DNA from: an uncultured Candidatus Berkelbacteria bacterium
GTDB lineage: Bacteria > Patescibacteriota > UBA1384 > UBA12157 > JAENIV01
Length of the DNA: 64,000 nucleotides
NCBI GenBank assembly: GCA_963698075.1
Contig: OY969116.1
Coordinates: 400,097-464,096 of the forward strand
Reading direction: 5' to 3'
A program made the translations under genes and the position numbers. The notes under the pieces were generated by a model. It saw only the letters and a program-made list of their open reading frames with translations. It was not told where the DNA came from and searched no databases. Shown here piece after piece: positions 1 to 64,000 of the stretch; within the stretch, counting starts at the first letter, position 1; each line of letters begins with the position of its first letter.

Positions 1-246
1 GATGATTTTGCCATCATAAACAGCCCAGACCATGTATCCTTGACCCTTGTTAAAATAAGCTAAATTTTCTTTAAGCCACGTCTCTTCTTCGGTGCGGGTC
101 TTTGGCTTACCCGTCAAAGTCAGAAAGGAATCGTCCTCCACTAGTCGGTTAACGAATTCCAAAAGAGAACCCAGCCGTTCCATTGACGGTTCCCAAATCT
201 CAATTTCTCTGCCTTTTTTGGTGGTAAATTTGGCGATTGGTTTCAT
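1..246 (-). CDS. hypothetical protein, partial. ATG at 246..244 and the C-terminus runs off the window start. Translationally coupled to ddl by an ATGA overlap.
   Basis: Open minus-strand frame MKPIAKFTTKKGREIEIWEPSMERLGSLLEFVNRLVEDD... with no stop before position 1. Its ATG overlaps the ddl TGA stop (243-245). No recognisable motif. Confidence 0.4.
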   Translation of the reverse strand, partial: MKPIAKFTTKKGREIEIWEPSMERLGSLLEFVNRLVEDDSFLTLTGKPKTRTEEETWLKENLAYFNKGQGYMVWAVYDGKII

Positions 247-1343
247 TTTTCAAAATAAGATGTTTTTAGTTTTTTTTCTTTATCAAAACGCTCTAATGCT
301 AATTGAATTAATTTATCTATTAAATCAGGATAGCTTAAACCGCTTGCTTCCCAAAGTTTCGGATACATGCTTATTTTCGTAAATCCAGGAATAGTATTTA
401 GCTCATTGACGATCAGGTCATTTTCTCTAAGAAAGAAATCAACCCGTGCCATGCCCTCACAAGAACAAATCTTAAAAGATTTTATCGCTAATTCTTGTAC
501 TCTCCGAGTTAGTTTAGATGATATTTTAGCCGGTATTTCCAAAACTGCCCCATTTTCATCAATGTACTTTGCTCTGTAAGAATAAAATTCATCTTTTACT
601 TTGACTTCGCCTGGGATTGATGCGATTGGATTATCATTTCCTAACACCGAACATTCAATCTCTCTGCCATCAATAGCTTCTTCAAATAATATTTTTCTGT
701 CAAAGGCGAACGCTTCTTCAACTGCTTTCTGAAATTCATTTTTATTGTGAATCTTATTTATACCCACTGATGAACCAAGATTTGCGGGTTTTACGAAAAA
801 AGGCAAACCCAGTTGACGTTTTATTTCCTCAAACTCTATTTTTTTGTTTTTGGTAGAAATAAATTTCGCGGTTGGGATCCTGGCCTCTTTAAAAAGCCTT
901 TTCATTACATCTTTATCCATCCCAATAGCTGACCCTAAAACGCTTGATCCAACAAAGGGTATTCCAGCGAGCTTAAATAATCCCTGAATAGTACCATCCT
1001 CTCCCATTGGACCATGTAAAATCGGGAAAACGACATCGACAACTCCGACTGTTGAACGATCTGTATTGTTTAATAATTCCCCCGATTTACCACTTGCTAC
1101 CATAGACACACTCTTTGCCGATGAATTTTCTTTGTTTAGTTTGATTAACTTCGGATCTTCGGAATTTAATAAATATTCCGCTGGACTGTTCAAATACCAT
1201 CGGCCATCTTTATCAATGCCGATAGGAATGATATCGTATTTAGATCGATCGATAGCTTCAATAACATTTTTGGCTGATTGAAGCGATACTTCGTTTTCAG
1301 CCGAAACACCCCCAAATAATACTGCTACTTTAATTTTCCTCAT
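243..1343 (-). CDS. ddl: D-alanine--D-alanine ligase. Likely true start is the MRKIKVAVLFGG ATG at 1343; the ORF track extends to 1439.
   Basis: VAVLFGGVSAENEVSLQSA..., ATP-grasp motifs GPMGEDGTIQGL and VKPANLGSSVG, and length typical of Ddl. Confidence 0.9.
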   Translation of the reverse strand: MRKIKVAVLFGGVSAENEVSLQSAKNVIEAIDRSKYDIIPIGIDKDGRWYLNSPAEYLLNSEDPKLIKLNKENSSAKSVSMVASGKSGELLNNTDRSTVGVVDVVFPILHGPMGEDGTIQGLFKLAGIPFVGSSVLGSAIGMDKDVMKRLFKEARIPTAKFISTKNKKIEFEEIKRQLGLPFFVKPANLGSSVGINKIHNKNEFQKAVEEAFAFDRKILFEEAIDGREIECSVLGNDNPIASIPGEVKVKDEFYSYRAKYIDENGAVLEIPAKISSKLTRRVQELAIKSFKICSCEGMARVDFFLRENDLIVNELNTIPGFTKISMYPKLWEASGLSYPDLIDKLIQLALERFDKEKKLKTSYFEK

Positions 1344-1466
1344 GTATCCTTTTTGGCTTGCGAGCTTGGCGATTGGTTTTTGAGACATTTTTACATTTAA
1401 TAATTCGACGGCGGAACTTGCCGGTTTGCTTTTTGGCATAATTTAGGTAGGATTTTTGGGCCACCT

Positions 1467-1637
1467 TTAAGCCGCTTTGGCTGGTCGGCGGGGAATGCGG
1501 TGACCGGCGGCGCGGGCTTTGGACAAATTGACAGCCGCCTCTTGGCGTTTGCAACCGGCCTTGGTCGGATGACGACCCAAAATCTTCTTGCCGTCGTGGC
1601 TGTAAAGATACCACTTTTTCCCGACTTTTTTGATCAT
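1467..1637 (-). CDS. small basic protein (about 56 aa), GC-rich, function unknown
   Basis: ATG at 1637 with strong SD (GAAGGAGACCAAATG). The ATGA overlap with the stop of the upstream methyltransferase suggests coupling. Sequence MIKKVGKKWYLYSHDGKKILGRHPTKAG...; locally high GC. Confidence 0.4.
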   Translation of the reverse strand: MIKKVGKKWYLYSHDGKKILGRHPTKAGCKRQEAAVNLSKARAAGHRIPRRPAKAA

Positions 1638-2257
1638 TTGGTCTCCTTCTGGCCTGTAACTTGAACCCATTTTGTTTGACCAGAGTTTAAAATACTTGAA
1701 TCGATAATTTTTATGTTTGAATCTTTCAAATACTTTTCAATCTCATCCTTAGTATAATAACTATAAAATCTTTGATATTCATAACCGTAATCATTTTCTT
1801 TAACGATTTCTTCATCAATCCCTTTATTGGATTCTTTAACCGCAATATAAATATATCCCTTAGGTTTTAATAAATCTACCCATTTTTTAATAATTTCGGC
1901 TGCTTTCTTTTTCGGGACATGGAGCAAACATGCTTGCGCAAATACTCCATCAAATTTTCCTTTAAAAGTAATGCCCTCCATATCCATCACTTGAAAAATC
2001 CCTTCTGGTGCGTTTTTCCGAGCAAGCTTAATCATTTTTTCTGAGATATCTATACCAACCACCTTTAAACCTTTGTCTATAATAGCTCTTGACTTAAGAC
2101 CTGAGCCACAACCGATATCCAAAATTTTAGATCCTTTTTTGAATAATGATGCAAATTTCTTTGCTGCCTCAACTGACCAAATGTCATTTTGATGATCTTG
2201 ATTCCAGTCTTCAGCAATTTTATTATAAGTTTTCTTAAGATTTTCTTTATAATCCAT
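1634..2257 (-). CDS. class I SAM-dependent methyltransferase. Start chosen at MDYKEN (2257) to avoid overlap with the Nudix gene.
   Basis: Motif I ILDIGCGSGLKS followed by VVGIDISEKMI; methyltransferase type 11 pattern. Confidence 0.8.
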   Translation of the reverse strand: MDYKENLKKTYNKIAEDWNQDHQNDIWSVEAAKKFASLFKKGSKILDIGCGSGLKSRAIIDKGLKVVGIDISEKMIKLARKNAPEGIFQVMDMEGITFKGKFDGVFAQACLLHVPKKKAAEIIKKWVDLLKPKGYIYIAVKESNKGIDEEIVKENDYGYEYQRFYSYYTKDEIEKYLKDSNIKIIDSSILNSGQTKWVQVTGQKETK

Positions 2258-2723
2258 ATTTATTTTTTGCAAATATTTTCTTGATAAATTCGGCTTCTTT
2301 AGCAAATTGAGAATGAAGCGGCTTAGGCAAGTTATCTAAAGTAAACCAACCGATTTTCTCAATTTTCTCCGGATCAGCATTTTTGACTTTTTTAGGATTT
2401 ACTAATACCCAGTGTAAATTTTTAATCCAATGGGTCTTTCGACCATTATGTTTCCTCAGGACGTTCGCTGTTCCAAGATACTCAATTTTCATTGGTTTTA
2501 CGCCGTATTCTTCCTTTACTTCACGATTTATGGTCTCTTCAAATGTTTCACCAAATTCCATTGAACCTGCACCGCAATCCCATCGACCTTGCTCGTCGCG
2601 GCATTTGGCACTACGTTTATGTAACAATAAACGATTCTTTGAATCGTGGCACCAGAAAACACAATTGACGCCTATGTATTCAAATCCTCGCTGCATATCT
2701 TTTTTATGATATTTATCTCCCAT
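2247..2723 (-). CDS. Nudix hydrolase
   Basis: Nudix box GAGSMEFGETFEETINREVKEEYGV (GX5EX7REUXEEXGU). Confidence 0.8.
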   Translation of the reverse strand: MGDKYHKKDMQRGFEYIGVNCVFWCHDSKNRLLLHKRSAKCRDEQGRWDCGAGSMEFGETFEETINREVKEEYGVKPMKIEYLGTANVLRKHNGRKTHWIKNLHWVLVNPKKVKNADPEKIEKIGWFTLDNLPKPLHSQFAKEAEFIKKIFAKNKYGL

Positions 2724-2806
2724 GGCCTTATATTTTTACAACTTTAAATTTACCCTCGGTTTTGTTTTTACTGACAATATGCATATTATTTTAGCCAAGA
2801 AATTTC

Positions 2807-4036
2807 TTAATTCTGAATCATTGTATTATTCACAAGATATGCAGAAACATCGTCGCAACCATAATTAAAAGTTTGTTCCTCGCCCGCCTTCAACACCAAG
2901 CTTATAAGCCGCGATTTATCCAGCAGCCCACAGCGCACATAATAAATATTTGCCGGACCTTCATTTTTTACTTTAGTCTGATCTCTGCCTTTATTGACGG
3001 TCATGACTGCCGATATATCAGCGAGAGCTGAATTATTAAAATTAGCTAAAATTTCCCTTACATATTTTGCGGTCTCAAACTTAGACTCGCGACTCGGTTC
3101 AATTTGGCTGTATTCATACCATTCGTTCCATGAAGTAATGTAAAGCCAATTAGCATTGTTTTTTTTGGCAATCTCATAGCGAGCGTCTAGATACTGTCCA
3201 TTGGAACGATCAACTTCAAAACCTGATTTTTCCAATTTACTCGTTCCGCCAATTAAAGTTGCAATTAGCGCTCGGTTAAGGTCTTTTAAGTGGGCATAAT
3301 GGTTTGAAGTATCGTTAAGACTAATGTACTTATCCGCATAAGTAGTTATCGTCTGAAAATATTTAAAATAATCATCCGATACATCCCAGTTATCTGGCAT
3401 TGCCACATAATAGGCATCGCCGGTGGAAGCTTTAATTTCGTCTAAGATTTTTTGCCAGCGATCCAAATCAATCGTTTGAGGATTATAGACAAAGATAACC
3501 GGCAATCCGTTAAGTTTCAAATAGGCAGGATGTTCTTTGCTCAGATTAATTAAATATGTTAATTCATCAACAAAAGTTTTATTTGCTGCTTTATACTCAA
3601 AATTAATATTTTCATACAAAGGGGTAATTTTGAAATTTAGATATTCATTCGAACTTTCAATTTTCGTCAGCATCTTGATAAATGCTCTATCATTCTGATT
3701 ATCGATCCCATTCCAGGAGAACAAAAAACCATCAAGCCCGATATCCGAGGCCAAAGTAAGTTGATAATCAATTGTCTCATCATCTTGTGGATTATAGGAT
3801 CCGGCTAAAGGATGCTCGGCATCGGTATATTCAGCCCATGCAGGATTTTTATAATACCAGCCATAGTAACTAGCCAGAGCAATTTTATCATCCAGCGTGA
3901 ATTCTTTTTGATTTTTGTTAATAGTTGGTGATGAAGATGGATTTGGTGTTTTTTTGTTATAAATAAAAAACGCGCCCCAACCAGCAACAACTATCAAAAT
4001 AAAAAAGATAACAATTCTAATTAGCCATTTTTTCAT
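2807..4036 (-). CDS. membrane-anchored secreted protein, putative glycoside-hydrolase-like (TIM-barrel-like) domain
   Basis: N-terminal TM helix (LIRIVIFFILIVVAGWGAFFIY) followed by a W/Y-rich domain (YGWYYKNPAWAEYTD...DGFLFSWNGID). The family call is tentative. Confidence 0.35.
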   Translation of the reverse strand: MKKWLIRIVIFFILIVVAGWGAFFIYNKKTPNPSSSPTINKNQKEFTLDDKIALASYYGWYYKNPAWAEYTDAEHPLAGSYNPQDDETIDYQLTLASDIGLDGFLFSWNGIDNQNDRAFIKMLTKIESSNEYLNFKITPLYENINFEYKAANKTFVDELTYLINLSKEHPAYLKLNGLPVIFVYNPQTIDLDRWQKILDEIKASTGDAYYVAMPDNWDVSDDYFKYFQTITTYADKYISLNDTSNHYAHLKDLNRALIATLIGGTSKLEKSGFEVDRSNGQYLDARYEIAKKNNANWLYITSWNEWYEYSQIEPSRESKFETAKYVREILANFNNSALADISAVMTVNKGRDQTKVKNEGPANIYYVRCGLLDKSRLISLVLKAGEEQTFNYGCDDVSAYLVNNTMIQN

Positions 4037-4063
4037 TTTTTTGCTTTCTTCAAAAAATATCAG

Positions 4064-6703
4064 TTATCTCCCATGGCACTTCTTATACTTTTTACCCGAA
4101 CCGCATGGACAGGGCTCATTGCGGCCGACTTTGGGGAAAATGCCGCCAGAGGATGTGGTTGGCCGTGATTCGCCGCGTTTTCTAACAGTAACTTCTACCC
4201 CGGAATTAGAGGTATTTTGAACCTGATTTAACACCTCACTCCGTTGAGGTGTTGGATTTTCCGTTAACGGCTCAGGGGGTGAGCCGTTAGAAACGTTCCC
4301 GAAAGTTCCGGCGGCCATTTGTTCATCTGCCCCGCGCATTTGCATCGCCCGCGCTGGCTGCTCAACTGCCAATCTTCGCGGTTGCGGCTGAATTTCCGCT
4401 TTCAATAATATTTCTACCACTTGGGCATTAATATTGCCAAGCAAACGCTGGAATAAAGCATAAGACTCGGCCTTGTATTCGACGAGCGGATCGCGCTGAC
4501 CGTAACCGCGTAGCCCGATTCCTTCGCGCAATAAATCCATGGCATTTAAATGCTCTATCCACATGGTGTCAATCGACCGCAAATAAACCATCCGCTCAAC
4601 ATTATCCATTACCTCTTTGCCAACTCGATCATATTTTGTTTGATATTCCGCCCGCGCTTCATCGTCCATCAAATCCAGGATTTCTTGATGGATGTCGCCG
4701 CCTTCTAAAATCTTTCGCCGTTTTGAATAAATGGCCTGGCGATGTTTATTGGCGACATCGTCGTATTCAACGAGGTGCTTTCGAATATCAAAGTTGTGGC
4801 CTTCAACTTTTTTCTGGGCCGATTCAATAGAGCGCGAGATAAGCGAGTGTTCGATAGGGACGTCATCGGGCAACCTCAAGGTGCTCATTAAATTTTTCAT
4901 CCGATCGCCGCCAAAAATTCTCATTAAATCATCATCCATTGAAACATAAAATTGCGACGTGCCCGGATCGCCCTGGCGACCAGAACGACCGCGAAGTTGA
5001 TTATCAATTCGCCGCGCTTCGTGCCGTTCAGTGCCCAAAACGTGCAAACCGCCGGCTTTGACTACTTTTTCATGCTCAATCTTGTCAAAGGGCGAACCGC
5101 CTAAAACAATGTCCACACCACGTCCTGCCATGTTGGTTGCTACCGTCACGTTACTTGGCCGACCGGCTTGAGCAATAATTTTAGCTTCCCGTTCGTGGTG
5201 CTTGGCATTTAAAACTTCGTGTTTAACCCCCAGGCGTTTGAGTATCCGCGATAAACGCTCACTTTTTTCAATCGAAATTGTTCCCACCAAAAGCGGCTGA
5301 CCAGCTTCCGAGCGTTTTTGAATTTCGGCGGCCACCGCATTAAACTTGGCCTCTTCAGTTTTGTAGATTTGATCTTGTAAATCTTTGCGAATCATCGGCA
5401 TATTCGTCGGAATCACAACGACATCTAATTTATAGATTTTATAAAATTCCTCGGCTTCAGTTTCTGCTGTCCCAGTCATGCCCGCCAATTTTTTATACAT
5501 TCGAAATAAATTCTGAAAAGAAATCGTCGCCAAAGTATCGGATTCCCGCTGAACTTCAACGCCTTCTTTGGCTTCAATGGCTTGATGAAGACCCTCGCTG
5601 TAACGCCGACCAGGCATCAAACGACCAGTGAATTCGTCAACTATAATGACTTCGCCGTTTTTAACAACATAGTCTTTATCTTTTTTATAAAGGGCGTGAG
5701 CAATTAAAGCTTCTTCCAAATGATGGACAAGTTGAATTGATTTTGTATCATAAACAGTTTCCAAGCCCAGCATGCCCTCGACTTTTTTCATGCCAGCATC
5801 GGTGAGAGTGACGGAGCGCATTTTTTCGTCAACTTCAAAATCTCCCGCCTCGGCGCTGTCCGCCTCGGATCGGCGAGACGGGCCGAGTCGCGACGGGTCT
5901 TTTGCCTTTAACTTAGGCACCATCATCGCAAACTGACGATATAAACTGGCCGATTCTTCGGCCGGCGCCGAAATAATTAAAGGCGTGCGCGCCTCATCAA
6001 TTAAAATCGAGTCTACCTCATCAACAATGGCATAGTGTATATCCCTTTGGACCATCTGTTCTCGCGACTGGACCATATTGTCGCGCAAATAATCGAAACC
6101 GAATTCATTATTAGTACCGTAAGTAATGTCCGCGGCGTAAGCGTCTTTTCTCGAAATTGGCAAAAGATTTTCGTATTCGATTGAGACTGGATCAACATCG
6201 CGCTTATTCGGTGTAAACAAAAAAGACGATTCATGATTAATCACCGCCGCCTTGAGTCCTAATTTATCGTAAATCGGCCCCATCCAAGCACAATGAAAGC
6301 GAGCCAAATAATCGTTGACTGTCACCAAATGCGCGCCCTTGCCTTCTAGCGCATTTAAATATAAAGGCAAAGTTGCCACAAGGGTTTTTCCTTCACCAGT
6401 TTTCATTTCCGCGATTTTACCTTGATGAAGAACAATACCACCGATTAATTGAACATCAAAATGTCGCTGGCCAATGGTTCTTTTAGCCGCTTCTCTTACC
6501 GCCGCAAAAGCTTCCGGCAAAATATCATCCAAAGCTTCATCTTTGGCAAGCCGCTCTTTGAATTCGGCTGTTTTTTCTTTTAACTGATTATCGGTTAATT
6601 TTTGATAATCGGCTTCGAGTCCATTTATCTTATCAACCGTTGGCTTCAGCTGACCGATCACTTTTTCATTACTATCAAAAATTTTCCCTAAAAATCCGAG
6701 CAT
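4064..6703 (-). CDS. secA: preprotein translocase ATPase SecA
   Basis: DEAD-motor motifs, 879 aa, and a C-terminal zinc-binding tail [14 protein letters not shown]. Confidence 0.95.
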
Positions 6704-6765
6704 TTAGAGTCCTTTCGACCTTATTTTACCATATTTTAGGGTAAAAGAAAACCGGCGAAACTACT

Positions 6766-6794
6766 TGACTTAGAAACAACAATATGGTAATATA
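6766..6794 (+). promoter_or_regulatory. sigma70-like promoter TTGACT-N17-TAATAT driving the GC-rich gene at 6922
   Basis: ttgacttagaaacaacaatatggtaatat. It is followed by a roughly 125-nt leader containing a GC hairpin (ctggccgtcggccag) and an AAGGAG SD. Confidence 0.5.
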
Positions 6795-6921
6795 TCTTAT
6801 GCCCCATAGGCACAATGTTTTGCATTCTGAACAATAGAGGCAATTTGGACAATCTATCTCCTGCCGAACCCTGGCCGTCGGCCAGAGGTTGCCAAGGTCG
6901 CAAGACCAAAAGGAGAAGAAG

Positions 6922-7581
6922 ATGTCAGCCTCTATGTCGAGGAAGGAACAGATCGTCAGTTGGGTCAAAAGCGAGCTTGAAAAAGCTGTCAACGAAACAC
7001 AGGAAATGGCAGCCAAGCTGCGCTATGCCAAGGTGGTGGCTCGAACAGCCGAAGGCCTTGAGGCCCATGCAGAGATGGCTTACCGCCAAATCAAACAAAA
7101 GAAACGCGCTGACTACCGACAAATCGGCCAGATGTGGTTCACCGCCGCCCTGCTACGTCTTCCAGAAACCATGAGATTCCGATTCCACCTCGAGCATGTT
7201 CAAAATGACCCCTTGATTCGTCGCGATGTTGTTATGGGGGCTTCCAACTTTGCCCGGGGGCTCGACATCTACTTCGATGCCGAGCGGATTGAAGCTATGA
7301 GGCTGGGTGTCGAACTTCTCTGTGAGGACAAACAAGTCGCAGATCTGATCAAACCGGTAATCCGTGTGATCAACCTCAAGCACATACTTACCCTGTCTTT
7401 GACCATGGTCGGCATCTCACCAGCAACACTTTCGGCGACAATGATCGAAGGTATAATCAAAGAAACCAAACACCATCCTAATACCGCTGTTAAAGAAATG
7501 CTCGATGGCCTCCTTGAAGCCATCACGGCGGTGGCGCCAACTACGGGCGAGGTGCTAATGACAATCTACAATAGTTGTTGA
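6922..7581 (+). CDS. hypothetical protein, high-GC cassette gene A (about 220 aa from the SD-supported ATG at 6922)
   Basis: SD aaaggagaag 7 nt upstream. About 55% GC against a roughly 37% background. All-helical sequence with no recognised motif. Confidence 0.55.
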   Translation: MSASMSRKEQIVSWVKSELEKAVNETQEMAAKLRYAKVVARTAEGLEAHAEMAYRQIKQKKRADYRQIGQMWFTAALLRLPETMRFRFHLEHVQNDPLIRRDVVMGASNFARGLDIYFDAERIEAMRLGVELLCEDKQVADLIKPVIRVINLKHILTLSLTMVGISPATLSATMIEGIIKETKHHPNTAVKEMLDGLLEAITAVAPTTGEVLMTIYNSC

Positions 7582-7587
7582 GTCCAA

Positions 7588-7620
7588 GCCACAAGCTCTC
7601 GAGAGCTTGTGGCTTTTTCT
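7588..7620 (+). terminator. rho-independent terminator of gene A
   Basis: gccacaagctctc/gagagcttgtggc perfect stem followed by TTTTTCT. Confidence 0.75.
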
Positions 7621-7690
7621 ATATTTACCTTTCTTTTTCTTTATAGTTCTAAACCGCTTGAGCCCATTTCGTAAATGGTCTTTAATTGGT

Positions 7691-7724
7691 CAGTTAAAGA
7701 AAAGCGGCGAAACTACTCCGCCGC
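7691..7724 (-). terminator. rho-independent terminator of gene B; the stop codon lies inside the stem
   Basis: On the minus strand GCGGCGGAGTAGTTTCGCCGC followed by TTTTCTTT. Confidence 0.65.
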
Positions 7725-8153
7725 TGGTACAGACATCGCTCGTTCAAGCTCTTTGCGAGCTGCCTCTTTCCAGGCATCGCATTCAATCATCATCTGATTG
7801 AGAATTTCTACGTAGAGACACCTAGCAAGCTCATCATCATCAATCTCTTTCATCTGTGGAGGCCAGATGAGTTTCAACTTGCCAGTTGCGGCCATTCCAT
7901 CAAATTCAACCCTAATGTTCATCTCGGGAAATGCATCGTCTCCGGTCCAAAAAACAGTTGCTCTCCTAAGCGAAACGAAACAAAGCTCTGTGGTCATAAG
8001 TTTACCGATGGTTTGATAAAGGACCTCTACGGCTCTCTCAATGAGATTCGATTCAACAGCTCGGCCAAATCCAACCCTCGTACGGAAATTCAGCTCAACT
8101 TCCCAACCCACTTTCATTCTCGTACCACAATAAGCCCTTACACCACCTCGCAT
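7713..8153 (-). CDS. hypothetical protein, high-GC cassette gene B (146 aa)
   Basis: Strong SD (CCGGAGGAAACATG). Elevated GC, convergent with gene A, and has its own terminator. Confidence 0.5.
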   Translation of the reverse strand: MRGGVRAYCGTRMKVGWEVELNFRTRVGFGRAVESNLIERAVEVLYQTIGKLMTTELCFVSLRRATVFWTGDDAFPEMNIRVEFDGMAATGKLKLIWPPQMKEIDDDELARCLYVEILNQMMIECDAWKEAARKELERAMSVPAAE

Positions 8154-8291
8154 CGTGGTTTCCTCCGGTCAAAGAAACTATCACAATAATATGATATAGA
8201 TAAAAATCTGTCAATCATTTATTTAGACATTTTATCATTAGAACATTGGAAATTAATTGAAAATTGAGAATTGGAAATTGAAAATTTCCCT

Positions 8292-8657
8292 TTAGATCTC
8301 CCCTTCCGCCTCTTCCTCTAATTCCGCCTCGTGATACTTTTGGGGATATCGAGTGCCAATTTTTATCTGCTCTTTATATTTAGAAACTTGTGTCTCAAAG
8401 CGCTCTTCGATTAGATCAATTGAGCCCATAAAATCATTCGTCACTTCTTCAATGTGAATTGGGTTTTTAAGCCCTGGCAGGGTGGCGGTCAAACAAACCG
8501 CTTGATCATTGCCCTTTGGCCCCATAAAATTGCTCAAAACGATCTCAAGAGTCGCTGGCTCTTTAACCATTTTTTCAAATCTTCTAAATCTCTCGTTAAT
8601 GTAACCCCTTAAATTGTCATCAACTTTAAATTGCTTACCAGAGATAGTTATCTTCAT
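8292..8657 (-). CDS. hpf: ribosome hibernation promoting factor (HPF/RaiA short form)
   Basis: MKITISGKQFKVDDNLRGYINERFRRFEKMV...; 121 aa; ATGA overlap with the serS stop. Confidence 0.8.
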   Translation of the reverse strand: MKITISGKQFKVDDNLRGYINERFRRFEKMVKEPATLEIVLSNFMGPKGNDQAVCLTATLPGLKNPIHIEEVTNDFMGSIDLIEERFETQVSKYKEQIKIGTRYPQKYHEAELEEEAEGEI

Positions 8658-9886
8658 CGTTTAATTTCCTTAAAATCAACATATTTCAGTAAAACTTCCG
8701 GCACTTTCACCGAACCATCCTTTTCTTGGTAGTTTTCCAAAATCGCAATCAGCATCCGGCCGATAGCGACGGCGGTGCCGTTGATAGTGTGGACGAATTC
8801 ATTTCCTTTTTCTGATTTATAGCGAATACTTAAACGCCTCGCTTGGAAATCAGTGCAGTTAGACGCCGAATGAGTCTCGCGATACTTACCCTGCCCCGGC
8901 AACCAAGTTTCGATATCAATGGTTTTGGCCGCCGGCATTCCTAACTCGCCGGCACAAAGTTTGACGACGCGATATGGCAGCTCCAATCCTTTCATGATTT
9001 TTTCTTCAAGCTCCACTATCAAACCAAGTTCTTTTTCAGAATCTTTGGATTCACAAAAGGTAAACATTTCGAGTTTATCAAATTGATGAACGCGAAATAT
9101 GCCGTGAGTATCCTTGCCATATGAGCCAGCTTCGCGCCTCAAACAAGTTGAAAAAGCCACAAATCGCTGCGGTAGATCTCGCAATATTTCATTAGCATAA
9201 TACGGCAAGATTGATTGTTCGGATGTGCCCACGGCCACCATTTCGTCATTTTTCATGTGATAGGCGTCGTCATTGGTGGCTTCAAAATGACCCGAGCCCC
9301 AAGCCATATCATTTTTAATCAAAATCGGCGGAATCATGGCTCGAAATCCCTCTTTTTTAATTATTTCCATCGCGTATTGAATCAAAGCAAACTCGAGCTC
9401 GACTGCTTCATTTTTTAGATAATAAAATCTTGAGCCAGAAACTTTGCTGGCCCGTTCGATATCGATAAGGTCCAATTTTTTACCAATTTCTACATGATCA
9501 TTACCTTTTTTGAGTCCGATTTTGCCGACTGTTTTGATTATTTCATTTTGCGACTCATCTTTGCCTTCCGGAACATCGGAAAGGGGAATGTTGGGAATTT
9601 TGACAGCCTCAATTTTAAAATTTTCCTCCGCTTCAGCCAGTTGCGGCTCAAGATCTTTGAGCATTTTTTTAATTTCCTTTGCTCGATCGGTGCGTCGGCT
9701 GACGGACTTCCCCTCCTTGGCCATTTTGTTGTGGGCGGCCCTAAGCATCTCAATCCGCGCCATCAAGCCCCGCCGCTCCTCATCCAACTCCAAAACCTTA
9801 TCCACATCACATTTAAACTGGCATTTTTGAGCAATATCCTTTTTTACTTCCTTCAAATTTTCCCGAACATATTTTATATCAAGCAT
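8654..9886 (-). CDS. serS: seryl-tRNA synthetase. Start at MLDIKYVREN; the ORF-track N-terminal extension reads through a terminator hairpin and is rejected.
   Basis: Class II aaRS motifs, N-terminal coiled-coil arm, and GYTPCFRREAGS-like motif 2 (CLRREAGSYGKD). Confidence 0.9.
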   Translation of the reverse strand: MLDIKYVRENLKEVKKDIAQKCQFKCDVDKVLELDEERRGLMARIEMLRAAHNKMAKEGKSVSRRTDRAKEIKKMLKDLEPQLAEAEENFKIEAVKIPNIPLSDVPEGKDESQNEIIKTVGKIGLKKGNDHVEIGKKLDLIDIERASKVSGSRFYYLKNEAVELEFALIQYAMEIIKKEGFRAMIPPILIKNDMAWGSGHFEATNDDAYHMKNDEMVAVGTSEQSILPYYANEILRDLPQRFVAFSTCLRREAGSYGKDTHGIFRVHQFDKLEMFTFCESKDSEKELGLIVELEEKIMKGLELPYRVVKLCAGELGMPAAKTIDIETWLPGQGKYRETHSASNCTDFQARRLSIRYKSEKGNEFVHTINGTAVAIGRMLIAILENYQEKDGSVKVPEVLLKYVDFKEIKR

Positions 9887-9913
9887 TCTAGATTTATTAT
9901 ATCCTGTTATTTT

Positions 9914-9956
9914 AAAAAGAAAAAGGGGCGAATACCGTTCGAACGGTATTCGCCCC
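9914..9956 (-). terminator. rho-independent terminator of gene C
   Basis: Perfect 14-bp palindrome ggggcgaataccgttcgaacggtattcgcccc followed on the minus strand by TTTTTCTTTTT. Confidence 0.8.
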
Positions 9957-9969
9957 AGTATGTGCATTA

Positions 9970-10689
9970 TCACAACATCGGGAACGCATTGTGGGCAATG
10001 CGCTTGAGCCATGGGTCCCAGGAATCAACATCAGGAGCCAACCATTTTGCCCAGCGATCAGAAGGATACGTTTCACGGAGCAATCTGATAGCTTGGGCCA
10101 AATAGGCCTCACCGCCCTCTCTCTCTGCTAATGCCGCCGCAAGAATCGGTAATCCTTCACGGATAGCCGTGAGAGGAGGATGGCCGTACTCACCTGGAAG
10201 CCACACCAGACCACTAAAGGCATCCAGCAGCTCTTCGAAGGTGCCGTCCTTGGTCTGCAAACTGGCAATCCAACGAGAGTGGAGAGACTCATCCTGCTGG
10301 TTCTTGATTATCAGCCAGCGGAGACTACGTTGTAGCTTAGGAGAAAGTAGTATCATGCCGGTATTCACTCGACACTCAAGGTTAAGCGCGGGCAACAACA
10401 ACTCCCCCTCCTGCAACTCCTGTCCCAGCTCGAAGAGATTGGTCAGATAACCCTGGTCATCACCCGAGTGTACCCTGTTCAGGAGTTCAACACACAGGTG
10501 GGCCATGGCCCGGTAGCGGCTCAGTCTATCTTCTGGGATTCCGGCGATGCAGTAAACACACCACGCCGGCGTACGAGGACATTGAACCGGAAGCTTGCCC
10601 TCGAGGAAACACCGCAACTCATCGGCCATGAGGCTTAGCCAGCCAGCTCCAGCCTCCTCGCATTCCTCTGGAAACCATCTTATCGGCAT
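9970..10689 (-). CDS. hypothetical protein, high-GC cassette gene C (about 239 aa from the ATG at 10689)
   Basis: SD GGGAGGTGG upstream of the MPIRWFPEE start. About 55% GC. Helical, W/L/E-rich, no recognised motif. Confidence 0.5.
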   Translation of the reverse strand: MPIRWFPEECEEAGAGWLSLMADELRCFLEGKLPVQCPRTPAWCVYCIAGIPEDRLSRYRAMAHLCVELLNRVHSGDDQGYLTNLFELGQELQEGELLLPALNLECRVNTGMILLSPKLQRSLRWLIIKNQQDESLHSRWIASLQTKDGTFEELLDAFSGLVWLPGEYGHPPLTAIREGLPILAAALAEREGGEAYLAQAIRLLRETYPSDRWAKWLAPDVDSWDPWLKRIAHNAFPML

Positions 10690-10745
10690 GTTGCCACCTC
10701 CCACATGTGGTCACTACAGGTTCAACCATCAATTAAGAATATCAC

Positions 10746-10780
10746 ATTATACCAAAAAATCAAGCCCCAAGGCCTGATTT
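10746..10780 (-). promoter_or_regulatory. lysS terminator hairpin (G-U wobble stem plus T-run) overlapping an extended -10 (TGGTATAAT) for gene C
   Basis: Minus strand: AATCAGGCC-TTGG-GGCTTGATT TTTTGGTATAATGTG. Confidence 0.5.
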
Positions 10781-10803
10781 ATATATTTCTCACTAAATAA
10801 TGT

Positions 10804-12366
10804 TTATTGAGAAATAGATTCCAATCTTTTTAGCACAAATTCCCTATCCAAACTCGCCAAGAGCCAGCCAGCCTGCGGGCCGGAATCTTTACCAATAAAC
10901 GATAAGTAGATTGCCGAAAACGCATCACGAGGATTAATATTCATTGTTTTTCGAATTTCGTGGATTTTTGGATGAAGTTCTTCGCCGGTCCATGACTCTT
11001 TTGATTTAATTATATCAGAAATTTTTCTTAAAAATTCTTTTTGCTTGGCAGTCAAATTTTTGGCAACAGAAGGCAATTTATCAGCAATGGTAAATTTGTA
11101 ATTTTCCGGCGCGAATCTTTTTAGCCAATTTTTTGCGACTTCAATTCTATCTGCGATTTCACTCTTTTCAATTTCCGATAATTCCGACCCCTTCTCTTTT
11201 TTAGCGTATTTCCAAATATCTATCCGAGGCATTTGGAGCATATAAGCGATTTTCGAAAAGCGTAATAAATATTGGGGCTGGTCTTTTTCGGAATTGCTAG
11301 TGGCGTAATAATATGAACGCGCTAAATCACTATTTGGATCTTTTTGATAAAGTTCGACCATGCGGTCATATTCATCATAAAGCAAAGGAATTGTCTCGCC
11401 TTCTGGCTGAAACTCGATTGCCCGTTTGGCTTTACTTCTTACAAATAAAAACCTCAAAATATTGGCGGGCAGAAAATCAGCCATATCTTTGGCCGTAACC
11501 CCAAGACCCTTAGACGAAGCCATTTTCTTTCCGCCGACTAAGAAAAATTCATAGGGAATATCATATGGCGGTTCTTTTTTGAAAACTTTGCGGTAAATAT
11601 GGTTGGCAATATCTCTTGAGCCGCCGGCAGCAGAATGATCTTTGCCTTCACCTTCAATATCTGTGCCAAAAACAAACCATTTACAGGCCCACTCAACTTT
11701 CCAAGGCAATTTGGCATTGCCGTCAAAAGGAGAGGCCGAGCCTTCATAGCCGCACCCCTTGGCCCATTTAACTAAATTTTCTTCACATTTAAATCGAACT
11801 TCCTTACCGTTCCAATCGGTTACTTTTGTTGTCCCGATTTTTCCACATTTCGGACAAATAACCTGCAAAGGAAACCAATCTTCACCCTTGTCTGACCCGG
11901 AAACCTCTTTATATATCTTTCGGATTTCATGAGCATTGTCTAAAATAATTTCAATCGTTTCATTAAATTTGCCGTTTTTATAAAGTTCTGATGTTTTGAC
12001 AATTTCCGGGTCTATGCCAAGACCATTAAAAACACCCTCAAACTCTTTCAAATACTGCTCGGCAAAACTTGAGAATTTCCCGTCGGGTGCTGGAATATTC
12101 GAAAGTGGTTTGCCCATATGTTTCTCCCAAGACTGATCAACATATACCGGCAATCCGTCCATGGGATCAAAATCGTCGAAGCCATATTGAAAAACAGCTT
12201 TCTTACTCTTATCTTCTAAGCCTCGTCGGATACAATCATGAACAATTACCCCTCTTAGAGCACCAATATGGGAATGCCCAGACGGCGTCGTCCAATCGGT
12301 AATTAAAAAGGAGTCCTTTTGGACGTTGGTAAAAACATCTTCAATTATTTCATCAACCCAAAACAT
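10804..12366 (-). CDS. lysS: lysyl-tRNA synthetase, class I type
   Basis: HIGH-like PSGHSHIGALRG near the N-terminus, KMSKS-like KMASSKG, and about 520 aa as expected for class I LysRS. Confidence 0.8.
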   Translation of the reverse strand: MFWVDEIIEDVFTNVQKDSFLITDWTTPSGHSHIGALRGVIVHDCIRRGLEDKSKKAVFQYGFDDFDPMDGLPVYVDQSWEKHMGKPLSNIPAPDGKFSSFAEQYLKEFEGVFNGLGIDPEIVKTSELYKNGKFNETIEIILDNAHEIRKIYKEVSGSDKGEDWFPLQVICPKCGKIGTTKVTDWNGKEVRFKCEENLVKWAKGCGYEGSASPFDGNAKLPWKVEWACKWFVFGTDIEGEGKDHSAAGGSRDIANHIYRKVFKKEPPYDIPYEFFLVGGKKMASSKGLGVTAKDMADFLPANILRFLFVRSKAKRAIEFQPEGETIPLLYDEYDRMVELYQKDPNSDLARSYYYATSNSEKDQPQYLLRFSKIAYMLQMPRIDIWKYAKKEKGSELSEIEKSEIADRIEVAKNWLKRFAPENYKFTIADKLPSVAKNLTAKQKEFLRKISDIIKSKESWTGEELHPKIHEIRKTMNINPRDAFSAIYLSFIGKDSGPQAGWLLASLDREFVLKRLESISQ

Positions 12367-12438
12367 TATTTTCTCCTAAATTTATCCTATCAAAAAAGAG
12401 GCCTCATATCAATTCCTGATTGTCGACCTCTTCTCTGG

Positions 12439-12912
12439 TTACTTGATGGCAACAATCTTACAATTCATTTTACCATTAGGGGTATGGATTTCAACAATTT
12501 CTCCTTTGGTTTTCCCCAAGAGGGAATAACCGATTGGTGACTCCGAAGAAATTTTCCCTGAAGCCGGATCCGATTCAGAAGATGAAACAATGGTATATTC
12601 AAGGGTCTTACCATCTAATTTGAGGATGACTGTTGAGCCCAGCTCTACTTTGTCGGTGCCCGTCGCATTGTTCTTGGCCACCACTCTTGAGCGACGAAGC
12701 ATTTCCTCCAACTCCAAAATACGTCCTTCGACAAAGGACTGTTCATTTTTTGCGTCTTCGTATTCTGAGTTTTCCGCCAGATCCCCATATTCTCGAGCAT
12801 TACGGATTCTTTCCGCAACTTGCTTGCGACGCTCTTTGAGATTTAATAACTCCTGCTGGATCTTTTGAAGACCCTGCGAGGTTAAGAGAATATCACCAGT
12901 CATTTTGAACAA
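12439..12912 (-). CDS. greA: transcription elongation factor GreA
   Basis: N-terminal coiled-coil, the YGDLAENSEYEDAK acidic tip motif, and a C-terminal FKBP-like domain. Confidence 0.9.
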   Translation of the reverse strand: MFKMTGDILLTSQGLQKIQQELLNLKERRKQVAERIRNAREYGDLAENSEYEDAKNEQSFVEGRILELEEMLRRSRVVAKNNATGTDKVELGSTVILKLDGKTLEYTIVSSSESDPASGKISSESPIGYSLLGKTKGEIVEIHTPNGKMNCKIVAIK

Positions 12913-12991
12913 TAAGTTAACAAATCCTTTATCTATTTTAATTAAGTTTTATCGAGTTGTCAAGCCCATAAGGTAGTTTTGAATCTTCCGG

Positions 12992-14893
12992 TCATTTTCT
13001 AGTAAAATACCAATTCAAAACATCATGGACAACCGGCCCTGCAGAGGCATACCCTTCTCCTCCAGCCTCAATCAACACCACAATCGCAATTTGAGGGTTA
13101 TTGTAAGGTGCAAACGCCGCTTCCCATCCATGAGTTTTCCCCTCATTACCAAATTGCGCCGTTCCCGTTTTAGCCGCCACCGCCACCGGTAAATCATTTA
13201 AAAGTTGGGCGGAGCCAGAAGTAACTGCTTGCCGCATCCCCTCTCTGACGATTTGAATATTGGCTTTATCAACAAAATTATCACGAATAATTTCTTTCTT
13301 GGGCATAAAAATTTCTTGACCATCTTTATCGGTAATTTTGGTCACCAGTTTTGGTTTAAGCAATTCGCCGCCATTGGCAATCGCTGCATAGGCATTGGCC
13401 ATCTGTAGTGGCGTTACCAAGAAATCTCCTTGACCAATGCCCAAGTGATAGGTATCCCCTAAATACCACATTTCATGCTTATTTTTTTCTTTCCAAGCTG
13501 GATCAGGAACTAAACCCGCCGCTTCTCCAGGAAGATCAATGTCCGTTTTACTGCCAAAACCGAACTTGGTTAAGTATTCATCAAGCTTACCTATGCCTAA
13601 TCCTTTGATTTTATCCCAGCCGCCGGCAACAGAATAGAAAAAAACATTACAACTTTGAGCAATGGCTTTACGAACATCTACTAAACCATGGGCTTTCCAA
13701 TCAGGGTAAATGTAATTGCCGACTTTGATTTCGCCCGGGTCATTAATGGTGGTGTTGGCCGTAATCAATCCTTCCTGTAAGCCGGCCGAGGCAATCACTG
13801 GTTTTATTGTCGAGCCGGAGGGATAAGTCCCAGCTACTGCTCGGTTAAACAAGGGTTTGTTCGCATCGGAAAGCAAGACCGTATATTCTTCCTTACTTGT
13901 TAATCGTGTAAATAAATTATTATCGTAGGTAGGGAAACTTGTTATAGCCAAAATCTCTCCGGTCTCGGGGTTTATTGCCACGGCGGCGCCGCCCGAAGAA
14001 CCCAAAGAGCGAACTTCGGCGCCCAATGATTTGGTTAAGACATCTTCCAATCCAACATCTAAACTTAAAGTTAAATTATTCCCCGGATCAGGGAGAGTTT
14101 CTTTCACTTCTCTCTGCTCACGGCCCTGGGAATCAATCTCCACCTCCAAAACCCCAGGATTGCCTCTGAGATATTTTTCGTAACTTGCCTCTAATCCCTC
14201 TTTACCAATTTCGTAAAAAGGTTTGTAAACGGGATTCTCTTTTAAATCTTCTTGGCTCATTTTGCCGACAAATCCCAAGACCTGTCCTAGTCCTTGATAT
14301 TCAGTATATTCCCTAACAGGACGTTTAATAATCACCACTCCTGGTAAATTAATGGTTTTAACTTGCAAAAGCAACGCTGTGTCTCGATCAATGTTTTCTT
14401 TAAGAATTATCGGATCATAACTTGAAACACCGCGCTCTTTGACTTTATCAACAATTTCTTGATAAGACATCTGGACAATTCCCGATAATTTCCCCAAAAA
14501 ACTCTCTCTTTCTTCGCGATTTCGGGGTAGGTCCAAAGAATAAAGGGCTAAATCATAAGAAGCTTTGTTTTTTGCAAGTACCGTACCTTTAGCATCATAA
14601 ATTAAACCTCTAGGCGCGGCCACCTCTCGGGAACGAATGCGATTCCCCTCGGCTAAAAGTCGATTGAAGGCACCCTGAGAAATCTGCAACCTTAACAATT
14701 GTCCCAAAAGTATCCCCAAGACCAGGATGCAAAAGACATAAGGTATCCAAAGATTTTTGGGCTCCTTTGGAAAAATTTCTTCACCCTCCGCGTCTTTACG
14801 AAAGGTCTCATATTCCAAAATATTATTTTTAAGCTTCCTGTGGTTTTTATCACCCGCTAAGGGAGTATCATCAAAAAGATTAAAAATTGACAT
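12992..14893 (-). CDS. mrdA: penicillin-binding protein 2 (elongasome transpeptidase)
   Basis: N-terminal TM; transpeptidase motifs STIKP, SCN and KTGTA; located downstream of mreBCD. Confidence 0.9.
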   Translation of the reverse strand: MSIFNLFDDTPLAGDKNHRKLKNNILEYETFRKDAEGEEIFPKEPKNLWIPYVFCILVLGILLGQLLRLQISQGAFNRLLAEGNRIRSREVAAPRGLIYDAKGTVLAKNKASYDLALYSLDLPRNREERESFLGKLSGIVQMSYQEIVDKVKERGVSSYDPIILKENIDRDTALLLQVKTINLPGVVIIKRPVREYTEYQGLGQVLGFVGKMSQEDLKENPVYKPFYEIGKEGLEASYEKYLRGNPGVLEVEIDSQGREQREVKETLPDPGNNLTLSLDVGLEDVLTKSLGAEVRSLGSSGGAAVAINPETGEILAITSFPTYDNNLFTRLTSKEEYTVLLSDANKPLFNRAVAGTYPSGSTIKPVIASAGLQEGLITANTTINDPGEIKVGNYIYPDWKAHGLVDVRKAIAQSCNVFFYSVAGGWDKIKGLGIGKLDEYLTKFGFGSKTDIDLPGEAAGLVPDPAWKEKNKHEMWYLGDTYHLGIGQGDFLVTPLQMANAYAAIANGGELLKPKLVTKITDKDGQEIFMPKKEIIRDNFVDKANIQIVREGMRQAVTSGSAQLLNDLPVAVAAKTGTAQFGNEGKTHGWEAAFAPYNNPQIAIVVLIEAGGEGYASAGPVVHDVLNWYFTRK

Positions 14894-14897
14894 AAAT

Positions 14898-15374
14898 TTA
14901 TCCTACTTTAATTTCCTCCTGGATTGGAATTATTTTCTCCAAAATCCAATAAATTAAAACTCCCCAGAGTCCACTGATTATCGCTTGGGGAAAGATCTGC
15001 CAAAATGGCCAATGACCCATGAATAAAAAAAGACCTAAATCAACCAATAGCAAACTAGTGACAAAAATTAAAAAAGATATCCCGAGGCTGGGCACCGGGA
15101 ATGTTTTTAAGACGTAAAAATTAATAATTAAAAGAGTGATCATGAAAAATAAGGTATAAGCTCCGAACCTCAAAGGAGATGCCAGGTCCAAAAGCAAGCC
15201 GCTAATACCGGCCAAAAGGAAACTATTGCCGCTTTGCCCCCTAAACATTAAAGAGATAGCGATAATGAGAAGGAAGTTGGGGATTGTCCCCCAGATGGAA
15301 AATTTAGTCACAATCGCCAGCTGAAAAACGACTAGAAGAAAATAGGCAAAAATTTTTAAAATAATTTTAATCAT
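14898..15374 (-). CDS. mreD: rod shape-determining protein MreD
   Basis: Polytopic 158-aa membrane protein between mreC and mrdA. Confidence 0.6.
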   Translation of the reverse strand: MIKIILKIFAYFLLVVFQLAIVTKFSIWGTIPNFLLIIAISLMFRGQSGNSFLLAGISGLLLDLASPLRFGAYTLFFMITLLIINFYVLKTFPVPSLGISFLIFVTSLLLVDLGLFLFMGHWPFWQIFPQAIISGLWGVLIYWILEKIIPIQEEIKVG

Positions 15375-16168
15375 TAACTTTGGACCACAAAAACAAATTC
15401 TAAATAATATATTTGGATTGGAGAATCAAGCGTTACTTTTTGAAATATTTCACTTTTTTTAGAAATAACATCACCCACTTTTCCCACCATGATACCAAAA
15501 GGAATGTCTCCACCAAGACCAGAGGTAATGACTTGTTCACCCTGATTAATAGTGATATTTAAAGGAATATCTTCCACGGTCAATCCCGAAAGCCCGCCTC
15601 TTAAAAGTCCTGTTCCACGCGAGCCTTGCAAGATAACCGGCACGAGAGAATTGTAATCGGTGATGAGGGTAACCTCTGAAGTGTCTTCTAACGCTTCTTT
15701 GACCGTCCCGATTAGATATCCTTGTGAGACAATTGCTTGATCGGTTTTGACCCCATCTTTTTTCCCTCGGTCAATAATAATCGTCCGCAAATATCCAGTC
15801 ACTGATCGACCAATAATATTCGCCGGCAATAGCTCGAGATCGCCACGGTTTTTGGTCGAATTATAAAAACCAATTTCTTTCTTTAAAACTTCATTCTCGT
15901 GTTGAGCTTCCTTAAGTAAGCTCAATTGGCCCTGGAGATCTAAATTCTCTTTAATTAATTGCTTGTTCTCTCGAGCTAATTCACCCAAATGAGTAAAATT
16001 CTTGAAAAAAAATGAGACGCGATCAACGGTAAAATTGCCTGCAATTGTCAGGGGTTTCACCGCCAAATAAAAAATATTTTTAACCGGTTTCAAAATCCCT
16101 GTCGGCCATAGCAAAAAACCGATAATTAGTAAAGCCGCAATTACTATTAATGCCCGATATTTTTTCAT
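15374..16168 (-). CDS. mreC: rod shape-determining protein MreC
   Basis: N-terminal TM, coiled-coil, then a beta domain (GIMVGKV...); position in the mre operon. Confidence 0.8.
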   Translation of the reverse strand: MKKYRALIVIAALLIIGFLLWPTGILKPVKNIFYLAVKPLTIAGNFTVDRVSFFFKNFTHLGELARENKQLIKENLDLQGQLSLLKEAQHENEVLKKEIGFYNSTKNRGDLELLPANIIGRSVTGYLRTIIIDRGKKDGVKTDQAIVSQGYLIGTVKEALEDTSEVTLITDYNSLVPVILQGSRGTGLLRGGLSGLTVEDIPLNITINQGEQVITSGLGGDIPFGIMVGKVGDVISKKSEIFQKVTLDSPIQIYYLEFVFVVQS

Positions 16169-16180
16169 TCACCTCCTTTT

Positions 16181-17230
16181 TTAGGGATTATACTGCGTTG
16201 GCAAAAGCACCTCTTTTAAAGTTTCTAAATCTTCCAAAACCAAGCCTGTCCCTCTAACGACTGAGGTTAATGGATCGTCTGCCACATGTACGGTCGTCAA
16301 GGTTGTTTCGTGGACCAACTTATCTAATCCCCGCAGCAAGGCACCGCCGCCACAAAGAATGATTCCTTTTTCCATAATATCAGCCACCAGTTCCGGTGGC
16401 GTCTCTTCCATTGTGACCCGAATTGCTTCAACAATCTGCTGAACACTTTTTCTTAAGGCTGAACGGATTTGTTCATCAGCAACTGTAATTTCTTTTGGCA
16501 GGCCAGTTACTAAATCCCGCCCTCTCATAGGTAAGGTAAGATTTTCTTTTAATTCTGTGGCCGAGCCAATGGCAATTTTAATTTCTTCGGCCGTCCTCTC
16601 GCCAAGCATTAGATTAAATTTATCTCGAGCGAAATCGATGATGTCTTGGTTCATTTCATCGCCGGCAATTCTTAGGGACCTTGAAGCAACAATCCCTCCC
16701 AAGGAAATCACTGCCACTTCAGTTGTACCTCCGCCGATATCAACGATCATATTACCAGCGGCTTCTTGTATTGGCAGCCTTGCTCCTATCGCCGCGGCCA
16801 CTGGTTCCTCGATTAAATAAACTTGCCGCGCCCCAGCATTGAGAGCCGCTTCTTCAACCGCCCGGCGTTCCACTTCAGTCACACCGTAAGGGATGCCGAC
16901 AACCACCCTCGGTCGCGGAAAAAGAGAAAATTTTTCCCGATGAACCTTATCGATAAAATACTTAAGCATTTGTTCAGTCACTTCAAAATCGGAAACTACC
17001 CCATCAACTAAAGGACGAATGGCAACAATGTGAGCCGGCGTCCGGCCCACCATTTTACGCGCTTCACTACCGATAGCCAGAATTTCTTTTGATTTCTGAT
17101 TGATTGCCACGACCGAGGGCTCATTAATCACAATCCCTTTATCCCTGACATAAACTAAAGTATTGGCGGTACCTAAGTCCACGCCAATATCATGAGAAAA
17201 TATTCCCCAAAATCTATCTAAAAACGCCAT
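16181..17230 (-). CDS. mreB: rod shape-determining protein MreB
   Basis: Actin-fold motifs DLGTANTLVYV and VDIGGGTTEVAVIS. Confidence 0.9.
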   Translation of the reverse strand: MAFLDRFWGIFSHDIGVDLGTANTLVYVRDKGIVINEPSVVAINQKSKEILAIGSEARKMVGRTPAHIVAIRPLVDGVVSDFEVTEQMLKYFIDKVHREKFSLFPRPRVVVGIPYGVTEVERRAVEEAALNAGARQVYLIEEPVAAAIGARLPIQEAAGNMIVDIGGGTTEVAVISLGGIVASRSLRIAGDEMNQDIIDFARDKFNLMLGERTAEEIKIAIGSATELKENLTLPMRGRDLVTGLPKEITVADEQIRSALRKSVQQIVEAIRVTMEETPPELVADIMEKGIILCGGGALLRGLDKLVHETTLTTVHVADDPLTSVVRGTGLVLEDLETLKEVLLPTQYNP

Positions 17231-17342
17231 CTTGTTCCTTGTAGTCTTAGCAGACTTCAGTGTAACAAAAAAAGACTTTTTGTCAAAGCCCCTCCTTGAA
17301 TTGAATTATGTCTTCTAATTTTCCAGCGGAATTTATTAGATA

Positions 17343-18266
17343 TTATTGATACTTTTTCAAATTTTCTTGATGCTCTTCAAGGGTGGCTGAATAAATAGTA
17401 TGGCCATCGGCGGTTTGGAAAAAGTAGAGATAACCGTTTTTTTCCGGATGTAAAACGGCTTGGATTGATTTTAATCCCGGATTACAAATTGGGCCAGGCG
17501 GTAAACCGATGTATAAATAGGTGTTGTAAGGGGAAATTACATTATGGTAATCGTCAGTAGTTATCGCCTCCCAAGATCCCTTTGCATACTGAACTGTCGG
17601 ATCGGCCTCCAATTTCATCCCTTTCTCTATCCGATTTAAATAAACTCCGGCAATTTTCGGACGATCTTCATCAAATTTAGCTTCGCGTTCAACAATTGAG
17701 GCCAGAATTAACTGATCGCGGTTCAGTCCCAATACGACAGTTTTTTTTCCAAAATTATCAAGCATGGTTTGGCGAATTTCTTTGGCCGAAGTTTGAGGCA
17801 AAAATCGATAAGTGTCGGGGAATAAATATCCTTCATCAGCCGAAGCAATTTTGAGTAAATCACCGGCGTTAATTATTCCTTTAGAAGCCAAAAAATCGTC
17901 AATCTGGGTCATCCGCCAACCCTCGGGAATAGTAACTAAATATTCCGAAGATTTTCCGGTTGCTAACATTTCGAGAATCTCTCTAATACTCTGAGAGGCC
18001 GATAATTTATAGACGCCGATCTGAATTAAAGCGTGTTTTTGTTTCGCATAAATTTCAAAAACTAAACTTGAGGAAATTAGCTTTTCATTCTTTAAATTCT
18101 GGGCAATTTCACGGGTAGTTTGACCCTGCTTTACAATAAATTCTTTTTCTTGTCCCTCTCCCTGGTGGTTGAGGGTATAAGAATAATAAGCAAGAGCACC
18201 AACAACTAATGTCAGAAAAAGGGTGACAATGATAATAATTATTTTTTTCATCGTTTTTTTTGCCAA
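17343..18266 (-). CDS. mltG: endolytic murein transglycosylase MltG (YceG family)
   Basis: N-terminal TM and the YceG-like domain (...GLPPGPICNPG...). Confidence 0.85.
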   Translation of the reverse strand: MAKKTMKKIIIIIVTLFLTLVVGALAYYSYTLNHQGEGQEKEFIVKQGQTTREIAQNLKNEKLISSSLVFEIYAKQKHALIQIGVYKLSASQSIREILEMLATGKSSEYLVTIPEGWRMTQIDDFLASKGIINAGDLLKIASADEGYLFPDTYRFLPQTSAKEIRQTMLDNFGKKTVVLGLNRDQLILASIVEREAKFDEDRPKIAGVYLNRIEKGMKLEADPTVQYAKGSWEAITTDDYHNVISPYNTYLYIGLPPGPICNPGLKSIQAVLHPEKNGYLYFFQTADGHTIYSATLEEHQENLKKYQ

Positions 18267-18269
18267 AAA

Positions 18270-18668
18270 CTATTCTTTTGACAAATACTGTTCCAAAATC
18301 ATTTTCGCTGATAGTTTATCAACCTCGTCTTTGAATTTTTTTGATTTGGGATCAATTACACTTTCCGCCAACATTCTCTCGGCCTCTTTAGAAGTCAGTG
18401 TTTCATCAACAAATTCAACCGCGATTGCCAAATTTTTAGCTATTTCTAAAGCAAACTTATGAATTTTATCAGCCTGCAAAGTATTGTGATAGCGTGGCAG
18501 GCCAACAATGATTTTTTCAATCTGTTCTTCGCGACAAATTTTGCCAATTTTTTGAATTGTCTCAGAAAGATTAACAGATTCAACAATCCCTAAACTGGCG
18601 ATTGTTCCATCGATGGCCATCGCCATACCGATTCTTCTTTGACCAACATCAAGACCTAAAATCTTCAT
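18270..18668 (-). CDS. ruvX: Holliday-junction resolvase-like RNase RuvX/YqgF
   Basis: ILGLDVGQRRIGMAMA start, 132 aa, RNase H-like. Confidence 0.85.
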   Translation of the reverse strand: MKILGLDVGQRRIGMAMAIDGTIASLGIVESVNLSETIQKIGKICREEQIEKIIVGLPRYHNTLQADKIHKFALEIAKNLAIAVEFVDETLTSKEAERMLAESVIDPKSKKFKDEVDKLSAKMILEQYLSKE

Positions 18669-20359
18669 TGGCTTGCTCCCGGTGACGTTGATGAGGGAGA
18701 GATCAATGTTTCTGTTGTCGGGGTAGGACCGGCTTGGGAGGGTTGTACTTCCGGTATATATTCCAATTCGACGCTTAAGGCGCGATTGTAGTTGGGAATT
18801 CTTTTAAGCCAGAAATTAGGAGAAAATTTTAACTCGTATCCAGCGGCGCCGGCTAAATTACCGAGATATTCTTCGGCAGCTTGGCGATTTTTACCTAACA
18901 GATCTTTTTTAACTTTTTCTGTATCAACCCGTGAGGAAATTTTTGCTGTTACATTGATTTTTAAATTTAAAATCCCTTGATCATATTGGGGCTGAATTTC
19001 CTCTGGGAAAATGGTGTCATCTCTCCCAAGAGTAACCATTTTATCATAAGGCAGTTGTTTTTCTAAAATCTCAATCACAAATTGATTGAAAGCATCGCGA
19101 TCAAAAACTAAGACTCTTAATTTTTGGCTGATTTTTAAAGTAAAGTCATTGGCCTCTGCATCGACGTTGGCGGAAGAATTAACCTCCTTCGTTTCAATAA
19201 CAATTGCTTTATCCAAAACTTCTAATCCTTGAGATTTTGAAGCCAGTTGCCCTCTGAGATCATCACTTAATTCTCCGGATAATTTATCTTTTCCCTTATC
19301 AAAATCGCTCTGCGAAATGACTGTCACTTCTTTAGAAAAACCTCCACTTAAATCTTTGCTAGATTGACCATAAATTTTTTCTTGCTGCCCAGCTGGCAAG
19401 CCAATGATTGTAAATCGGCCGGCTTTGACATTATAATCTTCACCTGGATTTTCCGCTTCAATATCTACAGTCGTTGTTCCTGGCACAATATTACCACCCC
19501 TAATTGATGTTCCCGGAATGCTCACGCTCTCTTTACCTAAAAATGTTTTTGATGAAGAGGAAAATTTTGTTCCTTTTTCCAGAGCTTGGGCTGAAGAGTC
19601 CCAATAATTATAAAGTGTTAATGTCCCGGTCGCCTTCCCTCCTAAATTTTTCTTGCCAGTAGCCGCAAATTTTTCTTCTTTTTCGTCGGAAAGCTCGATC
19701 AAATTACCCGCAAAGATTCCTTGATCTATGCTCGTTGGCTCTGAAGACGAAATCTTAACATCTTGTTTTTTTCCAAAATTTTCAGCCTTAACTTGAATTT
19801 TAACGTTAACTTTAGGCAAGGTCAGATATCCCACAATTAAAATTAACAAAAAGACCACTGCCAACATTGGCCAAATAATCTTCCAGAGCTTGGACCAATG
19901 GATATTGGTACTGATTTTTGCTTGCTGCCAAGGCTTTGTTCTCAAAGCTGGCTTTTTTTGAAAAGGAGACTTTGCGGCTTGGAAATGATGAACCTGCAGA
20001 CCTTTCAGAGTAGTTTCTGGCTCTGGTTTTTCTTGGGTCATGTCAATTTCAATGATTTCTTCGGCACCTGGCGTTGGTGCTGGTGGTTGAAATATCGGAT
20101 GACGATCGCGAATCGAATCATAAACGGTAAGTCCTATTTGCGCGGCTAAGTTCCTCCCGATTTTATCGGCAGTTACTAAGGCAATTTCCTTACCAGAATT
20201 CGCCGCCTCCCTGGCTAATAATTTTAAGTTGACAACACTTTGCAAAATCGTCGCTTCACGAGGCACGACTAAAGCCAAACGATTGGATTTCGTCTGTTTC
20301 ATTTTATCAATCACGGAGGTAATTTCTTCATCAGGTTCTAAATATAATATTTCTTCCAT
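18665..20359 (-). CDS. hypothetical bitopic membrane protein: 150-aa cytoplasmic N-domain, one TM, about 380-aa extracytoplasmic domain. Translationally coupled to ftsA upstream and ruvX downstream.
   Basis: TAATG overlap with ftsA and ATGA overlap with ruvX. TM segment IWPMLAVVFLLILIVGYLTL. No recognised catalytic motif. Confidence 0.5.
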   Translation of the reverse strand: MEEILYLEPDEEITSVIDKMKQTKSNRLALVVPREATILQSVVNLKLLAREAANSGKEIALVTADKIGRNLAAQIGLTVYDSIRDRHPIFQPPAPTPGAEEIIEIDMTQEKPEPETTLKGLQVHHFQAAKSPFQKKPALRTKPWQQAKISTNIHWSKLWKIIWPMLAVVFLLILIVGYLTLPKVNVKIQVKAENFGKKQDVKISSSEPTSIDQGIFAGNLIELSDEKEEKFAATGKKNLGGKATGTLTLYNYWDSSAQALEKGTKFSSSSKTFLGKESVSIPGTSIRGGNIVPGTTTVDIEAENPGEDYNVKAGRFTIIGLPAGQQEKIYGQSSKDLSGGFSKEVTVISQSDFDKGKDKLSGELSDDLRGQLASKSQGLEVLDKAIVIETKEVNSSANVDAEANDFTLKISQKLRVLVFDRDAFNQFVIEILEKQLPYDKMVTLGRDDTIFPEEIQPQYDQGILNLKINVTAKISSRVDTEKVKKDLLGKNRQAAEEYLGNLAGAAGYELKFSPNFWLKRIPNYNRALSVELEYIPEVQPSQAGPTPTTETLISPSSTSPGASQ

Positions 20360-21612
20360 TATTCCCTCAAAGAAGCAACGATTTTATTTAAAATACTATC
20401 AGTTATGCGTTCTTCGCCCACCAAATCAATTCCTAAATTGGCTAAACTCATGGGCGTGATGTCCCAAGGATTTTTCAACTCTCCAGTTTGATCAACAATA
20501 TTTTCGACATCTTCAGGGCGGATAAAATGAACGTTGGGCTGACGGGCAAAGGGTAAGTTTGGAGACCATTGAGCATTTTTAAGAATTTCCTGGATATCGG
20601 GCAACATTGCCCCGCCACCGCAAAGTAAAATTCTTGAAGGCAAAAGCTCGACCCCGGAAAATTCCTCTAAAGTTAATTCTACTCCCGAGAGCCAAACCTG
20701 ACAATCAGTTATCAGGGCATTTTTGATAAATTTGGCATCTTCAGATCCGAGTTCGCCTTTGGAATATTTAATCTTTAAACTTTCCGCCTCCTCAAAAGAC
20801 GAACCAAAAACTTGGGCAATTCTTTTGGTAAATGTTCGGCCGCCCAAGGCAAACATTTTTGTCCCTTCAACCCCGCCCTGCCGGACCACAGCGATATCGG
20901 TAGTACCACCGCCAACATCAATAAAAATGGCACTAAATTCGGTTGATTCTTTGGGACCAACAGACCGCGCCAAAGCGTAAGGATCAGCAACGATTGAGAG
21001 TAAATCCAGTCTTAATTCAGCGGCAATTGTTTGTAAGGCTCCCAAATGGACAATTGGCGCAAAAGCATTAAAAACCCCAACTTGAAGTTCGCGGCCTTGG
21101 AAACCCAAAGGGTTGGTTACTTTATAACCATCAATTTTAACATCAACAATCGCCGCGTTAACTAATTTGACATCCATTTCCGCATGACCAGTCTCCCAAG
21201 CCAATATCTGACGAGCTCGGTCAAATGATCGATGTTGAATCCGCGCGATAATTTCTTTTAACTCCTCAAGAGTTATCCCTACCTTTGGATCAGGCCGAGT
21301 ATATTTGATTGTCGTCGTATTACCTTTGACTAATTCGCCGGCAATGCCCATGATAACTTGGGTCGGCATGATTTGAGCCTGCTCTGCCGCCCGCTCAATT
21401 GCTTTGGCGCAATTTTTTACGACGCCAGCAATATCGGTGACTGCCCCACCCTGCATATCGGAAAGTTTCTGCCTTTGTCGTCCTGACCCGACCACGATTC
21501 CCTTGTCCTCATCGACTTTAAAAATCAGACATTTAGCGAATTCAGTGCCGATATCCAAAGCCAGGGCGTATCGATTTTCAATTTTTTTACCTAAGAAATC
21601 AAATATCCCCAC
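20359..21612 (-). CDS. ftsA: cell division protein FtsA-like actin-fold ATPase
   Basis: LALDIGTEFAKCLIF and DVGGGTTDIAVV phosphate motifs; 417 aa. Confidence 0.75.
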   Translation of the reverse strand: MGIFDFLGKKIENRYALALDIGTEFAKCLIFKVDEDKGIVVGSGRQRQKLSDMQGGAVTDIAGVVKNCAKAIERAAEQAQIMPTQVIMGIAGELVKGNTTTIKYTRPDPKVGITLEELKEIIARIQHRSFDRARQILAWETGHAEMDVKLVNAAIVDVKIDGYKVTNPLGFQGRELQVGVFNAFAPIVHLGALQTIAAELRLDLLSIVADPYALARSVGPKESTEFSAIFIDVGGGTTDIAVVRQGGVEGTKMFALGGRTFTKRIAQVFGSSFEEAESLKIKYSKGELGSEDAKFIKNALITDCQVWLSGVELTLEEFSGVELLPSRILLCGGGAMLPDIQEILKNAQWSPNLPFARQPNVHFIRPEDVENIVDQTGELKNPWDITPMSLANLGIDLVGEERITDSILNKIVASLRE

Positions 21613-21763
21613 CTTTTCACCTTATCTTTTCACTTTATATTTTCTCTACTACAGCAAAAATGGGACAATTTCGTCCTTTGTTTAAGTATATCATAAAAAT
21701 CTGCGATTGCAGATTTGTCTTATTACTCTTTACTGCTCACTTTTGGAAATGTATGCTTATGGT

Positions 21764-22282
21764 ATGAAACGAGATATCATTTTAGTAGATCAAAACGATC
21801 AGGTTATTGGTCAGGAAACAAAGTTAAAAACCCATCAGGAAGGTAGGCTTCACCGAGCTTTTTCTATTTTTATTTTTAACTCAGAAAAAGAATTATTGAT
21901 TCAAAAAAGAGCGAAAGCAAAATACCACTCGCCCAATCTTTGGTCAAATACTTGTTGCAGTCATCCAAAATCAGGTGAAGATTTACTGACAACCGCTCAT
22001 CGCCGACTAAAAGAAGAAATGGGATTTGACTCTGAACTTAAAGAAATGTTTAATTTCATTTATAAAATCAAATTCTCAAACGGTTTAACGGAACATGAAT
22101 TTGACCATGTTATTGTTGGGAAGTTTGATGGGACCCCTAAAATAAATCCCAAGGAGGTTAGCGAATTTAAATGGATCGGTATAAAGACACTTTCCAAAGA
22201 TATTAAAAAAAATCCCGAGAATTACACTTATTGGCTAAAAATGATTTTGCCAAAATTAATCAGTTCTAAAATAGTTTTCTAA
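21764..22282 (+). CDS. idi: isopentenyl-diphosphate delta-isomerase, type 1 (Nudix fold)
   Basis: HRAFSIFIFNSEKELLIQKRAKAKYHSPNLWSNTCCSHP... matches the type-1 IDI core; start at MKRDI. Confidence 0.8.
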   Translation: MKRDIILVDQNDQVIGQETKLKTHQEGRLHRAFSIFIFNSEKELLIQKRAKAKYHSPNLWSNTCCSHPKSGEDLLTTAHRRLKEEMGFDSELKEMFNFIYKIKFSNGLTEHEFDHVIVGKFDGTPKINPKEVSEFKWIGIKTLSKDIKKNPENYTYWLKMILPKLISSKIVF

Positions 22283-23584
22283 TTCTCCTAATGAGTCCAG
22301 TTTTATCTCTGTATCAACTTTTTCTCCAGCGAAACTCTTCTTTATCATATTGCTGAGCGCTAAAGCCCAAACTCTAAGCATTTCTTTTTTACGGCTATCA
22401 ACGGGAATCTTATCTAATTCGCTAATTGCCGTTTTTGAAAGCTCAAAAATTCTTCTTTCACAGTCTTTTATTATCCCGTGATTTACCAATATCTCGTTTA
22501 TTTTTTGCTTATCCTCATTTGATAAATCTTTCTGCCCAATACGTTCATGAATAAATTCCCACTCCTCTGGCGAACATTTTTCTTTCGCCAATATTACCGG
22601 CATAGTTTGTTTACCTTCTGTAAAGTCCTGATAGCTGAATTTTCGATCAGCTGCTGTGCCTTTTTTAAACCCGCCCTCTGGAACAAAATCCAGCAAATCA
22701 TTCCTGAGTTGGGCGGCAATGCCATAATATTTCCCGTAATTTCCGAGCGCTTCCAAATATTGTTTCCCCTCCCCTTCATCATCAATTCCCGCCGCATAAG
22801 CCCCTAGTAACATTACTCTTTCGAAAAATTGGCCGGTTAGAAGATATAAGCGTCTTTCATAATCCTCAAGAGTTGGCGATTTTTCTTTTCCAAAGCCCTG
22901 CATGTCAAACTCTTGCCCTTCACAACCTTTATACCAAATGTCGTTAAAAAGATCCGTAACTTTTCTTTGGATATCAACATCTCTCTTGATGACTACCCCG
23001 GAATCAGGTTGAGATAGAAATACGGAACGTCCGCTTTCTGAAACTGCTGGAGGACTTTTGGATTCTTTCGCAAGACCGTCATAGACTCTTTCTTGATCCT
23101 CAATCGCTTGACTAAAAATCTTATATGCTAATTCTCTGGTAATTTCGCCGGCAATCAAAGCTCTTTCATAACCGAATTTTGCGACAACACTAGGCCTTCC
23201 GTCTCTTGTTTGATTATGATCCAAAATATCATCATGCAATATACTCGCCCCATCCATAATTCTGATTGCCGCTAATAGATTTCTAATTATTGAGGGATCT
23301 AGAGCAGGAGAGTTTTGAAGACTTGGTTCTGACTGTTTCATTAAATCGGCGACAGTTTCAAAAGATAATCTTGCAAGCAGAGGACGTCCTTTAGGTTGAT
23401 CATACCGAGGTTCAAAAAAATAGTCTGCCATTTCTCGCGAATCTTGATCTTCGATAATCGAAACGGCTTTACGTAACAAGGGCGAAACTTCAACGCCAAT
23501 TTCTCTCATATAACGGTCGACTTCTTTATAAGTTACAGGTTGAGCAACCTTAAATTCAGGACTTCCTATCACTTCATGATCCAT
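22256..23584 (-). CDS. trans-polyprenyl diphosphate synthase family protein (long form)
   Basis: First Asp-rich motif HDDILDHN and second GIAAQLRNDLLDF; adjacent to idi. Confidence 0.7.
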   Translation of the reverse strand: MDHEVIGSPEFKVAQPVTYKEVDRYMREIGVEVSPLLRKAVSIIEDQDSREMADYFFEPRYDQPKGRPLLARLSFETVADLMKQSEPSLQNSPALDPSIIRNLLAAIRIMDGASILHDDILDHNQTRDGRPSVVAKFGYERALIAGEITRELAYKIFSQAIEDQERVYDGLAKESKSPPAVSESGRSVFLSQPDSGVVIKRDVDIQRKVTDLFNDIWYKGCEGQEFDMQGFGKEKSPTLEDYERRLYLLTGQFFERVMLLGAYAAGIDDEGEGKQYLEALGNYGKYYGIAAQLRNDLLDFVPEGGFKKGTAADRKFSYQDFTEGKQTMPVILAKEKCSPEEWEFIHERIGQKDLSNEDKQKINEILVNHGIIKDCERRIFELSKTAISELDKIPVDSRKKEMLRVWALALSNMIKKSFAGEKVDTEIKLDSLGELENYFRTD

Positions 23585-23604
23585 TTAACTCCTATTAAAA
23601 ATTT

Positions 23605-25347
23605 TTATTCCAAAACCGCCCTAATTCTTCTCACTCCCGCTGAAGAGGACTCTTCTTTAATTATTTTAAATTTCCCAATTTCGCCGGTACTTTGGACATG
23701 CGGACCGCCGCAGAGTTCATGGGAAAAATTACCGATACTATACATAGTCAATTTGCCATATTGGACGTATTTTTCGATGAATTGCGCTTCAGCGCCGAAT
23801 TTTTTTGCCTCTTCAACCTTGGTTTCTTTTTTGCTCACCGGAATGTCTTCGCTAATTTTTTCGTTCACGATCTTTTCAACTTTTTTAATTTGTTCATCCG
23901 TCACCGGCTTATCGTAAGAAAAATCAAAACGGATCCTTTCTTCATTAATATTCGATCCTCGTTGATGAACATCTGGCCCCAAAACTTCCTGCAATGCTTT
24001 TAATAGTAAATGCGTCGCCGTATGCATTCGGGTGGTAATTTCACTTTGACCAACCAATCCGCCTTTAAACATACCCCTAGATGTTGTTCTTGAACGTTCT
24101 TTGTGTTTTTCAATGGCTTTTTCGTAACCTTTATAATCAACTTTAAGACCGAGGTCTTTAGCAATTTCTTGACTTAAATCCGGGGGAACACCATAAGTTT
24201 GATAGTTTTCGTAAATATACTCACCAGAAGCCTCGTCGGGCTCAGAAAGAATTGCAACATCTTTAATTTTTTTAATAACCTTGTGCCTAATCGCCATCTC
24301 AAGGTCGTTTTTATACTGCTGAACCCAATCAAGGGGTTTTTGGAATTTTTCTTCTTCAGCCTGGAAAATATCTATAATAAAATCTTTGTTTTTTTCCAGT
24401 TGCGGATAGCTTTTTTTAAAATCATCAATGACTGTACTGCCGAGATTAACAATAAATCCTCTATTTGTTCCCAAAGTCTTTCCCCGTCTGACAGCTCGTC
24501 TGATCAATCGACGCAAAACATATCCTCTACCCAAATTTGAGGCTTCAATTTTTTCTGAGGCAATGAAGGCTGCCGCTTTAAGATGATCAACAATGATTCT
24601 AAATTCACGAGAAAAATCAGCATATTTTTTATCGGAATGATTCTGGATTTTCTCAATTATTGATTTAAATACGTCCGTCTCATAGACATCTTTCAAGTCA
24701 TTCAAAACCACTAACATTCTTTCCAAACCCAATCCCGTATCCACACCTTTTGTTTTCAATGGTTCGTATTTGCCATCTTTGAAGTAATATTCATTAAAAA
24801 CCAGATTCCAAACTTCGACGCCATCGACATAAAATTCAACGGTTGGTCCACAAGGGCCTTCGTTGCCGGTTGGACCCCAAAAATTGTCATCGCGTCCGTG
24901 TTCCTCAAATTTTATTCCAATATTCTGCAGAATGTGAGAGGATTCTTCATCACGAGGATTTTTGTCATCGCCAGCAAAAATCGAGCACATTATTCTTTCC
25001 GGATTAATTCCAAGTTCTTTAGTCAAAAATTCATAAGCCAATTCGATCGTCTTTTTTTTAAAGTAGCCCCCAAAGGAAAAATTTCCCAGCATTTCAAAAA
25101 AAGTCAGATGCGTTTCGTCCCCAACCAATTCAATATCGGAGGTCCGAAGACAGGGTTGGATAGTAACAACATTTTTTGCCGGCGCTTCCTCTGGATAAGT
25201 ATAAAATCTTTTAAACTGCTGCATGCCTGCCGTCGTAAATAAAACCGACGGGTCGTTTTCAGGAATCAATGAAGCAGCCTGTAATTCCTTATGCCCGCGT
25301 TCGCGAAAGAAATCAATAAATTTTTTTCTTAATTCACCTGAGTCCAT
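23605..25347 (-). CDS. alaS: alanyl-tRNA synthetase, short form (catalytic plus editing domains, no C-terminal C-Ala domain)
   Basis: N-terminal AlaRS catalytic core (FTTAGMQQFK...), editing-domain HTATHLLLKAL...CGGPHV; only 580 aa. Confidence 0.85.
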   Translation of the reverse strand: MDSGELRKKFIDFFRERGHKELQAASLIPENDPSVLFTTAGMQQFKRFYTYPEEAPAKNVVTIQPCLRTSDIELVGDETHLTFFEMLGNFSFGGYFKKKTIELAYEFLTKELGINPERIMCSIFAGDDKNPRDEESSHILQNIGIKFEEHGRDDNFWGPTGNEGPCGPTVEFYVDGVEVWNLVFNEYYFKDGKYEPLKTKGVDTGLGLERMLVVLNDLKDVYETDVFKSIIEKIQNHSDKKYADFSREFRIIVDHLKAAAFIASEKIEASNLGRGYVLRRLIRRAVRRGKTLGTNRGFIVNLGSTVIDDFKKSYPQLEKNKDFIIDIFQAEEEKFQKPLDWVQQYKNDLEMAIRHKVIKKIKDVAILSEPDEASGEYIYENYQTYGVPPDLSQEIAKDLGLKVDYKGYEKAIEKHKERSRTTSRGMFKGGLVGQSEITTRMHTATHLLLKALQEVLGPDVHQRGSNINEERIRFDFSYDKPVTDEQIKKVEKIVNEKISEDIPVSKKETKVEEAKKFGAEAQFIEKYVQYGKLTMYSIGNFSHELCGGPHVQSTGEIGKFKIIKEESSSAGVRRIRAVLE

Positions 25348-25351
25348 TTTT

Positions 25352-25984
25352 TTACTGATTACCTAAAATTAATTTTTTGACAAAACCGGCAATGTTTGTA
25401 AACCCCAATAAAACGGGGTTGACTTTACCTGATTCTGACTGGGCATACCAAGCGTCATAAACTTTATCATACATTTCTTCGGCGCCTTTGACTTTTTTAA
25501 TGAAAAAGACGGTCTCGTAAGGCAAGGGTAAACCTTGCTCATTGTATTGATGAGCCCGGCCGACGCCGGCATTATAGGAAGCTAAAACTAAATCCTCGTT
25601 ATTGCTGAACTTATCCATCAAGCCGCGTAAATACCAGCTGCCGTATTTAATATTGGTATCCGGGTCATGAAGATCGCCCATCGATTCGCCCATTTCCGAG
25701 GCAATCGATCCAGCCGTTCCCGGCATCAATTGCATTAAACCAACCGCTCCAGCGCCAGAAACGGAATCTTTATGAAAACGGCTTTCAGTATATATAACCG
25801 CAGCAATAAAATTTGGCCTTAAATTTCTTTCCGCTGCATATTTTTTAATTGAATCTTTATAATCTAAGGGATACAAAACTTCTCCCCAAACGTGCGGGAA
25901 GAAAAAATAGAAAACTAAAAGTAACCCAACTGTAACGGCGGCTGCGATTGTAAATTTAAGCCATCTTCTTTTCATACAGCCCAA
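25352..25984 (-). CDS. lytic transglycosylase (SLT domain), membrane anchored
   Basis: N-terminal TM; SLT motifs ...IYTESRF... and GAVGLMQLMPGT. Confidence 0.8.
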   Translation of the reverse strand: MGCMKRRWLKFTIAAAVTVGLLLVFYFFFPHVWGEVLYPLDYKDSIKKYAAERNLRPNFIAAVIYTESRFHKDSVSGAGAVGLMQLMPGTAGSIASEMGESMGDLHDPDTNIKYGSWYLRGLMDKFSNNEDLVLASYNAGVGRAHQYNEQGLPLPYETVFFIKKVKGAEEMYDKVYDAWYAQSESGKVNPVLLGFTNIAGFVKKLILGNQ

Positions 25985-26146
25985 TCATACCAGTTCTCAG
26001 GAAAATAGTCCAGATTAAAAAATGCCCGGGGCGAGACTCCCCACTCCATCCTTACTGCCTTTAGGCATGCAAAAGGGACTATGTCCTCTACTTTCAGTGC
26101 GGATTTCGAGGGGCAAGCGAATTCGCATGGGGCATTATTTTAATTA

Positions 26147-26231
26147 TGCCGGGGGCGGGATTCGAACCCGCACGGCCGGTTAAGGCCACAGCATTTTAAG
26201 TGCTGCATGTCTCCCGTTCCATCACCCCGGC
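26147..26231 (-). tRNA. tRNA-Leu (anticodon TAA), type II with long variable arm
   Basis: Manual fold: acceptor GCCGGGG/CCCCGGC, anticodon stem CAGCA/TGCTG with loop CTTAAAA, T-loop TTCGAAT. Confidence 0.85.
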
Positions 26232-26254
26232 ACGATTAAATTATATCTTAAAAA

Positions 26255-27226
26255 TTACTTCAGGGCAATCTGCCAAGATTGGTTATTGAGTTCTAAATCC
26301 GCAGCCACCGTAAAACCAGCAGCTTTTTTATGCCCTCCGCCACCAAAAAGTTTGGCCAGCCGTGAAACATCGACATTTTCTTTTTCCGTCCGAAGAGAGG
26401 CCCTAATTTGACCTTCGGGTGTTTCAAAAAACAAAATAGCCGCCTTAGATTCAGGAATGACGTTCATTAAATTCACCACCCCAGCCAGATCGAAGTAAGT
26501 TGCCCCGCAATCCCGAAGATCCTTGCGGGTGATTACTGAAGAAACAACCTGGAGATCATTATTTTTTCTTAGCCTCGAAAGTGCCACCCCCCAAAGCCTA
26601 AGGGAGGCAACGCTTTTATTTAAAGCAACATTACGAGTAATGTCTTTGAGCCTGGCCCCGAAATTGAGCAATTCTGAAGACACTTTTAGAGTTTCGGGTG
26701 TGGTATTGGAATGTTTAAAGCCACCAGTATCGGTGTAAATCCCCGTCAAGATGGCCGTGGCAATTTCGTGACCAATCTTTACCTCCAATTTCTTAATAAT
26801 TTGCCAAACAAGCTCAGAGGCTGAGGAGACCTTTTGATCGACGAAATTTATATTGGCAATCTTCCAAAGATCATTTTTAGGATGATGATCGATATTTATC
26901 AGGTTTTTGCGAATACGGCTGAATTTCTTTAATCTTTCAGCAAAGCCGGTGCGTCTGAGATCGCCACAGTCGATGATAATAATCACCTCAAAGTCGCCAA
27001 ACAAGATATCTTTTTTTATTTTCCCGGTTTCTTTTAAAAACAAAAAGGGCTTTGGTACCGGATCTTTACAAACCATTTGGACATCTTTACTTAAATTCTT
27101 TATAGCTAAAAACATTGCGACCGTGGCGGCCAAAGTATCACCATCGGGATCTTCATGGATCATTAAGAGAATTTTTTGATAATTTTTAATTTTAGAAATG
27201 ATTTTATCAATTAGCATTGAGAACAA
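26255..27226 (-). CDS. nrnA: DHH/DHHA1 phosphoesterase (NrnA-like nanoRNase/pAp phosphatase)
   Basis: DHH motif region (HEDPDGDTLAAT...DHH) and DHHA1 GGGHKKAAG. Confidence 0.8.
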   Translation of the reverse strand: MFSMLIDKIISKIKNYQKILLMIHEDPDGDTLAATVAMFLAIKNLSKDVQMVCKDPVPKPFLFLKETGKIKKDILFGDFEVIIIIDCGDLRRTGFAERLKKFSRIRKNLINIDHHPKNDLWKIANINFVDQKVSSASELVWQIIKKLEVKIGHEIATAILTGIYTDTGGFKHSNTTPETLKVSSELLNFGARLKDITRNVALNKSVASLRLWGVALSRLRKNNDLQVVSSVITRKDLRDCGATYFDLAGVVNLMNVIPESKAAILFFETPEGQIRASLRTEKENVDVSRLAKLFGGGGHKKAAGFTVAADLELNNQSWQIALK

Positions 27227-27746
27227 TTACTTTTCTTTCTTCTTGGGGTAAATCATTGAGATTTAATTTTAACTGAGTCAAACCTTCGTTGGAAATGCCT
27301 TCTTCTTTGAGAAAACTTTCTAAACCTGCCCTGCCGGCAGGTGGGTTTTGACTGTACATTGGAATGACAATTTGGGGATCAATTTGGTTAATAACGTCGA
27401 TGGCCATTTTTGTTTCCGTAAATTCGCCGCCGCCAACGCCAACAAGCAAAATATTAATACCCCCAAGCTTTTCAAGCTCCTCATCAGATAAAACTTTCGC
27501 TTTTTTCATCCAGCAAATAGTCATCTTTTCTGACAGAACTTCGATTGTGCCATCGATCACCTCAAGTTGGACACCACCTGACTCGTATTCTCCTGGGGTC
27601 GTTATTTCCAATTCGCCCAAAGCAATATGTTGGCCAATTTTTAACGTATATTTCGCATCGCTCGCATTATTCGCATTATTTGCACCATTCGCACCTTTTT
27701 TGGTTTTGATGGTAAAATTTTCTTGCCCTTGGTAAGTTATAATCAT
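27207..27746 (-). CDS. hypothetical protein, degenerate metallo-beta-lactamase-like fold with a low-complexity GANGANNANNASDA insertion
   Basis: Overall resemblance to COG2220-type MBL proteins but without HxHxDH. The insertion is encoded by short tandem repeats (cgcattatt x2). Confidence 0.3.
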   Translation of the reverse strand: MIITYQGQENFTIKTKKGANGANNANNASDAKYTLKIGQHIALGELEITTPGEYESGGVQLEVIDGTIEVLSEKMTICWMKKAKVLSDEELEKLGGINILLVGVGGGEFTETKMAIDVINQIDPQIVIPMYSQNPPAGRAGLESFLKEEGISNEGLTQLKLNLNDLPQEERKVIVLNAN

Positions 27747-27750
27747 TTCC

Positions 27751-28869
27751 CTACTTTTTCTTGTCGGCTTTTTTTATCTTTTTTTCTTTTTTGACTTTTG
27801 ATTTGAAGCTTAAACTAAGCTTATGAAGTTCTCTCTCGATTGAAACAATCTCAAATTCGTAACTTTTGCCTTCTTCAACTACTTGTCTTGGATCAGAAAT
27901 TTTCTGGCCAAGTTTTGAAATATGAACCAAGCCGTCTAAAGATCCGACCTTAACAAAAGCGCCAAATGGGGTGATCTTAGTGACTGTGCCGGAAACTTTC
28001 TGACCAACTTTATAAGAAGCCGCTTCCTTGAGCCACGGATCAGGCAATAATTTTTTAATCGAAAGAGAGAGTCGGTTATTATCAGTCGAGATTACCTCAA
28101 CGTCAATTTTCTGACCAACCTGAAATTCTTTATTCAGATCTTCGATATGATCCCACGAGACTTCTGAAATATGAACCAAACCCTCCATCGTCTCGCCGTC
28201 CGAAAGCTCAGTTTTCACAAAGAGACCAAAATTAACGATCCCTGTAATGTCCCCTTTGAGTTTGGTCCCTATTTTAATCTGGGATAATTTTTGTTGCCAG
28301 AGACTATCGCCAGCGGCTTTTTCAGAGAAAATCAATTTTCCTGCGTTTGGTTCAAAATTTAAGATTTTTACTTGAAAAGCCTGACCAACTAAGTTTTTCA
28401 GACGATTAAAAATTTCGTTACGATCGCCAGAAGAAACCTTGGGATAATGAGAACTAGCTAGTTGTGATACCGGTAAGAATCCCTCAAAATCGCCAAATTG
28501 ACAAAGTAAGCCTCCTTTATTGGCCGAAGTGGCTTTAACCGGCATCACCTCGCCGCTTTCATATTTTGTGGCTAAGAGTTTACTAATTCTTTCTTTATCT
28601 GCTCGCCGGAGCGACAAAACCACATCCCCTTGGTCATTTTCAACCGTCAAAACATAGGCTAAAATTTTATCGCCAACTTTAAGATCAGGCATTTCTGGTG
28701 AAAATTCTTGTTCGGGAATGATTCCCAAAGTGAAACCACCGACATCAACTAAAATTTTATTTTTGAGAATTTGCAAGATTTTAACTTCAAAAAGCTCGCC
28801 GGAGCGGATGGGGATGAGCTTATTACCGGCTTCGGAAACGATATCTTTCATTGTTTTAATGTCAGCCAT
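27751..28869 (-). CDS. rpsA: ribosomal protein S1-like protein (four S1 domains, Lys-rich tail)
   Basis: Repeated S1-domain signatures (GxV...G.FV...GLVHISE); 372 aa. Confidence 0.75.
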   Translation of the reverse strand: MADIKTMKDIVSEAGNKLIPIRSGELFEVKILQILKNKILVDVGGFTLGIIPEQEFSPEMPDLKVGDKILAYVLTVENDQGDVVLSLRRADKERISKLLATKYESGEVMPVKATSANKGGLLCQFGDFEGFLPVSQLASSHYPKVSSGDRNEIFNRLKNLVGQAFQVKILNFEPNAGKLIFSEKAAGDSLWQQKLSQIKIGTKLKGDITGIVNFGLFVKTELSDGETMEGLVHISEVSWDHIEDLNKEFQVGQKIDVEVISTDNNRLSLSIKKLLPDPWLKEAASYKVGQKVSGTVTKITPFGAFVKVGSLDGLVHISKLGQKISDPRQVVEEGKSYEFEIVSIERELHKLSLSFKSKVKKEKKIKKADKKK

Positions 28870-28880
28870 ATTATCCTTTT

Positions 28881-29309
28881 TTACGCGGAAGACCTACCTG
28901 CGGTAGGCAGGTATTTTTCAAATTGTTGTTTACGTTCAAATTTTTTAATTTCTTTTGGTATAATTATTAATCGAAAATAAATAATCCACATTCCCCAAAT
29001 AATAAAGATTAAAAAATCAACCAAAATGAAAAAACGACTGCCCACATACGGGATCCCTTGCCATCGAGAAAAAACCAAAACCAAACCAACTAAGCCAATG
29101 TAGAAAAAAAGATTAAAAAGCCGATAGCGAAATTCTTTCCAAAAAGCAAACTCTGTTTTTCGATTATACCAAATCCAAAAGAATATTCCTAAAACAACGA
29201 AGACAGCAAAGACAATTGCTAAATAAAGATAATCGGAAATCGGTGGCGGCGTTTTTTCAAAAATGTATTTAGTATCAAGGAACTTTTTTAAATCAATATT
29301 TTGAAACAT
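28881..29309 (-). CDS. hypothetical membrane protein. Start moved to MFQNID because the ORF-track N-terminus overlaps tRNA-Phe.
   Basis: Three or four predicted TM helices; no motif. Confidence 0.4.
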   Translation of the reverse strand: MFQNIDLKKFLDTKYIFEKTPPPISDYLYLAIVFAVFVVLGIFFWIWYNRKTEFAFWKEFRYRLFNLFFYIGLVGLVLVFSRWQGIPYVGSRFFILVDFLIFIIWGMWIIYFRLIIIPKEIKKFERKQQFEKYLPTAGRSSA

Positions 29310-29323
29310 AATTTGGTTGTTTA

Positions 29324-29395
29324 TGCCGAGGGTGAGAATCGGACTCACGACACCGTGATTTTCAGTCACGTGCTCTACCACTGAGCTACCTCGGC
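29324..29395 (-). tRNA. tRNA-Phe (GAA)
   Basis: Manual fold: GCCGAGG acceptor, anticodon stem CGTGA/TCACG with loop CTGAAAA; 72 nt. Confidence 0.9.
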
Positions 29396-29518
29396 AAAAT
29401 AAGTTTTAAGAAATACGAAATGTGAAATGGGGTAAATCCCTCATCTCGTATTTCGAATCTCGAATATACTTATTATGGTTAGGAGACTAATATTTAGATC
29501 TTTTTAATATTAACAAAT

Positions 29519-30001
29519 TCACGCTTGATTATCAATAGTCTTATTTGACTGATTAAATTTTACTCTGATTTTGTTAACAATATAAATTGCTAATAATCCA
29601 TATCCCAACCCCAAAATTGTCCCTGCCAAAACATCAGTTGGATAATGCATGCCGTTATGCATTCTAGCAAAAGCCATGAGTAGCACGAAAATTAACGCCA
29701 GAGGCCAGGTTTTTCGATAAAAATATACAAAAACTGTCAAAACACCTAAAGTGCTTGCCATGTGGCTTGAGGGAAAAGATGAATCGGTGAAAGCTTTACC
29801 GACTGCCATAATTTCTCCTGGATGACCAATCCATGGTCTGATTCTGGATGGGAAAAAAGTCAAAATAGCATGTTTCAATAGACCTTCGGAGATAAGAAAA
29901 TGCAAAGCCAAAGCGATCAAAACTGCGATAAAGACCCATTTACCATTCTTCTTGTCTAAGAATAAAGCTAGAAAAGCTAAAACGGACCAAAGAATTATCA
30001 A
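29519..30001 (-). CDS. PAP2-family phosphatase (undecaprenyl-diphosphate/phosphatidate phosphatase type)
   Basis: PAP2 motifs KAFTDSSFPSSHMA and HYPTDVLAG. Confidence 0.8.
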   Translation of the reverse strand: MIILWSVLAFLALFLDKKNGKWVFIAVLIALALHFLISEGLLKHAILTFFPSRIRPWIGHPGEIMAVGKAFTDSSFPSSHMASTLGVLTVFVYFYRKTWPLALIFVLLMAFARMHNGMHYPTDVLAGTILGLGYGLLAIYIVNKIRVKFNQSNKTIDNQA

Positions 30002-30108
30002 AAAAGGAATTAAACTGACGAATGCGGTAATTTTATCAACAAAAGTCCCTTGACCGAGATGATTTAAAAAATAAACTATTTTGTATTCGATTCATCCCTC
30101 CTTAATAA

Positions 30109-30180
30109 TGGGCGGTGAAGGATTCGAACCTACGACATCCTCGATGTAAACGAGGCGCTCTACCGCTGAGCTAACCGCCC
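30109..30180 (-). tRNA. tRNA-Val (TAC)
   Basis: Manual fold: GGGCGGT acceptor, anticodon stem CCTCG/CGAGG with loop TTTACAT, T-loop TTCGAAT; 72 nt. Confidence 0.9.
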
Positions 30181-30194
30181 GTATATCAGAGCTA

Positions 30195-30383
30195 CTACTT
30201 TTCTTTATGGAAGAAAATTAAATAGCCATCTATTACCATGCCTAAAAAACTAATTATCAATCTTGCCCACAGTCGCCAATTATTAACCCCGATTGACAAG
30301 TCATAAATTGCATCTATGAATAAAAATGTAAAAGCAGGAAAACCAAGGTAATCAAATTTTTTCCAAATGTTAGTTTTTTTCAT
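30195..30383 (-). CDS. small hypothetical membrane protein (about 62 aa from MKKTNIW); weak call
   Basis: Two hydrophobic segments. The ORF-track N-terminus would overlap tRNA-Leu(GAG). Confidence 0.3.
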   Translation of the reverse strand: MKKTNIWKKFDYLGFPAFTFLFIDAIYDLSIGVNNWRLWARLIISFLGMVIDGYLIFFHKEK

Positions 30384-30386
30384 AGC

Positions 30387-30473
30387 TGGTGCCCGGAAGA
30401 GGACTCGAACCTCCAAGACCTTTCGGTCACTACCACCTCAAGGTAGCGCGTGTGCCAATTTCGCCATCCGGGC
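30387..30473 (-). tRNA. tRNA-Leu (GAG), CCA encoded
   Basis: Manual fold: GCCCGGA/TCCGGGC acceptor, anticodon stem CTACC/GGTAG with loop TTGAGGT, long variable arm, terminal ACCA. Confidence 0.85.
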
Positions 30474-30496
30474 ATAAGATTATTTTACCTGAAAAT

Positions 30497-30520
30497 TCGT
30501 TAAGTTTCAACCAGTTTACA
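30497..30520 (-). terminator. hairpin terminator downstream of the PurF-like gene
   Basis: Minus strand CCCTCGTC-GTT-GACGGGGG followed by ATTTCTGT. Confidence 0.45.
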
Positions 30521-30561
30521 GAAATCCCCCGTCAACGACGAGGGATAAGAAAAAAGATCGT

Positions 30562-31821
30562 TTAGCAAAGACAAGCGACGCAGTAGATTCGCTCGGGAGT
30601 ACCAATGGCCTGTATTAATTCCTCAAGTGGCAAAGTGAAGGTGGCTGAAACCCCTAAGGCTTGGCTAATCTTCGGCAAGGTTAAACGGCGATCAATAAGA
30701 TCTTCACTGTTATAGGCGGCATCGCCATGAGGACATGAAGAACTACCAATTGAGCCGACTGCCGCCAAAACATCAGTGGCCCCTCGAGCACGGCATTGTT
30801 CTGCCATATGGGCAATCTTGGCCCCGGAACGAATCTGATCATCAATAAGAACGATCCGACGGCCAGCGACATTTGGGAGAGGCGTAAGATCGAAATTCTC
30901 AGAAAGCCCAATCTTTTTAGCAGCCAATTTCATGTGGGCAGGCACTGAATAGAGCGACTTTATCGAACCAGCTGGATCGACTTTGATCCCCGAAGTTTGG
31001 CCGAAACCGATGCAAAACGGACGGCCGCCTTCGAGTATCGGGATCCCCTTGTATTCTTCGGCCCTATTCGCTCCAGGAGATACAAGATATTGGGCAAACC
31101 TCTTTCCCAACCGCCTACCTATATCGAGACGAATCGCATTGATCTCTCTGTTACCACTCAGATTACCTGGACGCTGTTTGAAAAGAACTTCATTGACACA
31201 ATGTCGAGGATCAGCTCGATCTAAGACCACGATTTCTTCTCGAGCTTCTTGAGTGATCACCTGGAGGCTGCCTGGCGCGACCGTGTCTAAGAAAAAACCA
31301 TCGACGAGAACGCCACTCTGTGAGGCGACGTAGAAACCAGAAAAACCATCGAGCTCAATCTCGCCGATAGTCAAGGGCTTTATGCCACTATTCCTGGCGG
31401 CAATTAGACCGTGGTCGCCTGACAAAACTACAAGAGCAAACGGATCAGGAATCTCAATCAGCGCCTGTCTGACCGCGCCGATCACATCCTGTGACTCAGT
31501 TAGTAAATTGGCAATGATCGAAGTTATGGCTCTGGTCGCATCGACTGCAAAGGCAAGTTGACGGCTAGAGTCCGATAAGTCAATAGGTTGAAGAACGCTT
31601 GTCGCGCAACCATTATGGCCAATCGCAACCCTACCATTGAATTTGGGATATCCTGGGAAAACCTCAATCGCCTTCCCCGGAGCTTTCTCAAGATGAATTC
31701 CGTGATCGGTTAAGGCGGCAATTCCTGTCGAATGTTCACCGGCGTATATTTGCAAACAGAGCGCCATGACTACTTGAGGAACAACATCATTATTGCCAAT
31801 GACTCCCAACACTCGACACAT
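30562..31821 (-). CDS. amidophosphoribosyltransferase-like protein (class II Gln amidotransferase plus PRTase domain), high GC
   Basis: Start MCRVLGVIG (Ntn Cys1) with SD GGAGGA; PRPP-binding RRIVLIDDQIRSGAKI; C-terminal Cys cluster. About 50% GC against a 37% background. Confidence 0.7.
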   Translation of the reverse strand: MCRVLGVIGNNDVVPQVVMALCLQIYAGEHSTGIAALTDHGIHLEKAPGKAIEVFPGYPKFNGRVAIGHNGCATSVLQPIDLSDSSRQLAFAVDATRAITSIIANLLTESQDVIGAVRQALIEIPDPFALVVLSGDHGLIAARNSGIKPLTIGEIELDGFSGFYVASQSGVLVDGFFLDTVAPGSLQVITQEAREEIVVLDRADPRHCVNEVLFKQRPGNLSGNREINAIRLDIGRRLGKRFAQYLVSPGANRAEEYKGIPILEGGRPFCIGFGQTSGIKVDPAGSIKSLYSVPAHMKLAAKKIGLSENFDLTPLPNVAGRRIVLIDDQIRSGAKIAHMAEQCRARGATDVLAAVGSIGSSSCPHGDAAYNSEDLIDRRLTLPKISQALGVSATFTLPLEELIQAIGTPERIYCVACLC

Positions 31822-31920
31822 CTTGGTATCCTCCTCTAGCACTCAAAAAGAGCGCCGTTTGTCTTGGTGCTCCCTTGCTTAAAATAACAAATAATAAATA
31901 AAAGTAAAGTCTAATAAAAA

Positions 31921-32003
31921 TGCCCGAGGAGAGATTTGAACTCTCACGACCTTGCGGTCACGGCGTTCTGAACGCCGCCTGTCTACCATTCCAGCACTCG
32001 GGC
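31921..32003 (-). tRNA. tRNA-Leu (CAG)
   Basis: Manual fold: GCCCGAG/CTCGGGC acceptor, anticodon stem CGGCG/CGCCG with loop TTCAGAA, long variable arm, T-loop TTCAAAT. Confidence 0.85.
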
Positions 32004-32029
32004 AATATTTTTTTTATTCCGACGGAATT

Positions 32030-33415
32030 TTAATCCTTTTTTATTCTCTTTGTCTCAGTATACCAAGAAGCCACATTTAAGAAACGATCGGCTTCATTAG
32101 AACCAACAATATAATCAACACCGCCAACATTTTTTGAAATTTGATAATAATAATTTTGATGTTCAACCACAAACATGGGTATTTCCGAATCTAAAATTTT
32201 CCTAAAGGCGATATAATCATCCTCTCGCTTTTTAAAATCAAACTCCTGACGAGCTTGTTCAAGAAGTTTGTCAGCCTCAGTATTTTTGAAATTTGATAAA
32301 TTCATACCATCTTCCTTCGTCTGTGACGAATGCCAGAAAGGATAAAGGTCAGGGTCTTCACCGTAATCCAAACCGTATAAAAGCAAGTCATAATCTCTTT
32401 TGGGAATGGTTGTTTTTTGTAAAGTAACGTTGTCTTTAATATCCAAATTTACTTTAATCCCATTTTGGGCCCATTTCTCAATCATTATTTTGGCGATTTC
32501 TTCATTTTTAGGACTATCGGAAGTCACCAACCTAAGATTCAAATCTTTATTTATTGATGTATTTTCCTTTAATGCCTTCCTCACATTTTTATCCTGCAAG
32601 CTGGGACGCGAAAGATTAAAAAACAAAATCAAATCTCGAGGCAAATTCATCTCAAATTTTAAAAAATCTCCAATCTGGTAACTTTCGGCGGGCAAACCAA
32701 AACCATCAATATCACCTCTCTTGGCCGCTTTAATGACCTCATCTTGACTACTATAAAGCTTAATAATGATGGTGTTCAGGTAGGGTCTGCCATCGTAGTA
32801 ACTTTCATTGGCTGCCAATTCAACCTCATTTTTGTTCTCTTTAGCGATTCGATAAGGACCATATGGGAAGATCGGTTCGGTGGAAGTGTAAAGGAAAGGA
32901 CTAAACGGTTGCCTGAAAGTGAAGGTTAAAGTCCGAGGATCAGGCGTGGAAATATCAATATCTCGCCAGACATTCTTAGCCAAGATTTGGCTGGCCAAAT
33001 CTTGGCTATCGAATCCCTCTCTTAAATAAAATTCATAAATCTTTCCATCATTTTTAACTTCCCATTTCTCAGCAATATCCCCCACAATATTTTTATCTTT
33101 GTCGTAGCGGGTCAAACCGGCATTGACTAAGCGTGTCAGATTTTTATCAATATCTTTGCTTTCACCCACTAACCCTTCTCTGAATTGACCGCCATGGGCG
33201 GCCACTAGTTTAGTTCCCTCAAGCCAGGCGTGATATATGAACCAGCCGCTGCCAAAAAGGATCATCCCGAAAAGAGTCAAAAGAACAAATTTCTCTAGAC
33301 GACTAAAAACCTTTGGCAGAAACTTCATCGCTTGAAGACTATCTTTCCAGGGATATTCTTGAAGAAAGTTACGGGCAAACAATCTTTTTTTAAATTTGAG
33401 TGAGGGTAATTTCAT
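32030..33415 (-). CDS. membrane-anchored solute-binding protein, family 5 (oligopeptide/nickel SBP-like)
   Basis: N-terminal TM; GPYRIAK...YYDGRPYLNTIIIKLYS...AAKRGDIDG and LLLYGLDYGEDPD patterns typical of SBP_bac_5. Confidence 0.6.
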   Translation of the reverse strand: MKLPSLKFKKRLFARNFLQEYPWKDSLQAMKFLPKVFSRLEKFVLLTLFGMILFGSGWFIYHAWLEGTKLVAAHGGQFREGLVGESKDIDKNLTRLVNAGLTRYDKDKNIVGDIAEKWEVKNDGKIYEFYLREGFDSQDLASQILAKNVWRDIDISTPDPRTLTFTFRQPFSPFLYTSTEPIFPYGPYRIAKENKNEVELAANESYYDGRPYLNTIIIKLYSSQDEVIKAAKRGDIDGFGLPAESYQIGDFLKFEMNLPRDLILFFNLSRPSLQDKNVRKALKENTSINKDLNLRLVTSDSPKNEEIAKIMIEKWAQNGIKVNLDIKDNVTLQKTTIPKRDYDLLLYGLDYGEDPDLYPFWHSSQTKEDGMNLSNFKNTEADKLLEQARQEFDFKKREDDYIAFRKILDSEIPMFVVEHQNYYYQISKNVGGVDYIVGSNEADRFLNVASWYTETKRIKKD

Positions 33416-33450
33416 ATATAAAGAATTTTAAGAGAACTGTATACCCAGCA

Positions 33451-33666
33451 TCATATCAACAAATTGACAATACTTAAAATCACAAATAAGAGGGCTAAAA
33501 TAATTGTTAAATAAAATAAAAATTTTTCTGCTCCTCGACGCGAACGATAAACTGAACCCTCTCCCCCGAAAGCTCCACCCAAAGATGTCCCTCGATGTTG
33601 CAGAAGAATAGCAATCATGAGCAAAACCGCAAGGATAATTTGAACGATCAAAAAAATTTGTTGCAT
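33451..33666 (-). CDS. secG: preprotein translocase subunit SecG
   Basis: MQQIFLIVQIILAVLLMIAILLQHRGTSLGGAFGG... with two TM helices and a Gly-rich loop; 71 aa. Confidence 0.8.
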   Translation of the reverse strand: MQQIFLIVQIILAVLLMIAILLQHRGTSLGGAFGGEGSVYRSRRGAEKFLFYLTIILALLFVILSIVNLLI

Positions 33667-33680
33667 TTTTCCTTCTAATG

Positions 33681-33752
33681 AGGCCTGGGCGAGATTTGCA
33701 CTCGCGTATAGCGGTTTTGCAGACCGCTGCCTTACTACTTGGCTACCAGGCC
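33681..33752 (-). tRNA. tRNA-Cys (GCA), discriminator U
   Basis: Manual fold: GGCCTGG/CCAGGCC acceptor, anticodon stem GCGGT/ACCGC with loop CTGCAAA; 72 nt. Confidence 0.85.
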
Positions 33753-33755
33753 AAA

Positions 33756-33827
33756 AGCGAGAGACGGGAATTGGACCCGCTACCTTCTCCTTGGCAAGGA
33801 GACGTTCTACCGATGAACTACTCTCGC
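33756..33827 (-). tRNA. tRNA-Gly (GCC)
   Basis: Manual fold: GCGAGAG/CTCTCGC acceptor, anticodon stem TCTCC/GGAGA with loop TTGCCAA; 72 nt, 3 nt from tRNA-Cys. Confidence 0.85.
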
Positions 33828-33861
33828 ATTAAAGCAGATTTAGACACTCTAGCATGCGCTG

Positions 33862-33881
33862 CGATGAACTACTCTCGCATT
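33862..33881 (-). repeat. exact 20-nt duplicate of the tRNA-Gly 5' end plus 3 leader nt (pseudo-tRNA fragment) in the tRNA operon leader
   Basis: cgatgaactactctcgcatt occurs at 33811..33830 (inside tRNA-Gly) and 33862..33881. The second copy cannot fold into a tRNA. Confidence 0.7.
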
Positions 33882-33903
33882 GTACTCGCGAATCGCAGGT
33901 CTT

Positions 33904-33932
33904 AATATATTTTATCAGATCTCTCTTGTCAA
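33904..33932 (-). promoter_or_regulatory. candidate promoter of the tRNA-Gly/Cys-secG transcript (TTGACAA-N16/17-TATATT). Its -35 is the reverse complement of the -35 (TTGTCA) of the divergent plus-strand promoter for the 33969 gene.
   Basis: Minus strand TTGACAAGAGAGATCTGATAAAATATATT; plus strand TTGTCA-N17-GATAAT. Confidence 0.45.
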
Positions 33933-33968
33933 GGCAATGAAGCTATGGGATAATAGGTTTGAGCAATT

Positions 33969-34319
33969 ATGTCAAAAAAAGATAAATCTAAATTTCGCCG
34001 CCGTCTTCGAGCTGAGATTCTTAAACAAATGAGCCAATCTCAAATTCCAAGATCGGCGCCGGCGACGTCAAACCCTTCAATATCTTCTATCAAGCCAGAA
34101 ATTCAAGAAGCTCCTGGGACGGTCAAAACCCAGCCCACCAATATTGCTCCAGCAATCACTGACGCTTTAGTCCTTGTTCGGACCGATCTCAAAAAAAGCG
34201 CCATTATTATCAGCTCGATAATTATCTTAATCGTCGTTCTTTATTTTATCGACCTCAAAACCGGCGTCTTACTCAAAGCTACCAACGAAATCTTTAAAAC
34301 CCTCCACATTGGAACCTAA
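33969..34319 (+). CDS. hypothetical protein with C-terminal TM helix
   Basis: Basic N-terminus, S/P-rich linker, TM segment IIISSIIILIVVLYFI; no motif. Confidence 0.35.
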   Translation: MSKKDKSKFRRRLRAEILKQMSQSQIPRSAPATSNPSISSIKPEIQEAPGTVKTQPTNIAPAITDALVLVRTDLKKSAIIISSIIILIVVLYFIDLKTGVLLKATNEIFKTLHIGT

Positions 34320-35848
34320 TAAATCGAGTGTTCTTTGGGCCGATATTGCAATGCCTCCGCAATATGGCCGGAGTTGATATTTTGCATTCCGGCTAAATCA
34401 GCAATCGTGCGAGCTAGTTTGAGCACGCGGGTGTATTGACGGGCGGACAAATTTAATTGATGCATGGCTGCTCGTAAGAGATCTTTACTGTGGATATCTA
34501 ATTTACAATATTCTTTAATTTCTTTAGGTGCCATTTCCGAATTAGTTTTTTTCTGACGTTTAATTTGAATTTTGCGGGCTTTTTGGACTCTCGCGCGGAT
34601 CTTGACTGACTCTTCCGCCACTTTCTCATCTGCTAATTTCTCATATTTGACACGCGGGACTTCAATATGAATATCAATCCGGTCAATGAGAGGTCCGGAA
34701 ACTCTTTTCTGATATCTCAAGATTTGTGTCGGTGCGCAAATACACGATTTAACCGGATCGCCTAAATAACCGCAGGGGCAAGGATTTTGCGCCGCCACCA
34801 GAATAAATTTTGCCGGGAATTCAAGCGATCCTTGTGCTCGCGAAACAGTCATCACCCCGTCTTCAAGTGGTTGTCTCAAGGCCTCCAGAACTGACCGCGG
34901 GAATTCAGCAAATTCGTCCATAAACAACACCCCGCGATGGGCTAGGGTAATTTCGCCCGGTCGCGGAAAAGTTCCACCGCCCACCAAAGCAACGTTAGAA
35001 GTAGTATGATGTGGCGAACGAAATGGACGGATATTTACGAACGGCTCATGATTAGAAAGTAAACCTGCGACCGAATAAATTTTAGTGACCTCAAGGATCT
35101 CGTCATCCAATAAATTAGGAAGAATCGAGGGAACCGTCCGGGCCAAAAGCGTTTTGCCTGCCCCTGGCGGACCGATCATCAAAATGTTGTGGCCACCGGC
35201 GGCAGCAATTTCTAAAGCCCGTTTAGCTTGTTCTTGCCCCTTGATATAGGCCATGTCGTATTCATATTTTTGAGGGTTTTGGATTCTAAATTTTTTATAA
35301 TACGAGGGCAATGTTTTTTCATTCTTGAAATATAAAATGAGATCCTTTAAATTTTCAGCTGGCAGTATTTGAATTTTTTTAACCAGAGAGGCCTCATCTT
35401 TATTGCCCTCAGGCAAAATAATGGTGGGAAATTTCTTAGAAAGCGTCGAAACTATCGGCAAAACACCCTTGATATGGCGAAGACTGCCATTTAGAGCGAG
35501 TTCACCGACAAACAATACCTGCCTGCCGGCAAGGCAGGTTTTTCCCTCCACCGCTGGTATTTTTTCATCGGCAATCAAAATTCCAATGGCAATCGCCAAA
35601 TCGTAGGCCGGGCCTTCCTTTTTAATATCCGCCGGGGCCAAATTAACCGTTATTCGTTTAGTGGGAAAATTAAAGCCGGAATTTTTAATCGCCGCCCTCA
35701 CCCGCTCCTTTGATTCTTCAACCGCTTTGTCCGGCAGTCCAACGATAGTAAATGAAGGCAGCCCTTGAGCCGAAATATCAACTTCAACTTCCACCGGAAA
35801 AGCTTCCAGTCCGATCACTGCCGCAGAATTAACTTTCGCTAAAGCCAT
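34316..35848 (-). CDS. comM: Mg-chelatase-like AAA+ ATPase YifB/ComM
   Basis: N-terminal Lon-protease-like subdomain, Walker A GPPGAGKT, and the MCM/chelatase-type AAA core; 510 aa. Confidence 0.9.
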   Translation of the reverse strand: MALAKVNSAAVIGLEAFPVEVEVDISAQGLPSFTIVGLPDKAVEESKERVRAAIKNSGFNFPTKRITVNLAPADIKKEGPAYDLAIAIGILIADEKIPAVEGKTCLAGRQVLFVGELALNGSLRHIKGVLPIVSTLSKKFPTIILPEGNKDEASLVKKIQILPAENLKDLILYFKNEKTLPSYYKKFRIQNPQKYEYDMAYIKGQEQAKRALEIAAAGGHNILMIGPPGAGKTLLARTVPSILPNLLDDEILEVTKIYSVAGLLSNHEPFVNIRPFRSPHHTTSNVALVGGGTFPRPGEITLAHRGVLFMDEFAEFPRSVLEALRQPLEDGVMTVSRAQGSLEFPAKFILVAAQNPCPCGYLGDPVKSCICAPTQILRYQKRVSGPLIDRIDIHIEVPRVKYEKLADEKVAEESVKIRARVQKARKIQIKRQKKTNSEMAPKEIKEYCKLDIHSKDLLRAAMHQLNLSARQYTRVLKLARTIADLAGMQNINSGHIAEALQYRPKEHSIY

Positions 35849-35854
35849 GAAACC

Positions 35855-36739
35855 TCAATCTTTTAAAAACTTAGTCACCAACTTTTCCGCTTCTTCGTAG
35901 CGCGAGACCCATTTGATATCTTTGTTTTTGCGAAACCAAGTTTCTTGGCGGCGGACATAGGCATGAGTATTAGTTTTGATTTTGGCGATGGCTTCTTTAA
36001 AAGTCGTCTTGCCGCGCAAATAATCAATGATTTCTTTGTAGCCGATAGTATTAAAAACTGGCAAATCCCAATTATATTTCTTAATCAGTTCGCGGACTTC
36101 TCTAACTAATCCGTCTTTAACCATTTGTTCAACCCGAGCATCAATTTTTGAGTAAACAGTTTCACGGTCGGTTTTTATGCCAATGATTAAGGCATCAAAT
36201 TTTGGTTTTAATTTTTTCTGAAATTGACTGAAAGGTTTTTTAGCTAAGATCGAGACTTCCAAAGCGCGAATTATTCGCCGCTTATTTTTCGGATCAATTT
36301 TTAAGGCCGTTTTGGGATCAAGTTTTTTTAACTTTTCATATAATTCATTTTCCGAAAGTTTTTCCAATTTTTTTCTTAAATCTTGGCTTTGCTCTTTGAC
36401 CCCCGGTAAAACATAGCCATATAAAACCGCATAAAGATATAATCCGGATCCACCGGCGATGATTGGCAAAGCATGCATCGCCAGATATTGGTTAATGAGA
36501 TCATTGGCTAATTTTTGCCAGTCCCAGACACTAAATTTTTGGATTGGTTCGACAATGTCAACTAAATCTTGATGAAAGGTTTTATCTTTAGCCGTGCCAA
36601 TATCTAAACCACGATAAATTTGACGTGAATCGGCCGAAATTACTTTTCCTTGGAATTTCCCTGCTATTCGTTTCGCCCATTCAGTCTTGCCAGAACCGGT
36701 CGGCCCCACAATTGCGACAATTTTGTTATTCTTTTTCAT
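35855..36739 (-). CDS. miaA: tRNA dimethylallyltransferase MiaA
   Basis: P-loop IVGPTGSGKT, DSRQIYRGLDIGTAK; start taken at MKKNNKIVAIVG. Confidence 0.85.
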   Translation of the reverse strand: MKKNNKIVAIVGPTGSGKTEWAKRIAGKFQGKVISADSRQIYRGLDIGTAKDKTFHQDLVDIVEPIQKFSVWDWQKLANDLINQYLAMHALPIIAGGSGLYLYAVLYGYVLPGVKEQSQDLRKKLEKLSENELYEKLKKLDPKTALKIDPKNKRRIIRALEVSILAKKPFSQFQKKLKPKFDALIIGIKTDRETVYSKIDARVEQMVKDGLVREVRELIKKYNWDLPVFNTIGYKEIIDYLRGKTTFKEAIAKIKTNTHAYVRRQETWFRKNKDIKWVSRYEEAEKLVTKFLKD

Positions 36740-36905
36740 CGAGATTTTTCTCTTTATCCTGAGTTTCATCGAAGGATTTGGCTTTTTTTTGAATGATTTC
36801 TTTTAACTTAAAAACTGATCGGCCAGAAACTTTTTGCTCTTTCTTTTTTGAATTCTTTTTTTTCTTTAGATCTTCTTCGATTTTGTCGTAGTCTTCATTC
36901 ATCAT
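36726..36905 (-). CDS. small Lys/Glu-rich hypothetical protein (about 59 aa); weak call
   Basis: ORF MMNEDYDKIEEDLKKKKNSKKKEQ...; the longer ORF-track version overlaps tRNA-Leu(TAG). Confidence 0.25.
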   Translation of the reverse strand: MMNEDYDKIEEDLKKKKNSKKKEQKVSGRSVFKLKEIIQKKAKSFDETQDKEKNLDEKE

Positions 36906-36911
36906 GTTTTC

Positions 36912-36994
36912 TGCCCGCGGAGGGATTTGAACCCCCACGTCCTTTCGGACACGTGGTCCTAAGCCACGCCTGTCTACCATTCCAGCACGCGGGC
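36912..36994 (-). tRNA. tRNA-Leu (TAG)
   Basis: Manual fold: GCCCGCG/CGCGGGC acceptor, anticodon stem CGTGG/CCACG with loop CTTAGGA, long variable arm. Confidence 0.85.
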
Positions 36995-36997
36995 AAA

Positions 36998-37438
36998 TTA
37001 TTCTTCCCCCACTGTTTCACCAATGGTTACCAAATCTTTCAAATCTTCGAATGTCTTATCGCCAATGCCTTTGATATTTTTTAATTCTTCAATTGATTGG
37101 AAACCGCCTTGAGATTCGCGGTAGGCGATGATGACAGCCGCCCTGGCCGGACCGATGTTGGGAAGCTTATCAAGCTCTTCGGCGCTGGCAGTATTTATAT
37201 TGATTTTATCAGTCTGATTTTCAATTGTTTGCGCTCCAGCGATACTTTTTGACGAATTCTCAGAAAGCTGTTGGCGTAACATTTCATTTTGCTCTCTTAA
37301 TTCAACTATTGTCTGATTCTCACGATTGATCTTTGTCCGATGAGCTTTATCCCACCAAATAACACTGATGCCACCAATAATTATGAGTATTAATCCCGCC
37401 AAAATGAACCAGCGAAATTTTTCTATAAAGACACTCAT
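36998..37438 (-). CDS. comEA: competence protein ComEA (membrane-anchored tandem HhH DNA-binding)
   Basis: N-terminal TM; INTASAEELDKLPNIGPARAAVIIAYRESQGGFQSIEELKNIKGIG. Confidence 0.85.
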   Translation of the reverse strand: MSVFIEKFRWFILAGLILIIIGGISVIWWDKAHRTKINRENQTIVELREQNEMLRQQLSENSSKSIAGAQTIENQTDKININTASAEELDKLPNIGPARAAVIIAYRESQGGFQSIEELKNIKGIGDKTFEDLKDLVTIGETVGEE

Positions 37439-39474
37439 TCCAAATGTCTTTCTATTTCAAATTCTTTTAACTTTGCTAAAAGTTCTGGATATTTTCCAAT
37501 CCCTTCATTAATAATTTTTTCTGCCGAACTTCGGGCTTTCTTTACCATTATTATATCTGAAAGTGAGGCCATTTTCAAATCGGGCAAACCCGATTGGCGA
37601 ATCCCAATAAGTTCGCCTGGACCGCGAATTTGTAAATCTTTTTCGGCGAGTTCGAAACCATTTTGACAATTAATCATAGCTTCTAATCGTTTTTGGGTAT
37701 TTTCCGACCAACTTTCCGAAAATAAAAAACAGTATGATTGATGTTGGCCTCGCCCGACCCGTCCTCGGAATTGATGAAGTTGAGCCAAGCCAAAACGTTC
37801 AGCCCCTTCAATCATCATGATTGTGGCGTTGGAAACATCAATGCCAACTTCGACGACGGCCGTTGAGACTAAAATATCCAACTTGCCCCCGTGAAATTTT
37901 TTCATTGTTGCATCTTTTTCTTTCGATTTCTGTCGACCGTGCAAAAGACCAATTTTCAAATCAGGAAAAATTTGTTTTGATAGTTTTTCATATTCTTGGA
38001 CCGCTGACTTTCGATCAACTTCAAAGAGATTTATCAGTTTGGAATCTTTGGGTTCTATGAGCGGACAAATGACAAAAACTTGACGGCCATTTTGAATTTC
38101 TTGACGAATAAAATCATAGGCTTTTTGACGATTTTCGGGCGAAATAACGCGGGTAATCACTTTCTGACGTCCCGGCGGCATTTCGTCAATGATTGAAATA
38201 TCAAGATCACCATACAAAGCCAGGGCTAAAGTTCTGGGGATCGGTGTCGCGGTCATTGATAATAAATGCGGGATCAAATCACCCTGCTTTCTTAAGTAAG
38301 CTCTTTGTTTGACACCAAATCGATGCTGTTCGTCAATAATAATTAAGCCGAGATTTTCAAATGTTACATTTTTTTGAAGTAATGCATGGGTGCCGATAAT
38401 CAAATCATCTTCTGAAAGATCGGCTTTTTTGTTAGCCGAAGTCAAAAGGCCGATGCTGATATTAAATGGTTTTAATAATTCCCGAACATTTTTAAAATGT
38501 TGATTGGCTAAAATTTCGGTTGGCGCCAGCCAGACGCTTTGAGCCTTATACGCATTATTTTTTGCCGCAACTAAAACCGCCATTGCGGCGACTACTGTTT
38601 TTCCCGACCCGACATCGCCTTCTAAAAGTCGATTCATGGGAACGCGGCGCTCCAAATCCTTAATAATTTCCCAAGCGGCTTTCCTTTGAGCATTTGTTAA
38701 TTTAAAGGGCAAATTTTCAACAAACTTTTTTAAAATTGACGGATCAAATTTGAGCGCGACGGAACGATTTTCCGAAAGTTCTTTTTTAATTTTTAACATT
38801 TTTAGAGCAATTAAAAACAGCTCATCAAAAGCTAATCTTTTTTTGGCGATTTCAACGTCTGGCGTCTTGGAAGGAAAATGGATATTTTTTAAAGCATTAT
38901 TCAGGTCAATTAAATCTTCTTCCAACAATATATTTTCTGGCAGAAAATCACCAGACAACTGATCAACTTGGACAATTAGTGGCTTTAGTAATTTGCGTAA
39001 ATATTTACTCGTCAACCCCTCGGTTTCTGGATAAACTGGAAGAATCATTGGTCCGTCAGCTGATGGATTCTCGTACTGAAAGACATTTAATATTTTAACT
39101 TTTAAATTTCGATCATAGCCCACTTTACCGGCAAACAACCATTCGTCTCCGGGTTTTAAAATCTTCATCAAAAATGGCTGATTAAACCAAATGGCTTTGA
39201 TTTGAGCCGAATCGTCAACTAATAATGCTTCGACGATACTCATCCATTTTCGTCGAGTCCGAGATTGTTTAATTTGAGCGATAGTGGCTTTGATAATTGC
39301 GTCTTGACCAATCTGAAGGTTTCGAATTGGTTGTGGTTTGGAAAAATCATCCCACGCCCTTGGAAAATAAAAAAGAAGGTCGCGGACAGTCTCGATCCCC
39401 AACCTTTTTAATTTTTTCGCCATCACCGGCCCAACGCCGGTTAAATATTGAACTGGAGTTTCAATTTTCAGCAT
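37435..39474 (-). CDS. recG: ATP-dependent DNA helicase RecG
   Basis: Wedge domain plus SF2 helicase motifs (GDVGSGKT, DEQHRFG, TATPIPRTL); 679 aa. Confidence 0.9.
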   Translation of the reverse strand: MLKIETPVQYLTGVGPVMAKKLKRLGIETVRDLLFYFPRAWDDFSKPQPIRNLQIGQDAIIKATIAQIKQSRTRRKWMSIVEALLVDDSAQIKAIWFNQPFLMKILKPGDEWLFAGKVGYDRNLKVKILNVFQYENPSADGPMILPVYPETEGLTSKYLRKLLKPLIVQVDQLSGDFLPENILLEEDLIDLNNALKNIHFPSKTPDVEIAKKRLAFDELFLIALKMLKIKKELSENRSVALKFDPSILKKFVENLPFKLTNAQRKAAWEIIKDLERRVPMNRLLEGDVGSGKTVVAAMAVLVAAKNNAYKAQSVWLAPTEILANQHFKNVRELLKPFNISIGLLTSANKKADLSEDDLIIGTHALLQKNVTFENLGLIIIDEQHRFGVKQRAYLRKQGDLIPHLLSMTATPIPRTLALALYGDLDISIIDEMPPGRQKVITRVISPENRQKAYDFIRQEIQNGRQVFVICPLIEPKDSKLINLFEVDRKSAVQEYEKLSKQIFPDLKIGLLHGRQKSKEKDATMKKFHGGKLDILVSTAVVEVGIDVSNATIMMIEGAERFGLAQLHQFRGRVGRGQHQSYCFLFSESWSENTQKRLEAMINCQNGFELAEKDLQIRGPGELIGIRQSGLPDLKMASLSDIIMVKKARSSAEKIINEGIGKYPELLAKLKEFEIERHLE

Positions 39475-40951
39475 TTTCCTTTTCTTTTTTTTGTTCTTCT
39501 AAATATTTTTTGTGGTTGGCAATCGCTTTTTTATACAGCCAGAGGTATTTCTTGGCTGATGCCTTCCACGAAAAATCTTTTTTCATCGCGTTTATCTGCA
39601 TCCAGCGCCAATGCTCCTTTTGATTATAATAAACATCAACGGCGCGACGGAGAACCCATAAAAAGGCATTTTTGTCGTAGTGGTTGAAAACAAATCCTGT
39701 ATAACCATCACGCACAGTATCGGCTAAACCACCAGTTTTTCGAACAATGGGAATTGTCCCAAATCTCATCGCAATAATTTGTGAAAGACCGCAGGGCTCA
39801 AAACGAGAGGGCATCAATAGCATATCCGAGCCCGCATAGATAGCTTGAGCAAAGTTGGCATCAAACTTCATCTCTGCCTCGATAGATTTTGGATACTGCT
39901 TTTCAGCTTTAACAAATATCTTTTCAATTTTTTCTGAGCCAGAGCCCAAAATTATAAATTGTGCTCCCATATCGACTAAATCTTTGAGTACATCTTCTAT
40001 TAGATCAAGACCTTTTTGTCTAACCAAACGAGAAACCACGCAAATTAATGGTAAATCAGGAGATTGAGTAAGACCAAATTTCTTTTGCAAAATAAGTTTG
40101 TTCTCAACTTTTTTATCTAACGAATCTATCCAATATTTAACCGGCGTGTCTGGGTTAGTCCTTGGGTCAAAATTGGAATAATCAACACCGTTTAAAATAC
40201 CTGTAAATTTTTTCTTGTTGAGCTTCAGTAATCGATGCAAGCCAGCGCCGTATTTTTTTGTTAAAACTTCCTGCGCATAGGTAGGGGAAACTGTATTAAT
40301 CATATCAGTGCTATCAATCGCCTCGGCCATAATATTAATTTCATCTTTCCTTAGAAATTTCCGAAGTTTGGCAAAATTTTTTCTTTTAAGGCCTAAAAAT
40401 TTTGGTTCTGATAATTCGATTTTGGGTATATGATTAAGATTATGGATCGTCAATAAAGAAGCTATAGGTCGATAAAAATCATTATTTTGAAAAATCGTTC
40501 TTAACCATTTGGGAGTCATGCCCATCATGCCATCATGACAATGAACAATATCCGGTTGCCAATCCCATGCTTTCATTAATTTTAGAGCAACCCAAGATAA
40601 ATAAAAATAGGGAAATGTTCTGCTTAAACCCTCGATTCGATGACGATAAACTGACATCTCTGGAAAAAATTTCTGGTTATCAATTAAATAAATTGGAACG
40701 ATGGTTTCTGGAATTAAAGTTTTCCAAACCGAAATTTTTTGCCAGTGTTTATTGGGCATTTGAATTTTTAAATCCCTCATAATTTCTTCAGCCGGAAATT
40801 GGTCCAGATCAATGATTTTATATTTAGGTATTATGATTCTAGTTTCGATGTGAAATTCCCTAGCTAGTTCTTTAGGTAGAAATCCAACGACATCACCTAA
40901 CCCGCCAGCTTTAGCAATAGGCGTTAATTCGGATGCCACATGCAAAACTTT
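39461..40951 (-). CDS. glgA: glycogen/starch synthase (GT5), GlgA
   Basis: MKVLHVASELTPIAKAGGLGDVVGFLPKELA... (KxGGL motif); about 495 aa. Confidence 0.85.
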   Translation of the reverse strand, partial: KVLHVASELTPIAKAGGLGDVVGFLPKELAREFHIETRIIIPKYKIIDLDQFPAEEIMRDLKIQMPNKHWQKISVWKTLIPETIVPIYLIDNQKFFPEMSVYRHRIEGLSRTFPYFYLSWVALKLMKAWDWQPDIVHCHDGMMGMTPKWLRTIFQNNDFYRPIASLLTIHNLNHIPKIELSEPKFLGLKRKNFAKLRKFLRKDEINIMAEAIDSTDMINTVSPTYAQEVLTKKYGAGLHRLLKLNKKKFTGILNGVDYSNFDPRTNPDTPVKYWIDSLDKKVENKLILQKKFGLTQSPDLPLICVVSRLVRQKGLDLIEDVLKDLVDMGAQFIILGSGSEKIEKIFVKAEKQYPKSIEAEMKFDANFAQAIYAGSDMLLMPSRFEPCGLSQIIAMRFGTIPIVRKTGGLADTVRDGYTGFVFNHYDKNAFLWVLRRAVDVYYNQKEHWRWMQINAMKKDFSWKASAKKYLWLYKKAIANHKKYLEEQKKEKENAEN

Positions 40952-40977
40952 CATTGGATTTTTGTATTTTATTTCAT

Positions 40978-41988
40978 TCAATTTGGCTCCTCATATCCAA
41001 AAGGATGCTTTTTTCGCCAATTCCAATCAGTTCGAATAATCGAATCTAAATCAGAATATTGCGGATTCCAACCCAAAATTTCTTTGGCTTTCTTGGCGCT
41101 GGCTATGGAAACTGCAATATCGCCTGGCCGACGCTCAACTGTTTCTGTCGGAATCTTTTTATCAATAATAATGCTGGCCTTATCAATAATTTCTTTGACC
41201 GAAAAACCATGCTCTGAACCAAGATTAAAGACCTCTCCAGAACATTTACCAATATTTTCTAATGCCAAAATGTGACCGGAAGCAACATCTTCAACATGTA
41301 AAAAATCGCGAATGGCTGTCCCATCTGGAGTCTGGTAATCATTACCATAAATTGATAAAATTTGTTTTTGACCTAAAGCAACTTTTATAATATTGGCAAT
41401 GAGATCTTCTCTTTCAATATTCGACTTGCCCAGAAGACCATCAAGGTCAGAGCCGCCAACGTTAAAATAGCGAAAAATTATATATTTTAAATTAGAAACT
41501 TTTCTCAGATATTTTTCAAAATCTAATTTTGTCTGACCATAAGGACTTTCCGGCTTAGTCGGATGGACTTCATCGACGGGAATGTATTGGGGAGTTCCAT
41601 AAACAACACAGCTTGAGGAAAAAATAAAATTTTCTATTCCCGCTTTGGACATCGACTCAATTAAATTAACACTATTTAAAAAATTTTCTTGATGATAAAG
41701 AGACGGATTTTTTATTGATTCTTCAACACTGACTCTGGCGGCGAAATGCATGACCGCATCGATTTCCTGCTTGGCAAATATCTCTTCAAGCCGCTCTTTG
41801 TTGGCCAAATCTATTTTAATAAATTCTAAATTTTTAAATTTCTTTTTCAAAATTTCGATTGGTTCGATGAAACCATTCGAAAGATTATCAACCACTAAAA
41901 CAGAAAAACCCTCCTTTAGAAGATTTTTGGCCACATGAGAACCAATGAAGCCGGCACCTCCAGTGACTAAAATTTTTTTATCTTGCAT
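40978..41988 (-). CDS. galE: UDP-glucose 4-epimerase / NAD-dependent epimerase
   Basis: Rossmann GGAGFIGSHV, YxxxK region; start taken at MQDKKILVTGG. Confidence 0.8.
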   Translation of the reverse strand: MQDKKILVTGGAGFIGSHVAKNLLKEGFSVLVVDNLSNGFIEPIEILKKKFKNLEFIKIDLANKERLEEIFAKQEIDAVMHFAARVSVEESIKNPSLYHQENFLNSVNLIESMSKAGIENFIFSSSCVVYGTPQYIPVDEVHPTKPESPYGQTKLDFEKYLRKVSNLKYIIFRYFNVGGSDLDGLLGKSNIEREDLIANIIKVALGQKQILSIYGNDYQTPDGTAIRDFLHVEDVASGHILALENIGKCSGEVFNLGSEHGFSVKEIIDKASIIIDKKIPTETVERRPGDIAVSIASAKKAKEILGWNPQYSDLDSIIRTDWNWRKKHPFGYEEPN

Positions 41989-43123
41989 GTTTTTTCTTCC
42001 AATCCTCAATGACTTTTTGATAGACTTTTTCGTAACCATCTACCATTTTTTCAACGGTAAAATTTTCTTCAACGTGCTTTCGACAAGCGCGTCGCATCGT
42101 CCGATATTTTTCTTCTGGCATTTCATAAATTTCTTTAATTTTTTTAACCATACAGTCAATGTCGTCTGGTGGACAAATAAAACCCGTTTTGCCATCTTTA
42201 ACAATCTCTGGCACTGAACCTCGTCGAAAAGCAACGACAGGTGTCCCACAAGCCATGGCCTCAATCATGACTAAACCGAAGGGTTCATCCCATTGGACAG
42301 GAAAAATCAAGGCCCTGGCTCGACGATATTGCTCTCCAACTTTCTGGTAAGCAACATGGCCTAAATATTTCACATGTTTTTGTTCAATACTTGGCGCCAT
42401 ATATTTTTCCCAATATATTTTATCTTTGAACCCTGGACCTTTATCTCCGGCAACAAATATTTTGACGCCAGTTTTTTTAGCAATCTCTATTGCTAAGTGA
42501 GGAGCTTTGTGCTCGACTAAACGGCCTAAGTAAAGAACGTGATTTAACGGCTTTTGAGAAAATATAAATTTTTGTATATTAATGCTATTGTGTACCATAG
42601 AAACGATATTAAAATATTTTACAGCTTGCTTCTTCTGAAAATCCGTAATGGCCACAAAATGACAAAAATTGTGGTAGTAATCTGCTCGAGTTACCGTGAA
42701 ACGGTTAGACATATCGTCTTGAATGCTGCCATGGTAAGTAAATATTATTGGGACATTACAAAATTTTGAAAAATAGGGTAGGATTCTGAAATCATGAGCA
42801 TGGATCAGATCGAATTTGCCTTTATTAGCTCCTTCGATTGCTCTTGAAATTAACATAAGTTCATATTGCGTTTCATAAAAAAAATATTTTCGAGGGTTTT
42901 CAATATAAATACTTGAATAATCATAACCAATGGAATTAAAGTTCAAATGTTCCAGATGCGCTGAAGTCTTCGATTCTTTGCCGGCAAAAAGGGTTACTTC
43001 ATAATTTCGGCGGACTAATTCTTCAGTAAGGTTAAAAATTATTGTTCCGGGAGCGAAAATACTGTCCTTTGGAGAAGGAATAGTCATTTTTCCGGGAGAT
43101 AACATCGCTATTTTAAATTTCAT
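41978..43123 (-). CDS. glycosyltransferase family 4 (GT-B, GT1-type)
   Basis: C-terminal GT1 signature (EPFGLVMIEAMACGTPVVA...). Confidence 0.8.
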   Translation of the reverse strand: MKFKIAMLSPGKMTIPSPKDSIFAPGTIIFNLTEELVRRNYEVTLFAGKESKTSAHLEHLNFNSIGYDYSSIYIENPRKYFFYETQYELMLISRAIEGANKGKFDLIHAHDFRILPYFSKFCNVPIIFTYHGSIQDDMSNRFTVTRADYYHNFCHFVAITDFQKKQAVKYFNIVSMVHNSINIQKFIFSQKPLNHVLYLGRLVEHKAPHLAIEIAKKTGVKIFVAGDKGPGFKDKIYWEKYMAPSIEQKHVKYLGHVAYQKVGEQYRRARALIFPVQWDEPFGLVMIEAMACGTPVVAFRRGSVPEIVKDGKTGFICPPDDIDCMVKKIKEIYEMPEEKYRTMRRACRKHVEENFTVEKMVDGYEKVYQKVIEDWKKKHAR

Positions 43124-43863
43124 TTGTCCTCCAAAAAATCTAAGTTTATCTCAAAAGAATTTGAACTTCTTGGGAAATGAATTTGACGGGCAATTTCGGC
43201 AAAGAAATCTTGCCCTTCTCTCGCTTGGCTTTCTCTGCCTTCGTGAACTCTTTGAATAAAAAGCTTTTCTGGCACACTCACGAATTTTATTTTATTTTTA
43301 GCTAATCTCAATAAAAGTTCATAGTCCTCCGATTGTACAAAAAATGAATTATAGGGAAAAGACATCGCAATATTTTTTCTATAAGCGAGCGATGAATGGG
43401 CGATATAATTCTCTTCTAATAATCGATCGACATCAAACTCCGACCAAACTAACCTTCGATCCCTTGTAACACCCATTATTTCATCCAAAACCTCGCCGTC
43501 AGAATAAAAAACACCTGCGTCTGAATTTTGAGTAAAAGTTTCATAGATTGTCTTTAATCGGTTCTTTTTGGCCATATCATCCGAGTCACAAACGGCGATT
43601 ATTTCTCCCCGAGCAAGCATATTACCAAAGTTTCGGGCACATACCTTTCCTTGACCAAAATCATCTTTGAGGCGAAAAAATTTTATCCGTTCATTTTTGA
43701 AGATACGAATGACTTTGATAATGTTATCGGTACTGTGATCGTCAATTACTATAATTTCAAAATCATTAAAATCTTCCTGTGCAATAAAAGATCTGATGGT
43801 TTCAGCGATTAAATCCGTTCGATTTCTAACTGGGATAACAACACTAATTTTAGGTTTGTTCAT
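43120..43863 (-). CDS. glycosyltransferase family 2
   Basis: ISVVIPVRNR...DDHSTD...; DxD (CDSDD). Confidence 0.8.
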   Translation of the reverse strand: MNKPKISVVIPVRNRTDLIAETIRSFIAQEDFNDFEIIVIDDHSTDNIIKVIRIFKNERIKFFRLKDDFGQGKVCARNFGNMLARGEIIAVCDSDDMAKKNRLKTIYETFTQNSDAGVFYSDGEVLDEIMGVTRDRRLVWSEFDVDRLLEENYIAHSSLAYRKNIAMSFPYNSFFVQSEDYELLLRLAKNKIKFVSVPEKLFIQRVHEGRESQAREGQDFFAEIARQIHFPRSSNSFEINLDFLEDK

Positions 43864-44926
43864 TTTTAACTTTCCTATAAATATCTAAATATTTTTGCGC
43901 CATAACTTCAGAGGAAAAATTTTCCTTAGCAAATAAATGACATCGTTTCCTGTTAATATTGATAGCTTCTTTAGTCTTTTCGATCATTTCCTCAAGATTT
44001 CCGACAAGAAAACCATTAATGCCGTCTTTGATTAACTCTTTCGTGCCCCCTTGGGAATAAGCAACGACTGGCGTGCCACACATTGCTAATTCAATTGGCG
44101 TGACTGGGCATGCTTCGCGAATTTTGGTTGGAAAAAGAGCAACCTTAGCTTTTTGGAAATATGGTAATTTCTGACTGTAATTTAATTCACCGACATAAGT
44201 AACATTATCATTAATTTCTGGTTTAATTTCTCTCTCAAAATAATCTTGATCTCTAACTTTTCCCATTAAAACAATTTTTTTATTAAGCTCTTTTGCGACT
44301 TTAATTGCATCAGATGGATTTTTATGAGGGCCGATTGTTCCAACCCATAAAATAAAGTCTTCTGGTTCAAAATTAGGAGGACAGCTTTCCGGATCTATAC
44401 CATTATGGGCGGTGCCGACAAAATTAGACAAATCCGAACAGTCAGCTATTTGATCTTTTGAAATAGAAATAGCTAGGCATTTAGGGTTATTTTTTAAAAC
44501 TTCGACATGCTCGGGTAAAATCGGTAAATGAAAAACATTCAATATGGGGATGTCTAACTTTTCAACCACCAATGATGTAACAAGTTCTGTTGCTCGTGTG
44601 TGATTAAAAATCACATCATACTCTTTTTGATTTTTAATAAGATGTTGGATAACACTGACAACAAAAGTTGTCTCTAATCTCATTTTTCTTGAAGCTTCTG
44701 TAATCTCTGGATTTAAAGTCATTTCATTAATCGATTTTTCATAAACTCTAATATAATGAATATTTTTCAAATCGGTATTACCGGCAGCATAAAGAAAAAC
44801 ATGATGACCCATCTTAACCAGAGCGTCAATTTTATATTTTAAAATTATTTCGATCCCTCCTTGGCCTGCAGGAGGGATTGTAGTTACCGGTGGAGCGATA
44901 ATGACAATTTTTTTTATTTTAGCCAA
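43850..44926 (-). CDS. glycosyltransferase family 4
   Basis: GT1 C-terminal domain (PIELAMCGTPVVAYSQGG). Confidence 0.75.
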   Translation of the reverse strand: MAKIKKIVIIAPPVTTIPPAGQGGIEIILKYKIDALVKMGHHVFLYAAGNTDLKNIHYIRVYEKSINEMTLNPEITEASRKMRLETTFVVSVIQHLIKNQKEYDVIFNHTRATELVTSLVVEKLDIPILNVFHLPILPEHVEVLKNNPKCLAISISKDQIADCSDLSNFVGTAHNGIDPESCPPNFEPEDFILWVGTIGPHKNPSDAIKVAKELNKKIVLMGKVRDQDYFEREIKPEINDNVTYVGELNYSQKLPYFQKAKVALFPTKIREACPVTPIELAMCGTPVVAYSQGGTKELIKDGINGFLVGNLEEMIEKTKEAININRKRCHLFAKENFSSEVMAQKYLDIYRKVKNEQT

Positions 44927-46133
44927 TTTTTACTCCTCGACAATTAGCCTCCAACCAGGTAGTTAATTTCGCTTGAATTAATTGGTAAATTTTATCTTCC
45001 TCATCAGGACTCAACGGTTTAGTCCCCTCCCATTCCTTAGGCACCTCTCTCATTGGCCGCGAAGGTAACGAAACATATTTATCAGGACTTCTGGTCGCAT
45101 ATAAATGTCCGTGGGAATGCCAATCTGGATCGCCACCTGCCCAGCGTTGTTGGGCGCTAAATTTTTCCATTTTCCGAGCTCTTTCAAGATTTTCCTGCTC
45201 AAGATATGAACTATCAACTTCCCGGCCGCTAAATTCTATCTTCGCTAGATCTAAAGGCTTAAATCCCCAATTGCCACTACAATGAATTTCGGCATTGTGA
45301 AAATCGCCCGCTTCTTGGACTATTTGCTCAACACCAAGCAAAATGGCATTAGATTCAACAAAACCCTTAAGATATTCGGGGTCCTCCTCACCTTTTGGCG
45401 TCTGCCAGGCTTTTACGACTCCCTTTTGGCCAACTCGTGACCAATAATCTTTTCGACCATGACAGACTAAATGTAGACCATCGAGATGTGGATTTTTGAC
45501 AACTACTAAGACAAATTTATCATTCATCCAAACTGCTCTCTCTTGCCAGGGATCCGGACGATTAAGCCAAATTTCCGACTCTTTTTGAAATACCTCATTG
45601 TCAGGTCTAATTTTATTGATGCCGTGATCAAAAACAGTGATTTCTTGTGCTTTCCTCTCCCAACGGGGAAGATATAGCTCCATGGCTCTTTGTAGTTTAG
45701 CTTTCTGATTTTGATCCAATGATTCTAGCCTTCGTTCTTTAATCGGCCTCAAGTTAACAGGTTTCGCCCATCCTTCTTGGGACTGGGGATTTTTTCCAAA
45801 AACATTTATTCCTTTCTCCGCGCCTGGCCAGCTATTCATCTGAATATTAGCCCAAAATTCTTTAGTAAATCTCCCTTCCGCTTCGATTTTAGCCACCGCT
45901 AAAGCATAATAGGCCGAACGCAATAGAGCTGGCACATCTTGCTGATTTTGATGGCTAATTTCTTGTCCATTATCAACCACTAATTGAATTCCTTCCTCAA
46001 GAGGTATCGCTTGTTCTGCAGGATGATAAACTCGAAGTTTCCCATCTTGAAAAATTGTTTCAGTGTTTTGTTCAATTTCTTGACTGGGGATTTGTTCTTT
46101 TAAATCACCCGAATAAGATTCAGGCGAAGGCAC
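44919..46133 (-). CDS. hypothetical protein with a C-terminal HxHxH (HIT-like) motif, embedded in the glycosyltransferase cluster
   Basis: HSHGHLY near the C-terminus; no other recognised domain; 404 aa. Confidence 0.35.
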   Translation of the reverse strand: MPSPESYSGDLKEQIPSQEIEQNTETIFQDGKLRVYHPAEQAIPLEEGIQLVVDNGQEISHQNQQDVPALLRSAYYALAVAKIEAEGRFTKEFWANIQMNSWPGAEKGINVFGKNPQSQEGWAKPVNLRPIKERRLESLDQNQKAKLQRAMELYLPRWERKAQEITVFDHGINKIRPDNEVFQKESEIWLNRPDPWQERAVWMNDKFVLVVVKNPHLDGLHLVCHGRKDYWSRVGQKGVVKAWQTPKGEEDPEYLKGFVESNAILLGVEQIVQEAGDFHNAEIHCSGNWGFKPLDLAKIEFSGREVDSSYLEQENLERARKMEKFSAQQRWAGGDPDWHSHGHLYATRSPDKYVSLPSRPMREVPKEWEGTKPLSPDEEDKIYQLIQAKLTTWLEANCRGVKIG

Positions 46134-46149
46134 AAGGCCTCCTTTTAAA

Positions 46150-47451
46150 TTAATAAGGTAGATATTGATTGATATTGATTAAATCTTTCAAATCGATTCT
46201 TCCTGTTTTTATTTCCTTCTTTTCAAGTTCAATATCAACCGGTAATTTCATTTTCTTTAATCTTTCTTGGCTATTCCTATAAGCATTTTCGTAGTTTTCA
46301 TGAAAACGTTGTGCAATTTTATTCCAATTAAATTTCTCTTCAACGATCTTTCTTGCTTCCTCACCCATTTTTTGTCTGAGCTCTTCATTCTTGAGCAATA
46401 AATTGACTTTTTCAGCAATGGCTTTCGCACTCCGGGCTCGCACCAAAAAACCGTTGACATTATTCTTAACAGCCAGGGGGATCCCGCCCTTTTTTGAAGC
46501 CACCACTGGTGTTGAGGAAGCCATTGCTTCTAAGGCCACTAGACCTAAAGGTTCGTCCCAAATTGAAGGGAAAACAAAAACATCGGCCCGCCGATAAAAT
46601 TCTTGAAACTCCTTTTTAGATTCGGGACCAAAATAACCTAAGAAATTAACATTCTTCGTCTTAATTTCCTTAGCTAAATTTTCTAAATTTTTTCTTTCCT
46701 CACCATCACCAATAATAAATATTTCTCCTTTTATTTTTGGTGCGGCTTTGATTAAATATTGGACACCTTTTTTAGCCGTCAATTTCCCGGAAAAAATTAC
46801 AACTTTTTTACCTTCAATGTGATATTTTTTTTCAATGATTTTGATTGGCGAATTGCGATTAAAGGTGTCCAAATCAACGCCGCCAGGAATAATCCGTATC
46901 TTATTGGCAATACCCTTGCGGCCATAAACTTTTAAAAGCCACTTTTTAGTGTCTCCAGAAACCGCGTTAATCATCCAGGAGCGATGTAAGGCATCTCGCG
47001 TTAAAGGAACCCAACGTTTATTTTCTGAAGCACTTAAAAGTTCGGTGCCGTGAGTCGTGACAACATAGTAAATTCCATAAATTGCTCTTAGATAATTGGC
47101 AATCCAAGTAAAATAAAAAGCATGGTGAACGTGAATGACATCAGGTCTGAATTCATTGATCACCTTAATTATCTGATCGAAAGCACTTTTATAAATCTGA
47201 TCTATTTCTTGATTATTAAGATTAGAATAGAGTTTAGCATCAGACCAATCTGGATGACCAGTAGCGGCCGCATGAAAAGGCAAATCATAATAATATTTTT
47301 TTACACCTGGTATTTTATTTTTTAAATCTGGACAAAAAACAGCCACTTTATCCTCGGAATAGAGCTTGGCTAATTTCTCGGCTAATTTAAAGGTGTAGGT
47401 TCCACTCCCACTGCCAAAGAGAGGATATTTTAAAAGCATTAGAATTCTCAT
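46150..47451 (-). CDS. glycosyltransferase family 4
   Basis: GT1 signature (EPLGLVALEAMASSTPVVASKKGG). Confidence 0.8.
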   Translation of the reverse strand: MRILMLLKYPLFGSGSGTYTFKLAEKLAKLYSEDKVAVFCPDLKNKIPGVKKYYYDLPFHAAATGHPDWSDAKLYSNLNNQEIDQIYKSAFDQIIKVINEFRPDVIHVHHAFYFTWIANYLRAIYGIYYVVTTHGTELLSASENKRWVPLTRDALHRSWMINAVSGDTKKWLLKVYGRKGIANKIRIIPGGVDLDTFNRNSPIKIIEKKYHIEGKKVVIFSGKLTAKKGVQYLIKAAPKIKGEIFIIGDGEERKNLENLAKEIKTKNVNFLGYFGPESKKEFQEFYRRADVFVFPSIWDEPLGLVALEAMASSTPVVASKKGGIPLAVKNNVNGFLVRARSAKAIAEKVNLLLKNEELRQKMGEEARKIVEEKFNWNKIAQRFHENYENAYRNSQERLKKMKLPVDIELEKKEIKTGRIDLKDLININQYLPY

Positions 47452-47486
47452 GGCAACTTCCTTCTAGCCCTCACTTTGGATTTATT

Positions 47487-48461
47487 TTATTCTTTCTTCA
47501 AAAACTGCGCTGCCAGTTCCGGCGAGACGACGTCAATGACAATCCCTGAACCCATTTCATAGCCGCCGAATTTTGACACTCTTGGAGCTATTTCCATATG
47601 CCAGTGGAAATAATCTTTAACGTGGTCTTTCTTTGTCGGACCGGTATGAATCCACCAGTTAAAGGGAGGAAATCTTAATGTCCGATTCAAATCATTGATT
47701 AATTGATAAACAATTTTTGCCATGCTTTCTCTTTCGCTACCGGCAATTGTCTCAAAAAATGACTGATGTTTCTTGGGTAATATCCACATTTCGAAAGGAA
47801 AACGGGCGGCAAAAAAAGTAAAGCCGATAAAATCTTCATTTTCCGCCACCACCCGCACTTTTTGTTTTTGTTCTTCCTTGATCATGGCGCAAAAAACACA
47901 TTCTTTTTTATCGAGTAAGAAACTTTTAGAACCAACCATCTCATCTTCAACTTGATTGGGAATAATTGAAGAGGCGAAAAACTGTGAATGAGGATGTTCA
48001 ATTGAAGCCGCTGCCTCTGGACCTAAATTATGAATCGGCATGGCATATTCGATCGTTGGATCTTGTTGATAATATCGATATCGTCCTTGGTAGACTTTGA
48101 ACAACTCGTCTAAGAGTTGCCAACCACCCTCATAAATTTCTGTTTGGTGGTCTTTAATAACAATGACTTCATGGCCACCCACAGCTTTGGTAGAAAAATA
48201 CAGCTCGCTACTTTCGCTTATGATCTCTTCATCTTTCACAAAAGCCGGATATTTATTGGGAATAGTATAAATATGTTCGGTTTCCGCGGTCTTAATGGAA
48301 AACTTATAAGCACTCTCTGGATTTGTTAAACAAAAGGGACATTTTTCATCAATGTGTCTTTTGGGCGCCGCTGCCATCACAAAGTCTTCGGGACGCTTGG
48401 CCCGTTCAGGGGCAATGACGACCCATTTTCCGGTGACTATGTTTTGACGTAATTTCGGCAA
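47487..48461 (-). CDS. galT: galactose-1-phosphate uridylyltransferase (HIT family, GalT)
   Basis: CPFC zinc motif and the active-site HPHSQ. Confidence 0.85.
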   Translation of the reverse strand: MPKLRQNIVTGKWVVIAPERAKRPEDFVMAAAPKRHIDEKCPFCLTNPESAYKFSIKTAETEHIYTIPNKYPAFVKDEEIISESSELYFSTKAVGGHEVIVIKDHQTEIYEGGWQLLDELFKVYQGRYRYYQQDPTIEYAMPIHNLGPEAAASIEHPHSQFFASSIIPNQVEDEMVGSKSFLLDKKECVFCAMIKEEQKQKVRVVAENEDFIGFTFFAARFPFEMWILPKKHQSFFETIAGSERESMAKIVYQLINDLNRTLRFPPFNWWIHTGPTKKDHVKDYFHWHMEIAPRVSKFGGYEMGSGIVIDVVSPELAAQFLKKE

Positions 48462-48483
48462 AGTTCCTCCTCTTCAATTTATC

Positions 48484-48999
48484 CTATTTTATTCCTTCTT
48501 CCACATATTTATGGAAATGTGCCATAGCAACCGCCAGAGCATCGGCCGCATCATCGAAACCATCTTTTCTCCCCCGCCCGATATTTCTGGCTGGTTTTAA
48601 AGCTTTATCGACCTCTATCAAAACTTCTTTTTTCTCTGAGCGTCCGTATCCCGTCACTGCCATTTTCACCTGTAGGGGGGTATATTCAAAAGTCTGCAAC
48701 GCCAAACCCTTTTTCGCACAAGCAAGCAATATCACCCCCCGCGCTTCGGCAATTTTCATTGCTGTTTTTTGGTTATGGAAAACAAAAAGCAATTCAATGG
48801 CCATTTGATTTGGCTTGAATTTCTCTATCAAGTTCATTATATCATTAAAAACTCGATTCAAGCGTTCAGAGTCGGCTTTTAATTTATCAGTTTCGATACA
48901 GCCGTGAGCAATCCATTTAAGCGATCCGTCTTTTTCGGAAACATCAATCACGCCCCAACCGCAACGGGCGGTACCGGGGTCAATGCCCAAAATTCTCAT
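48484..48999 (-). CDS. ruvC: crossover junction endodeoxyribonuclease RuvC
   Basis: MRILGIDPGTARCGWGVI... and catalytic acidic residues; start taken at MRILG. Confidence 0.85.
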   Translation of the reverse strand: MRILGIDPGTARCGWGVIDVSEKDGSLKWIAHGCIETDKLKADSERLNRVFNDIMNLIEKFKPNQMAIELLFVFHNQKTAMKIAEARGVILLACAKKGLALQTFEYTPLQVKMAVTGYGRSEKKEVLIEVDKALKPARNIGRGRKDGFDDAADALAVAMAHFHKYVEEGIK

Positions 49000-49042
49000 C
49001 TCTTGCTCCCTGAGAATTTTCGCATGCAAATTCGCAAATCTT

Positions 49043-49777
49043 TCATAATAACTCCTTTGGGAGGTCAAAGTTTGAACAAACTGCCGTCACTTCATCTAAA
49101 TTTTCTAAATTTTCCATTAATTTTAAAATCTTGGCAGCTTCATTTTTATCGACAATAGATACCATGTTTTTTGGCTCCCAAGTTAAAGAGGAATCTTTTA
49201 TTTCAAACCCTTGAGTTTCAAGGGTTTCTTTTACCATTTCTAACTCATTAGCTTTAGTATAAACAGCTAACATCTCATTCTGTTCTTCAAAATCTTGGGC
49301 ACCAGCATCTATCACCTTCAGTTCCAGTTCCTCTTGGTTTTGACCAGCTAAACTAATCAAGAATCTGCCCATTTTTTCAAATTGATAACTAATTGCCCCC
49401 GAGCCTGTTAACTTTCCGCTAAAGTTCGCTAAAATATTTTTTATCTCGGAGTTCGTTCGATTGCGATTATCGGTGGCTACCTCGATCAAAATGCCAATGC
49501 CGCTTGGGCCAATAGCTTCGTAAAGAATTTCCTCAAGCTTTGCGCCTGCCAACTCACCGGTGCCGCGTTTAATCGCCCGATCAATATTTTCTTTAGGCAT
49601 ACTTGCCTCGCGGGCTTTCTCAATCGCCATTTTTAAAGCAAAATTCGCACTGGGATCACCGCCCGCTCTGGCGGCGACGATAATCGTATTGGTCAGTTTA
49701 GAAAAAATCGCTCCGCGCTTGATATCGGCCGCACCTTTCTGCCTTTTTATTTGACTCCATTTACTATGACCGGACAT
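49043..49777 (-). CDS. yebC: YebC/PmpR family transcriptional regulator
   Basis: MSGHSKWSQIKRQKGAADIKRGAIFSKL... canonical YebC N-terminus. Confidence 0.9.
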   Translation of the reverse strand: MSGHSKWSQIKRQKGAADIKRGAIFSKLTNTIIVAARAGGDPSANFALKMAIEKAREASMPKENIDRAIKRGTGELAGAKLEEILYEAIGPSGIGILIEVATDNRNRTNSEIKNILANFSGKLTGSGAISYQFEKMGRFLISLAGQNQEELELKVIDAGAQDFEEQNEMLAVYTKANELEMVKETLETQGFEIKDSSLTWEPKNMVSIVDKNEAAKILKLMENLENLDEVTAVCSNFDLPKELL

Positions 49778-49858
49778 AATTTCTTCTCCTATATTCTCTT
49801 GTAATCATACATCTTTAACTTATTTTCTTCAATTGCCAAGCAATGTTAGAATTAAGTT

Positions 49859-50731
49859 ATGAGAAAAATTTTCAAAATCTTCATCGGTATTATAATTATT
49901 TTGGGAATAATCTTCGGCGTGTTCTATTATTTGTTCCTTAGAAATAACTGCCAATTGCCTCGCACTTACAGTCTTGGCCAGGTTGACTCGCGTTTTAAAA
50001 TCTCATCCGAAGATGTTTTATCCGTCGCCCAAGACGCTACCGAAAGATGGAATTCTGAAACTGGCGAAAATTTATTCACCTATGACCCCTCTTCTAAACT
50101 TAAAATCAATCTTGTTTATGATTCCCGACAAGCAGATTTGGATAAAATTAATGCCGAAGCTAATAACCTATTAGCCCAAAAGCAGAATGTCGAGACTAAT
50201 AACCAACAATTTAAAACTTTCTTGGCCAATTATCAAGAAAAGCTAGCCAACTATAATCAGGAAGTGGCATCCTGGAACAGTCGTGGCGGAGCGCCGCCAG
50301 AAATTTTCAACCAACTTCAATCAGAAAAATCCATTCTCGATCAACAAAGAAACGAATTAATCCAAATGGCCCAAATTTTAAATCTCCAGGCTCAAAATTA
50401 TAACGAAAATTTAGACTCTTTAAAAAACGAACTTGACCAACGCAAAAATCTCATTGTTACCCAAGGAGAATATCTTACCGATACCGATACCATCAATATC
50501 TATACTTTCGGTGACAAAGAAGAGCTTCGACTGGTTTTAATGCACGAATTAGGTCATGCCTTGGGCCTTGGTCACGACCAGCAACCGACCTCGATAATGT
50601 ATCAATTGTTAGACCAACAAGATTTAAAAAATCCCGTTCTTTCGTCTGAAGATATCAATCTTCTAAAATCTCACTGCAATTTGGATTATTCTTTATCTGG
50701 CGCTCTTCGTCGCATAAGACTGGCCATCTGA
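49859..50731 (+). CDS. membrane-anchored metzincin (matrixin-like) zinc metallopeptidase with coiled-coil stalk
   Basis: N-terminal TM; Q/N-rich coiled-coil; HELGHALGLGHD (HExxHxxGxxH) followed by Met-turn SIMY. Confidence 0.7.
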   Translation: MRKIFKIFIGIIIILGIIFGVFYYLFLRNNCQLPRTYSLGQVDSRFKISSEDVLSVAQDATERWNSETGENLFTYDPSSKLKINLVYDSRQADLDKINAEANNLLAQKQNVETNNQQFKTFLANYQEKLANYNQEVASWNSRGGAPPEIFNQLQSEKSILDQQRNELIQMAQILNLQAQNYNENLDSLKNELDQRKNLIVTQGEYLTDTDTINIYTFGDKEELRLVLMHELGHALGLGHDQQPTSIMYQLLDQQDLKNPVLSSEDINLLKSHCNLDYSLSGALRRIRLAI

Positions 50732-51557
50732 ATCAATTTCAATTGTTCCATTTTGATCAGTGCGATAAATTCTAATCGCATATTTTTTTAATAAAGAGAT
50801 GGTATTCGTTGCCGGATGACCATATTTATTATTTTCTCCTACCGATATGACAGCGATCGCCGGTCGGACAATTTTTAAGAAATCTTCGCTTAATCCATTT
50901 TCGCTACCATGATGAGCCACCTTCAACGCCTCGACAAAAATATTTTTATCCAATAATTTTTGCTGGACCTCTTTTTCGGCATCGCCAGTAAAAAGTACGG
51001 AAAAGTTATTAAAATCTAAACGGTTGACGATTGAAGCATTATTAAGGTTATCAATTGTCCGATTTTTCAGCGACGATAGGGGATAGAGGATTTCGATTTT
51101 GACCTCACCAAATTTTTTTTCATCGCCAGCAACTACCAATTTATCAGCAATATTTTGTTTTTTGATTTCTGCTTTCCAAGAGTCATACGTTGAAGAGGAG
51201 TACTCTACTCCCGTCTCCCAAACCTCGTCAACTTTATAGCGTTTAATAACCTCCAATAAGCCGATTAAATGATCGGCGTGAGGATGAGGAAAGAATCACC
51301 AAATTGATTTCGTGGTCACCAAAATCCATCATTTTCCCAAGTTGATTTAAAACCGAAGCATCTGGCCCGCCATCAATTAAAATATCGCTGCCGTCCGGAT
51401 TTTTAATATATTCTGAATCTCCCTGTCCAACATCAAGAAAATAAACTTTTAAGTCACTGGCTGCTTGTGGACGGGCAAAAATCCCCACCCCAATGGCCAC
51501 GCCCAAAATAAGCAAAAAACCAACGAGAAATTGAAGATTTTTTCTAAGATAATTCAT
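50693..51557 (-). pseudogene. ComEC-type metallo-beta-lactamase domain protein, interrupted by a 1-nt frameshift near 51288..51295
   Basis: The two ORFs 51243..51557 and 50693..51256 join into ...FLDVGQGDS...DFGDHEINLVILSHPHADHLIGLLEVIKRYKVDEVWETG...LKVAHHGS... only if one nucleotide is skipped at tcc-t-cat. The HPHADH motif is in the +1 frame. Confidence 0.6.
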
Positions 51558-52977
51558 GGACTTTTTTCAAAATTGGTCTTAGCCGATAAATCATCAAGCC
51601 TACAATAAAATAGAAAATTATCATCCACCACCAGTCTGAAGTCTTCAATTGCCAGGATGCCCAAGGAATTTTAGAAAAGCTTTCAACAATTACTATTATA
51701 TACTTTAAAAATAGCCAGCCGATATAACCGATAATTTGACCCAGACTTATCCAAACAAGACCAGCTATTCCGATCAAAAAAATCATCCCCATTGCCGCCG
51801 GAATCAGCCATAAAATAAGAATATTCACGATCGGCGAAACGAAACTGACCCGCCCAAAATAGAAAATTAAAATTGGTAAAACCATTATTTGGGCGGCGGT
51901 AGTTTCGGAAAAAGTCGATTTTAAAATAATTGGCAAAGATCTGATAAATTTTAATCTGGCAATAATCGGGCCCAAATAAACTAATCCCATAAAAGCCAAA
52001 AATGATAATTGAAAACCAATGTCATATTTTAAAGCATAAGGGCCAAATATGAGCATTATTACTGCCACTAACAACAATAAAATTGTCATATTAATTCGCC
52101 GGCCTTCGTAATGTCCCAATAACACCAATCCCGCCAAAATGCCTGCCCGGACGACTGAGGCCGGTGCGCCGGTCATAATCACGAAGGTAACGATAATAAA
52201 AAGCGATCCCCAAAACTTTGACTTCCGCGAAAAAATTCCCAAAAACAGAGCGATATAGGTAATGACAATGGTCAAATTGTAGCCAGAGACAGCAACGATA
52301 TGGGTGGTGCCGGTGCGGTTAAAATCGCTCATCAAAGAATCCGGGATATTTCTTTTGGAGCCCAAAACCAGACCGGCGGCAAAAGAAGCATAAGGTTCAC
52401 TCAAAGATCGGTCGAGTGATTCTTCAAACTTATCTCTTATTTCATAAATCATTTTGATGGCCACGTTTCCATGGTAGCCGATTTTTTCGACCGGTTTTTC
52501 GGTTGAAATTTGTCCCAGGATGCCACGGTGAAATAAATAATCTGACGGTTTTTTGATCGCGCCATCGATTTTCAAAACATCACCATAATGATATTCAGGA
52601 TATCGGCCGGTGGTTAATTGAATTTTGGTATTTTTAAAACTCAAAACATAATTTGCCTGACTGCCCGAAAAATCCGGATGGCCGATGATTTGACCTTCGG
52701 TGGTGAGTTCTTTGCCATAAGGCATTTGGATTGCTTTCTCGCGAATATCCCAGAAATTGAAATATCCTAAACCGATAATCAGACCAAAAATTATAAGTAA
52801 TCCCAGCCGCCAATAATTTTCGCGCCATTGTAAAATAAGCGCCAACAATATCCCCGCGCCGATACCGAAAAGCCACCATAAATCCAGATGGATAATATCG
52901 CCCAGGAATATCCCCACCACGAAACTAGCTAAAGTAGCGATGACGAATCTTGATTTACCAATGGGTTGATTATTCAT
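51544..52977 (-). CDS. comEC: ComEC/Rec2 competence membrane channel domain protein (without a fused MBL domain)
   Basis: Polytopic membrane protein with a competence-domain pattern (GTTHIVAVSGYNLTIV...); 477 aa. Confidence 0.75.
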   Translation of the reverse strand: MNNQPIGKSRFVIATLASFVVGIFLGDIIHLDLWWLFGIGAGILLALILQWRENYWRLGLLIIFGLIIGLGYFNFWDIREKAIQMPYGKELTTEGQIIGHPDFSGSQANYVLSFKNTKIQLTTGRYPEYHYGDVLKIDGAIKKPSDYLFHRGILGQISTEKPVEKIGYHGNVAIKMIYEIRDKFEESLDRSLSEPYASFAAGLVLGSKRNIPDSLMSDFNRTGTTHIVAVSGYNLTIVITYIALFLGIFSRKSKFWGSLFIIVTFVIMTGAPASVVRAGILAGLVLLGHYEGRRINMTILLLLVAVIMLIFGPYALKYDIGFQLSFLAFMGLVYLGPIIARLKFIRSLPIILKSTFSETTAAQIMVLPILIFYFGRVSFVSPIVNILILWLIPAAMGMIFLIGIAGLVWISLGQIIGYIGWLFLKYIIVIVESFSKIPWASWQLKTSDWWWMIIFYFIVGLMIYRLRPILKKVHELS

Positions 52978-52999
52978 TATCTATATTGTATAATGAACG

Positions 53000-53464
53000 A
53001 TGACTGAGATGAAAAAACACGATCAAACAAAAGAATTGAAAGCCAAAATCAAAGAGCTTGAGGACGGTTGGAAGAGGACTCAAGCTGACTTTGAAAATTA
53101 TCGCAAGCGCTCCGAGGCCGAACGCGGAGAAATTTTGAATTTGATGAAAGCGGATTTTATCGCCAAAATCACGCCCGTTTTGGATAATTTTCGCCGGGCT
53201 TTTCTTCACGCTCCAGACGACGATTTTGCCCGCGGCGTCAAACAAATCGAAAAACAATTGGAGGATATTTTAGTTGCCGAAGGCCTCCAAAAAATCCCGG
53301 CCAAAACTGGCGATAAATTCGACTGCAATCTTCATGAAGCGATTTCTTGCGAGCCTAATAAAAAAATTCCGGCTGATCATATATTATCCGAGGTAGAATC
53401 TGGCTGGACTTTTCAAGGTCAAGTGATTAAGCCCGCTAAGGTACGAGTAAGCAAAGACAGATAA
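53000..53464 (+). CDS. grpE: nucleotide exchange factor GrpE
   Basis: Coiled-coil N-terminus, RTQADFENYRKR motif; 154 aa. Confidence 0.85.
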   Translation: MTEMKKHDQTKELKAKIKELEDGWKRTQADFENYRKRSEAERGEILNLMKADFIAKITPVLDNFRRAFLHAPDDDFARGVKQIEKQLEDILVAEGLQKIPAKTGDKFDCNLHEAISCEPNKKIPADHILSEVESGWTFQGQVIKPAKVRVSKDR

Positions 53465-53469
53465 TCTAA

Positions 53470-53492
53470 CGGCTCACCCCTTGAGCCGTTAA
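53470..53492. repeat. 23-nt palindromic element AACGGCTCA-N5-TGAGCCGTT. A second near-identical copy lies at 4258..4280 inside the secA reading frame.
   Basis: aacggctcaccccttgagccgtt here. The secA copy (aacggctcagggggtgagccgtt) is its reverse complement with a single substitution and encodes GSPPEPLT in the SecA C-terminal linker. Confidence 0.6.
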
Positions 53493-53498
53493 AAGCAG

Positions 53499-54806
53499 TT
53501 ATTGAACCGGCTTAAATTCGAGATTCCAGGTCCCGCCGCCGTAATCAGTAACACCAAAGGCACCGCCGCCGGTGCCGGAACTTAATTGAATCGAACCTGA
53601 CCAGCTGCCGTTGCCGCCGTGGGTAACGCCGCCGATATTACAGGATCCATTAATATTCCCGTGGATACTCCCGCCATCACCACCCGCGAATGTGCCACTA
53701 ATATCACCCCGGCAACTACCGACTTCAACCCCTTTTTGGGCATAGCAAGGACCAATAAAATCGCCGCTAACCGCTCCGCCGCCAGAGGAAAAATTTAGAT
53801 TAATCGTGCCGTGGCAATCGCCTTCGCTCCAAATGCCGGTGCCGCGAATTTCTTTGGATTCGCTAGTCGGCGAGGAACTCGGTTGGCTCTCGGCCGCGTC
53901 TGAATCTTCGGTCGGTTTTTCTTTCTTTATCTCCTCAGCCGTCTGCTTCGGATTAATTGGCGCCTTTTGATTTTCATCATAAAAAGTGAAATATTTCTTT
54001 GTCGCCTCCGCCGCCTCAACAATATCGCCAGCATCGCCAGCGACTTGTTTGACTGCCTCTTTGCCGGCTTCAACCGCGTAATTCGGAAAGTCGGTGGTTC
54101 TAAATTTAACGGCATTATCTACGATTGTATCGTCCAAAGTGTCATTTCCGATTTCATCCCAGGGATCGCGGTTCGGCCGCTCAACAATCTGTTTCGTCCG
54201 CCCCCAAAAAGTATTCTCCTCTAACCATCTTTTAAATTTCTCCCATGGCCCCGGCTGTTCGGTGCCGATATTAACGCGTTCGTAAGCCAGGACTCGAGGA
54301 AAAATCCCAACATGATCGGAGGCATTTAAATTGCGCATCGATGTTGCGACGGCAATTAATTGATCATCTTTAAAAATCGTCGCTAATTCGTTGTCAAAAT
54401 TTAAAGTCCGCTGGCCGTTTTGTTCACTTACTTCTGCTTGGCCAAAGCGAGCAATAAAAAAGCCCTCATTTTCGTCGCCAGTAAATTCATATGGTTTAAT
54501 GTCGACAAATTTCGCGCTCGAAGGACTAACAATTTTTTCTTTGGCTGTCAGAATCCCATTGGCAAAAGTAAATTTATAACCGTAAGATTCGTAATACCAA
54601 ATTTCCAATTTCTGTTCTGATTCGTCATTAGAATACATTGCCACGAAATGATCTGGCCAATCGAGATTGCCAATGATTACTTTTTGATGGCTAGAAAGCC
54701 GGCTGGCATTTTCCGCAGCAATTAATTTGCCATAGACCAACAGACCGATGACAACAATAATGAGGACTCCAAGAATAATTAATAGAATCTTTAAGCCTTT
54801 TTTCAT
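53499..54806 (-). CDS. membrane-anchored hypothetical protein with a Gly-rich C-terminal region
   Basis: N-terminal TM; C-terminal repeats of GG/GT/GS (…GGDGGSIHGNINGSCNIGGVTHGGNGSW…). Confidence 0.45.
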   Translation of the reverse strand: MKKGLKILLIILGVLIIVVIGLLVYGKLIAAENASRLSSHQKVIIGNLDWPDHFVAMYSNDESEQKLEIWYYESYGYKFTFANGILTAKEKIVSPSSAKFVDIKPYEFTGDENEGFFIARFGQAEVSEQNGQRTLNFDNELATIFKDDQLIAVATSMRNLNASDHVGIFPRVLAYERVNIGTEQPGPWEKFKRWLEENTFWGRTKQIVERPNRDPWDEIGNDTLDDTIVDNAVKFRTTDFPNYAVEAGKEAVKQVAGDAGDIVEAAEATKKYFTFYDENQKAPINPKQTAEEIKKEKPTEDSDAAESQPSSSPTSESKEIRGTGIWSEGDCHGTINLNFSSGGGAVSGDFIGPCYAQKGVEVGSCRGDISGTFAGGDGGSIHGNINGSCNIGGVTHGGNGSWSGSIQLSSGTGGGAFGVTDYGGGTWNLEFKPVQ

Positions 54807-54815
54807 GCTCTCTCC

Positions 54816-55340
54816 TTATTGGGCCGTATTACTAAAATCACTAATTAGCCATTGATTGCCAACTTTTATCAAACTAAAAGCCCAGCCTAAACCCATCTCG
54901 CCCCAGTTGGCATTAACGGTAACGGAAGCGCTAGAACCGTTAATATTTTCACCCGTTATTTCGACTGAAGTCGGACCGTCCTGGTAGCCGTAGAACTGAG
55001 CAGCAAAAGTGTTATCATCGCTAAATTGGGATTGTAAATTGGCAACTAATAAAGTCCTAGCGGCATCAAAATTAAGATTGGCTGAAGGCAGAGTGCCGAT
55101 GCTGTAATTCATAAAGTTCTCGACCGCTTTCTTCGGAGCCATTTGGGCTTCTTCGGTCGCCGTCGGCGTCGGTGTTGAAGTCGCAGTTTTAGTCACCGTC
55201 GGCGAGGAAGTCGCCGTTACCTCGCTATTGATTTTACTTTTACCATAAAAATAGGCGGCTAAAATAATCGCCGCAATTACAATTACTGCTACAACCGCGA
55301 TAATGACAATTAGAGTAGTGTTGTTTTTTGGTTGTTCCAT
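54816..55340 (-). CDS. membrane-anchored hypothetical protein with Thr/Pro-rich linker
   Basis: N-terminal TM; TATSSPTVTKTATSTPTPTATEE linker; about 100-aa C-terminal domain. Confidence 0.4.
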   Translation of the reverse strand: MEQPKNNTTLIVIIAVVAVIVIAAIILAAYFYGKSKINSEVTATSSPTVTKTATSTPTPTATEEAQMAPKKAVENFMNYSIGTLPSANLNFDAARTLLVANLQSQFSDDNTFAAQFYGYQDGPTSVEITGENINGSSASVTVNANWGEMGLGWAFSLIKVGNQWLISDFSNTAQ

Positions 55341-55372
55341 TTTTCCCTCCTTTGAGTGCTTTCTTTATTTAA

Positions 55373-55651
55373 TTATACCATAAAAGACCTAAAGATCTCA
55401 ACCATCTTTTCGCCATAGGGCGAAAGCGTGTGTTTGACAAATAAACCTTGGTATTTTTTTCTAACCAGGCCGGCATTAACCAGTTTCCTGGTGTGTTCAG
55501 AAATCGTTCTCAAATTTCCATCTAATTTCCGAGCGATCTCTTCCAAGCTGATTCCTGGATTCTTCTTTATCAAAAAAATAATTTCCACCCGCCAATGATT
55601 GGCCACGCCTTTAAAAATTCTCTCCAAATGCCTGCTCTTTTTCTTATCCAT
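55373..55651 (-). CDS. ArsR/SmtB-family winged-helix transcriptional regulator
   Basis: HTH LEEIARKLDGNLRTISEHTRKLVNAGLV; 92 aa; divergent from dnaK. Confidence 0.7.
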   Translation of the reverse strand: MDKKKSRHLERIFKGVANHWRVEIIFLIKKNPGISLEEIARKLDGNLRTISEHTRKLVNAGLVRKKYQGLFVKHTLSPYGEKMVEIFRSFMV

Positions 55652-55685
55652 ATTTTTATAATATATCTTTGTACAGACTATTCCA

Positions 55686-55701
55686 ATATTCTGCAGAATA
55701 T
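55686..55701. promoter_or_regulatory. perfect 16-bp palindrome ATATTCTGCAGAATAT in the arsR-like/dnaK divergent region; candidate operator
   Basis: Self-complementary; about 35 nt upstream of the ArsR-like start. Confidence 0.45.
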
Positions 55702-55814
55702 GTAAATAGTTTGTAAGAGGATTTAATTATTCTTTCAAGCAGTATAAATGATTACTAGTTGGCATATAGCCAAATTCCCCGCAATGTGGGGCGTTAAAGA
55801 AAAAAACGAGGGAC

Positions 55815-55843
55815 TTGACAAGCAAATTTATGTCAAGTATACT
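55815..55843 (+). promoter_or_regulatory. consensus sigma70-type promoter TTGACA-N17-TATACT upstream of dnaK, with an overlapping inverted repeat CTTGACA-N10-TGTCAAG
   Basis: cttgacaagcaaatttatgtcaagtatact; no CIRCE element seen. Confidence 0.55.
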
Positions 55844-55881
55844 TTACATTAGAAACCAATTTAATCTTATGGAGGTTCTAT

Positions 55882-57765
55882 ATGTCTAAAATTATTGGCA
55901 TTGACTTAGGCACGACCAATAGCGTGGTTGCCGTGATTGAAGGAGGCAAACCAAAAGTTATTCCCATGGCTGAAGGTTCTAATCTCTGCCCATCTATCGT
56001 CGCCCAATCTAAAAACGGCGAAAGATTAGTCGGACAATTGGCCAAACGGCAGGCGATTACCAACCCGGAAAACACGATTTTTTCGGTCAAGCGTTTAATC
56101 GGTCGTCGTTGGGAGGAAGAAGAAATTCAACGAGATCTCAAATTATTGCCCTATAAAATGGTTAAGTCCGGCGACGGCGTCAAAATCGTTATGGCCGGCA
56201 AAGAATATAGTCCCCAAGAAATTTCTGCTTTTATTTTACAAAAACTCAAAACCGATGCCGAGGCCTACTTAGGCGAAAAAGTGACTGATGCTGTTATCAC
56301 TGTTCCGGCCTATTTTAACGATTCCCAGCGCCAAGCCACCAAGGACGCCGGTGAAATTGCCGGCTTGACCGTTAAAAGAATTATCAATGAGCCAACGGCC
56401 TCATCACTCGCCTACGGACTTGACAAGAAAAAAGAAGGTCATGTCGCGGTCTACGATTTTGGCGGCGGCACTTTTGACATCACCATTTTAGATATCGGCG
56501 ACGGCGTTTTTGAAGTCAAAGCCACTGGTGGCGATACCCATTTGGGCGGCGATGATTTAGACCAGAAAGTAATGGACTACATTGCCGATGAATTCAAAAA
56601 ATCTGAGGGTATTGATGTTAAAAAAGATCCCATGGCTCTTCAGCGCGTCAAAGAAGCGGCTGAAAAGGCCAAAATTGAGCTTTCAAGCCAGCAAGAAACC
56701 GAAATCAATTTGCCATTCATCACGGCCGATTCTGCTGGACCTAAACACTTGGTGATGAAGCTCTCGCGTGCCAAGTTAGAACAACTCACCGGCGATTTGA
56801 TTGAGGAAACAATCGGCCATTGCGAAAAAGTGATTAAAGAATCAAGCGTTGAAGTCAAAGATATTTCCGAAGTCATTTTGGTCGGTGGCATGACACGGAT
56901 GCCGCTGATTCAAGAAACTGTCAAAAAAATTTTCAAAAAAGAACCTCATAAAGGTGTTAATCCTGACGAAGTCGTCGCTTTAGGTGCGGCCATTCAAGCC
57001 GGAGTTTTGGGCGGGGAAGTCAAAGACTTATTACTGCTCGATATCACGCCTTTGACCTTAGGCATTGAAACCTTGGGTCAAGTAATGACGCCTTTAATCG
57101 AAAAAAATACCACTATCCCGACTTCAAAAACCCAAATCTTTTCAACCGCCGCTGATAACCAGACTTCGGTGGAAATCCATGTTTTACAAGGTGAACGTTC
57201 CATGGCCACCGATAACCGCACTTTGGGACGATTTATGCTTGATGGGATTCCGCCAGCTCCTCGCGGTCTGCCGCAGATTGAAGTCACTTATGATCTTGAC
57301 GCTAATGGGATTTTAAATGTTAAAGCCAAAGATAAAGCCACCAACAAAGAACAAAAAATCACGATTACTTCTTCTTCAGGATTGTCTAAAGAAGAAATTG
57401 AAAAAATGAAAACTGAAGCCGCCGCGCATGAGGAGGAAGATAAGAAAAAGAAAGAGTTAATCGATGCTAAGAACTTGGCTGAAAATCTGATTTATACTTC
57501 CGAAAAAGCTCTCAAAGATGCTGGCGCAAAAGTTCCGGAAAACGATAAAAAAGAAATTGAGACGAAAATTTCCGAGTTAAAAGAAGCCACCAAGGGCGAC
57601 GAGCTTGAAAAAATAAAGACTGCCACTGAAGCTTTAAGCCAGACGATCCAAAAAATCGGCCAGGCGATGTATGGTCAGCCGAAGGCTGACAGTGACCAGA
57701 GGTCAGTGGATAGTGAGAAGAAAAAAGAAGAAAAAGACGAGAAAACTGACGAAAAAAAAGATTAA
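55882..57765 (+). CDS. dnaK: molecular chaperone DnaK (Hsp70)
   Basis: [18 protein letters not shown], Hsp70 signatures; 627 aa. Confidence 0.95.
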
Positions 57766-57837
57766 TCGCTCGCCAGTATCCGTCAAAAGATACCGCACCT
57801 AAATTTTCTCCAGCGCGAAAATTGGTGCTGCGCTCTC

Positions 57838-57879
57838 GGCCAAAAATCCCGCCGATGGCGGGAACCTTGCTTTTTGGCC
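57838..57879 (+). terminator. nested hairpin (GGCCAAAAA...CCCGCC-GATG-GCGGG...TTTTTGGCC) after dnaK; probable terminator/attenuator
   Basis: ggccaaaaatcccgccgatggcgggaaccttgctttttggcc. Confidence 0.45.
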
Positions 57880-57959
57880 TGCGAGAGCTACTTTTGAGGA
57901 TACATGGCTTCGCTCATTAATTAGTACATTCGTAATAATTAGTAATTAGTTAGATACTC

Positions 57960-58589
57960 ATGAAAGATTATTATAATATTCTCGGTGTTTCCAAGAACGC
58001 CTCCCAGGATGAAATTAAGCGTGCTTACCGGAAACTCGCTCATGAATATCATCCGGATAAAAACCAAGCTCACGCTGATGGGACTCGATTTAAGGAAATC
58101 AACGAGGCCTATCAGGTTTTATCCAATTCCTCGAAACGGTCGCAATATGATCAGTTTGGCACGGTCGGAGGATCGGGATTTGAAGGTTTTAACTGGGGCG
58201 ATGCCTCGGGCTTCGATTTCCGCGATTTTGGCGGCTTTGGCCAGCAAAACCGTGGTTTTAGTTTCAATTTTGGCGGGGGCTTAGGTGATATTTTCGATGA
58301 TTTTTTCGGCGGCGTTTTTAGCCAGGTCCAAACTGAAGTTGAAATCAATCTAACTTCCGCTTTATTAGGCGAAAAAATAAACTTAAGGACATCTCAAGGC
58401 GAGAATATCACGATGGATATTCCGCTTGGCACCCAAGATGGCACAACTTTTCGTTTCCCCGGCAAAGGGATACTTGACCGCCGTGGTCGTCGAGGCGATT
58501 TATTGGTTACGGTCAGGATCAAATTGCCAAAAAGATTGACTCGAGAACAAAAAGAACTCTTGGAAGAACTCAAAAGGATGGGGCTGTAG
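57960..58589 (+). CDS. J-domain co-chaperone (short DnaJ-like: J domain plus G/F region, no Zn-finger)
   Basis: DYYNILGV...HPDKN with HPD motif; Gly/Phe-rich segment; 209 aa. Confidence 0.8.
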
Positions 58590-58647
58590 TTGACAGGCGA
58601 TATCTACTATTAGATAATAGAAATAAGGAATTATTTTAGAGGAGGGG

Positions 58648-59172
58648 TTGATGCCAGCACCATCCTGGGATTTAGCCATCGCCGTTTTTTTCCTCATCGG
58701 CATGGCCTTCGGTTATATCTTACAAAGAGAAAAAATTATTGCCACTCTTTTATCGGTCTACGTCGCCTTGGTTGTCACCCAGGTCTTTGCTGGTAATGTC
58801 TTTGAGTTCTTCCAAGGTAGTAAAACCATTGGTACCGTGTGGGTCCAGTCCGGCGCCTCGCCCTTCACTGTGAGGGTGATAATATTTATGGCAGTAATTA
58901 CCCTTTTATCAGCTAAGGGAGGAATCAAAGGCGCCACGGCTAAGGGTCTCCTTTCGCCAATTGAAATTATCTTGCTATCTTTCTTGACCACCGGGCTTAT
59001 CTTATCAAGTATTTTCTATTTTATGCCGCCTGAATCCCGCGAAACATTTATGGCGGCCTCAAGATTGGCAAACTTGGTGATTAAATACTATATTTGGTGG
59101 GTTTTGGCCCCGCCAGTTGCTCTAATTGCTTTAGGATTTTTTAGACGCACCAGTTCGAGTTCATCCGACTAA
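58648..59172 (+). CDS. hypothetical polytopic membrane protein
   Basis: Four or five hydrophobic helices; no motif. Confidence 0.4.
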   Translation: MMPAPSWDLAIAVFFLIGMAFGYILQREKIIATLLSVYVALVVTQVFAGNVFEFFQGSKTIGTVWVQSGASPFTVRVIIFMAVITLLSAKGGIKGATAKGLLSPIEIILLSFLTTGLILSSIFYFMPPESRETFMAASRLANLVIKYYIWWVLAPPVALIALGFFRRTSSSSSD

Positions 59173-59246
59173 AGTAAGATAAAAGAATTGAAATTAGAAG
59201 AGGTAAATCCCTCTTTTTAAATTGTCTTAAAATATTGGTAGAAAAA

Positions 59247-60377
59247 TTAAACCGCTCTACGACGTAGTAATAAAATTGACAAAATTATAAAACCAACAAA
59301 ATAACCAACCAACATTAATAAATCCGGCAGGATTTGATAAAAATCAAATCCTAAAATATTTACTTCTCGCATCGCTTTAATTGAATAAGTAAAAGGAATT
59401 ATTAGAGGGATTTTTCCAATTATTGGATGCATTGTTTCTGACTGAAATAAGAATGGTGTTAAAATCAAGGTTAGATAAAAAGCCATAATTCCCATCAGAA
59501 TTGATTCACGGATAGTATAAGTAATAGATGAGATGAAAATTCCCAAAGCAATCGCCATTAAAGCAGTTATAAAAGTGATTAAAAGAACTAGCCAAATCGG
59601 ACCAAGAGTGACTGCAAATAAGGTTTTTAATGTTAAAATAATAATAATTGATAAAACAATAGCGACTATCGCAAAAGCCAATAATTTACCTATTATCATA
59701 TGATACTTCTTAAAAGGTGTAACAAAAAATCTTTCAAAAGTTCCTTCAATACGCTCCGTTGTGATCGTGGTTGATGAAAGATTAAGACAATTGATAGTTA
59801 TTAGCAAAACTATTAAAGCTGATAAAAAATAATCGAAGTATTTAATATTTTTATTGGTATTTTTTGTTTCTCGAATTTCAATTGGCGATAAATCAATATT
59901 TGTCTCATCTATTTTTATTTGAGCAGATTGAGGCATCAGATTTTTGACATTTTCGACTGAAAAATTTTTCACGGTATCTTCAGTTGCTTTCAAAATAATT
60001 TTTTTTGTTTGACCACTAAGTTCTGGCAATGTAGAATTTTCCATTATCTCAATTGAACCACTGATTATATCGTTTTTTTTAGCAATATCAATAATAACAG
60101 CAGATCTTGTAATGTTGTCTTTAACTTGCCGATGAGCTTCATCGGCACTCGAGTCATAAACCAATATTAATTTTTTTTCCCTCTCAAGATCTTGAACGAT
60201 TTGTTGAGAATACTGATTGTCTTCTTTATTAAAAAAAGACACACGAATATTTTGGGGTTCTCGCCAAGTCACCAGTCCCAAAAACAATACAACCAAAATG
60301 GGTTGTACCAAAAAGAGAACAAGCCATCTAGTGTCTCTTGTTAATTTTTTTAATTCATATAAGGCAATTTTAAGCAT
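59247..60377 (-). CDS. ABC-2 type transporter permease
   Basis: N-terminal TM, large extracytoplasmic loop, then six TM helices; cognate of the adjacent ATPase. Confidence 0.6.
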   Translation of the reverse strand: MLKIALYELKKLTRDTRWLVLFLVQPILVVLFLGLVTWREPQNIRVSFFNKEDNQYSQQIVQDLEREKKLILVYDSSADEAHRQVKDNITRSAVIIDIAKKNDIISGSIEIMENSTLPELSGQTKKIILKATEDTVKNFSVENVKNLMPQSAQIKIDETNIDLSPIEIRETKNTNKNIKYFDYFLSALIVLLITINCLNLSSTTITTERIEGTFERFFVTPFKKYHMIIGKLLAFAIVAIVLSIIIILTLKTLFAVTLGPIWLVLLITFITALMAIALGIFISSITYTIRESILMGIMAFYLTLILTPFLFQSETMHPIIGKIPLIIPFTYSIKAMREVNILGFDFYQILPDLLMLVGYFVGFIILSILLLRRRAV

Positions 60378-61101
60378 GGTCGTTCTTTATACTAGCAATT
60401 ACTTGATGTAAATTATTGACCTTAAATTTTTTTACTATTTGCGCGGGTGTTCCTTTGACAAGAATTTTACCTTCACGCAAAATAATTAATTCATCACAAA
60501 GTTTCTCGGCTTCATCCATATAATGAGTCGTCATAATAATAGTAGTATGATTTTTTAACTCCCGTGTTAAATCCCAAATTTTTTCTCGGCCCAAGGGATC
60601 AAGTCCCATAGTAACTTCGTCAAAAAAAAGAATCTTTGGTTCGTGAACGACGGCACAAGCTATGGACAAACGTTTCGCCATTCCGCCTGATAAATTTTTC
60701 ACCAAAATATTTTTTCTATCAAAAAGATTAATCATCTTAAGAACTTTAGCGATACGTTCTTTTCTATCGCCCCTATAAGGATACGCCGAAAAAAACAAAT
60801 CTATATTTTCCCAAACTGTAAGATTAGGATACAACGCTTCTTTCTGCGGAACATAGCCAATGTCTCGAAGTATTTCATAACCATTACTTCCATAAACAAA
60901 TTCTTCAATCGTAATTTCTCCATGAGTCGGTTCAAGAAGAGTAGTCAGCATTCTTAAAATTGTGGTCTTACCGGACCCGTTTGGCCCAAGAATCCCAAAA
61001 ACAGTATTGGGTTTTACTTCAAAAGAAACACTATCAACAGCTTTTATGTCGCCCTTAAAAATTTTAGATAAGTGGGAAACTTTAATAATTGCTTTTTCCA
61101 T
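60370..61101 (-). CDS. ABC transporter ATP-binding protein
   Basis: Walker A GPNGSGKTT, signature LSGGMAKRLS, Walker B ILFFDE. Confidence 0.9.
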   Translation of the reverse strand: MEKAIIKVSHLSKIFKGDIKAVDSVSFEVKPNTVFGILGPNGSGKTTILRMLTTLLEPTHGEITIEEFVYGSNGYEILRDIGYVPQKEALYPNLTVWENIDLFFSAYPYRGDRKERIAKVLKMINLFDRKNILVKNLSGGMAKRLSIACAVVHEPKILFFDEVTMGLDPLGREKIWDLTRELKNHTTIIMTTHYMDEAEKLCDELIILREGKILVKGTPAQIVKKFKVNNLHQVIASIKNDHA

Positions 61102-61142
61102 TCTGATTCTATATTAGCATATAAAAACTAACAAAAGCTGTT

Positions 61143-62327
61143 TTAAAAGATTGTCATCAAATACATCGCTGCGCCAGAAATTAGTGCCACCGAGATATTG
61201 TCATCTATTCCCCAAGGAATGAGCTCGACGACAGCCGCCGCCAAGGCGCCGACGAGAAGCATTCCTAAATTAGCCTCGATATACGGCAAAAATAGCAACC
61301 CAAAAATTACTGCCGCTAAGAAATAAGCAATTGATCCTTCGAGGGTCTTTTTAAAAATGTGAACTTTGCCAAACATCATTCCGATGATTTTGGCAAAAAC
61401 ATCACCAAAGATTAGAAAACTAACCGTTAGGATTCCGATCCCTTTCGGAAAAACGAGAAAAGAAAGAAAAATTGCCACCAAAAAGAGACTGATTGAGGAA
61501 AAAGTCTGTATTTCTTTCTGTTTGAAAATTACCGGTGTTTTAAATAAGAAGAGATTGGTCTTGCGAGAAAGCAATCTCGTAATATCCAAAAGTACAAAAG
61601 CCAGCGCGATTGAGCCAACGAAGATGAGAATAAATCTCTTATCAAATTGAAGATATAAAATTGGCAAAACAATGGCCAAAGGTCTTAAAAAAGTCCGCCA
61701 AAAACGAATTTCCTTCATTACTTCAGGGGCATTTTTGAAAATTTCAAATTTTTTAACGTTATAGAGCGTGACAATCCACATTTGGAGCAAAAGAATTCCC
61801 ATAAAAATTGTCGTGGGATTGAGTCGGGTTTTGGCCAAAAAAAGAATGATAAAAGTCGGCAGGGTGAATACGCCAACAATTTCCGCTGGCGATATAATGA
61901 ATAGAAATAAAGCCAAAATGACCACCGGAATTAGAATTTCATAGGGAAACCAGTGATTCAAAATCGCCTTGAAGATGATAAAGAAAAAAATGCCCAAAGT
62001 TGTCGCTTGGCCTTCACCGCCACGAAAGCCAAGATAAAATGGAAAGATGTGGCCCAGAATAGCGGCGTAGCCCGAAGCATAGATAATGATTTCTGGAGCG
62101 CCGAGTTGCCAGGCCATATACATCGAAAGCAAGCCCTTGCTCAAATCGTAAATAATCGTTACGACCGCCGGCCATAAACCGAGGACTTTCTTAACATTCC
62201 GGCCGCCGGCATTGCGCGTGCCGTGCTCGCGAATATCAATCCCACGCAAAAGCCGGCCTAAAATATAGGACGGAGAGACTGAGCCCAGAAGATAACCAAT
62301 AATAATTACTAAAATATTAAGCCACAT
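61143..62327 (-). CDS. plsY: fusion protein: N-terminal glycerol-3-phosphate acyltransferase PlsY domain plus C-terminal CdsA-like (CTP-transferase-1 / polyprenol-kinase-like) membrane domain
   Basis: PlsY hallmarks YLLGSVSP..GIDIREHGTRNAGGRNV...LGHIFP...FRGGEG. The C-terminal half carries FGDVFAKIIGMMFGK...KKTLEGS, resembling the CdsA/dolichol kinase family. Confidence 0.6.
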   Translation of the reverse strand: MWLNILVIIIGYLLGSVSPSYILGRLLRGIDIREHGTRNAGGRNVKKVLGLWPAVVTIIYDLSKGLLSMYMAWQLGAPEIIIYASGYAAILGHIFPFYLGFRGGEGQATTLGIFFFIIFKAILNHWFPYEILIPVVILALFLFIISPAEIVGVFTLPTFIILFLAKTRLNPTTIFMGILLLQMWIVTLYNVKKFEIFKNAPEVMKEIRFWRTFLRPLAIVLPILYLQFDKRFILIFVGSIALAFVLLDITRLLSRKTNLFLFKTPVIFKQKEIQTFSSISLFLVAIFLSFLVFPKGIGILTVSFLIFGDVFAKIIGMMFGKVHIFKKTLEGSIAYFLAAVIFGLLFLPYIEANLGMLLVGALAAAVVELIPWGIDDNISVALISGAAMYLMTIF

Positions 62328-62679
62328 TTTTCAATGCTTCTTGTAAAACCTCTATCGAAAAATTGGAACATTTTTGTTTTTGCTGAGGCAGGCCGCCTAA
62401 ATAATCAACAATATCATGGCGCGATAATTTTAAAGCATCTTTTACTGATTTTAGTTTAACCATCTCTGTCATTGCCGAAGTCGAAGCAATACAAGCGCCG
62501 CACCCGAAAGCTTTGAATTTAATGTCTTTGATTACATTTCTATTTGGTGATAACTTAACCCACAATTTAACCACATCCCCGCAGGCCGGATTACCACCTT
62601 CGGCCTTCGCGTCATAATCTTCTAATTCGCCCATATTGCGAGGATTCGAAAAATGATCAATGGTTTTTTGATTATACAT
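62317..62679 (-). CDS. iscU: Fe-S cluster assembly scaffold IscU/NifU-like
   Basis: NPACGD and FKAFGCGACIAS cysteine motifs. Confidence 0.85.
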   Translation of the reverse strand: MYNQKTIDHFSNPRNMGELEDYDAKAEGGNPACGDVVKLWVKLSPNRNVIKDIKFKAFGCGACIASTSAMTEMVKLKSVKDALKLSRHDIVDYLGGLPQQKQKCSNFSIEVLQEALKNVA

Positions 62680-62758
62680 GATGGCTTAATTTTACCTTAA
62701 ATTAAGCCAAATTCAAAATTTAAAAATCAAAAAGCATGCCTAAAGGCAAAATGGGGGC

Positions 62759-62787
62759 TTGACAAATTATGAACATAGGTTCATAAT
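62759..62787 (+). promoter_or_regulatory. promoter TTGACA-N17-CATAAT with a perfect palindrome TTATGAAC-ATAG-GTTCATAA (62767..62786) between the -35 and -10; candidate repressor operator
   Basis: cttgacaaattatgaacataggttcataatgt upstream of the DUF134 gene. Confidence 0.55.
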
Positions 62788-62802
62788 GTAGGGGAGGAAG
62801 CA

Positions 62803-63282
62803 ATGCGCGGAAGACCAAAAATTAAACGAACAATTAGATTTTTCCCGGAGATTACTTATTTTAAACCGGCTGGAATTCCATTGAGGAATTTACAGGAGGT
62901 TATATTGTCAATGGATGAATTGGAAGCCATGAGACTGGCCGAATTAGAAGATTTAGATCAAGAAGAAGCGGCCAAAAAAATGAAAATTTCTCGAATTACT
63001 TTTTTGAGAATCTTACATTCAGCCCATAAAAAAATTGCCGAAAGTTTAATATATGGTAAAGCTTTAAAAATCCAGGGAGGAGAAATTATGGCTTATCAAA
63101 GTCGTTTAGGCAAAGCCTTACAAAAAGATCCTTCGTTTAAAAGAGGACAAGGTCTCGGTGGTTCTGACGTTTGTGTCTGCCCAGTTTGCAAAAAAGAGTT
63201 CCCACATCAACGCAGTCTTCCTTGTATGCAAATAGAATGTCCCGATTGCAAAGTACCTTTACGAGGAAATTTTTGCCAATAA
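62803..63282 (+). CDS. DUF134 (UPF0251) family predicted DNA-binding protein with C-terminal Cys-rich zinc-ribbon
   Basis: [26 protein letters not shown]...[37 protein letters not shown] pattern; C-terminal CVCPVCKK...CPDCK. Confidence 0.65.
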
Positions 63283-63303
63283 AAATACGATTAACGAAGG
63301 GAG

Positions 63304-63570
63304 GTGATTAAAATGCCAAGATTTGATGGAACAGGACCCATGGGAATAGGACCAATGACTGGTCGCGGTTTGGGTCCTTGCGGTGGATTTCGTGGCCGAG
63401 GCCGAGGTTTCGGTTACGGGATGATGATGGGGGGCTGCCCGTGGTATGGCCAAATGATTCGTCCAACAGCCGAGGAAGAAAAAGAAATCCTCAAAGATCA
63501 AGTTGAAATGCTCAAACAAAATCTCGACTCGGCTCAAAAAAGACTTTCAGAGCTGGAAAGCCAAAAGTAA
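63304..63570 (+). CDS. DUF5320-like small protein (Gly/Met-rich N-terminus, C-terminal coiled coil)
   Basis: MPRFDGTGPMGIGPMTGRGLGPCGG...; commonly paired with DUF134 proteins. Confidence 0.6.
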   Translation: MIKMPRFDGTGPMGIGPMTGRGLGPCGGFRGRGRGFGYGMMMGGCPWYGQMIRPTAEEEKEILKDQVEMLKQNLDSAQKRLSELESQK

Positions 63571-63574
63571 ATAA

Positions 63575-63620
63575 ATAGAGGGAAGTAAACCATCAGGCAC
63601 TTCCCTCTATTTAGATTTTA
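63575..63620 (+). terminator. rho-independent terminator after the DUF5320 gene
   Basis: 12-bp perfect stem atagagggaagt/acttccctctat followed by TTAGATTTTAT. Confidence 0.75.
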
Positions 63621-63638
63621 TCAGATAATGAAAGTGAT

Positions 63639-64000
63639 ATGAATCAACAATCAGTTTCTTTGTTAGCGATTTTGGTCAATTTAATTCTTACGGCCGGAAA
63701 AATAGTTTTGGGACTTGCTTTTAATTTAACCGCTTTACTGGCTGAAGGAATTCATTCTGGTCTTGATATTTTCTCATCTATCATTGCTTTTTTAGGCATT
63801 AAATCAGCTCAAAAACCGGTTGATGATAAACATCCCTACGGCCATTATCGTGCCGAAAGCTTGGCTGGTTTCGTGGTTGTTATTTTGTTAGCTGGCTCGG
63901 CGGTTTGGATTTTATATGAGGGAATTATTCGAATCGTGCATCCCGAAGAGGCCTTTTTATCAATCTGGGCCATAATTCTAATGGGCGCTTCGGCTTTAAT
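63639..64000 (+). CDS. cation diffusion facilitator (CDF) family transporter, 5' partial (continues beyond the window)
   Basis: TM1-TM3 with HSGLD...HPYGHYRAES motifs typical of CzcD/FieF; no stop before the window end. Confidence 0.75.
   Translation, partial: MNQQSVSLLAILVNLILTAGKIVLGLAFNLTALLAEGIHSGLDIFSSIIAFLGIKSAQKPVDDKHPYGHYRAESLAGFVVVILLAGSAVWILYEGIIRIVHPEEAFLSIWAIILMGASAL

Follow-up and report, generated by a model that had tools for sequence, protein, structure and literature searches.

Small genes between lysS, serS, hpf and secA in a Berkelbacteria-like genome are probably three unrelated single-gene units

Three small genes, A, B and C, lie between essential genes of a Berkelbacteria-like genome (candidate phyla radiation, CPR). 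We found that they are probably three unrelated, real single-gene units, which occupy variable slots of a conserved lysS-serS-hpf-secA block. A preliminary description had read them as foreign cassettes of recent acquisition, all three perhaps forming a single module for defence, toxin immunity or host interaction; on the evidence below we consider that reading very improbable. Positions refer to the window, the whole stretch of 64,000 nucleotides that was analysed.

Composition and transcription signals

The three ORFs were present as first described and each forms a self-contained transcription unit:

6765..6793, plus strand: promoter of A (TTGACT, 17-nt spacer, TAATAT, TG-extended)
6922..7581, plus strand: gene A, 219 aa, all-helical (in a model of pLDDT 48.5), clade-restricted, under strong purifying selection
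7586..7620, plus strand: intrinsic terminator of A (hairpin 7586-7615), 15-nt perfect palindromic arms and a T run
7703..7725, minus strand: intrinsic terminator of B, whose loop contains the stop codon TAG
7713..8153, minus strand: gene B, 146 aa, no known family, same direction as hpf
8186..8214, minus strand: promoter of B (TTGACA, 17-nt spacer, TATTAT; 11/12 matches)
9925..9956, minus strand: intrinsic terminator of C, 16-nt perfect arms and a T run, followed by the serS promoter and start (ATG 9886)
9970..10689, minus strand: gene C, 239 aa, ARM/HEAT-like alpha-solenoid of the N-terminal domain family of long TPR proteins
10690..10754, minus strand: upstream region of C, with a Shine-Dalgarno sequence (SD) GGGAGGTG at about 10697-10704 and an extended -10 TGGTATAAT at 10754-10746

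The GC-rich hairpin terminators reported for all three genes were confirmed (7586-7615 for A, 7725-7703 for B and 9956-9925 for C). Individual promoters were found for A and B, both with sigma70-like -35 and -10 elements, but only partly for C, which has an extended -10 that overlaps the lysS terminator hairpin (10780-10757) and no good -35.

The window has a GC content of 40.1%, not the approximately 37% first given for the genome. The GC content of 50-55% claimed for all three genes held for A (0.509) and C (0.549) but not for B (0.469). Among the 61 ORFs compared, third-position GC (GC3) was highest in C (0.588, z 3.6) and second highest in A (0.568, z 3.2), and the same two genes had the most atypical synonymous codon use (z -4.5 for C and -3.5 for A). 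B was ordinary (GC3 0.442, z 1.2, rank 10) and matched secA (GC 0.457, GC3 0.441). Composition and codon use unlike those of the host, one mark of a genomic island, were found for A and C but not for B. The core genes had been described as normal in composition, but the contrast is weaker than that, with some stretches of secA reaching 0.50-0.53 GC. The outlier status of A and C and the self-contained nature of each unit are both points in favour of recent cassettes.

In an AT-rich genome, a GC-rich island often turns out to be an RNA gene, and none of the three genes has a Pfam hit, but the idea that these stretches are structured RNAs or chance ORFs is hardly credible. dN/dS was about 0.12-0.14 for A and B, the GC1>GC3>GC2 pattern fits coding sequence, the 18-sequence alignment of C gave a model with pLDDT 90, and Rfam at the gathering threshold found only tRNAs in the window. 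Non-coding RNA was ruled out for A, B and C by dN/dS and the structure model of C.

Variable slots and the question of a single set

The lysS/serS/hpf/secA junctions are variable slots that hold different small genes in relatives. The lysS|serS slot contains C here; L003 has PaaX_M and a gene of 164 aa there, and L015 one of 157 aa. In the hpf|secA slot, this genome has both B and A. L003 has B alone, L101 adds a small ORF to B, L099 combines A with a different gene of 125 aa, and in L015 the slot is empty (49 bp). Only C, among the three genes, is unique at its slot. Such differences between relatives are also compatible with recent acquisition.

The proposal that A, B and C form one functional set did not hold up. 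When A, B, C and the small genes that relatives carry in these slots were compared by BLASTP, none resembled another, and co-occurrence of the three was not found in relatives. Being convergent, with separate promoters and terminators, A and B do not form an operon.

A defence or toxin-immunity role was likewise not supported. Scans of the three proteins against Pfam, NCBIfam, PADLOC and PHROGs gave best E values of about 0.003-0.01, far short of the cut-offs; with PADLOC models the best was 0.009 for A, and B and C had no hits. We found no toxin-antitoxin or toxin-immunity pair: A and B are convergent, carry no Pfam or NCBIfam domain and do not co-occur. Viral contig scans returned no relatives of A or B, and tblastn of C against plasmids and phages gave no match. 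As to signs of mobility, a 25-nt direct repeat brackets A and would fit recent cassettes; neither a recombinase gene nor a tRNA lies beside A or C. No relevant work on Berkelbacteria, GC content and HGT turned up in a literature search.

Gene B is a neighbour of hpf with near-ordinary composition

B gave nothing significant in the Pfam, NCBIfam, PADLOC and PHROGs scans, and a PDB sequence search with its profile gave no match. It is not absent from close relatives, as an island gene would be: orthologues occupy the same position in L003 and L101, where the B terminator is a conserved landmark upstream of the secA promoter. B is 77% identical to its L003 orthologue (flanking core proteins, 62-91%) with a dN/dS of 0.14. 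A foreign origin of B is not supported, given this conservation, equal to that of core genes, and its ordinary composition. B is probably a vertically inherited hpf neighbour of near-ordinary composition.

Gene A is conserved and compositionally stable

Homologues of A fell into six clusters (67-81% identity). At least five related lineages carry an orthologue that is 75-81% identical; A is thus not absent from close relatives either. A metagenome scan gave four loci, one of them new, and no relatives were found outside the clade. A is single-copy by protein search (64 kb of this genome seen). In related lineages it lies in the str operon (rpsL-rpsG-PLDc_N-(PaaX_M)-A-fusA), and in this genome and the L099 lineage the complete unit adjoins secA. 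dN/dS was 0.11-0.14; in the same genome pairs dN of A was below that of rpsL, rpsG and rpoC, and its dS scaled with that of its neighbours.

No known family was found for A in the Pfam, NCBIfam, PADLOC and PHROGs scans, and its profile had no match in a PDB sequence search. The proteins had been called all-helical, and AlphaFold2 (AF2) models agree for A and C, although the A model, built from 6 sequences, is of low confidence (pLDDT 48.5) and was left out of the fold search.

The composition of A is steady, with GC of 0.50-0.52 and GC3 of 0.53-0.56 in every lineage, and GC3 is nearly constant between lineages about 1 dS apart. Third-position changes were polarised by parsimony on five terminal branches. 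We counted 47 GC->AT against 45 AT->GC changes (polarisation is rough where dS is near 1). Amelioration would predict about 68% GC->AT, and the balanced count differs from drift towards a GC3 of 0.37 with p = 7e-4. By this count, the composition of A is not moving towards that of its host. These counts indicate that the GC-rich third positions of A are at their own equilibrium and are maintained, not a residue of recent import.

We also considered an import of A into the ancestor of the clade, from a very GC-rich donor, with amelioration still incomplete. Its GC3 of about 0.55 does lie between that of a GC-rich donor and that of the host, and only a handful of lineages carry the family. The 47:45 balance, the near-equal GC3 across a dS of about 1 and the failure to find a relative outside the clade make this improbable. 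Ordinary translational selection was rejected as the cause that keeps A, and perhaps C, GC-rich because the ribosomal genes of the same genomes have lower GC3.

The recent foreign origin first proposed for A is not supported, given orthologues in at least five lineages, co-divergence with ribosomal neighbours, the shared high GC3 and the balanced GC<->AT change. For three recent cassettes in general, orthologues of A and B conserved as much as or more than core genes weigh against the reading, together with the equilibrium of A, the ordinary composition of B, the lack of similarity and co-occurrence, the convergent A and B with separate terminators, and the absence of significant database hits and of phage, plasmid or viral relatives. 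By sequence comparison, A is probably a vertically inherited, conserved, single-copy, clade-specific helical protein.

The A unit carries a predicted leader and lies between repeats

6741..6765, no strand: left copy of a 25-nt direct repeat, a duplicated 3' half of the B terminator
6797..6921, plus strand: conserved 5' leader of A, predicted to be structured, roughly 125 nt
7693..7717, no strand: right copy of the 25-nt direct repeat, within the B terminator and stop codon

Nucleotide similarity among copies of A spans promoter, leader, ORF and terminator, and similarity to the str-operon copies starts at the -35 of A. The pairing of the A terminator is kept in relatives by compensatory substitutions. 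The leader has a minimum free energy (MFE) of -49.6 kcal/mol (z -4.1 vs shuffles). Its predicted hairpins are UGCC..GGCA, CUGGCCGUCGGCCAG and GGUCGCAAGACC, and in the predicted fold an anti-SD UCUCC pairs with the SD GGAGA, and the AUG lies within a helix. Most columns are invariant in five lineages and covariation is weak, so the structure is a prediction; folded in this way, the leader would hide its own ribosome-binding site and start codon. No Rfam family matched it (6650-10850 gave only terminator-like chance hits), and a covariance model of the leader, run on the window and on nine further loci (a set separate from the A-bearing relatives), detected no additional copy.

The whole A unit sits in the B terminator, between the two repeat copies. 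These agree at 23/25 positions, and their 18-nt core occurs only at these two sites in the 64 kb. The left copy abuts both the secA promoter and the -35 of the A promoter. In L099, too, the A homologue is flanked by this motif, and L003, with B but without A, is an 'empty site' at this place. The repeat could be a recombination site instead of a target duplication. Here and in the L099 lineage, the unit of promoter, leader, ORF and terminator lies beside secA, and on each side of it stands a copy of the 3' half of the terminator next to it. A may have moved from the str operon to the secA side or in the opposite direction.

Gene C is modelled as a stand-alone solenoid domain

The AF2 model of C, from the 18-sequence alignment, has a pLDDT of 90.1 and a pTM of 0.87 and displays the stacked helical repeats of an ARM/HEAT fold. 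No ARM or HEAT profile was found in C by Pfam at E <= 1, Foldseek on the model gave nothing at E <= 0.001 (TM <= 0.49), and in a PDB sequence search with the C profile the matches fell only in the TPR tails that the long relatives carry. The resemblance to ARM/HEAT proteins (importins, designed armadillo proteins, ZYG11B) is at the level of the fold only, with identities of 8-16%.

phmmer matched residues 4-238 of C (E 1e-50 to 1e-37) to one 254-aa protein and to the N-termini of four TPR proteins of 715-916 aa; C therefore belongs to an unnamed domain family found at the N-terminus of long TPR proteins. The bacterial TPR proteins P0012-P0015 and UPT72593.1 (Elusimicrobiota) share the domain at 40-45% identity over about 215 residues (E 1e-37 to 1e-41). 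Q131, W140, G160, L180, P209 and W224 are invariant in the 18-sequence alignment. The TPR proteins (715-916 aa) add a linker and long TPR arrays and come from contigs of 0.54-0.63 GC, whereas C and P0011, a gene of another low-GC genome, consist of the domain alone and lie in contigs of roughly 0.40 GC. C and P0011 are sisters (bootstrap 1.0; 46% identical), and P0011 is itself a GC island (0.548) in a 0.395-GC contig. One close relative of C was found among 1.8 billion representatives.

The foreign link first proposed holds for C in that it is related to proteins of GC-rich bacteria outside CPR. C and, independently, P0011 could be recent separate imports of the stand-alone domain from unsampled GC-rich bacteria, maybe the hosts of the episymbionts, with high GC as the mark of recency. 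Consistent with this are the wider family in GC-richer genomes and in Elusimicrobiota, the single close relative, the uniqueness of C at its slot, and GC3 values of 0.59-0.61, between a donor-like 0.75 and a host-like 0.37. Against it, C and P0011 are each other's closest relatives, share the short architecture and both lie in contigs of roughly 0.40 GC, and no GC-rich stand-alone donor was found. Their identity of only 46% suggests one old entry and then a long stay without amelioration, as for A. We regard separate recent import as somewhat unlikely; C is plausibly the only credible cross-phylum import among the three genes. No repeats of at least 9 nt surround C, the sole 8-nt match being low-complexity and inverted. 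C would be a helical-repeat (ARM/HEAT-like) scaffold, derived from a domain family at the N-terminus of TPR proteins in GC-richer bacteria.

Discussion

Lawrence and Ochman reportedly set out an amelioration framework in which islets of atypical composition are read as horizontal transfer. Like such islets, A and C deviate in GC3 and codon use and lie between core genes, A is flanked by repeats, and slot contents differ. Unlike them, A and C deviate from the host towards GC and not towards AT, inheritance of A is vertical and its composition is at equilibrium, and each unit is a single gene of about 0.9 kb with no integrase, tRNA target or mobility gene. The A leader resembles leaders that sequester ribosome-binding sites (riboswitches, RNA thermometers, ribosomal-protein leaders) in its conservation and its predicted anti-SD pairing with SD and AUG, and differs from them in having no Rfam family match and almost no covariation.

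Roles for these genes are inferred only. A may be a translationally controlled factor of the housekeeping type, possibly linked to translation, and C may be a protein-binding adaptor. The analysis draws attention to three uncharacterised families: the conserved protein linked to the str operon, whose leader may be regulatory; the gene that accompanies hpf; and the solenoid domain that stands alone in C and is shared with TPR proteins. It also defines a variable hot spot between essential genes.

The most atypical conserved gene being vertical and compositionally stable, A is a counter-example to the equation of atypical GC with recent import, which bears on the calling of islands and HGT in CPR. 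It is conceivable, though we hold it only tentatively, that selection or a gene-specific bias keeps synonymous composition GC-rich in a small, clade-specific class of CPR genes within AT-rich reduced genomes, past synonymous saturation, and that A is a new core str-operon-associated factor with a new leader sequestering its ribosome-binding site.

Candidate members of a maintained-GC class are A, the neighbouring PLDc_N gene, the C/P0011 pair and other GC-rich ORFs without Pfam matches.

Current understanding would change only if experiments confirmed the maintained-GC class or the leader. If the class is real, 'foreign-looking' composition in these lineages would mark a functional class, not recent transfer.

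Composition and signals of genes A, B and C

The three small ORFs reported around the hpf-serS core genes (A, B and C) were all found to be present, with the signals listed here.

Genes A, B and C and their signals in the window
6765-6793, plus strand: promoter of A (sequence signal)
6797-6921, plus strand: leader of A, about 125 nt with three predicted hairpins (conservation and folding)
6922-7581, plus strand: gene A, ORF
7586-7615, plus strand: terminator of A (hairpin)
7725-7703, minus strand: terminator of B (hairpin)
7713-8153, minus strand: gene B, ORF
8214-8186, minus strand: promoter of B (sequence signal)
9956-9925, minus strand: terminator of C (hairpin)
9970-10689, minus strand: gene C, ORF

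The proposal that each gene carries its own promoter and terminator held for all three terminators and for the promoters of A and B, but C showed only an extended -10, overlapping the lysS terminator. Composition was judged against the 58 other ORFs of the window (window GC 40.1%). C (GC 0.549, z 3.9; GC3 0.588, z 3.6) and A (GC 0.509, z 2.9; GC3 0.568, z 3.2) ranked first and second in GC3 among window ORFs and also departed most from the usual choice of synonymous codons (z -4.5 and -3.5, respectively). Of the three genes claimed to be atypical in composition, A and C thus were, whereas B was not (GC 0.469, z 1.9; GC3 0.442, z 1.2); B equals secA (GC/GC3 0.457/0.441), a gene that includes stretches at 0.50-0.53 GC.

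About 54 of the 63 window ORFs lie on the minus strand, A being among the few on the opposite one, and GC skew is negative across the whole window. The longest serS ORF (8654-10012, minus strand) extends upstream through the C terminator into the 3' end of C; translation really begins at ATG 9886 (MLDIKYVRENL), with TATAAT upstream and no clear ribosome-binding sequence (SD). The hpf start and serS stop overlap by 4 nt (8654-8657).

The high GC of gene A is apparently maintained

A search of 5.8 billion proteins returned only five relatives of A (67-81% identity), and a metagenome scan added one further lineage, L105. A sits in the str operon (rpsL-rpsG-PLDc_N-(PaaX_M)-A-fusA) of L105 and of those four relatives that are 75-81% identical, while the fifth (locus L099, 67%) has the arrangement of the window. 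Nucleotide similarity to the relatives was about 79-80% from the promoter -35, through leader and ORF, to the terminator, whose stem carried compensatory changes. The dN/dS of A was 0.11-0.14. Its dN (0.11) was below that of rpsL, rpsG and rpoC in the same genome pairs (0.15-0.18) and its dS tracked the neighbours (e.g. 0.28 versus 0.24-0.38 for loci L001/L011), indicating that A has descended together with the genes around it, under tight constraint. Judged by these comparisons, A appears to be a conserved, vertically inherited, clade-specific gene. The structural model was poor (AlphaFold2 (AF2), pLDDT 48.5, all-helical), and profile and PDB searches gave no match.

In every lineage A had a GC of 0.50-0.52 and a GC3 of 0.53-0.57. 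Polarised third-position changes on the five terminal branches were balanced (47 GC-to-AT versus 45 AT-to-GC), differing from the 68% GC-to-AT expected of a gene on its way to the genomic GC3, 0.37 (p = 7e-4). A is thus stably GC-rich, and its composition is not the trace of a recent import; together with the similar GC3 in all lineages and the co-divergence with neighbours, this balance speaks against the recent foreign origin first suggested for A. Ordinary translational selection is insufficient to explain it, because the ribosomal genes of A-bearing genomes have a lower GC3 (0.36-0.48). We consider the apparent maintenance of a GC-rich composition a point worth keeping.

Two genes near A in the relatives are also GC-rich compared with the adjoining ribosomal genes: the small PLDc_N membrane protein beside it (GC3 0.56-0.60) and a 115-aa ORF after fusA (GC 0.555). 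These str-operon neighbours lie at L001 5676-5942 and at L007 3142-3417 and 6751-7098. Separately, the A homologue of the L099 lineage carries a frameshift close to codon 33 in each of two independent assemblies (L099 289-950; L100 135-784), which suggests a pseudogene or recoding.

The leader of A was more conserved than its ORF and folded at -49.6 kcal/mol (z -4.1). In the predicted fold UCUCC pairs with the SD GGAGA, forming an anti-SD/SD helix, and the AUG is enclosed. The sequences are so alike that they showed almost no covariation. Rfam gave no match, and a search for further copies of the leader in the window and nine other loci found none. We infer that the leader is a candidate new cis-regulatory RNA, possibly a translational control element, and count it too among the points worth keeping.

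Variable slots and the position of A beside secA

The SerS of the window is 72% identical to that of a Candidatus Berkelbacteria MAG, the nearest named genome; the contig from which the window comes measures 929,420 bp. Two relatives (L003 and L015) share the gene order PBP-greA-lysS-...-serS-...-hpf-...-secA-...-GH99, yet every junction differs, so that these sites act as slots that gain and lose small genes.

Slot contents in relatives (inserted genes in brackets)
L003: lysS-[PaaX_M]-[164 aa]-serS-[143 aa]-hpf-[B]-secA
L015: lysS-[157 aa]-serS-[164 aa]-hpf-secA (hpf and secA just 49 bp apart)
L101: hpf-B-[small Cys-rich ORF]-terminator
L099: hpf-[different 125-aa gene]-terminator-A

The Cys-rich ORF of L101 (1590-1790; CPHCGKW...) is a further insertion at the same landmark, between the B stop codon and the conserved terminator. 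Very AT-rich PaaX_M-domain genes (GC 0.27-0.34) were also found in variable slots, in the slot of C in L003 (4487-5080) and, within the str operons of L001 (6171-6794) and L011 (1723-2346), just before A; the window has none.

The A unit is flanked by two 25-nt copies of a repeat (6741-6765 and 7693-7717) that match at 23 of 25 positions. L003 has a single intact copy, which is the terminator of B, and the secA promoter comes immediately after it. Of the two window copies, the one on the B side retains the complete hairpin, the one on the secA side only the 3' half and the promoter. The 18-nt repeat core has no further occurrence within the window. The motif also flanks the A homologue of L099, so the arrangement is common to two lineages. 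It would have been made by a target-duplicating insertion or by recombination at the B-terminator site; no recombinase gene was found near the unit. On this reading the whole A unit would have been transferred into one of the variable slots, and the terminator of B appears to be an insertion hot spot, another point worth keeping.

Gene B follows hpf in its relatives

Two relatives of B were found, both at 77% identity and both directly after hpf. This identity falls inside the range of the flanking core proteins in the same genomes (62-91%), the dN/dS was 0.14, and the GC of the relatives (0.44-0.46) was similar to that of the window copy. Core-like conservation, similar composition and orthologues after hpf speak against a foreign origin of B, which was probably inherited vertically and is restricted to the clade. 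Family and PDB searches gave no match, and the one hint at a function is the constant position of B behind the gene for the ribosome hibernation factor.

Gene C is a solenoid domain, probably of cross-phylum ancestry

A word-indexed protein search with C returned C itself only. With phmmer against 1.8 billion representatives the best relative was the 254-aa protein P0011 (E 1e-50). Four proteins of 715-916 aa matched C over their first ~240 residues (43-45% identity, E 1e-37 to 1e-41), besides weaker matches; these long relatives bear C-terminal TPR arrays. P0019, a more distant member at 30% identity (E 3e-6), carries an Elusimicrobiota annotation. The AF2 model of C (18-sequence alignment) had 13 helices, a pLDDT of 90.1 and a pTM of 0.87, and C is therefore an ARM/HEAT-like solenoid; Foldseek gave no match at E <= 0.001. 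From its fold class, C most likely serves as a scaffold for binding.

The long relatives come from contigs of 0.54-0.63 GC, where their composition is native. P0011, on a contig of 0.395 GC that also encodes SecD, SecF, ManC and DUF8128, forms a GC island there (GC 0.548, GC3 0.608) and has a promoter, an SD and a terminator of its own. C and P0011 were sisters (NJ bootstrap 1.0), yet just 46% identical. We weakly favour one old entry of the C/P0011 lineage into low-GC genomes with the high GC then retained, as in A, over two separate recent imports from unsampled donors. No repeats flank C, and no phage or plasmid relatives were found. C, a solenoid domain that stands alone, is probably of cross-phylum ancestry.

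The three genes do not behave as one set

The preliminary description also considered A, B and C as possibly one functional set with a defence, toxin-immunity or host-interaction role. The genes share no sequence similarity, A and B are convergent with separate terminators, and slot contents differ (B without A or C in L003, A without B in L099, none of the three in L015), all of which argues against a set. As indirect evidence, the sample lists of the homologue clusters name no assembly with homologues of more than one of them. Defence, toxin and phage models gave no significant match, and the defence or toxin-immunity role was not upheld.

Other ORFs of the window also lacked a Pfam match. 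A 426-aa ORF (30562-31842, minus strand; GC 0.494, codon z -2.35) sits between tRNA-Leu genes at 30387-30473 and 31920-32004, and may be a further GC-rich hypothetical gene or an insertion at a tRNA. The others are 58648-59172 (plus strand, codon z -2.7), 14898-15374 (minus strand, z -2.2) and 53499-54806 (minus strand; GC 0.46 with a local peak of 0.55, codon use not flagged). With A, B and C included, the most codon-atypical window genes are nearly all uncharacterised. A GC bump of ~0.50 at 1351-1650 holds only short minus-strand ORFs (1330-1614, 1467-1670) and had no Rfam match at E <= 1.

Overall, A, B and C comprise hypothetical genes specific to the lineage and one protein of helical repeats; the compositional signal, real for two of the three, does not carry its usual meaning here.
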